A stretch of 64,000 nucleotides of DNA, taken from the NCBI RefSeq assembly GCF_003334335.1, contig NZ_QOWQ01000027.1, one strand, 5' to 3'. A model generated the notes under the pieces. That model made no database searches, was not told the DNA's origin, and was given only the letters and a program-made list of their open reading frames with translations. Below are positions 1 through 64,000 of this stretch, one piece after another; positions within the stretch are counted from its first letter, which is position 1, and each line of letters begins with the position of its first letter. The position numbers were made by a program, and so were the translations under genes. Origin of the DNA: Escherichia coli (GTDB taxonomy: Bacteria; Pseudomonadota; Gammaproteobacteria; Enterobacterales; Enterobacteriaceae).

Positions 1-10949: not shown

Positions 10950-12077
10950 TTAATCCAATCCCAGCACACCGCGAAGTTGCGCCAGATCTTCCGCCAGCGC
11001 AGTAATCGGTCCTTTCAGTGCATTCCGGTCGGCATCGGTCAATTTGTCGTAGGTTTCAAAACCGTCTTTAGTACGGTATTTCGCCAGAATGGTATCGACC
11101 TTTTTAAAGTTGGCATCGACTTTTGCCAACAGTTCCGGGTTGGCTTTTTGCAGTTGTGGACGCAGCAGATCGACAATTTTCTGCGAGCCTTCAACGTTAG
11201 CCTGGAAATCCCACAGATCGGTGTGGCTGTAGCGATCTTCTTCACCGCTGATTTTGCTGGCTGCCACTTCCTCAATCAGTCCGGCTGCACCGCCGACCAC
11301 TTTTGAAGGTGGGAAAGCCAGTTCACTGATGCGTTTTTTCAAATCGACCACATCGGTATAAAGCTGGTCAGCGTACTGATCCATGCCTTTGGTGGTGTTG
11401 TCGCCAAACAATGCTTTTTCCAGACGGTGGAAACCGGTGAATTTTGGATCAGCGGCTTTTTGCTCGTAATCATCTTCACGGGCGTCAATGCTGCCATCCA
11501 GATCGGAGAACAGTTCAGCAATCGGTTCAATGCGCTCATAGTGCTGGCGCGTCGGCGCATACAGTGCTTTCGCTTTTTCGATATCGCCTGCTTTAATCGC
11601 GTCGGTAAAGGCTTTGGTGTCGGTCACCAGCTGCGTGGTTTCCGCCATGACATACGCTTTATATGCAGTAATTGCACCACCAAGACTTAACAGCGCATCA
11701 CTTTGCGCCGCATCCGCCGTTGCCTCACCTTTGACGATCAACTTCCCTTTCGGGTTAGTCAGCAGACCGCAGGTCATATCGTATTCGCCAGGCTGTAAAT
11801 TCGCCGTCATTTTCTGGCTAAAACCAGGGGCGATATTTTCCCGCTCTTCCACCACCATCACGCCTTTGAGGATCTCCCACTCCAGCGCCTTCTGGCTATG
11901 GTTCTGAATAATGAACTGTGTTTTCCCGGCGTTAACCGTAATGGTCATCGGTTCGCACTGCTTATCCGTCACGGTCACTTTGACCTGCGTCACATCAGCG
12001 GCGTTAGCCATAAAAGCAGAAGAAAACAGCGCAGCCACGCTCAACTGCAATGCGTTACGGCGGAAGTTAATGGTCAT
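10950..12077 (-). CDS. efeO: Periplasmic iron-uptake component EfeO, 375 aa
   Basis: ORF track; signal peptide; operon position between efeU and efeB. Confidence 0.95.
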
Positions 12078-12134
12078 GACGAGACTATCCCTTTAAAGTA
12101 TGTTGTAACTAAGCAAGAGTTTGCGTCGTATTTG

Positions 12135-12965
12135 TTACGCGGAGCGAGACGCTGTCGCCCCTGCGCGTGGTGGCAGAGCAAATGCCACCAGCGCCGGGAT
12201 GAGATAAATAAACCAGACGGCGACTTCGCTGACGCTCGGCGCTTCCTGATAGCCAAAAATCCCTTCCATCAGCGTGCCAAACAGCGAGTGAGTTGAGAGC
12301 ACCGCACTCATATCGAAGGCGATTTCCTGAAAGTGGTTCCACAATCCGGCTTCATGAAATGCGCGAATGGCACCAGCTGCCAGCCCTGCGGCGACGAAGA
12401 GAATAAACAGGCTGGTCCATTTAAAAAATGCACCAAGATTGAGGCGAATACCGCCCCAGTAGAGCAGGAAGCCTAGCACCACGGCAGTAGCAAGACCGAG
12501 CATTGCACCCAGCGGCGGCCAGATCCCGACATCTTGTTGAAATGCCGCCAGCAGGAAAAAGACCGACTCCAGCCCTTCCCTTGCAACGGCAAAAAAGACC
12601 ATCATCACCAGCGCCCAGCCATGATGATTTCCACGCTGCAATGCGCTATCGACTGCCTGCTCCAGTTGTACTTTGACGTTGCGCGACACTTTGCGCATCC
12701 AGAAAACCATCCAGGTAAGGATCACCACGGCGATCACCGCCACGATACCTTCAAACAGTTCCTGCTCTTTTTGCGGAAATTCGCCGGTGGTTTCGTTAAT
12801 GAAGATCCCCAAGCCCAGGCACAATGCAGCGGCAAGCAACACGCCAATCCACATCACACTAATCCATCGGCCTCGCTGGGTACGCTTAAGATAGCTGGCA
12901 ATCAAACTGACAATCAGCGCGGCTTCAAGTCCTTCGCGCAACATAATGAGAAACGGAACAAACAT
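12135..12965 (-). CDS. efeU: Ferrous iron permease (FTR1/OFeT family, REGLE motifs), 276 aa, intact
   Basis: ORF track 12135..12974; start set at MFVPFLIMLREGLEA; two REGLE motifs present; one continuous frame. Confidence 0.9.
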   Translation of the reverse strand: MFVPFLIMLREGLEAALIVSLIASYLKRTQRGRWISVMWIGVLLAAALCLGLGIFINETTGEFPQKEQELFEGIVAVIAVVILTWMVFWMRKVSRNVKVQLEQAVDSALQRGNHHGWALVMMVFFAVAREGLESVFFLLAAFQQDVGIWPPLGAMLGLATAVVLGFLLYWGGIRLNLGAFFKWTSLFILFVAAGLAAGAIRAFHEAGLWNHFQEIAFDMSAVLSTHSLFGTLMEGIFGYQEAPSVSEVAVWFIYLIPALVAFALPPRAGATASRSA

Positions 12966-13024
12966 GCCACCCACCCTTAAACGTTTTTCTGAGTCAATCT
13001 ATGCAAAGAAAAGTAAATCGCAGT

Positions 13025-13042
13025 GATAGCGATTATCATTAC
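13025..13042. promoter_or_regulatory. Candidate Fur box (GATAGCGATTATCATTAC) upstream of efeU
   Basis: Resembles the GATAATGATAATCATTATC Fur consensus, about 60 bp upstream of the efeU start. Confidence 0.45.
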
Positions 13043-13506
13043 GGTAAAGAAAAATACAAGCGGAATGTTTATAAAATGATGTTGAAATGTAAACAAAGAG
13101 AGGTAATGCCAGGGGATATAAACGATTATTCCAGGTACAAAGATGGGATTGTTTACAACGAGCCATGTGTTCTTGCCGGATGCCGCGTAAACGCCGTATC
13201 CAGCCGACAAAACCGTCCTGACTCAATACATCAAAACTTCCATGTAAAACTGATAAGCGGGTGTATCAAGCAATTTCGTCCATCCTCGATTATCAAATCT
13301 AACTTTTTGCCCGGAACATAATAACAGCTCGGGTGTTGGTGGCGTCAAAATCGCTGAAGCGTTCCCCGAAGGCCGGGACAGCAGGGGGCGGCGGCGATTG
13401 GCCGCCCCCTGCGCGCTCCCTGCACCATTCAATTTATATGGCGAGGCACATTAAGGGAGCGCAACCCGCTGCTGAAGCCAAACAAAACCGCCGCAGGCTA
13501 AGTCCC

Positions 13507-15015
<1,509 letters not shown>

Positions 15016-15203
15016 CTAAAGTCTCCAAAAAATTATTATCGGCAATGTCGAAACTTGCCGTTATATCTGCCACCGGAACGGGGTAACAGAGTTTATGTTT
15101 TACCAGGGCGACCGTATCCTGCCGGAAGCGCTGGTTATTCACAATCGATTTAACACACCATTTACATTAAATTTTAGTGCTCAGCGACACTATTTTTCAT
15201 CAG

Positions 15204-15411
15204 GTTGCACTCTCTCACATTTTTTGCGGTTGCACCTTTCAAAAATGTTAACTGCCGCAGAGAAAAAGTCTGAGTTATTTTTTTAATCCCTGTCATATCG
15301 ATTTCTTTTATTAACATTTCATTCATTTTTAAGCTTGCTACGCATGTCACATTTAACATGGTTGCACAAAGTTGCAACATCATGGATATTTCACGATAAC
15401 GTTAAGTTGCA
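15204..15411. promoter_or_regulatory. put control region with five GTTGCA PutA-operator motifs between divergent putP and putA
   Basis: GTTGCA at 15204-15209, 15229-15234, 15361-15366, 15371-15376 and 15406-15411. Confidence 0.7.
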
Positions 15412-15437
15412 CCTTTCAGAACAACAGGAGTAATGGC

Positions 15438-18400
15438 ATGGGAACCACCACCATGGGGGTTAAGCTGGACGACGCGACGCGTGAGCGTATTAAGTCTGCC
15501 GCGACACGTATCGATCGCACGCCACACTGGTTAATTAAGCAGGCGATTTTTTCTTATCTCGAACAACTGGAAAACAGCGATACTCTGCCGGAGCTACCTG
15601 CGCTGCTTTCTGGCGCTGCCAATGAGAGCGATGAAGCACCGACTCCGGCAGAGGAACCACACCAACCATTCCTCGACTTTGCCGAGCAAATTTTGCCCCA
15701 GTCGGTTTCCCGCGCCGCGATCACAGCGGCCTATCGCCGCCCGGAAACCGAAGCGGTTTCTATGCTGCTGGAACAAGCCCGCCTGCCGCAGCCAGTTGCT
15801 GAACAGGCGCACAAACTGGCGTATCAGCTGGCCGATAAACTGCGTAATCAAAAAAATGCCAGTGGTCGCGCAGGTATGGTCCAGGGGTTATTGCAGGAGT
15901 TTTCGCTGTCATCGCAGGAAGGCGTGGCGCTGATGTGTCTGGCGGAAGCGTTGTTGCGTATTCCCGACAAAGCCACCCGCGACGCGTTAATTCGCGACAA
16001 AATCAGCAACGGTAACTGGCAGTCACACATTGGTCGTAGCCCGTCACTGTTTGTTAATGCCGCCACCTGGGGGCTGCTGTTTACTGGCAAACTGGTTTCC
16101 ACCCATAACGAAGCCAGCCTCTCCCGCTCGCTGAACCGCATTATCGGTAAAAGCGGTGAACCGCTGATCCGCAAAGGTGTGGATATGGCGATGCGCCTGA
16201 TGGGTGAGCAGTTCGTCACTGGCGAAACCATCGCGGAAGCGTTAGCCAATGCCCGCAAGCTGGAAGAGAAAGGTTTCCGTTACTCTTACGATATGCTGGG
16301 CGAAGCCGCGCTGACCGCCGCAGATGCACAGGCGTATATGGTTTCCTATCAGCAGGCGATTCACGCCATCGGTAAAGCGTCTAACGGTCGTGGCATCTAT
16401 GAAGGGCCGGGCATTTCAATCAAACTGTCGGCGCTGCATCCGCGTTATAGCCGCGCCCAGTATGACCGGGTAATGGAAGAGCTTTACCCGCGTCTGAAAT
16501 CACTCACCCTGCTGGCGCGTCAGTACGATATTGGTATCAACATTGACGCCGAAGAGGCCGATCGTCTGGAGATCTCCCTCGATCTGCTGGAAAAACTCTG
16601 TTTCGAGCCGGAACTGGCAGGCTGGAACGGCATCGGTTTTGTTATTCAGGCTTATCAAAAACGCTGCCCGTTGGTGATCGATTACCTGATTGATCTCGCC
16701 ACCCGCAGCCGTCGCCGTCTGATGATTCGCCTGGTGAAAGGCGCGTACTGGGATAGTGAAATTAAGCGTGCGCAGATGGACGGCCTTGAAGGTTATCCGG
16801 TTTATACCCGCAAGGTGTATACCGACGTTTCTTATCTCGCCTGTGCGAAAAAGCTGCTGGCGGTGCCGAATCTAATCTACCCGCAGTTCGCGACGCACAA
16901 CGCCCATACGCTGGCGGCGATTTATCAACTGGCGGGGCAGAACTACTACCCGGGTCAGTACGAGTTCCAGTGCCTGCATGGTATGGGCGAGCCACTGTAT
17001 GAGCAGGTCACCGGGAAAGTTGCCGACGGCAAACTTAACCGTCCGTGTCGTATTTATGCTCCGGTTGGCACACATGAAACGCTGTTGGCGTATCTGGTGC
17101 GTCGCCTGCTGGAAAACGGTGCTAACACCTCGTTTGTTAACCGTATTGCCGACACCTCTTTGCCACTGGATGAACTGGTCGCCGATCCGGTCACTGCTGT
17201 AGAAAAACTGGCGCAACAGGAAGGGCAAACTGGATTACCGCATCCGAAAATTCCCCTGCCGCGCGATCTTTACGGTCACGGGCGCGACAACTCGGCAGGG
17301 CTGGATCTCGCTAACGAACACCGCCTGGCCTCGCTCTCCTCTGCCCTGCTCAATAGTGCACTGCAAAAATGGCAGGCCTTGCCAATGCTGGAACAACCGG
17401 TAGCGGCAGGTGAGATGTCGCCCGTTATTAACCCTGCGGAACCGAAAGATATTGTGGGCTATGTGCGTGAAGCCACGCCGCGTGAAGTAGAACAGGCGCT
17501 GGAAAGTGCGGTTAATAACGCGCCAATCTGGTTTGCCACGCCTCCGGCTGAACGCGCAGCGATTTTGCACCGCGCTGCCGTGCTGATGGAAAGCCAGATG
17601 CAGCAACTGATTGGTATTCTGGTGCGTGAGGCCGGAAAAACCTTCAGTAACGCCATTGCCGAAGTGCGCGAAGCGGTCGATTTTCTCCACTACTACGCCG
17701 GACAGGTGCGGGATGATTTCGCTAACGAAACCCACCGTCCATTAGGGCCTGTGGTGTGTATCAGTCCGTGGAACTTCCCGCTGGCTATTTTCACCGGGCA
17801 GATCGCCGCCGCACTGGCGGCAGGTAACAGCGTGCTGGCAAAACCGGCAGAACAAACGCCGCTGATTGCCGCGCAAGGGATCGCCATTTTGCTGGAAGCG
17901 GGTGTACCGCCAGGCGTGGTGCAATTGCTGCCAGGTCGGGGTGAAACCGTGGGCGCGCAACTGACGGGTGATGATCGCGTGCGCGGGGTGATGTTTACCG
18001 GTTCAACCGAAGTCGCTACGTTACTGCAGCGCAATATCGCCAGCCGCCTGGACGCTCAGGGTCGCCCTATTCCGCTCATCGCTGAAACCGGCGGCATGAA
18101 CGCGATGATTGTCGATTCTTCAGCACTGACCGAACAGGTCGTCGTGGATGTACTGGCCTCGGCGTTCGACAGTGCGGGTCAGCGTTGTTCGGCGCTGCGC
18201 GTGCTGTGCCTGCAAGATGAGATTGCCGACCACACGTTGAAAATGCTGCGCGGCGCAATGGCCGAATGCCGGATGGGTAATCCGGGTCGCCTGACCACCG
18301 ATATCGGTCCAGTGATTGATAGCGAAGCGAAAGCCAATATTGAGCGCCATATTCAGACCATGCGTAGCAAAGGCCGTCCGGTGTTCCAGGCGGTGCGGGA

Positions 18401-19400
18401 AAACAGCGAAGATGCCCGTGAATGGCAAAGCGGCACCTTTGTCGCCCCGACGCTGATCGAACTGGATGACTTTGCCGAATTGCAAAAAGAGGTCTTTGGT
18501 CCGGTGCTGCATGTGGTGCGTTACAACCGTAACCAGCTACCAGAGCTGATCGAGCAGATTAACGCTTCCGGTTATGGTCTGACGCTTGGCGTCCATACGC
18601 GCATTGATGAAACCATCGCCCAGGTCACTGGCTCGGCCCATGTTGGTAACCTGTATGTTAACCGTAATATGGTGGGCGCAGTGGTTGGTGTGCAGCCGTT
18701 CGGCGGCGAAGGGTTGTCCGGTACCGGGCCGAAAGCAGGCGGTCCGCTCTATCTCTACCGTCTGCTGGCGAATCGCCCGGAAAGTGCGCTGGCAGTGACG
18801 CTCGCGCGTCAGGATGCAAAGTATCCGGTCGATGCGCAGTTGAAAGCCGCATTGACTCAGCCGCTAAATGCACTGCGGGAATGGGCAGCAAATCGTCCAG
18901 AATTGCAGGCGTTATGTACGCAATATGGCGAGCTGGCGCAGGCAGGAACACAACGATTGCTGCCGGGGCCGACGGGTGAACGCAACACCTGGACGCTGCT
19001 GCCGCGTGAGCGCGTGTTGTGTATTGCCGATGATGAGCAGGATGCGCTGACTCAGCTCGCCGCCGTGCTGGCGGTGGGCAGCCAGGTACTGTGGCCGGAT
19101 GACGCGCTGCATCGTCAGTTAGTGAAGGCATTGCCATCGGCAGTCAGCGAACGTATTCAACTGGCGAAAGCGGAAAATATAACCGCTCAACCGTTTGATG
19201 CGGTGATCTTCCACGGTGATTCGGATCAGCTTCGCGCATTGTGTGAAGCAGTTGCCGCGCGGGATGGCACAATTGTTTCGGTGCAGGGTTTTGCCCGTGG
19301 CGAAAGCAATATCCTTCTGGAACGGCTGTATATCGAGCGTTCGCTGAGTGTGAATACCGCTGCCGCTGGCGGTAACGCCAGCTTAATGACTATAGGTTAA
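15438..19400 (+). CDS. putA: Bifunctional proline dehydrogenase / P5C dehydrogenase and put repressor, 1320 aa
   Basis: ORF track 15372..19400; start set at MGTTTMGVKLDD; N-terminal ribbon-helix-helix, PRODH and ALDH domains. Confidence 0.95.
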   Translation: MGTTTMGVKLDDATRERIKSAATRIDRTPHWLIKQAIFSYLEQLENSDTLPELPALLSGAANESDEAPTPAEEPHQPFLDFAEQILPQSVSRAAITAAYRRPETEAVSMLLEQARLPQPVAEQAHKLAYQLADKLRNQKNASGRAGMVQGLLQEFSLSSQEGVALMCLAEALLRIPDKATRDALIRDKISNGNWQSHIGRSPSLFVNAATWGLLFTGKLVSTHNEASLSRSLNRIIGKSGEPLIRKGVDMAMRLMGEQFVTGETIAEALANARKLEEKGFRYSYDMLGEAALTAADAQAYMVSYQQAIHAIGKASNGRGIYEGPGISIKLSALHPRYSRAQYDRVMEELYPRLKSLTLLARQYDIGINIDAEEADRLEISLDLLEKLCFEPELAGWNGIGFVIQAYQKRCPLVIDYLIDLATRSRRRLMIRLVKGAYWDSEIKRAQMDGLEGYPVYTRKVYTDVSYLACAKKLLAVPNLIYPQFATHNAHTLAAIYQLAGQNYYPGQYEFQCLHGMGEPLYEQVTGKVADGKLNRPCRIYAPVGTHETLLAYLVRRLLENGANTSFVNRIADTSLPLDELVADPVTAVEKLAQQEGQTGLPHPKIPLPRDLYGHGRDNSAGLDLANEHRLASLSSALLNSALQKWQALPMLEQPVAAGEMSPVINPAEPKDIVGYVREATPREVEQALESAVNNAPIWFATPPAERAAILHRAAVLMESQMQQLIGILVREAGKTFSNAIAEVREAVDFLHYYAGQVRDDFANETHRPLGPVVCISPWNFPLAIFTGQIAAALAAGNSVLAKPAEQTPLIAAQGIAILLEAGVPPGVVQLLPGRGETVGAQLTGDDRVRGVMFTGSTEVATLLQRNIASRLDAQGRPIPLIAETGGMNAMIVDSSALTEQVVVDVLASAFDSAGQRCSALRVLCLQDEIADHTLKMLRGAMAECRMGNPGRLTTDIGPVIDSEAKANIERHIQTMRSKGRPVFQAVRENSEDAREWQSGTFVAPTLIELDDFAELQKEVFGPVLHVVRYNRNQLPELIEQINASGYGLTLGVHTRIDETIAQVTGSAHVGNLYVNRNMVGAVVGVQPFGGEGLSGTGPKAGGPLYLYRLLANRPESALAVTLARQDAKYPVDAQLKAALTQPLNALREWAANRPELQALCTQYGELAQAGTQRLLPGPTGERNTWTLLPRERVLCIADDEQDALTQLAAVLAVGSQVLWPDDALHRQLVKALPSAVSERIQLAKAENITAQPFDAVIFHGDSDQLRALCEAVAARDGTIVSVQGFARGESNILLERLYIERSLSVNTAAAGGNASLMTIG

Positions 19401-19439
19401 ACAGGTAGCCGGAGGATGTTACAACCTCCTCCGGCATCT

Positions 19440-20078
19440 TTAACGTGGTCGAATCCCCTCAATAATAATCCGCTGCACGTTTTCAACCGTTTGATTGAAA
19501 AATACCTCATCGCGCAACGTCGCGCCTGTCACCGCCTCCACCTGAGGGGCGAAATCGGCGTAATGTTGAGTGGAAGCCCAAATCATAAAAATCAAATGCT
19601 GCGGATCAATCGGCGCGAGTTTGCCGCTTTTGACCCAACCGGCAATCAGCGCCGATTTCTCATCAATTAATGCCTTCAAATCGCCCGTCAGTTCATCCAT
19701 TAACAGCGGCGCGCCTGCCAGCATCTCCATACAGAACAGGCGCGAAGCCTGCGGATAATCGCGTGAGACTTCCAGCTTCAGACGGATGTACTCTTTGATC
19801 GCCGCCAGCGGGGCGAAATCTTCACGAAACGCTTTTAACGGTGCCAGCCAGATATCGAGAATCTGCCGCAGCACGGCAATATACAGCGCCTCTTTTGACG
19901 GAAAGTAATACAGCAGATTGGTTTTTGAAACACCCGCCAACTCTGCGATCTGCTCCAGCCTTGTGCCGTGAAAACCGAATTGTGAAAAAGTGTCCAGTGC
20001 TGCGCTAAGAATCGCTTTTTTCTTCGCGCTTACTGCGCGCGAACGTTTACCCGTTGTTTTCACTGCGCCTTGCGTCAT
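19440..20078 (-). CDS. rutR: TetR-family repressor of the rut (pyrimidine utilisation) operon, 212 aa
   Basis: ORF track 19440..20105; start set at MTQGAVKTTGKRSR; TetR HTH. Confidence 0.9.
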   Translation of the reverse strand: MTQGAVKTTGKRSRAVSAKKKAILSAALDTFSQFGFHGTRLEQIAELAGVSKTNLLYYFPSKEALYIAVLRQILDIWLAPLKAFREDFAPLAAIKEYIRLKLEVSRDYPQASRLFCMEMLAGAPLLMDELTGDLKALIDEKSALIAGWVKSGKLAPIDPQHLIFMIWASTQHYADFAPQVEAVTGATLRDEVFFNQTVENVQRIIIEGIRPR

Positions 20079-20184
20079 GCGCTCTCCCCTCTTGTAGATT
20101 GGCAACAGGATAGCAAAACCCCCGCCCGGCCTCGACCTTCTGCACTCTCATCGCGCACAGATGCATGTTTTATGTGCAACTGTT

Positions 20185-20200
20185 TTGACCGTTTAGTCCA
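20185..20200. promoter_or_regulatory. RutR operator-like palindrome TTGACCGTTTAGTCCA (consensus TTGACCAnnTGGTCAA)
   Basis: Located in the rutR-rutA intergenic region. Confidence 0.55.
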
Positions 20201-20264
20201 CTTTTTACCAGATATTTTAGATAACGTAATGTTAACAGATTAATAACATTAACTTTTTAAAAAC

Positions 20265-20280
20265 TGGCATCCGCTTTGCA
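20265..20280 (+). promoter_or_regulatory. Sigma-54 promoter of rutA (TGGCAT-N5-TTGCA, -24/-12 elements)
   Basis: Match to TGGCAC-N5-TTGCA about 30 bp upstream of the rutA start; rut operon is known to be NtrC/sigma-54 dependent. Confidence 0.65.
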
Positions 20281-20308
20281 AACAAGCCAATACGCGGCTG
20301 AAAAGGAT

Positions 20309-22149
<1,841 letters not shown>

Positions 22150-22160
22150 GGAGTTTAACG

Positions 22161-22547
22161 ATGCCAAAATCCGTAATTATTCCCGCTGGCAGCAGCGCAC
22201 CGCTGGCCCCCTTCGTTCCCGGCACGCTGGCTGATGGCGTGGTGTATGTCTCCGGTACGCTGGCTTTTGATCAACATAATAACGTGCTGTTTGCCGATGA
22301 CCCAAAGGCGCAAACCCGCCACGTTCTGGAAACTATCCGCAAGGTGATCGAGACGGCGGGTGGCACGATGGCGGATGTGACCTTCAACAGCATCTTTATT
22401 ACCGACTGGAAAAATTACGCCGCGATTAACGAAATCTACGCCGAGTTTTTTCCGGGTGATAAACCGGCGCGATTCTGCATTCAGTGCGGACTGGTAAAAC
22501 CTGACGCGCTGGTGGAAATCGCCACAATTGCGCATATCGCCAAGTGA
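22161..22547 (+). CDS. rutC: Aminoacrylate peracid reductase (RidA/YjgF family), 128 aa
   Basis: ORF track. Confidence 0.9.
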
Positions 22548-22554
22548 GGCCGCG

Positions 22555-23355
22555 ATGAAACTTTCACTCTCACCTCCCCCTTATGCTGATGCGCCCGTAG
22601 TGGTGTTGATTTCGGGTCTTGGGGGTAGCGGCAGTTACTGGTTACCGCAACTGGCGGTGCTGGAGCAGGAGTATCAGGTAGTCTGTTACGACCAGCGCGG
22701 CACCGGCAATAATCCCGACACGCTGGCAGAAGATTACAGTATCGCCCAGATGGCAGCGGAACTGCATCAGGCGCTGGTAGCCGCAGGGATTGAGCATTAC
22801 GCAGTGGTCGGCCATGCGCTCGGTGCGCTGGTGGGAATGCAGCTGGCGCTGGATTATCCCGCGTCGGTAACTGTGCTGATCAGCGTTAACGGCTGGCTAC
22901 GAATAAACGCCCATACGCGCCGCTGTTTTCAGGTTCGCGAACGATTACTGTATAGCGGCGGCGCGCAGGCATGGGTGGAAGCGCAGCCGTTGTTCCTCTA
23001 TCCCGCCGACTGGATGGCGGCCCGCGCACCTCGCCTGGAGGCAGAAGACGCGCTGGCACTGGCGCATTTTCAGGGCAAAAATAATTTACTGCGTCGACTT
23101 AACGCCCTCAAACGCGCTGACTTTAGTCACCATGCGGATCGCATCCGCTGCCCGGTGCAAATCATCTGCGCCAGTGATGATCTGCTGGTGCCAACAGCAT
23201 GTTCCAGTGAACTTCATGCCGCCCTGCCCGATAGCCAGAAAATGGTGATGCCCTATGGCGGACACGCCTGCAACGTGACCGATCCCGAAACGTTTAATGC
23301 TCTGTTACTCAACGGGCTTGCCAGCCTGTTACATCACCGTGAAGCCGCCCTGTAA
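22555..23355 (+). CDS. rutD: Aminoacrylate hydrolase (alpha/beta hydrolase), 266 aa
   Basis: ORF track 22528..23355; start set at [12 protein letters not shown]. Confidence 0.9.
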
Positions 23356-23364
23356 GGAATTGCT

Positions 23365-23955
23365 ATGAACGAAGCCGTTAGCCCAGGTGCGCTTAGCACC
23401 CTGTTCACCGATGCCCGCACTCACAACGGCTGGCGGGAGACCCCCGTCAGCGATGAGACGTTACGGGAGATTTATGCCCTGATGAAATGGGGGCCGACAT
23501 CAGCTAACTGTTCTCCGGCACGGATCGTGTTTACCCGCACGGCAGAAGGAAAAGAACGTCTGCGCCCGGCACTTTCCAGCGGCAATCTGCAAAAAACCCT
23601 GACCGCGCCCGTCACCGCTATCGTCGCCTGGGACAGTGAATTTTATGAACGGTTACCACTACTGTTTCCCCACGGTGATGCCCGCAGTTGGTTTACCTCC
23701 AGCCCACAACTTGCCGAAGAAACAGCGTTTCGCAACAGTTCCATGCAGGCGGCCTATCTGATCGTCGCCTGCCGGGCGCTGGGACTGGATACCGGCCCGA
23801 TGTCGGGCTTTGACCGTCAACACGTGGACGACGCCTTTTTTACGGGCAGCACGCTGAAGAGCAATCTGCTGATTAATATCGGCTATGGCGATAGCAGCAA
23901 GCTTTATGCGCGCCTGCCACGTCTGTCCTTTGAAGAAGCCTGCGGGCTGTTGTAA
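23365..23955 (+). CDS. rutE: Malonic semialdehyde reductase (nitroreductase family), 196 aa
   Basis: ORF track. Confidence 0.9.
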
Positions 23956-23965
23956 GGAGCAAACT

Positions 23966-24460
23966 ATGAACATTGTCGATCAACAAACTTTTCGCGATGC
24001 GATGTCCTGCATGGGCGCGGCGGTCAATATTATCACCACGGACGGTCCAGCCGGGCGCGCCGGGTTCACCGCCAGCGCCGTCTGCAGTGTGACCGATACG
24101 CCGCCCACATTACTGGTGTGCCTGAATCGTGGGGCGTCCGTCTGGCCGGCATTCAATGAAAATCGAACGCTGTGTGTAAATACACTTAGCGCCGGGCAGG
24201 AGCCGCTTTCAAACCTTTTTGGCGGCAAAACGCCCATGGAACACCGCTTTGCCGCCGCCCGCTGGCAGACGGGGGTGACCGGATGCCCGCAACTGGAAGA
24301 GGCTCTGGTTTCGTTTGACTGCCGTATCAGCCAGGTGGTGAGCGTCGGCACCCACGACATTCTGTTTTGCGCCATCGAAGCGATTCATCGTCACACCACA
24401 CCCTACGGGCTGGTGTGGTTCGATCGCAGTTATCACGCGCTGATGCGCCCTGCTTGTTAA
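23966..24460 (+). CDS. rutF: FMN reductase (flavin reductase family), 164 aa
   Basis: ORF track 23885..24460; start set at [12 protein letters not shown]. Confidence 0.9.
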
Positions 24461-24480
24461 CCTCCTTAAGGAGACAGCTG

Positions 24481-25809
24481 ATGGCAATGTTCGGTTTTCC
24501 TCACTGGCAGTTAAAATCGACCTCTACAGAGAGCGGCGTGGTCGCGCCGGATGAACGATTGCCGTTTGCTCAGACGGCAGTAATGGGCGTTCAACACGCG
24601 GTGGCGATGTTTGGCGCGACGGTGTTAATGCCGATTCTGATGGGGCTGGATCCCAATCTTTCCATTTTAATGTCGGGGATCGGCACGTTACTGTTTTTCT
24701 TTATTACCGGCGGGCGCGTCCCCAGTTATCTCGGCTCCAGCGCGGCTTTTGTCGGCGTGGTGATCGCCGCGACGGGCTTTAACGGTCAGGGCATTAACCC
24801 GAATATCAGCATTGCGCTGGGCGGGATTATCGCCTGTGGGCTGGTTTATACCGTCATTGGCCTGGTGGTGATGAAAATCGGTACGCGCTGGATTGAACGA
24901 CTGATGCCGCCGGTGGTGACGGGTGCGGTGGTGATGGCGATTGGCCTGAACTTAGCGCCTATCGCAGTGAAAAGTGTATCGGCTTCGGCCTTTGATAGCT
25001 GGATGGCGGTAATGACGGTGCTGTGTATTGGGCTGGTGGCGGTGTTTACCCGTGGCATGATCCAGCGGTTATTGATTCTCGTAGGATTAATTGTCGCCTG
25101 TCTGCTGTATGGCGTGATGACCAACGTTTTAGGGCTGGGAAAAGCCGTCGATTTTACTCTCGTCAGCCATGCTGCCTGGTTCGGTCTGCCACATTTTTCC
25201 ACTCCTGCTTTTAATGGTCAGGCAATGATGCTGATTGCGCCCGTGGCGGTGATTCTGGTGGCGGAAAACTTAGGTCATCTCAAGGCAGTCGCCGGGATGA
25301 CCGGACGCAATATGGACCCGTATATGGGGCGGGCATTCGTAGGCGATGGTCTGGCAACGATGCTTTCCGGCTCTGTCGGCGGTAGCGGCGTGACCACCTA
25401 TGCTGAAAATATCGGTGTGATGGCCGTGACCAAAGTCTACTCGACGCTGGTGTTTGTTGCTGCTGCCGTCATCGCCATGCTGTTGGGCTTTTCACCGAAA
25501 TTTGGTGCGCTGATTCATACCATTCCGGCCGCGGTTATTGGTGGTGCATCAATTGTTGTGTTCGGGCTGATTGCCGTCGCAGGCGCAAGGATATGGGTAC
25601 AAAACCGTGTCGATTTAAGCCAGAACGGTAATTTGATTATGGTCGCAGTAACCTTAGTGCTGGGCGCGGGTGATTTTGCTCTCACGCTGGGCGGTTTTAC
25701 GTTGGGAGGGATTGGTACAGCAACCTTTGGCGCGATTTTACTCAATGCGTTGTTAAGCAGAAAGTTGGTTGACGTTCCACCGCCAGAAGTTGTTCATCAG
25801 GAGCCATAA
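24481..25809 (+). CDS. rutG: Pyrimidine permease (NCS2 family), 442 aa
   Basis: ORF track 24367..25809; start set at MAMFGFPHWQLKS. Confidence 0.9.
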   Translation: MAMFGFPHWQLKSTSTESGVVAPDERLPFAQTAVMGVQHAVAMFGATVLMPILMGLDPNLSILMSGIGTLLFFFITGGRVPSYLGSSAAFVGVVIAATGFNGQGINPNISIALGGIIACGLVYTVIGLVVMKIGTRWIERLMPPVVTGAVVMAIGLNLAPIAVKSVSASAFDSWMAVMTVLCIGLVAVFTRGMIQRLLILVGLIVACLLYGVMTNVLGLGKAVDFTLVSHAAWFGLPHFSTPAFNGQAMMLIAPVAVILVAENLGHLKAVAGMTGRNMDPYMGRAFVGDGLATMLSGSVGGSGVTTYAENIGVMAVTKVYSTLVFVAAAVIAMLLGFSPKFGALIHTIPAAVIGGASIVVFGLIAVAGARIWVQNRVDLSQNGNLIMVAVTLVLGAGDFALTLGGFTLGGIGTATFGAILLNALLSRKLVDVPPPEVVHQEP

Positions 25810-25861
25810 ACAGAAAACCGCCGGGGTTACCGGCGGTGCAGATTGTTGACAACGTACGCAT

Positions 25862-25970
<109 letters not shown>

Positions 25971-38140: not shown

Positions 38141-40885
38141 GTGAATTTAACCCTGACCCGAAGACTCTGGATGGGCTTTGCCCTGATGGCGCTGTTAACC
38201 CTGACCAGTACCCTGGTGGGATGGTACAACCTGCGCTTTATCAGCCAGGTGGAAAAAGACAACACTCAGGCATTGATTCCTACCATGAATATGGCGCGCC
38301 AGTTGAGCGAAGCCAGCGCCTGGGAACTTTTCGCCGCGCAGAACCTGACCAGTGCCGATAACGAAAAGATGTGGCAGGCGCAGGGGCGAATGCTCACCGC
38401 ACAAAGCCTGAAGATTAATGCGTTGCTGCAAGCGTTACGGGAACAAGGTTTTGATACCACCGCTATTGAACAACAGGAGCAGGAGATCTCCCGTTCGTTA
38501 CGTCAGCAAGGGGAACTGGTGGGGCAGCGTTTGCAACTGCGCCAGCAACAACAGCAACTCAGTCAGCAGATAGTCGCTGCCGCCGATGAGATCGCACGCC
38601 TGGCGCAAGGTCAGGCGAATAATGCGGCAACCTCCGCCGGAGCGACCCAGGCCGGGATTTACGATTTGATCGAACAACATCAGCGTCAGGCTGCTGAAAG
38701 TGCACTCGATCGGCTGATTGATATCGATCTTGAGTATGTTAACCAGATGAATGAACTGCGCCTTAGCGCCCTGCGGGTGCAGCAAATGGTGATGAATCTG
38801 GGGCTGGAGCAGATCCAGAAAAATGCGCCAACGCTGGAAAAGCAGCTCAATAATGCGGTGAAAATTCTGCAACGTCGGCAAATACGCATTGAAGATCCGG
38901 GTGTTCGTGCGCAGGTCGCAACAACGTTAACTACCGTTAGCCAATATAGCGATTTGCTGGCGCTGTATCAGCAGGACAGTGAAATCAGCAATCGCCTGCA
39001 AACTCTCGCCCAAAATAACATCGCCCAGTTCGCGCAGTTTAGTAGCGAAGTCAGTCAGCTGGTCGACACCATTGAGCTGCGTAATCAGCACGGACTGGCG
39101 CATCTGGAAAAAGCCAGTGCACGCGGGCAATACAGCCTGTTATTGCTGGGGATGGTTTCACTTTGCGCACTGATTCTGATCCTCTGGCGCGTGGTTTATC
39201 GCTCAGTCACGCGTCCACTTGCCGAACAAACGCAGGCGCTGCAACGGCTGCTGGATGGTGATATTGACTCCCCTTTCCCGGAAACCGCTGGCGTACGGGA
39301 GCTGGATACCATCGGGCGGCTGATGGATGCGTTTCGCAGCAGTGTTCATGCACTGAATCGCCACCGCGAACAGCTGGCGGCGCAGGTCAAAGCGCGTACA
39401 GCTGAATTGCAGGAACTGGTGATAGAACACCGACAGGCACGGGCGGAAGCAGAAAAAGCCAGCCAGGCAAAATCGGCGTTTCTGGCGGCGATGAGCCATG
39501 AGATCCGCACACCGCTGTACGGTATTCTCGGCACCGCACAGCTACTGGCAGATAACCCCGCACTTAACGCCCAGAATGATGATTTGCGGGCAATTACTGA
39601 TTCTGGTGAATCGTTGCTGACCATCCTCAACGATATTCTCGATTATTCGGCTATCGAAGCAGGCGGCAAGAATGTTTCGGTCAGCGATGAACCCTTTGAA
39701 CCGCGCCCGCTGCTGGAAAGTACCCTGCAATTAATGAGCGGACGGGTGAAAGGTCGCCCGATTCGCCTGGCAACGGCAATTGCCGATGATGTACCGTGCG
39801 CGTTAATGGGCGATCCACGACGTATTCGTCAGGTTATAACCAACCTGTTGAGCAACGCCCTGCGTTTTACTGACGAAGGGTACATTATCCTGCGTAGCCG
39901 CACTGATGGCGAGCAATGGCTGGTCGAAGTGGAAGACAGCGGCTGCGGTATTGATCCCGCGAAACTGGCAGAAATCTTCCAGCCATTTGTGCAGGTAAGC
40001 GGCAAACGCGGCGGCACCGGGCTGGGGCTGACTATCAGTAGCCGTCTGGCCCAGGCGATGGGCGGCGAACTGAGCGCCACCAGCACGCCGGAGGTTGGAA
40101 GCTGTTTTTGTTTACGCTTGCCGTTACGTGTTGCCACGGCACCCGTGCCAAAAACAGCCAATCAGGCGGTGCGTCTGGACGGTTTACGTTTGCTGTTAAT
40201 TGAAGATAACCCGCTAACCCAGCGAATTACCGTTGAGATGCTGAACACCAGTGGTGCGCAGATTGTTGCTGTTGGCAATGCCGCGCAGGCTTTAGAGACA
40301 CTGCAAAATAGCGAACCGTTTGCTGCCGCACTGGTGGATTTTGATCTGCCGGATGTCGACGGCATTACGCTTGCCCGACAACTGGCACAGCAATATCCGT
40401 CGCTGGTTTTGATTGGCTTTAGCGCCCATGTCATTGACGAAACGCTGCGCCAGCGTACCAGTTCATTATTCCGCGGGATTATCCCTAAACCGGTGCCGCG
40501 TGAAGTGCTCGGTCAGTTACTGGCGCACTATCTCCAACTGCAAGACAATACCGATCAATCGCTGGATGTATCGCAACTCAATGAAGATGCTCAGTTAATG
40601 GGGACGGAGAAGATCCACGAATGGCTGGTATTATTTACACAACATGCCCTGCCGCTTCTCGATGAAATCGACATTGCCCGCGCCAGTCAGGATAGCGAGA
40701 AAATAAAGCGTGCCGCGCATCAGCTAAAAAGCAGTTGCTCGAGTCTGGGAATGCGTATCGCCAGCCAGCTATGCGCACAACTGGAGCAGCAGCCATTATC
40801 TGCCCCCCTTCCACACGAAGAAATTACACGCAGTGTTGCCGCTCTTGAAGCATGGTTGCATAAGAAAGACCTGAACGCGATTTGA
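38141..40885 (+). CDS. torS: Hybrid sensor kinase (HisKA/HATPase, receiver, HPt), 914 aa
   Basis: ORF track; H-box [12 protein letters not shown]-terminal receiver and HPt. Confidence 0.95.
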
Positions 40886-40956
40886 ATCAATATCAGCCAG
40901 TTAAGAACAACTAGAATAGTGGTATTTGGTATGCAACTTAACGGACTGGCAAAATC

Positions 40957-42030
40957 ATGGCAAAGAAAAAAAGAACCCGCTGGCAGCGGCGGCCAGGCAC
41001 GACGGGCGGCAAATTACCGTGGAATGACTGGCGCAATGCCACGACCTGGCGTAAAGCGACGCAATTATTACTGTTGGCAATGAATATTTATATTGCCATC
41101 ACGTTCTGGTATTGGGTGCGCTATTACGAAACGGCAAGTAGCACGACATTTGTCGCCAGACCGGGAGGTATCGAAGGCTGGCTACCGATTGCCGGTCTGA
41201 TGAATCTGAAATATAGCCTTGCAACAGGTCAGTTACCGTCCGTCCACGCCGCCGCGATGCTGTTATTGGTCGCTTTTATCGTCATCAGTCTATTACTCAA
41301 AAAGGCCTTTTGCTCATGGTTATGCCCGGTTGGTACGCTTTCTGAATTAATCGGCGCTCTCGGTAACAAACTATTTGGTCGGCAATGTGTCCTTCCCCGC
41401 TGGCTGGATATTCCTCTGCGCGGCGTAAAGTATTTGCTGTTGAGTTTTTTTCTCTATATCGCGTTATTGATGCCCGCTCAGGCGATTCACTATTTTATGT
41501 TGTCGCCCTACAGCGTGGTGATGGACGTTAAAATGCTCGATTTCTTTCGTCATATGGGGACCGCGACATTAATCAGCGTGACCGTTTTGCTGATTGCCAG
41601 CCTGTTTATTCGCCATGCCTGGTGTCGTTATCTTTGCCCATATGGCGCGCTGATGGGCGTGGTTTCGCTATTATCGCCGTTTAAGATTCGTCGCAATGCC
41701 GAAAGTTGTATCGACTGTGGCAAATGCGCAAAAAATTGCCCATCACGGATCCCGGTCGATAAATTAATTCAGGTACGAACAGTGGAATGTACCGGCTGTA
41801 TGACTTGCGTAGAGTCATGTCCGGTAGCCTCAACATTGACCTTTTCACTGCAAAAACCTGCGGCAAATAAAAAAGCCTTTGCGTTGTCTGGCTGGTTAAT
41901 GACGCTACTGGTTCTGGGGATTATGTTTGCGGTGATTGGTTACGCAATGTATGCGGGAGTATGGCAAAGCCCGGTGCCGGAGGAATTGTACCGACGCTTA
42001 ATTCCACAAGCGCCAATGATTGGTCACTAA
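40957..42030 (+). CDS. yccM: Membrane-bound polyferredoxin-like protein (two CxxCxxCxxxCP motifs), 357 aa
   Basis: ORF track; 4Fe-4S cluster motifs CIDCGKCAKNCP and CTGCMTCVESCP. Confidence 0.85.
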   Translation: MAKKKRTRWQRRPGTTGGKLPWNDWRNATTWRKATQLLLLAMNIYIAITFWYWVRYYETASSTTFVARPGGIEGWLPIAGLMNLKYSLATGQLPSVHAAAMLLLVAFIVISLLLKKAFCSWLCPVGTLSELIGALGNKLFGRQCVLPRWLDIPLRGVKYLLLSFFLYIALLMPAQAIHYFMLSPYSVVMDVKMLDFFRHMGTATLISVTVLLIASLFIRHAWCRYLCPYGALMGVVSLLSPFKIRRNAESCIDCGKCAKNCPSRIPVDKLIQVRTVECTGCMTCVESCPVASTLTFSLQKPAANKKAFALSGWLMTLLVLGIMFAVIGYAMYAGVWQSPVPEELYRRLIPQAPMIGH

Positions 42031-42078
42031 ATTAGCAACAAGCGGAACATCACCTCGCACGGGGTGATGTTCACAAAA

Positions 42079-42252
42079 TCACATTATTTTGATTTTGACA
42101 TCATAACTTTCAAGCCCGGTCATTTTTTCTCGTGCGGTGAAGCGAATTTCAGAGACTTCTTTCCCTGTATTCTTGTTCAGCTCGGCGATTTTTTGCGCGA
42201 TAAAGTCGGCGATTTCCGTTTCGGCTTGTTTTTTTAACTCTTCAATATTCAC
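42079..42252 (-). CDS. gnsA: Small protein GnsA (57 aa), GTG start
   Basis: Below the ORF-track length cutoff; hand-translated reverse strand gives MNIEELKKQAETEIADFIAQKIAELNKNTGKEVSEIRFTAREKMTGLESYDVKIKIM with GAGGT SD. Confidence 0.7.
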   Translation of the reverse strand: MNIEELKKQAETEIADFIAQKIAELNKNTGKEVSEIRFTAREKMTGLESYDVKIKIM

Positions 42253-42472
42253 TGTTAACCTCTTCTGGTCTTAAAAGACAGCAACACGCCAGTAAGGTGT
42301 TGGTTCCCGGTACCCTGGTCAGGTAAGAAATGTTATAAGCCATCTCCCCGAAAGATTCAATAATCAACAGGTTATCGCTTACTATACATACAGCGTTGAA
42401 GAAAAATAAGGCAGATATAAAAAAGGCTCCACGAGGGAGCCTGATATTATTTTGTGAAATCCAGCGGCGCAT
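42242..42472 (-). CDS. ymcE: Small uncharacterised protein, 76 aa
   Basis: ORF track 42242..42505; start set at MRRWISQNNIRL. Confidence 0.6.
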   Translation of the reverse strand: MRRWISQNNIRLPRGAFFISALFFFNAVCIVSDNLLIIESFGEMAYNISYLTRVPGTNTLLACCCLLRPEEVNSEY

Positions 42473-42645
42473 GGTCAGTGCGTATTTGCAGCACGACGTT
42501 ATCAAAGGTGATCATCGTCGATTTACAAAAAATACACTTAGCGCCCAAAGGGTTTCGCTCCGTCACATCGAATGCCGATGTGCGGTACTGTGAACCATGA
42601 CAACATGGACAGCGGAAATGGAGATGTTGAGTAATAATGGCAACC

Positions 42646-42858
42646 TTAGAGCGTAACAACGTTCGCTGCCGCGGGGCCACGTTGCCCCTGCTCAATAGAA
42701 AATTCAACTTTCTGATTTTCGTTCAGCGTGCGGAATTCATTGCTCTGGATGGCGGTGAAATGGACGAAAACGTCTTTGCTGCCATCATCAGGAGTGATAA
42801 AGCCAAAACCTTTATCTGCGTTAAACCATTTTACTAAACCAGTCATTTTATTAGACAT
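42646..42858 (-). CDS. cspG: Cold-shock protein CspA family, 70 aa
   Basis: ORF track; [21 protein letters not shown]. Confidence 0.95.
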
Positions 42859-43143
42859 ATTTTACTTCCTTCATTTTGGGCCTTTCGGCAAACAGGGCTT
42901 TAATACAGAAACTACTTAGTGTTCAGGAGAGAGACTCAAAAGAAGGGGATAATGCCTGATAATGAGAACTGCTTTAGTAAACTACTTTGTATGCTGTCTG
43001 TCTTTCAAACCGACGCAGCTATTAACGCATGATAATTGAGATTAAGCAAATTTTATTTTAGCCGTCCGGCGGTCTTAAATATCGCTGGCTTTATTTTATT
43101 AACCCCGTATAGTGCAGCGCAGTATTTTCAGTAAGGAATTTGT

Positions 43144-43356
43144 TTGTCCCGTAAAATGACAGGAATTGTCAAAACCTTTGATCGCAAAAGCGGCAAAGGA
43201 TTCATTATCCCCTCCGACGGTCGTAAAGAAGTTCAGGTCCATATTTCCGCATTCACTCCCCGCGACGCAGAAGTGCTTATACCAGGATTACGTGTGGAAT
43301 TTTGCCGCGTAAATGGCCTGCGAGGACCAACAGCGGCAAATGTTTATCTCTCTTAA
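43144..43356 (+). CDS. cspH: Cold-shock-like protein, 70 aa, TTG start
   Basis: ORF track; [21 protein letters not shown]. Confidence 0.9.
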
Positions 43357-43797
43357 TATGACGCTGCTTGTTTAAAGCTGACTGGTTTTATTGGAATAGT
43401 GCAATAGTCAACATCATACATTATAACATCAGTTACTTTTCCACAAAGAAACTAATCCATTTAAGCGAATATCTCTGCACCTAATAGTTACAAATGCCAT
43501 TTAACAGCCAGTTATAGTACCACTTGAAACTATATTACCAACAATAATTAATAGCTTTCGTAACAATTTCCTTATCTTTAATTTGTATTTTGCTAAGATT
43601 TATCTTATGCTCACAAGTCGTATTTCCAGAGGGGGATAGTTAACAATCTTATATTTCCCTCTGCGCGCCTTTCCTACCCGCAGTATATAGTGCAAGCGGT
43701 ATGAGGAAAGGGAGATTTCACAAGGATGTTATACTCAAAGTAGACAATCCTGATCTCAAGCGTACGTATTGTCCATGCGATGAATAAAGGAAAAGTT

Positions 43798-44103
43798 ATG
43801 AAACACAAGCTTTCTGCAATCCTTATGGCCTTCATGTTGACGACGCCAGCTGCGTTTGCTGCCCCTGAAGCAACAAACGGGACCGAGGCAACGACGGGTA
43901 CTACTGGCACCACAACGACCACTACCGGCGCAACCACGACTGCTACTACCACTGGTGGCGTGGCTGCTGGCGCTGTCGGCACGGCGACAGTTGTCGGTGT
44001 GGCAACGGCTGTTGGTGTGGCGACGTTGGCAGTTGTTGCAGCAAATGACAGTGGCGATGGCGGTTCTCATAACACCTCAACCACCACGTCCACTACACGC
44101 TAA
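43798..44103 (+). CDS. gfcA: Threonine-rich small membrane protein of the group 4 capsule operon, 101 aa
   Basis: ORF track 43780..44103; start set at MKHKLSAILMAF; Thr/Gly/Ala-rich low-complexity body. Confidence 0.85.
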   Translation: MKHKLSAILMAFMLTTPAAFAAPEATNGTEATTGTTGTTTTTTGATTTATTTGGVAAGAVGTATVVGVATAVGVATLAVVAANDSGDGGSHNTSTTTSTTR

Positions 44104-44209
44104 TACCGCTTTAACGCGTCGAAATTAAAGTTAAATGATACCCGGTTGCGATATTCGTACCGGGCTTTAGAGATTTGCATTTTTTTAATTAACCTTTCAA
44201 GGATTAAAG

Positions 44210-44854
44210 GTGCGCCCTCTTATTTTATCGATTTTCGCACTATTTCTTGCGGGATGTACGCACAGCCAGCAAAGTATGGTCGATACATTTCGCGCCAGCC
44301 TTTTCGATAATCAGGATATCACCGTAGCGGATCAGCAGATCCAGGCGTTGCCTTATTCCACTATGTATTTACGCCTTAATGAAGGGCAACGAATCTTTGT
44401 GGTACTGGGATATATAGAACAAGAACAAAGCAAATGGTTATCCCAGGATAACGCCATGCTGGTTACCCACAATGGACGTCTTTTAAAAACCGTCAAACTT
44501 AATAATAATCTGCTGGAAGTGACAAATTCCGGGCAGGACCCTCTGCGTAACGCGCTGGCAATAAAAGATGGCAGCCGCTGGACGCGCGATATTCTCTGGA
44601 GTGAAGACAACCATTTTCGCTCTGCGACCCTGAGTTCTACTTTTTCCTTTGCTGGATTAGAGACGCTGAATATTGCGGGTCGCAATGTGCTGTGTAATGT
44701 CTGGCAGGAAGAGGTGACTTCCACGCGGCCAGAAAAACAGTGGCAAAACACATTCTGGGTCGATTCGGCTACTGGCCAGGTTCGTCAAAGTCGGCAAATG
44801 TTAGGCGCAGGGGTTATTCCCGTAGAAATGACGTTTCTTAAACCCGCACCATGA
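44210..44854 (+). CDS. gfcB: Group 4 capsule lipoprotein, 214 aa
   Basis: ORF track; lipobox LAGC. Confidence 0.9.
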   Translation: MRPLILSIFALFLAGCTHSQQSMVDTFRASLFDNQDITVADQQIQALPYSTMYLRLNEGQRIFVVLGYIEQEQSKWLSQDNAMLVTHNGRLLKTVKLNNNLLEVTNSGQDPLRNALAIKDGSRWTRDILWSEDNHFRSATLSSTFSFAGLETLNIAGRNVLCNVWQEEVTSTRPEKQWQNTFWVDSATGQVRQSRQMLGAGVIPVEMTFLKPAP

Positions 44855-45597
44855 ATAAATTACAGTCGTATTTCATTGCCAGCGTACTTTACGTAATGAC
44901 ACCCCATGCCTTTGCGCAAGGAACGGTGACTATTTATCTGCCTGGCGAACAACAGACACTTTCCGTTGGCCCCGTGGAAAATGTTGTCCAGTTGGTGACA
45001 CAACCGCAACTGCGCGATCGCCTCTGGTGGCCTGGTGCCTTGCTGACCGACTCTGCGGCGAAAGCTAAAGCGCTTAAAGACTACCAACATGTCATGGCAC
45101 AGCTTGCTTCCTGGGAAGCAGAAGCTGACGACGATGTGGCGGCAACGATTAAATCCGTGCGCCAGCAGTTACTCAATCTCAATATCACTGGTCGCTTACC
45201 GGTCAAACTGGACCCTGATTTTGTACGAGTGGATGAGAACAGCAATCCCCCGTTGGTCGGGGACTATACGCTCTATACCGTACAGCGTCCGGTGACTATT
45301 ACTCTGCTGGGTGCGGTTTCTGGGGCCGGGCAATTGCCCTGGCAGGCAGGCCGTAGCGTTACCGATTATCTGCAAGATCACCCCCGCCTTGCAGGCGCGG
45401 ACAAGAATAACGTTATGGTGATTACGCCTGAGGGTGAGACTGTCGTCGCCCCTGTTGCCCTGTGGAATAAAAGACATGTGGAACCACCGCCTGGCAGCCA
45501 GCTTTGGTTGGGCTTTTCTGCGCATGTACTGCCCGAAAAATATGCTGATTTAAATGACCAGATTGTGTCTGTTTTAACGCAACGTGTTCCTGACTGA
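44851..45597 (+). CDS. gfcC: Group 4 capsule periplasmic protein, 248 aa
   Basis: ORF track; signal peptide. Confidence 0.9.
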
Positions 45598-47693
45598 TGA
45601 AGAAGAATTCTTATCTTTTAAGCTGCCTGGCCATTGCCGTCTCCAGTGCCTGTCATGCTGAAGTATTAACCTACCCGGATCCGCTGGGTTCGTCGCAATC
45701 AGACTTTGGCGGCACAGGATTGTTGCAGATGCCAAATGCGCGCATCGCACCGGAAGGTGAATTCAGCGTCAACTACCGGGATAACGATCAATACCGGTTC
45801 TACTCCACCTCCGTGGCGCTGTTCCCATGGCTGGAAGGCACCATTCGTTATACGGATGTGCGCACACGCAAATATAGCCAGTGGGAAGATTTCAGCGGCG
45901 ATCAGTCATACAAAGACAAATCATTCGATTTTAAACTTCGCCTGTGGGAAGAAGGTTACTGGCTACCGCAAGTGGCGTTTGGTAAACGTGATATTGCTGG
46001 TACGGGTCTGTTTGACGGTGAGTATCTGGTGGCCAGCAAGCAAGCGGGGCCATTTGATTTCACCCTCGGGATGGCATGGGGCTACGCCGGTAATGCGGGC
46101 AATATTACCAACCCGTTTTGCCGGGTGAGCGATAAATATTGTCATCGCGCAGAGTCTCACGATGCGGGCGATATCAGCTTTAGCGATATCTTTCGTGGCC
46201 CGGCTTCCATCTTTGGCGGCATTGAGTATCAAACGCCGTGGAATCCCCTGCGTCTGAAACTCGAATACGATGGAAACAATTACCAGAATGATTTCGCTGG
46301 CAAACTGCCTCAGGCAAGCCATTTCAACGTCGGCGCAGTTTATCGCGCTGCCAGCTGGGCAGATCTCAACCTGAGTTATGAACGCGGTAACACGTTGATG
46401 TTTGGCTTCACGTTACGGACCAATTTCAACGATCTGCGCCCTGCCCTGCGCGATACGCCAAAACCGGCATATCAACCTGCGCCTGAATCTGAAGGATTGC
46501 AGTACACCACGGTAGCAAACCAACTTACCGCCCTGAAGTATAACGCGGGCTTTGACGCGCCAGAAATTCAGCTACGCGATAAGACACTGTATATGTCTGG
46601 TCAGCAATACAAATACCGTGACTCTCGTGAAGCGGTCGATCGTGCCAACCGGATTCTGGTGAATAACCTGCCGCAAGGCGTTGAGAAGATTAGCGTGACG
46701 CAAAAGCGCGAGCATATGGCGATGGTGACTACCGAAACCGACGTAGCCAGCCTGCGCAAACAGCTGGCAGGTACAGCGCCTGGTCAATCAGAGCCACTGC
46801 AACAACAACGTGTTGAAGCTGAAGATCTTTCTGCCTTTGGTCGGGGCTACCGTATTCGTGAAGATCGCTTTAGCTACTCTTTCAACCCAACACTTTCACA
46901 GTCGCTGGGCGGCCCGGAAGATTTCTATATGTTCCAGCTGGGGCTGATGTCCAGTGCCCGCTACTGGTTTACCGACCACCTGCTGCTTGATGGCGGTATT
47001 TTCACCAATATTTACAACAACTACGACAAGTTTAAGTCTTCGCTGTTGCCCGCGGACTCTACCCTGCCCCGCGTGCGCACGCATATCCGTGACTACGTTC
47101 GCAATGACGTTTATCTCAACAACTTGCAGGCGAACTATTTTGCTGACTTAGGCAATGGTTTCTATGGCCAGGTGTATGGCGGTTATCTGGAAACGATGTA
47201 CGCCGGTGTCGGTTCCGAGCTGCTTTATCGCCCGCTAGATGCCTGCTGGGCGCTGGGTGTGGACGTTAACTACGTGAAGCAACGTGACTGGGACAACATG
47301 ATGCGTTTCACCGATTATTCCACGCCAACAGGTTTCGTGACGGCTTACTGGAACCCGCCGACGCTCAATGGCGTACTGATGAAACTTAGCGTTGGGCAAT
47401 ATCTGGCAAAAGATAAAGGCGCAACGATCGACGTCGCCAAACGCTTTGACAGCGGCGTGGCGGTAGGGGTATGGGCGGCAATCAGTAACGTATCTAAAGA
47501 TGACTACGGCGAAGGCGGCTTTAGTAAAGGTTTTTATATCTCGATTCCATTCGACTTGATGACCATTGGACCTAACCGCAACCGCGCGGTGGTTTCGTGG
47601 ACACCATTGACGCGTGATGGTGGACAAATGCTGTCACGCAAATACCAGCTCTATCCAATGACGGCAGAGCGAGAAGTACCGGTTGGACAATAA
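45597..47693 (+). CDS. gfcD: Group 4 capsule outer-membrane beta-barrel lipoprotein, 698 aa
   Basis: ORF track; signal peptide and beta-rich sequence. Confidence 0.9.
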
Positions 47694-47738
47694 CCTGACG
47701 TAATTCATAACATTACATTGACTGATAAATATAAACCA

Positions 47739-48878
47739 ATGAAAAAGAACATTTTTAAGTTTTCGGTACTGACATTGGCTGTTCTGTCTTTGACAGCATG
47801 TACCCTTGTTCCTGGTCAGAATTTATCGACCAGTAACAAGGATGTCATTGAACTACCTGACAATCAGTATGACCTGGACAAAATGGTCAATATCTATCCC
47901 GTCACGCCAGGATTGATTGATCAGTTGCGCGCCAAACCGATTATGTCGCAGGCTAACCCGGAGCTGGAGCAGCAAATCGCAAACTATGAATATCGTATCG
48001 GGATTGGTGATGTGTTGATGGTTACGGTCTGGGATCACCCGGAACTAACCACCCCCGCAGGGCAATACCGTAGCGCCAGTGATACCGGCAACTGGGTTAA
48101 CGCCGATGGTGCGATTTTCTACCCCTATATTGGTCGCCTGAAAGTGGCCGGGAAAACACTTACCCAGGTACGCAACGAGATTACAGCGCGTCTCGATTCA
48201 GTCATTGAAAGCCCGCAAGTCGATGTCAGCGTCGCGGCGTTCCGATCGCAAAAAGCGTACGTCACCGGCGAAGTCAGCAAATCGGGTCAGCAGCCGATTA
48301 CCAATATTCCTCTGACCATCATGGATGCGATTAACGCCGCGGGCGGTCTGACCGCAGATGCAGACTGGCGCAACGTGGTGCTCACCCAGAATGGCGTAAA
48401 GACCAAAGTGAACCTCTATGCGCTGATGCAGCGTGGCGACTTGCGCCAGAACAAACTGCTGCACCCGGGCGATATTTTATTTATTCCGCGCAACGATGAT
48501 CTGAAAGTCTTCGTGATGGGTGAAGTGGGTAAACAGAGCACGCTGAAAATGGACCGCAGCGGTATGACCCTGGCGGAAGCGCTGGGTAACGCTGAGGGTA
48601 TGAATCAGGATGTCGCTGATGCGACGGGGATTTTTGTTATTCGTGCAACGCAAAACAAGCAGAATGGCAAAATCGCCAATATTTATCAGCTGAATGCGAA
48701 GGACGCATCGGCAATGATACTCGGAACGGAATTCCAGCTTGAACCTTACGACATTGTTTATGTCACTACCGCGCCGCTGGCTCGTTGGAACCGTGTGATT
48801 TCTCTGCTGGTACCGACGATTTCCGGGGTGCATGACCTGACAGAGACTTCACGGTGGATTCAAACATGGCCCAACTAA
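47739..48878 (+). CDS. gfcE: Wza-like outer-membrane polysaccharide export lipoprotein, 379 aa
   Basis: ORF track 47718..48878; start set at [14 protein letters not shown]; lipobox LTAC. Confidence 0.9.
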
Positions 48879-49312
48879 AATTTAACTCAATCCTGGTGGT
48901 TTGTACCGGCAACATTTGCCGTTCGCCCATTGGCGAGCGCTTGCTGCGTAAACGTCTGCCGGGCGTAAAAGTCAAATCGGCAGGTGTTCATGGTCTGGTA
49001 AAACACCCTGCAGATGCGACAGCGGCAGATGTTGCCGCTAATCATGGCGTATCTCTTGAAGGACATGCCGGACGTAAGCTCACTGCTGAGATGGCACGAA
49101 ATTACGATCTGATTCTGGCAATGGAGTCGGAACATATTGCTCAGGTTACCGCAATTGCTCCCGAGGTCCGCGGGAAGACAATGCTGTTTGGGCAATGGCT
49201 GGAACAGAAAGAGATCCCGGATCCCTATCGTAAAAGTCAGGACGCATTTGAACATGTCTACGGTATGTTGGAGCGCGCCAGTCAGGAATGGGCGAAGCGC
49301 CTCAGCCGGTAA
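48866..49312 (+). CDS. etp: Low-molecular-weight protein-tyrosine phosphatase (CX5R motif CTGNICRS), 148 aa
   Basis: ORF track 48854..49312; start set at [21 protein letters not shown]. Confidence 0.9.
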
Positions 49313-49331
49313 TTTGAGTTTATAAAATACG

Positions 49332-51512
49332 ATGACAACTAAAAATATGAATACGCCACCAGGCAGCACTCAGGAAAATGAGATCGATCTGCTTCGTCTG
49401 GTCGGCGAGTTATGGGATCACCGTAAGTTTATTATCAGCGTGACCGCGTTATTCACGCTGATCGCTGTCGCTTACTCGCTGTTAAGCACACCAATTTATC
49501 AGGCAGATACTCTGGTCCAGGTTGAGCAAAAACAGGGCAACGCCATTCTCAGCGGCCTGAGCGATATGATCCCTAACTCATCGCCCGAGTCTGCACCGGA
49601 GATCCAACTGCTGCAATCGCGCATGATTCTCGGTAAAACCATTGCTGAACTGAATCTGCGCGACATAGTTGAGCAGAAGTATTTTCCGATTGTGGGTCGC
49701 GGCTGGGCGAGATTAACCAAAGAAAAACCAGGTGAGCTGGCGATCAGCTGGATGCATATTCCACAACTGAATGGTCAGGATCAGCAACTGACACTCACGG
49801 TTGGGGAAAACGGCCACTATACACTGGAAGGTGAAGAGTTCACCGTCAATGGTATGGTCGGCCAGCGTCTGGAAAAAGATGGCGTTGCGCTGACTATCGC
49901 GGACATTAAGGCCAAACCAGGAACACAGTTTGTCCTGAGCCAGCGTACCGAACTGGAAGCGATTAACGCATTGCAGGAAACCTTTACCGTTAGCGAACGC
50001 AGTAAAGAAAGCGGGATGCTGGAACTTACCATGACTGGTGATGATCCCCAGTTGATTACTCGTATTCTGAACAGCATCGCTAACAACTATTTGCAACAGA
50101 ATATCGCTCGCCAGGCGGCGCAGGATTCACAAAGCCTTGAATTCTTACAGCGCCAGTTACCTGAAGTGCGCAGCGAGCTGGACCAAGCGGAAGAAAAACT
50201 CAACGTTTATCGCCAGCAGCGCGATTCGGTTGACCTTAACCTGGAAGCCAAAGCCGTTCTTGAGCAGATTGTGAACGTTGATAATCAACTCAATGAGCTG
50301 ACCTTCCGCGAGGCAGAGATCTCCCAGCTGTATAAGAAAGATCACCCAACTTATCGTGCGCTGCTGGAAAAACGCCAGACGCTGGAGCAAGAACGCAAAC
50401 GCCTGAATAAGCGGGTATCGGCAATGCCTTCCACCCAACAGGAAGTGTTGCGTTTAAGTCGTGACGTAGAAGCGGGCCGTGCGGTATATCTGCAATTACT
50501 TAACCGCCAGCAGGAGTTGAGTATTTCGAAATCCAGTGCCATTGGTAACGTGCGGATTATCGACCCGGCAGTCACTCAGCCGCAGCCAGTGAAACCGAAA
50601 AAAGCGTTGAACGTGGTGCTTGGTTTTATTCTTGGCCTGTTTATTTCTGTGGGTGCCGTGCTGGCGCGTGCGATGTTGCGTCGTGGTGTAGAAGCCCCGG
50701 AACAACTGGAAGAGCACGGCATCAGCGTTTATGCCACTATCCCAATGTCCGAGTGGCTGGATAAACGCACCCGTCTGCGTAAGAAAAATTTATTTTCTAA
50801 TCAGCAGCGCCATCGTACTAAAAATATCCCCTTCCTGGCGGTGGATAACCCGGCGGATTCTGCTGTGGAAGCCGTACGTGCGCTACGAACCAGTCTGCAT
50901 TTCGCTATGATGGAGACGGAGAATAACATTCTAATGATCACCGGTGCGACGCCAGACAGTGGTAAAACGTTTGTCAGTTCAACTCTGGCAGCGGTGATCG
51001 CCCAGTCCGATCAAAAAGTGTTATTTATTGATGCCGACTTACGCCGTGGTTATTCGCATAACCTGTTTACCGTGAGTAATGAACATGGCTTGTCGGAATA
51101 TCTGGCAGGTAAAGATGAGCTCAACAAAGTGATCCAGCATTTTGGCAAAGGAGGCTTTGATGTGATTACTCGCGGTCAGGTGCCACCTAACCCGTCTGAA
51201 CTGCTGATGCGCGATCGGATGCGTCAATTACTGGAATGGGCGAACGACCATTACGATCTGGTGATTGTCGATACGCCGCCGATGCTGGCGGTGAGTGATG
51301 CCGCGGTCGTGGGGCGTTCTGTTGGCACCAGCCTGCTGGTTGCGCGTTTTGGCTTGAACACCGCCAAAGAGGTGAGTTTGTCAATGCAGCGTCTGGAACA
51401 GGCAGGCGTCAATATTAAAGGCGCTATCCTCAATGGTGTGATTAAACGCGCCAGCACCGCTTACAGTTACGGCTATAACTATTACGGTTATAGTTACTCC
51501 GAGAAAGAGTAA
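49332..51512 (+). CDS. etk: BY-kinase (Wzc-like tyrosine autokinase, C-terminal Tyr cluster), 726 aa
   Basis: ORF track; Walker A GATPDSGKT; C-terminal YSYGYNYYGYSYSEKE. Confidence 0.95.
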   Translation: MTTKNMNTPPGSTQENEIDLLRLVGELWDHRKFIISVTALFTLIAVAYSLLSTPIYQADTLVQVEQKQGNAILSGLSDMIPNSSPESAPEIQLLQSRMILGKTIAELNLRDIVEQKYFPIVGRGWARLTKEKPGELAISWMHIPQLNGQDQQLTLTVGENGHYTLEGEEFTVNGMVGQRLEKDGVALTIADIKAKPGTQFVLSQRTELEAINALQETFTVSERSKESGMLELTMTGDDPQLITRILNSIANNYLQQNIARQAAQDSQSLEFLQRQLPEVRSELDQAEEKLNVYRQQRDSVDLNLEAKAVLEQIVNVDNQLNELTFREAEISQLYKKDHPTYRALLEKRQTLEQERKRLNKRVSAMPSTQQEVLRLSRDVEAGRAVYLQLLNRQQELSISKSSAIGNVRIIDPAVTQPQPVKPKKALNVVLGFILGLFISVGAVLARAMLRRGVEAPEQLEEHGISVYATIPMSEWLDKRTRLRKKNLFSNQQRHRTKNIPFLAVDNPADSAVEAVRALRTSLHFAMMETENNILMITGATPDSGKTFVSSTLAAVIAQSDQKVLFIDADLRRGYSHNLFTVSNEHGLSEYLAGKDELNKVIQHFGKGGFDVITRGQVPPNPSELLMRDRMRQLLEWANDHYDLVIVDTPPMLAVSDAAVVGRSVGTSLLVARFGLNTAKEVSLSMQRLEQAGVNIKGAILNGVIKRASTAYSYGYNYYGYSYSEKE

Positions 51513-51523
51513 AACTGAAAGTG

Positions 51524-51558
51524 GCCGGATGCGGCGTGAACGCCTTTTCCGGTCTACG
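51524..51558. repeat. REP element (GCCGGATGCGGCGTGAACGCCTTTTCCGGTCTACG)
   Basis: REP consensus between etk and appA. Confidence 0.55.
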
Positions 51559-51590
51559 CATTAGACAGTTCTTCGTTTGTCATCAGCCTC

Positions 51591-51622
51591 AGAGCATTCA
51601 GGTAACTGAATGCTCTTTTTTA
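51591..51622 (+). terminator. Rho-independent terminator downstream of etk
   Basis: Perfect hairpin AGAGCATTCAG-GTAA-CTGAATGCTCT followed by TTTTTT. Confidence 0.7.
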
Positions 51623-51626
51623 TGCA

Positions 51627-52925
51627 TTACAAACTGCACGCCGGTATGCGTGCTTCATTCACGATTTGCGTAAAACCTGCCAACGAACACATGCCCTGCG
51701 CATTTCGCTCTTCACATCCTGCCAGGGTCAGTTTCACCTCTCCGGGCGGCGTATTTAATGACAGCGGCGTTTTATCACGCATCTGCTGTAAAGTCTGGAA
51801 GACCAGCGAAACCTGAATCCACTGGCTGTTATCGCTTAGCCGACGCCAGCGTTCAAACACCAGTTCACCACCTGGCGGCGTGTTATCCGGCTGACCGGGA
51901 AGCGTCCAGTTGAGCTCCAGTGCGCCGCCGAGATTTGCCAGATTAGTATCGTGTCCGGCGATAAACAGCACTGAAGTGGGTAATGTCACACCATACGCCT
52001 GTTTTTGCGGTGGATGGGGCGTCAACGCTGTCTTGATCAAATCTAATAACGGGGTGGCGCGGCTGCGGGCAACCTCTGGCGTGCGTTGTAGCAAATAAAA
52101 TTGCGCGTTATGCAAACTTAGCAAGGTGTTCCACTGGTGTGAATCGGTGATCCTTCCCCACCCCGGCTCCGGCATTCCCTGTGCTTGTTGCAGGAGAAAT
52201 ATCTCCGTCAGCATTGATGCGAGGCTTACCGCACCGGTTAATGAGACATTGTCGGCGCTCACCTTGAGTTCCGATGGTAATGCCTGCGTTAATGAACAGC
52301 TTTCGTCCTGTTTCTCACGTTTAAGGCACAAGTTTGATTGCGGAAAATTAAGCACCCGTTCCAGTTCGCGAAACGCCGTTTGCCGATGCCCGGTAAAGTC
52401 AGCAATTGACCCTCCTGCCCTGCTGAGGATCGCGTCAGTCACGTTCGCGTTATCCAGTTGGCAAACGCCAGTTTTTAGAGGATTAAATAACGGATCGGGA
52501 CTGGACGTATCTGCCTGGGTATGTACGGTTATTGCACAGTCAGGTGCCAGCCCGGCGGCGAAGGCTTCGCCTGTTTTACGGGTACGCTCGTCGACATCAG
52601 CAATAATCGCGACCTGACCAGACTGCGGGCAGCCCTTTTTCGCCAGCAATCCGTCGGCTACCAGACGCTGGCGTTGGTAATGTCCGAGATAGGCGATTAG
52701 CTCACCACCGCGCGGTGTCAGCCAACCCAGTTTTACCGGCCAGGTTGGCCATGCGTCTGGGGTGACATCCTGCATCAGTTGCGTGGCCTTGGTTGGAGCA
52801 CGCACACCATGACGACTGACAATCACCACACTTTCCAGCTTCAGCTCCGGCTCACTCTGAGCGAATGCAGATTGCGGGGTTAACGGAATCAGAAGAGATA
52901 AAAATGGGATTAAGATCGCTTTCAT
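51627..52925 (-). CDS. appA: Periplasmic acid phosphatase / phytase (histidine acid phosphatase, RHGVRAP), 432 aa
   Basis: ORF track 51627..52955; start set at MKAILIPFLSLL. Confidence 0.95.
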   Translation of the reverse strand: MKAILIPFLSLLIPLTPQSAFAQSEPELKLESVVIVSRHGVRAPTKATQLMQDVTPDAWPTWPVKLGWLTPRGGELIAYLGHYQRQRLVADGLLAKKGCPQSGQVAIIADVDERTRKTGEAFAAGLAPDCAITVHTQADTSSPDPLFNPLKTGVCQLDNANVTDAILSRAGGSIADFTGHRQTAFRELERVLNFPQSNLCLKREKQDESCSLTQALPSELKVSADNVSLTGAVSLASMLTEIFLLQQAQGMPEPGWGRITDSHQWNTLLSLHNAQFYLLQRTPEVARSRATPLLDLIKTALTPHPPQKQAYGVTLPTSVLFIAGHDTNLANLGGALELNWTLPGQPDNTPPGGELVFERWRRLSDNSQWIQVSLVFQTLQQMRDKTPLSLNTPPGEVKLTLAGCEERNAQGMCSLAGFTQIVNEARIPACSL

Positions 52926-53004
52926 CGATATGTTTCCGCTTTTCATATCTGACATTATTGATTGCCTGATGCGATGCTAATGCGCCGCATCAGGCCTACG
53001 TTCG

Positions 53005-53097
53005 TTAACTTTTCAGACGCGGGTCCAGCCATACCAACACAAGGGTGGAGAGCGAACACATCAACAAAATGCCGACGAACCAAAGTAAATACCACAT
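53005..53097 (-). CDS. appX: Small membrane protein of the cytochrome bd-II operon, 30 aa
   Basis: Below the ORF-track cutoff; hand-translated reverse strand gives MWYLLWFVGILLMCSLSTLVLVWLDPRLKS. Confidence 0.65.
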   Translation of the reverse strand: MWYLLWFVGILLMCSLSTLVLVWLDPRLKS

Positions 53098-53109
53098 TGT
53101 TTCTGCTCC

Positions 53110-54246
53110 TTAGTACAACTCGTTTTCGTTACGGCGGAGAGTTTCTGTTGTCATGCGCCCCCACATTTTGTAGTAGCTCCAGAGAGTGTAGAGCAACACA
53201 ATGGGCAAAAATATCAGCACGATTACCAACATAATGCTCAGCGTCAGCTGACTGGAAGTACTGTCCCACAACGTCAGGCTGGAGATCGGACTCACGCTTG
53301 ACGGCATGACAAAGGGGAACAGCGTGATGCCTGCCGTGAAAATCACGCCAAATTGCATCAATGATGCCATCAAAAATCCCCAACCCGGGCGACCACGATA
53401 AATCGCCATCACCGTCAGCAATGGGCAGAAGAATCCCAGCAGCGGGAAGATCCACAAAACGGGCGACTCGACAAAATTATTCATCCAGGCACCAGGTAGC
53501 ACTGCCACCAGTTTCATTAACGGATTGGAAGGACCGTTAGCATCCTGGGCGAGCAGTACAAAGCCATCAATACCGACCCACAGCCAGTAACCCGCCAGCA
53601 AAAAGCACAGCATCACCAACAGTGCAGCGCGTTTGGTCGCCAGCTGTGAACGCAGATGAATCACACCAACAGTTTTCAGTTGTAACCAGACGCCACCTTG
53701 CAAAATCACCATCCCAAGGCTGAGCAATCCGCACAATAAAGGGAATGGCGTCAGCAGTTGCCAGAAGCTGCCGAGATACTCCACGCGTAATTGCGGTGTG
53801 AAGGCAAACGGCACGCCGAGCAACAAGTTGCCGAAGGCGATACCGAAGACTACCGGCGGCACCAGACTGCCGATGACCAGACCGGCGTCCCACATTTTAC
53901 GCCAGCGTGCATCGGCGATTTTTCCGCGATAATCAAAGGCCAGCGGGCGGAAGAACAGTGAGCACAGCACCAGGATCATCGCCACATAAAAGCCGGAAAA
54001 CGCCGCTGCATACACTCTGGGCCAGGCGGCAAATAATGCCCCACCAGCGAGGATCAACCAGACCTGGTTGCCTTCCCAGTGTGCACCAACGCTGTTTATC
54101 ACTATCCGGCGTTCATCATCATTACGCGCCACCAGCGGCAGCAGACAGCCGATCCCCATGTCAAATCCGTCGGAGATCATAAAGACCACCAGGATCACGC
54201 CAATCAGCAGCCACCAGATGAAGCGCAATGTTTCATAATCAAACAT
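53110..54246 (-). CDS. appB: Cytochrome bd-II oxidase subunit II, 378 aa
   Basis: ORF track; polytopic membrane protein. Confidence 0.95.
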
Positions 54247-54257
54247 GATTTTCTCCT

Positions 54258-55802
54258 TTACCCCTGTTGCTGCGTCGGTTGTTCACTCTGCATCGCGCTC
54301 GGCCCCAGACGGGCATATTTCTGCATCAGGTAGACTTCGGCGATTAAGAACAGGGTGTAAAGCCCTACGATCATGATCAGTGAGAAAGCCAGTTGTCCTG
54401 TGGTTAAAGCGGAGTGCGCGGAGTATGTCGGTAAGATGTCCTGTATCGCCCACGGCTGACGACCAAACTCGGTCATAAACCACCCGGCTTCAATCGCAAT
54501 CCACGGCAACGGCAAACTCCAGAGCGCCATTTTCAGCACCCAGCGATGCTGGTCGATTTTGCCACGCAGCGTCTGGACAAGCGCAATCAGCATCACCAGT
54601 AGCAGCAGGGAACCACAGCCCACCATGATGCGGAAACTCCAGAATACCGGCGCAACCTGAGGTATCGCGCCACGCATCGCCGCCTGGTACTGTGCGGCTG
54701 TGACATGATTCATATCCGGCGCATAGCGGGAGAGCAACATGCCGTAGCCCAGGTCACCTTCCAGTCCCCGGAATGCCTGCAACACATGCGGCTCACGATT
54801 GCCTTGCGATATTTCCTGCATTAACAGCCAGGCCATACGTCCGCGTTGCAAGCGTGGGTAGGTTTCAGCCATCAAATTCTTCAGACCCGGCACGGGTTTA
54901 TCTAATGAGTGAGTGGCGAGGATCCCTAGCAGCGCGGGAATTTTGAGGGCAAAGGCGTTACGCTCTTGATCCTGTTCCGGCCAGGCAACCACATGGAACG
55001 GTGCAGGTGCAGGTTCCGTTTGCCACTCCCCTTCCATCGCCGCCAGTTTTACCGGTTGTACTTGCGCGACTTCATACGCAGAACTGTCTCCGAGTTGCAG
55101 GGTACCGATAATCGCCAGAGTACCGAAGACGGAACCGATGGCAAACGAGCGTAATGCGACATCGCGCTCCCGTCCGCGCAGTAAATACCAGGCGCTGATC
55201 GCCATAATAAACATGGCCCCGGTCACGTAGCCCGCCATTACGGTGTGCACAAATTTCACCTGGCTGACCGGATTAAAGACCAGCTCGCTGAAGCTGGTCA
55301 TCTCCATACGCAGGGTGTCGATATCAAAATGCGCACCGGTCGGGTATTGCATCCAACCGTTGGCATTCAATATCCACAACGCAGAGAGATTTGAACCGAA
55401 CGCCACCAGCCACGTCACCAGCAGGTGCTGGTATTTATTCAGCCGTTGCCAGCCGAAGAAGAACAGCCCGACAAAGGTGGATTCGAGGAAGAAGGCCATT
55501 AATGCTTCCATCGCCAGCGGTGCGCCAAAAATATCGCCCACATAGTTGGAATAGAATGACCAGTTAGTACCAAACTGAAACTCCATGGTCAGGCCGGTAG
55601 CCACGCCAAGAGCAAAATTGATACCGAAGAGCTTACCCCAGAAGCGCGTCATATCGCGGTAGATTGTTTTGCCGGTGACCACGTAAATGGTTTCCATAAT
55701 AGCCAGCAAAAAAATCAGCCCCAGGGTAAGGGGTACAAATAAAAAGTGATACAGCGCGGTCAGAGCAAACTGCCAGCGCGATAAATCAATGACATCCCAC
55801 AT
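54258..55802 (-). CDS. appC: Cytochrome bd-II oxidase subunit I, 514 aa
   Basis: ORF track 54258..55808; start set at [20 protein letters not shown]. Confidence 0.95.
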
Positions 55803-55935
55803 GCGCACTCCTGTAGGCGAAGAGAGAAAAATAACCCGATAATGGTAGATCTCCCTCTTTATCCTGAAACTCTACGACCAGAGGTATTCGCCGATTGCGA
55901 TATTCATAAGACTGAAAGCGATACTTACCGTCTTT

Positions 55936-56793
55936 TTACGTCGGTGCAGCTTCCGCCAGCCACTGACATACCTCGCTAAGCCGCTGCGCAGAGTCGACCA
56001 AATCTTCTGGCGCTGCCAGCACCACTTCCGGTATTGGGCAGATTTCATAACTTTCCAGTAACGGGCCTTTTAAGGTGTCCGTACAGCGTAAATGCCAGAC
56101 ATGGCGTAACCCCGTGGCGTTGATATAGCTCTCGCCATAGCCAATGGTACGAATCTGAATATTTCCCGGCCCACAGAGACGTGAGAGAAAAAGCCGATCA
56201 GCCTCGCTGATGGGTAATTGCGTCAGATTAATGCTGTGCGGCTGCGCGTCGGGGTTACGTACATGTGCCAGTAACTCATGCGCCAACGGTAGGCCATTCA
56301 TCAGGCCATCAATGGGCGGCGGTAACAGCGAATCTGTCGGCAAGAGATTTTGCGTTGCCGCCTGCCACAACGCCAGCGGCGCGCAGCCAGCCTCCAGTTT
56401 GTCCTCCAGCAACTTTTCGCCGCGACGTCTGCGCACCCGCCATAATCCGCAGAAGATCGCCTCCTGTATTTCACTTTCACTGTCGTCAGCCTGCTGAATG
56501 CGCACTGACACTTCCCCTTCCCCGAGAAGCGTATTGATAAAGTGACGATCGTCGGCGTTGAGATTTAACAGATCGACTGCCAGCACCTCGCCCAACGGCG
56601 GTTGGCGTTCGCTTAGTTGATGTTGTAACTCGTTTAACAGCGCAATCACCTGCGGGCTGTGAGCACATTGCTCCAGGGCCGCCATACTCGGTTCATCATT
56701 CACCTGACAGGTGATCGGCAGTGGATTCATGCTGAAACTGTCATCGTTCGGTTGCGTTCCTGGCCCCAGCAGATGGAAAAAAGTTTCGCTCAT
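55936..56793 (-). CDS. hyaF: Hydrogenase-1 maturation protein (HupH/HyaF family), 285 aa
   Basis: ORF track 55936..56853; start set at [12 protein letters not shown]. Confidence 0.9.
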
Positions 56794-57188
56794 GAGGCAC
56801 GCTCCTGCTGCGGTTCGACAAGCCCGCGCATCAGGTTTATCAGTTCCGCCCACGGGTGAATACCATTCAGCACGCCGCGATAGTTTCCGCCGGTAAACAC
56901 TAAAGTGGCAGGAAAGCGAAAGACGCCAAAGCGATCGCCGATGGCTTCGCTCTGCTCAAGGTCAGCAATCGCCACCTGCCATGTATAGTCGGGAAACTCG
57001 CGCAGTAATTCGCCAATCATTACCGGATTATCGCTGACCTCTGGCGTGCGTTTCGGGTCACTGCTTAATAACACCACGCCGTCTGGCGCTTGCGTAAGCC
57101 AGTCGTCAAGACGGGATTCACTGACTGGCGTCCAGCCGCGCGCCAGCATTCGTTGCCACAACGCATCAAATGGCGTGTCGTTGCTCAT
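56790..57188 (-). CDS. hyaE: Hydrogenase-1 operon chaperone-like protein, 132 aa
   Basis: ORF track. Confidence 0.9.
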
Positions 57189-57772
57189 CCCTGCTCCTCC
57201 TGTGTCATCCGGTACTGGCGCAAGCGAACGCCTTCGTAATTTTCCATCGACAGACAGTCATAATTGAGACAGCGCGATTCATTAGCCGGTTGCGGCACAA
57301 TTCCCCACGCAGCAAGCTGCGCCAGCGCCGCCTGTTCCGCAGCGGGCAGTTGCTCCCGTGCCAGTTCGCTCAGGCTACCGCCGTAGTCGTCGAGCATTGC
57401 GGGTTGCAGACCGACGAGGGCAATATGTGCTGGCAGATGTCCGCGGATATCCGCCAGCGCCAACACTTCGGAGAAACTGTTCTGATGCAGGCTCATTTTC
57501 TTCGCGCTGAGATAAGCCGGAATGCGTTCTCCGGCATAGGTTCGCAGCGTTCCAGGTTCCAGCCCGTAGTCAATGGCATCGAGAATCAACAGATGGCTGG
57601 CGCTTTCGACATACCCCAGCAAGTTCAGTCCCTGAGTACCGCCATCGACAATCTCCACATACTCGGGCCAGTGGTAATGGGCATACAGCCGTTCCGCCAC
57701 CCGCACGCCGAAGCCTTCATCGGCCCACAGCAGGTTGCCCAGCCCCATGACCACCACGCGTTGCTCGCTCAT
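57185..57772 (-). CDS. hyaD: Hydrogenase-1 maturation endopeptidase, 195 aa
   Basis: ORF track. Confidence 0.9.
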
Positions 57773-58476
57773 GAACGCTCCTTGTTACTTATTTTGCCAA
57801 ATTTGTGGCTACGGTAGCCGTTGACCATGGTGGAGATCACCGTGTCGTCGGACATGATGTCTTCACGCAGCGCCATGTAGACATGACCGATCACAAACGC
57901 GCCAATCAGCCACATCCCCAGCCGATGCCAGCTGTGAATGTCCATTGAGTTGCCACCCGTCCAGTAGAAAAATTCCACCACATAACGGAACGGCGCAAAA
58001 ATAGCGTACTGGCTGTGTTCGCTGTACAGCGCAAAACCAGTGATGATCATAAAGACCGACATCAGGAAATAGCCGAACATCGCCGCCTGGGCGATGGGAT
58101 TATGGCCTATATCGGCACTCGGACGTTTTGCCAGAAACAGATACCAGCGGATTTCATACCACACGCCCTGCCACCAGCTTTTACGCCATACCGGCACGAT
58201 AAACAGCTCGCGGGAGTATCGATTGCCAACAAAAGCCCAGTAGATCCGCATCAGCAAAACCACGGTAAAAACCATCCCGGCGCTGAAGTGAATTAACCTG
58301 ATGTAGCCCATATAGAACAGATACGTCGCCTCGCCGCTGACGGAAGGTAGCGGCTTGCCGATAAAGTATCCGGTGACCATCAACACCGCCATGCATAACA
58401 CCGTCAACCAGTGCCAGATGCGCACTGGCGCTTCAAAGACATAGTGGCTGACAACGTTGTCGCTTTTCTGTTGCAT
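57769..58476 (-). CDS. hyaC: Hydrogenase-1 b-type cytochrome membrane subunit, 235 aa
   Basis: ORF track. Confidence 0.95.
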
Positions 58477-58494
58477 GATGATTCTCCTTCGCTG

Positions 58495-60288
58495 TTAACG
58501 CACCTGCACGGAGATCAGCTCGCTACCGTCGTCGCCCAGCACGTGTGTTGAACAGGCGAGGCACGGGTCAAAGCTGTGCAGAGTACGCAGGATCTCCAGC
58601 GGTTGCTCGGGGATCGCCATTTTGGTGTTCATCAGCGCCGCTTCATAAGCGCCAATCTGCCCTTTGGGATCGCGCGGGCTGGCGTTCCAGGTGGTCGGCA
58701 CCACGCACTGGTAGAGATCAATCTTGCCATCGCGAATGGCGGCCCAGTGGCCTAACGCCCCGCGCGGCGCTTCGGTAAAACCGACACCACGGCACTCTGT
58801 CGGCCAGGTTGCAGGTTCCCATTTTTCCGTGGAAGCAGTGGCGAGATTGCCGTTTTTCAGGTTGGTCATCAGCTTGTCGAAGAAATACTGCAACTTACCT
58901 GCGGCCCACTGCGCTTCGTGCGCGCGGCACAAAATGCGGCCTAACGTTGACTGGATACCGGAAAGCGGCAGGTTCAACGCCGACATCATGCGATCGACCG
59001 ACTCAACGGTCGCAGCATCGCCTTTGTGATAAGCGATTAACGTGCGCGCCAGCGGCCCCACTTCCATCGCGTTACCGCGCCAGCGTGGCGCTTTGATCCA
59101 CGAGTAGCGTTCCTGTTCATTCAGCTGCTGAATGTTGGTATCGCTGCCTTTGACATCGCCGGGGTTGTACCACGGGTCGGTGATGCCATCGAACGGATGA
59201 CGCCCGACCTGATCGTTGGGATATCGATACCAGGCGTGGTCGACAAACTCCTGCACCTGCTGCGGATCAACCAAATCCACTGGCAGCACATTGTTGAAGT
59301 CGCCGTTAATCACCGCGCCGCCAGGCATCAGCAGACTTTTCTCGCCAAAGTCGTTGGCAATATCCGGGAATGCGCCGTAGCTGAGAACGCATTTATCAGA
59401 AAGACCAGTGCCGATTTCGCTCCACGGTTTGTTGAACTGACCGATGGCTAAGGCGTCGGGGATCATCACGTTGTTAATGAAGTCCGCCGTGCGGGTGATA
59501 ATTGACTGCACCAGGTTCAGGCGTTCCATATTGACTGCCCCGACCGCGCCGCTTTCGTCAATGTTGATGGCGCAAGGCATCCCGCCGACAATCCAGTTTG
59601 GATGCGGGTTTTTACCGCCAAAGACCGCGTGGATTTTGACAATTTCACGCTGGAAATCGAGAGCTTCGAGATAGTGGGCAAAGCCCATCAGGTTAGCTTC
59701 TGGCGGCAGTTTGTACTGCGGGTGCCCCCAGTAGCCATTGCGGAAGATCCCCAACTGCCCGCCTTCAACAAATTTTTTCAGGCGGTTTTGTACGTCGAAG
59801 AAATAGCCAGGGGATGATTTCGGCCAAGAGGAGAGACTTTGCGCCAGTTCGGAGGTTTTCCGCGGGTCGGCTTTCAGCGCATCTAACACATCGATCCAGT
59901 CCATCCCGGCAAGCTGATAGAAGTGCACCAGATGATCGTGGCACCAGAGCGTTGCCAGCATAATGTTGCGGATGATATTGGCGTTGTCCGGCACTTTAAT
60001 ACCGATAGCATCTTCGATGGCGTAAACCGAAGCCAGGGCGTGTACGCCAGTACAGACGCCGCAGATACGTTCAACGAACGCCCACGCATCGCGCGGGTCG
60101 CGCCCTTGTAGGATGATCTCCAGCCCGCGAAACATGGTGCCGCAGGAGACGGCATTGGTGATCACATTCTGATCGTTAATATTCACTTCGCAGCGCATGT
60201 GGCCTTCGATGCGCGTAATCGGGTCGACCACCAGGCGGCGTCCGGCATTATTGATGGTGTATCCCTGAGTTTCGTACTGAGTGCTCAT
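58495..60288 (-). CDS. hyaB: [NiFe] hydrogenase-1 large subunit, 597 aa
   Basis: ORF track; N-terminal [10 protein letters not shown] and C-terminal DPCLACSTH Ni-binding motifs. Confidence 0.95.
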
Positions 60289-61403
60289 GCCTGTTTATCC
60301 TCATTGCCTGGCTGATGTTCGGTTTCTGTAGGTTGCTGGTTATGACGTCTGCGCTGGTCAACGGCGCTGGCGACTGCGTGCACACCAACAGCCGCTGCCA
60401 CCACGCCAAGCGCGGTTAAACCGACGGTATCGGCGGTGGAATGAGTACCCATTTGCGGAATATCGACCACGCGGCTGTAGAACGAACCGCGATCCCAGAA
60501 ACCATTTTCCGCACAGCCCAGGCAGCCGTGACCAGACTGGATTGGGAAAGAAACGCCATCATTCCAGCGTGTGGAGGAACAGGCGTTATAGGTGGTAGGC
60601 CCTTTGCAGCCCATTTTGTACAGGCAGTAACCTTTGCGGGCAGCGTCATCATCCCAACTCTGGACGAACTCTCCGGCGTCGAAGTGGGCGCGGCGATAGC
60701 ATTTATCGTGGATTCGCTGACCATAGAACATCAGCGGACGGCCCATTCTGTCGACATCTGGCAAGCGATCAAAGGTCACCATGTAAGTAATGATGGCGCT
60801 CATCACATCCGGGATCGGCGGGCAGCCAGGTACTTTGATAATGGGTTTGTCGGTGATGACTTTGTCGATAGGCGTTGCCTGCGTCGGATTGGGTCGCGCG
60901 GCCTGCACGCAGCCCCAGGACGCGCAGGTTCCCCAGGCGATAATCGCGCTGGCTCCGGCAGCGGCACGTTTGAGTTTCTCAATAAACGGTCGACCGCTGC
61001 TGATACAGAACATCCCCTGCTCGCCCAGCGGCGGATTACCTTCTACTGCGAGGATATATTTGCCATTGTATTGCGTGATGATGTCTTCAAAGACTTCTTC
61101 CGCCTGGGTTCCGGCGGCAGCCATCAAAGTATCGTCGTAATCGAGGGAAATCAGGGAAAGGATGACGTCCTTCGCCAGTGGGTGAGCGGAGCGGATAAAA
61201 GATTCGGTACAGCAGGTGCATTCCAGACCGTGGATCCATACCACCGGAATGCGCGGTTTGTTCTCCAGCGCCCAGGCAATCTTTGGTGCCATTCCCGCGC
61301 CTAATCCCAGCGACGTGGCAGCCAGACTACAATATTTGAGAAAGCTGCGCCGGGTAACGCCCTGACGCCGCATGGCCTGGTAAAATGTTTCCTCGTTATT
61401 CAT
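60285..61403 (-). CDS. hyaA: [NiFe] hydrogenase-1 small subunit with Tat signal, 372 aa
   Basis: ORF track 60285..61430; start set at [24 protein letters not shown]. Confidence 0.95.
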
Positions 61404-61829
61404 ATCGCACGTCTCTCCTCCTTGCGACACCGGCAGGACACCGGGCGCTTATGGTCGGCAAGCGACGTCCCTGTAGCAAGGCAAACCATCGCTTCACGTG
61501 AGATGCTGAAAACGAAAGCTCATCCTTCTGCACTGGCGCACGTCGCCAGAAAGTATTGTTAATAAAGCGTAGTGAAACTTTTGCACAAAACAATACAAAC
61601 TGTGTGGATTTATCTTTTAGCGATAAAAATGGACCTATTTTTCTTTTGGCCGGGCGGTGGGGATGTTTAGCCGGTTGCTAAACGAGTAAAAGAGAAGGAA
61701 TTCATGGTGATGAAATGATCAATCTGCTGTTATTTCACGCTATCAATGCACTTTTGGCTGTTTTTCAGGCAAACAAACAAATTAGGGGTTTACACGCCGC
61801 ATCGGGATGTTTATAGTGCGCGTCATTCC

Positions 61830-61917
61830 GGAAGTGTGGCCGAGCGGTTGAAGGCACCGGTCTTGAAAACCGGCGACCCGAAAGGGTTCCAGAGTTCGAA
61901 TCTCTGCGCTTCCGCCA
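61830..61917 (+). tRNA. serT: tRNA-Ser (anticodon UGA), 88 nt with long variable arm and CCA end
   Basis: GGAAGTGTGGCCGAGCGGTTGAAGGCACCGGTCTTGAAAACCGGCGACCCGAAAGGGTTCCAGAGTTCGAATCTCTGCGCTTCCGCCA; anticodon loop cTTGAAa. Confidence 0.9.
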
Positions 61918-61924
61918 AATAATC

Positions 61925-61958
61925 AAGGGGTTACCAAATGGTAGCCCCTTTCTTTTTT
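61925..61958 (+). terminator. Rho-independent terminator of serT
   Basis: Hairpin AAGGGGTTACC-AAAT-GGTAGCCCCTT followed by TCTTTTTT. Confidence 0.7.

Positions 61959-64000: not shown

Follow-up and report, generated by a model that had tools for sequence, protein, structure and literature searches.

The window analysed here, a 64,000-nt stretch of Escherichia coli DNA, carries on its minus strand the gene efeU as a single unbroken reading frame (12135-12965), which spans 831 nt, comprises 276 codons followed by a TAA stop (12137-12135), and has no internal stops. In a program-made list of open reading frames it extends further upstream, to a GTG at 12974 (279 aa); the numbering used below takes as its start the ATG at 12965, the one that RefSeq assigns in related genomes. 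The frame and its profile matches identify the product as an Ftr1-type inner-membrane iron permease: it matches the NCBIfam EfeU equivalog model NF041756 over its full length with 332 bits (cut-off 255), the EfeU/Ftr1 subfamily model TIGR00145 with 351.3 bits (cut-off 303.8), and the Pfam FTR1 model PF03239 with E = 1.3e-89 (model positions 1-283 of 284). Two REGLE sequences, both of the RExxE type, lie within it, one at aa 10-14 (12924-12938, minus strand) in hydrophobic segment 1 (residues 1-24), and the other at aa 129-133 (12567-12581, minus strand) in hydrophobic segment 4 (residues 118-141). Hence, the claim of the sequence-only reading that efeU is intact with both of its REGLE motifs is borne out. 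A Kyte-Doolittle hydropathy profile, albeit a crude method, resolves seven separate hydrophobic segments, in agreement with the seven-helix topology given for EfeU, a 276-residue OFeT permease (PMC9174327). In an alignment of 108 diverse EfeU homologues drawn from a library of 1.84 billion proteins, the first motif is kept nearly throughout (R10, E11, G12, and E14 in 105-106 of the 108), as is the second (R/K129, E130, G131, and E133 in 106-107).

The two partner genes follow efeU on the same strand; both are intact and show full-length NCBIfam matches. The first, efeO (10950-12077, minus strand), begins 57 nt past the efeU stop and codes for a 375-aa periplasmic cupredoxin/M75 component, which covers the whole of the model NF007697 (769.8 bits, model positions 1-375 of 375) and has a Sec-type leader at its N-terminus. 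The second, efeB (9673-10944, minus strand), begins only 5 nt past the efeO stop and codes for a 423-aa Tat-exported DyP-type peroxidase/deferrochelatase, which is recovered by TIGR01412 (tat_substr_1; 612.6 bits, cut-off 428) and by the DyP peroxidase family model TIGR01413 (Dyp_perox_fam; 355.9 bits), and whose N-terminal SRRRLLKG constitutes a twin-arginine motif. The operon is flanked by putP upstream and phoH downstream, the same neighbours that it has in K-12. About 40 nt past the efeB stop there is a weak terminator-like hairpin (9616-9634, minus strand) with a 6-bp stem containing 4 GC pairs and a T-rich tail, which is a match to a consensus of a kind that the region as a whole contains more often than its shuffled versions do.

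Upstream of efeU, a Fur-box-like sequence, CGTAATGATAATCGCTATC, occupies 13025-13043 on the minus strand, 60-78 nt ahead of the ATG. Read from 13043 to 13025, this 19-mer agrees with the Fur consensus GATAATGATAATCATTATC at 15 of 19 positions, and the 17-nt core, TAATGATAATCGCTATC, is found at 13025-13041 (minus strand) with 2 mismatches. The core has no other match at that tolerance in the entire 64 kb, where chance alone would give 0.01; the Fur-box-like site that had earlier been placed at 13025-13042 is thus confirmed as the sole core match in the window, at 13025-13043. The box is identical in MG1655, in the APEC clade, and in O157:H7, and efeUOB is listed among the direct targets of Fur in CFT073 as well as MG1655 (PMC7157518). 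The site is a predicted Fur box, to which Fur would be expected to bind. Immediately 5' of the ATG, a purine-rich, Shine-Dalgarno-like stretch, AAGGGTGGGTGG, can be read from the sequence at 12967-12978 (minus strand), and it probably serves in the initiation of efeU translation. A scan with the sigma-70 consensus picked out no pair of promoter-like hexamers ahead of efeU, and the efeU promoter is accordingly not located by sequence alone; the one match returned by the scan lies downstream of efeB (9443-9416), and matches in total were fewer than in shuffled sequences. The spacer between putP and efeU (12966-13506), which differs between lineages, has a K-12-like length in the window and an extra 123 nt in the APEC-type clade; it also includes a repeat (13147-13213) with 85% identity to positions 25841-25907.

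The locus order of the window, putP-efeU-efeO-efeB-phoH, is also that of the K-12 reference MG1655, and the two efeU genes share 99.3% nucleotide identity. Nevertheless, the annotation gives efeU of MG1655 (b4490 in NC_000913.3) as an 830-nt pseudogene, and in a second genome of the K-12 serotype the gene is flagged as 'frameshifted'. An alignment of 1011 nt between the window and MG1655 contains 9 substitutions and exactly 1 gap, and this gap is a 1-nt deletion in MG1655 at efeU nt 106/107 (window positions 12860/12859, codon 36), where a base is missing opposite the A of the 831-nt gene in the window. The loss of one G from a GG at nt 106/107 thus produces the K-12 frameshift: the K-12 frame ends in ...RGRWIV* after 36 aa, just past helix 1, and what is left of the gene is a 243-aa remnant in a different frame, without the first REGLE. 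The deletion that makes the K-12 allele cryptic is absent from efeU of the window. The sequence-only reading had stated that efeU is frameshifted in K-12 and had named alignment with the K-12 gene as the check; both the pseudogene annotation and the single deletion in codon 36 support the statement, and the outcome that would have refuted it, a K-12 gene aligning with no frameshift, did not arise. The literature agrees on this point, in that three papers (PMC2808357, PMC7549933, PMC9174327) describe efeU of MG1655 as frameshifted and its transporter as non-functional, and describe the transporter as functional in O157:H7 and Nissle 1917. The primary sources quoted there are Grosse et al. 2006 (Mol Microbiol 62:120) and Cao et al. 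2007 (Mol Microbiol 65:857).

To place the intact allele in the context of the species, we surveyed the complete E. coli genomes, 5418 of 5426 of which have an annotated efeU. An exact match to a 60-nt probe for the K-12 deletion allele is present in approximately 368 of 5380 complete genomes. Five examples were listed among these exact matches: ER1709, J53, K-12, and AML003 are by name K-12 laboratory derivatives, and the fifth is labelled as a human isolate. The remaining genomes have the extra base at nt 106/107, which indicates that an intact efeU is the default of the species. As it represents the wild-type norm, the observation of an intact frame tells us little beyond the strain not being K-12, and an intact efeUOB is a correct but ordinary finding that is already known from published work (Grosse 2006; Cao 2007).

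The closest known systems are the EfeUOB of O157:H7 and the EfeU of Nissle 1917. The O157:H7 operon has the same gene order, efeU-efeO-efeB, and its products, as encoded in one O157:H7 genome, are nearly the same as those of the window: EfeU (WP_000497942) is identical at 275 of 276 residues, with the window differing by G36S; EfeO is identical at 373 of 375, with the window differing by P30T and Q247K; and EfeB is identical at 417 of 423, with six substitutions. The proximal promoter, taken as the 128 nt that precede the ATG and containing the Fur box, differs at 3 bases. In contrast, O157:H7 has an extra 1344-nt hypothetical gene between putP and efeU that the window lacks. At a greater distance, the yeast Ftr1p/Fet3p pair and the bacterial FtrABCD/P19 systems (OFeT) share with the window the Ftr1-type permease fold, the two RExxE motifs, and the pairing of a permease with redox and metal-binding partners that are periplasmic or extracellular. 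However, the partners here are the cupredoxin/M75 protein EfeO and the DyP peroxidase EfeB rather than a multicopper oxidase, and the relationship to Ftr1p/Fet3p is a distant one.

The nearest relatives of the strain at this locus are EC416, PEC1009, LR-29-1, GDSC2BY4G, and EEC_W5, all of which are approximately 100% identical to the window over 20 kb, as against 99.2% for K-12. The sequence-only reading further held that the strain is unlike MG1655 at the efeU locus, and these figures support it (99.2% to K-12 versus approximately 100% to EC416, PEC1009, and LR-29-1). Over 62 kb, 9 private SNPs and one 1-nt indel set the window apart from both PEC1009 and EC416. Eight of the nine SNPs are coding, of which one is synonymous and seven are nonsynonymous, namely those giving I53V in dgcT (1290), W667* in pgaB (6464), Q247K in efeO (11339), G36S in efeU (12860; nt 106 G->A), W26L in putP (14939), Y376C in yccE (29157), and A48V in ymcF (42493). 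Within the operon, EfeO differs from that of EC416 by Q247K only, a change private to the window, and EfeB is identical to its EC416 counterpart. The pgaB change is a private G->A that turns TGG into TAG, G being the base in the four nearest genomes with which it was compared; it leaves PgaB six codons shorter, ending just before the start of the overlapping pgaC. In LR-29-1, an IS1 is inserted between pgaB and pgaC (L004 1508-2205, at about position 6480 of the window), and the window has no insertion sequence there. We considered whether the private changes include an abnormal excess of nonsynonymous SNPs and rejected this, given that 7 of 8 compares with roughly three quarters expected for unfiltered mutations; the pattern fits recent mutations of the tip branch that selection has yet to filter.

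At the far end of the window (61830-64000), directly after a tRNA-Ser(tga) gene (61830-61917), the sequence leaves the gene order of PEC1009, EC416, and K-12, in which yccA comes next, and enters an island. It codes for a YkgJ-family cysteine-cluster protein (62056-62406, plus strand), a hypothetical 181-aa protein (62764-63309, minus strand), and a YadA-like protein (63324-63935, minus strand), and the whole 2.1 kb is shared by only 6 of the 5426 complete E. coli genomes.

The private change in EfeU is at position 36, whose codon (12858-12860, minus strand) is AGT (Ser) in the window and GGT (Gly) in most strains. This nt 106 A/G difference is the sole one between efeU of the window and that of EC416, and all five of the nearest genomes have G, which makes the A private to this strain among them. 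It could be argued that, despite the intact frame, EfeUOB is weakly functional or non-functional through EfeU G36S, where helix 2 begins, and EfeO Q247K. Both substitutions are absent from the nearest genomes, and the private coding SNPs, 7 of 8 of them nonsynonymous and one of these a nonsense change in pgaB, have the look of recent and unfiltered mutations, such that some could be deleterious. However, position 36 is among the least conserved of the family, with R in 51, P in 18, K in 17, T in 5, G in 5, and S in 4 of the 108 diverse homologues, even as the RExxE residues are near-invariant; serine is hence a natural occupant of the site, and the catalytic motifs are untouched by either substitution. 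Moreover, an identical S36 EfeU, RefSeq WP_000497965, is found in an established clade of natural isolates, with the allele occurring in approximately 71 complete genomes and the protein being encoded by all nine of those sampled. The wide variability of the position, taken together with its natural occurrence as serine in this clade, suggests that G36S is probably neutral, and we regard an impaired system as improbable. A sequence search of the PDB with EfeU recovered no solved homologue at E <= 0.01, and residue 36 is accordingly without structural context.

It is also mildly unexpected that the private G106A should fall on the very GG dinucleotide that lost a G in K-12. One might read this as a sign that nt 106-107 are recurrently hit, be it as a mutational hotspot, through selection tuning or switching off EfeU, or by a frameshift and its repair that left a pseudo-revertant. 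Such a reading could draw on three events at one GG, namely the K-12 deletion, the G->A of the clade of approximately 71 genomes, and the private G->A, and on our estimate that chance would place a lone private SNP of the 831-nt gene at one of these 2 nt in only about 0.24% of cases. Yet the coincidence was noticed post hoc, and it concerns a residue that is not conserved. Further, all nine sampled S36 genomes carry one identical efeU haplotype, which is separated from that of the window by 19 synonymous differences, pointing to a single origin of S36 in that clade rather than to many; on the window's own efeU haplotype, A106 was found in none of the complete genomes; and inspection of the sequence revealed neither a Dcm site nor a homopolymer run at nt 106-107. 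A hotspot at codon 36 is therefore unsupported. As for the pseudo-revertant, a -1 deletion followed by a +1 insertion of A is far less parsimonious than one G->A transition on a tip branch that has acquired only about 10 changes over 62 kb. We accordingly hold recurrent targeting of the site, in any of these forms, to be very improbable, and treat the position of G106A as a coincidence worth noting. That sequencing or assembly put a false A at 12860 (coding strand), the true codon being GGT, appears extremely improbable: as a singleton, the base does set this strain apart from five near-identical genomes, but it is a substitution and not an indel, it stands in a non-homopolymer context, and the other private differences of the window resemble ordinary SNPs. 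The main conclusion is in any case the same either way, given that efeU is intact with A or G at this position.

We therefore propose, with a probability of about 0.9, that the locus is an efeUOB (ycdNOB) operon in its ordinary wild-type form, from an E. coli strain related to K-12 but not itself K-12. The frame is intact, the motifs are conserved, the operon is complete, the K-12 deletion is absent, and the Fur box is conserved. Judged by its sequence, EfeUOB of this strain should be functional, and we infer that the operon would be expressed, would be bound by Fur, and would be active in transport. EfeU is predicted to form a seven-helix Ftr1/OFeT permease of the inner membrane, in which the RExxE motifs of helices 1 and 4 would form the path for iron, with the periplasmic EfeO and the Tat-exported DyP haem peroxidase EfeB encoded downstream in the one operon. 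Fe2+-Fur would repress transcription through the upstream box, 60-78 nt from the ATG, and the operon would be induced at low pH under the control of CpxAR, a form of regulation that Cao et al. reportedly described in 2007. The system would thereby import ferrous iron in acidic, iron-poor, aerobic conditions. In practical terms, an intact efeU offers a quick genotypic marker for a strain that is not derived from K-12. Conversely, the cryptic efeU of K-12 serves as a reminder that models based on K-12 under-represent low-pH ferrous iron uptake.

Follow-up and report, generated by a model that had tools for sequence, protein, structure and literature searches.

An uninterrupted control region with conserved stem-loops upstream of the group 4 capsule operon gfcABCDE-etp-etk in Escherichia coli

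Results

The gfc locus and its upstream interval

The window, by which we mean the whole 64-kb stretch of DNA analysed here, is a segment of E. coli chromosome in which yccM, gnsA, ymcE, ymcF, cspG (minus strand), cspH (plus strand), gfcA to etk and appA follow each other. The interval studied and the genes on either side of it are the following, names and lengths of the operon genes being those given in the annotation of a near-identical genome.

43144-43356, plus strand: cspH, open reading frame, annotated in RefSeq for a 99.9% identical genome; bounds the interval on the left
43357-43797, plus strand: cspH-gfcA intergenic region, uninterrupted, 441 bp; native gfc control region
43798-44103, plus strand: gfcA, open reading frame
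44210-44854, plus strand: gfcB, open reading frame
44851-45597, plus strand: gfcC, open reading frame
45597-47693, plus strand: gfcD, open reading frame
47739-48878, plus strand: gfcE, open reading frame
48866-49312, plus strand: etp, open reading frame
49332-51512, plus strand: etk, open reading frame

The operon gfcABCDE-etp-etk is complete, all 7 reading frames being open and of the length annotated in the 99.9% identical genome. The original prediction held that no IS element lies between cspH and gfcA and that the operon may be expressible. The first point was confirmed, as the 441 bp are IS-free and run colinear with E. coli genomes lacking the IS, at 99.8-99.9% identity, and the second is a fair statement given the seven open frames. 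We conclude that the interval, whose 5′ two-thirds are A+T-rich (26-33% G+C), is the ordinary wild-type control region of the group 4 capsule operon. An intact gfc locus does not guarantee expression, however: G4C proteins were almost absent in a strain with an intact locus (PMC6128206), and the level of the gfcA transcript differed strongly between EPEC and EHEC, both intact at the locus (PMC3853201). The capsule additionally requires O-antigen synthesis, on which the cspH-gfcA region is uninformative.

On the other side of cspH, the 5′ UTR of cspG (42592-43014, minus strand) gave a full-length match to the Rfam cspA thermoregulator (159 bits, gathering score 78), as expected for a cold-shock gene. 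A weak match to the Salmonella sRNA STnc220 in the ymcE/ymcF area (42409-42489, minus strand; 34 bits) stayed below the gathering score of 60.

IS1D in K-12 and the frequency of the IS-free state

The original prediction described the K-12 gfc promoter region as disrupted by IS1, and aligning the interval with K-12 bore this out: the two sequences are not identical, as they would have to be for the prediction to fail.

43765-43773, no strand assigned: IS1D target site CGTATTGTC, duplicated around IS1D in K-12, single copy in the window

K-12 and the window have the same locus and the same target site, and their intervals are 99.5% identical, with two SNPs besides the insertion. They differ in that both K-12 strains, RV308 and MG1655, carry a 768-bp IS1D flanked by the 9-bp duplication of CGTATTGTC, where the window has none. 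The element lies 24 nt 5′ of the gfcA ATG and 3′ of both hairpins described below, with the control region on one side of it and the ribosome-binding site of gfcA on the other; it separates the K-12 gfc operon from everything upstream. This agrees with PMC12428005, which places IS1 upstream of gfcA in K-12, and with the interruption of gfc by an IS in MG1655 for which PMC6128206 cites Peleg et al. 2005. The IS1-free state of the region is therefore already known from the literature.

Among complete E. coli genomes having the site, a 71-nt probe across the insertion point was intact in 3,206 of 3,611, and a K-12-type IS1 junction probe was complete in 411 complete genomes. Based on these counts, the IS-free upstream region is the norm of the species rather than a trait of this strain, and K-12 is the exception. 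The absence of IS1 had thus been correctly read in the original prediction, but its notability was overstated. The insertion was also seen in the wastewater isolate ABW_A19 (NZ_CP067307.1, 5.25 Mb, locus L016, 467-1484), which is not a K-12 laboratory strain and carries IS1D at the exact K-12 site, flanked by the same duplication. This means that the insertion is not confined to laboratory K-12: either it belongs to a wider lineage, or the allele was moved by recombination.

About 1,800 further genomes, or about a third of complete E. coli genomes, have cspH but lack both the interval and the gfc operon. In these, cspH abuts appA, with homology ending at the cspH stop codon. In the example inspected (NZ_CM128588.1, locus L019, 701-1611) cspH runs, with this stop codon, 13 nt into the 3′ end of appA, an arrangement found in the ~1,800 genomes, and the 441-bp interval is absent together with the seven-gene operon, as a single clean unit. 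The interval is gained or lost with the gfc operon, and not with cspH.

Two stem-loops between cspH and gfcA

Two inverted repeats had been announced in the interval, and both are there.

43627-43663, plus strand: hairpin 1, 12-bp stem with two G.U pairs in this allele, 13-nt loop, -16.1 kcal/mol
43668-43711, plus strand: hairpin 2, conserved outer stem of 7-8 bp, variable interior, -19.1 kcal/mol

The arms of hairpin 1 are CAGAGGGGGATA (43627-43638) and TATTTCCCTCTG (43652-43663), those of hairpin 2 CCTTTCCT (43668-43675) and AGGAAAGG (43704-43711), the conserved outer stem of the latter reading CCTTTCC(T)/(A)GGAAAGG. Neither hairpin is annotated in RefSeq. Compared to dinucleotide shuffles of the 441 bp, the count of 7-8-nt inverted repeats was not elevated (P about 0.25), and the occurrence of two with G+C-rich arms was rare (P about 0.015). 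Taken together, the two hairpins (95 nt) fold at -35.2 kcal/mol (z = -3.9), and 0 of 200 shuffles folded as well. The plus-strand fold was recovered in four lineages, including E. albertii, the cryptic clade and an O157-type allele, with z from -3.6 to -4.8, and the minus strand folded less well than the plus strand in all 3 lineages where it was folded. Across Escherichia species, both stem-loops are retained.

Across the 10 aligned sequences the arms of both hairpins stay invariant, and drift is seen in the loops and inside hairpin 2, where pairing was not significant once the outer stem was given. In the hairpin alignment, 91.7% of the cells pair, and the five variable stem pairs all vary by one-sided, G.U-compatible substitutions on the plus strand. 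Not a single compensatory double change was found in the hairpin pairs, and the structure did not score above column shuffles. These comparative data are compatible with an RNA structure, but not decisive.

Three other identities were considered and rejected. As canonical intrinsic terminators, the hairpins would have unsuitable loops (13 and 28 nt) and no T-run after them, and a terminator scan gave 0 sites. As a dispersed repeat of the REP, BIME or ERIC kind they would be expected in many copies, but occupied 1 place in the median genome and at most 2. A leader peptide encoded by the 10-codon frame at 43607-43639 has no RBS, and the frame is shifted by a 1-nt deletion in strain LD39-1. Against Rfam, the hairpins matched no family, and 43015-45000 gave no match at E<=1.

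Conservation of the interval

The interval could be aligned with those of cryptic-clade Escherichia (L003) and E. albertii (L004). For Cedecea and Citrobacter, the DNA upstream of gfcA gave no nucleotide alignment, and these genera were compared with Escherichia at the level of motifs. Two parts of the interval stood out.

43580-43635, no strand assigned: highly conserved non-coding block, from the alignments and the identities per segment
43736-43797, plus strand: putative 5′ UTR with Shine-Dalgarno AAGGA (43787-43791), from the 10-sequence alignment and identities

Identity with E. albertii is 87.8% in cspH and 65.5% in the 5′ part of the interval, of which the first ~126 nt 3′ of cspH are unalignable; it then rises to 94.6% in the block 43580-43635, and amounts to 86.5% in hairpin 1, 77.3% in hairpin 2, 95.3% in 43712-43797, 81.0% in the gfcA coding sequence and 91.8% in that of gfcB. 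Two non-coding blocks are thus under more constraint than the flanking genes, namely a palindrome (43594-43607, see below) with its surroundings, and the promoter-like motif TGTTATACT with the 62 nt that separate it from the ATG. These 62 nt (43736-43797) show 100% identity with the cryptic clade and 96.8% with E. albertii, above the gfcA coding sequence that follows (90.5% and 81%), which suggests that the gfcA 5′ UTR is itself functional. The IS1 of K-12 is located inside this UTR.

Between two invariant blocks, the 4 nt at 43609-43612 form a variable spot, differing in nearly all E. coli alleles examined (CTC, C-C, ATC, CGC and CCT, one of them with a 1-nt deletion).

An RNA 3′ end at the base of hairpin 1

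Evidence for transcription came from K-12 Term-seq data (Adams et al. 2021, PMC7815308, supplementary file 1), in which about 900-1,200 dominant ends per condition are curated genome-wide and the best peak per 100 bp is kept. Coordinates were converted using the IS1D end at U00096.3 1050545 as anchor. A dominant sense 3′ end is listed at U00096.3 1050653(-), both in LB at OD 0.4 and at OD 2.0 (PMC7815308), with AGTCGTATTTCCAGAGGGGGATAGTTAACAATCTTATATTTCCCTCTGCGC printed before the end and GCCTTTCCTA after it. This position is window 43666 (plus strand), 3 nt past the stem of hairpin 1. Its score of ~2×10^5 is of the same order as that of the 3′ end downstream of rpsT (PMC7815308). A second 3′ end, U00096.3 1050549 (window 43770), lies 3-4 nt before IS1 and was recorded at OD 2.0 only, that is in stationary phase (PMC7815308). 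Neither of the two ends is on the bicyclomycin-sensitive list of that K-12 study. The lack of a separate end at hairpin 2 is uninformative, since the tables keep a single peak, the best one, per 100 bp.

Based on the sense 3′ end 3 nt after its stem, we conclude that hairpin 1 is transcribed in the sense direction in K-12, where it defines an abundant RNA end. The Term-seq tables class the end as "orphan" and do not assign it to a 5′ UTR, since IS1 displaces gfcA in K-12 to a distance of more than 200 nt. Since IS1 also leaves the downstream RNA untranslated in this strain, the 43666 end may be exaggerated by Rho termination and trimming, relative to IS1-free strains.

Promoters on both strands

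A simple consensus scan of the region for promoters and terminators returned nothing. Mapped starts and a -10/-35 scan gave the following elements.

43675-43687, minus strand: antisense promoter inside hairpin 2, -10 TATACT (43687 to 43682), mapped TSS 43675
43579-43592, minus strand: second, weaker antisense promoter, -10 CAAAAT (43592 to 43587), mapped TSS 43579
43727-43735, plus strand: candidate proximal gfc promoter, extended -10 TGTTATACT of sigma-S/sigma-70 type, from the scan, predicted TSS ~43742

Cappable-seq in K-12 (PMC4782308) placed the antisense starts at U00096.2 1049867(+) and 1049963(+). These positions, on the plus strand of that genome, correspond to window 43675(-) and 43579(-). 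The -10/-35 scan predicts both within 1 nt (43675 exactly, and 43580 for 43579), an agreement that validates our coordinate conversion. Both read back towards cspH, and the stronger one, within hairpin 2, would transcribe the complement of hairpin 1.

On the sense strand, TGTTATACT matches a TGnTATACT-type -10 and is invariant in the 10 aligned sequences. A very strong genomic SELEX peak of the RpoS holoenzyme (U00096.2 1049830, intensity 167; PMC5493296) maps to ~43712, about 20 bp from it; the resolution of this peak also covers the antisense TATACT promoter, to which it could equally belong. TGTTATACT is positioned downstream of both hairpins, and the idea that these stand in the leader is supported only in part: hairpin 1 is transcribed according to the K-12 Term-seq data, but the best promoter candidate lies 3′ of both. 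Other sense candidates were read from the sequence, TGcTAAGAT with a TSS at ~43606, and TTGTAT-17-TATGCT with a TSS at ~43618, the last bases of the latter varying between alleles. A sense TSS for the gfc leader had no entry in the Kim 2012 supplements or in the TRS supplements, and a literature search for Rcs or RpoS control of gfc yielded nothing direct.

A third inverted repeat, ATAGTTACAAATG / CACTTGAAACTAT, 85% complementary, was noticed at 43484-43533. It brackets a hexamer (43513-43518) whose sequence is TATAGT (E. coli), TATAAT (cryptic clade) or CATAAT (E. albertii), and this conserved -10-like hexamer is a further candidate sense promoter.

A FliA promoter was also considered and rejected: the weak ChIP-seq peak centred at ~43624 is regarded as non-genuine by its own authors, and fits RNA polymerase occupancy near hairpin 1. 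As to K-12 itself, the end of IS1 that faces gfcA (L001, 2850-2900) would contain an outward promoter, TGGAGA-18-TACACT, according to a prediction in the RpoD SELEX paper, and K-12 gfcA may be weakly driven from IS1.

An RcsB-type palindrome

RcsB and RcsAB boxes follow the pattern TNRGANNNNTCYNA, the RcsAB box consensus at wza being TaAGaatatTCctA. One element of the interval fits it.

43594-43607, no strand assigned: perfect palindrome TAAGATTTATCTTA, candidate RcsB operator, fitting the RcsB/RcsAB-box pattern TNRGANNNNTCYNA

It is the only match to TNRGANNNNTCYNA, a short pattern, in the 64-kb window, where 2.2 are expected by chance, and was invariant in 10 of 10 aligned Escherichia sequences. 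A sequence of the same pattern, TAGGATTTATCCTA, was found in the Cedecea colo locus, 449-462 nt upstream of gfcA, in DNA that is otherwise unalignable; it is the only match in that locus, with 0.15 expected per locus. The pattern is absent from the gfcA upstream region of Citrobacter sp. JGM124. In the flhDC co-crystal, RcsB contacts TTAGGAA / TCTAAGA (PMC5829831), and the half-sites of TAAGATTTATCTTA match this crystallised site: as in the RcsB/RcsAB box of flhDC, the gfc palindrome consists of inverted TAAGA half-sites with a 4-bp spacer, and is a candidate site. Judging by this resemblance and by its conservation, RcsB, with or without RcsA, would bind the palindrome at 43594-43607.

Comparison with known systems

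One likeness is to yjbEFGH, a paralogous exopolysaccharide operon that Ferrieres et al. are said to have shown in 2007 to be Rcs-regulated. The yjbE promoter, GTGTATACT, stands at the same distance from the ATG as TGTTATACT, its TATACT -10 being ~60 nt before the ATG, in an RBS context similar to that of gfcA. An RcsAB-like box, TGAGGTTAATCCTA, lies far upstream, as TAAGATTTATCTTA does in gfc. The two regions differ in the distance from box to promoter (~-205 in yjbE, ~-141 in gfc), have no nucleotide homology between box and promoter, and the two G+C-rich stem-loops of gfc lack a counterpart in yjbE.

The stem-loop ends of Rho-terminated RNAs are another point of comparison; Dar and Sorek reportedly described in 2018 that such ends are protected by stem-loops. 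Like the 5′ UTR 3′ ends of Adams et al. 2021 (PMC7815308), which arise by premature termination or processing, the gfc end is abundant and is found a few nt past a stable stem-loop, in front of an operon, with no U-tract. Unlike them, it was not classed as such, and it is missing from the bicyclomycin-sensitive list. A third likeness is to JUMPStart/ops leaders, where a long stem-loop leader also precedes a long polysaccharide export operon; the gfc leader differs in having no ops element.

Discussion

Both hairpins exist as described, are conserved and are transcribed at least in part, and a function for them can be proposed. We consider it probable that the interval, as the native control region of gfc, has a transcribed stem-loop leader, a proximal promoter of sigma-S type, and RcsB acting at the palindrome. 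Sense transcription would start 5′ of 43627, from a putative promoter, and the stem-loops would in that case be part of the transcribed leader. Hairpin 1 may be a stem-loop that forms or protects an RNA 3′ end, marking either premature termination or the point where an exonuclease stops after termination further downstream; it is not a canonical intrinsic terminator, as it has no U-tract. The extended -10 of sigma-S type (43727-43735), a paralogue of the yjbE promoter, would serve as main promoter of the operon, and RcsB, alone or with RcsA, would bind the palindrome as happens in yjbEFGH, the paralogue under Rcs control. Relative to the proximal promoter, hairpin 2 covers positions -74 to -31, and given this position and the antisense promoter inside it, may act at the DNA level too.

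Part of the same evidence allows a bolder proposal, which we put forward tentatively: the interval may hold a cis-regulatory leader so far undescribed, in which a constitutive upstream promoter would produce a short, abundant RNA ending at hairpin 1, and RcsB would place read-through, or the proximal promoter, under envelope-stress control.

It is rather unlikely, in our judgement, that the inverted repeats act as DNA only, their arms serving as spaced half-sites, or as architectural elements, for regulators of the proximal and antisense promoters, with the K-12 3′ end a by-product of spurious transcription of A+T-rich DNA that terminates because of IS1. Such a role would suit the position of both repeats upstream of the best promoter candidate (-115 to -31), the mapped antisense TSS within hairpin 2, stems that are invariant rather than covarying, and an A+T-rich region with several weak promoters on both strands. 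But the arms are spaced by 30 and 36 bp from centre to centre, a spacing for which we know of no fitting dimeric regulator; the A to G and C to T changes in the arms preserve RNA pairing on the plus strand while breaking the DNA palindrome; and the 3′ end falls exactly at the base of hairpin 1.

We also asked to which gene hairpin 1 belongs. It would be improbable that it ends a long (310-nt) 3′ UTR of cspH and has nothing to do with gfc, even though cspH is on the same strand, the Term-seq tables list no 3′ end near its stop codon, and the 43666 end was left as an orphan. The ~1,800 gfc-less genomes have cspH without the hairpin, and as their homology stops at the cspH stop codon, cspH works without it. 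In E. albertii the ~126 nt after cspH are unalignable, whereas the hairpin region is alignable. Finally, the signal at 43666 reaches a level similar to that in the rpsT terminator region, which seems high for cspH.

That the repeats are functionless chance features, whose apparent conservation merely reflects the close kinship of Escherichia genomes, has a low probability in our view. The ordinary number of 7-8-nt repeats, the lack of covariation and the free drift of the hairpin 2 interior are what chance would give. It would not readily give G+C-rich arm pairs of a kind rare in shuffles, low folding z-scores in all four lineages, arms kept invariant next to non-coding DNA just 65% identical to that of E. 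albertii, or an RNA end at the base of hairpin 1.

Last, a JUMPStart/ops element placing the operon under RfaH antitermination, as in other polysaccharide operons, is hardly credible. In its favour, a GCGGTA on the 3′ side of hairpin 2 resembles the ops core, and the gfcA leader of Cedecea colo has TGCGGTAGCGCG, which agrees with ops at 10 of 12 positions and stands about as far from the ATG. But this GCGGTA is not conserved (GTGTAT in E. albertii), 43357-43797 has no match to GGCGGTAGCGTG within 3 mismatches, and the ops element GGCGGTAGnnTG, looked for in the leader, was likewise absent within 3 mismatches. In the Cedecea colo genome (L005, 1924-1962) the ops-like TGCGGTAGCGCG stands ~110 nt before the gfcA ATG, and the leader has an 11-mer, GCGCGCCTTTC, in common with the junction of hairpins 1 and 2 of E. 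coli. The gfc leader may thus be RfaH-dependent in some genera, and the ops core would either have been lost from the Escherichia leader or never have been there.

Returning to the reading we favour, a native control region with a transcribed stem-loop leader, its meaning for E. coli is as follows. A gfcA upstream region free of IS1 means that the strain has the common wild-type locus, and export of an O-antigen (group 4) capsule is possible in principle, given O-antigen synthesis and induction of the operon. The regulation of gfc is poorly described, and the interval offers several elements for it: an RcsB-type box, a sigma-S-type promoter, an invariant 5′ UTR and two stem-loops. If the more tentative proposal of an undescribed leader were true, envelope stress would, through RcsB, set the read-through into gfcA or the use of the proximal sigma-S-type promoter, and in K-12 the RNA would persist as an unannotated orphan transcript, severed from its operon by IS1.
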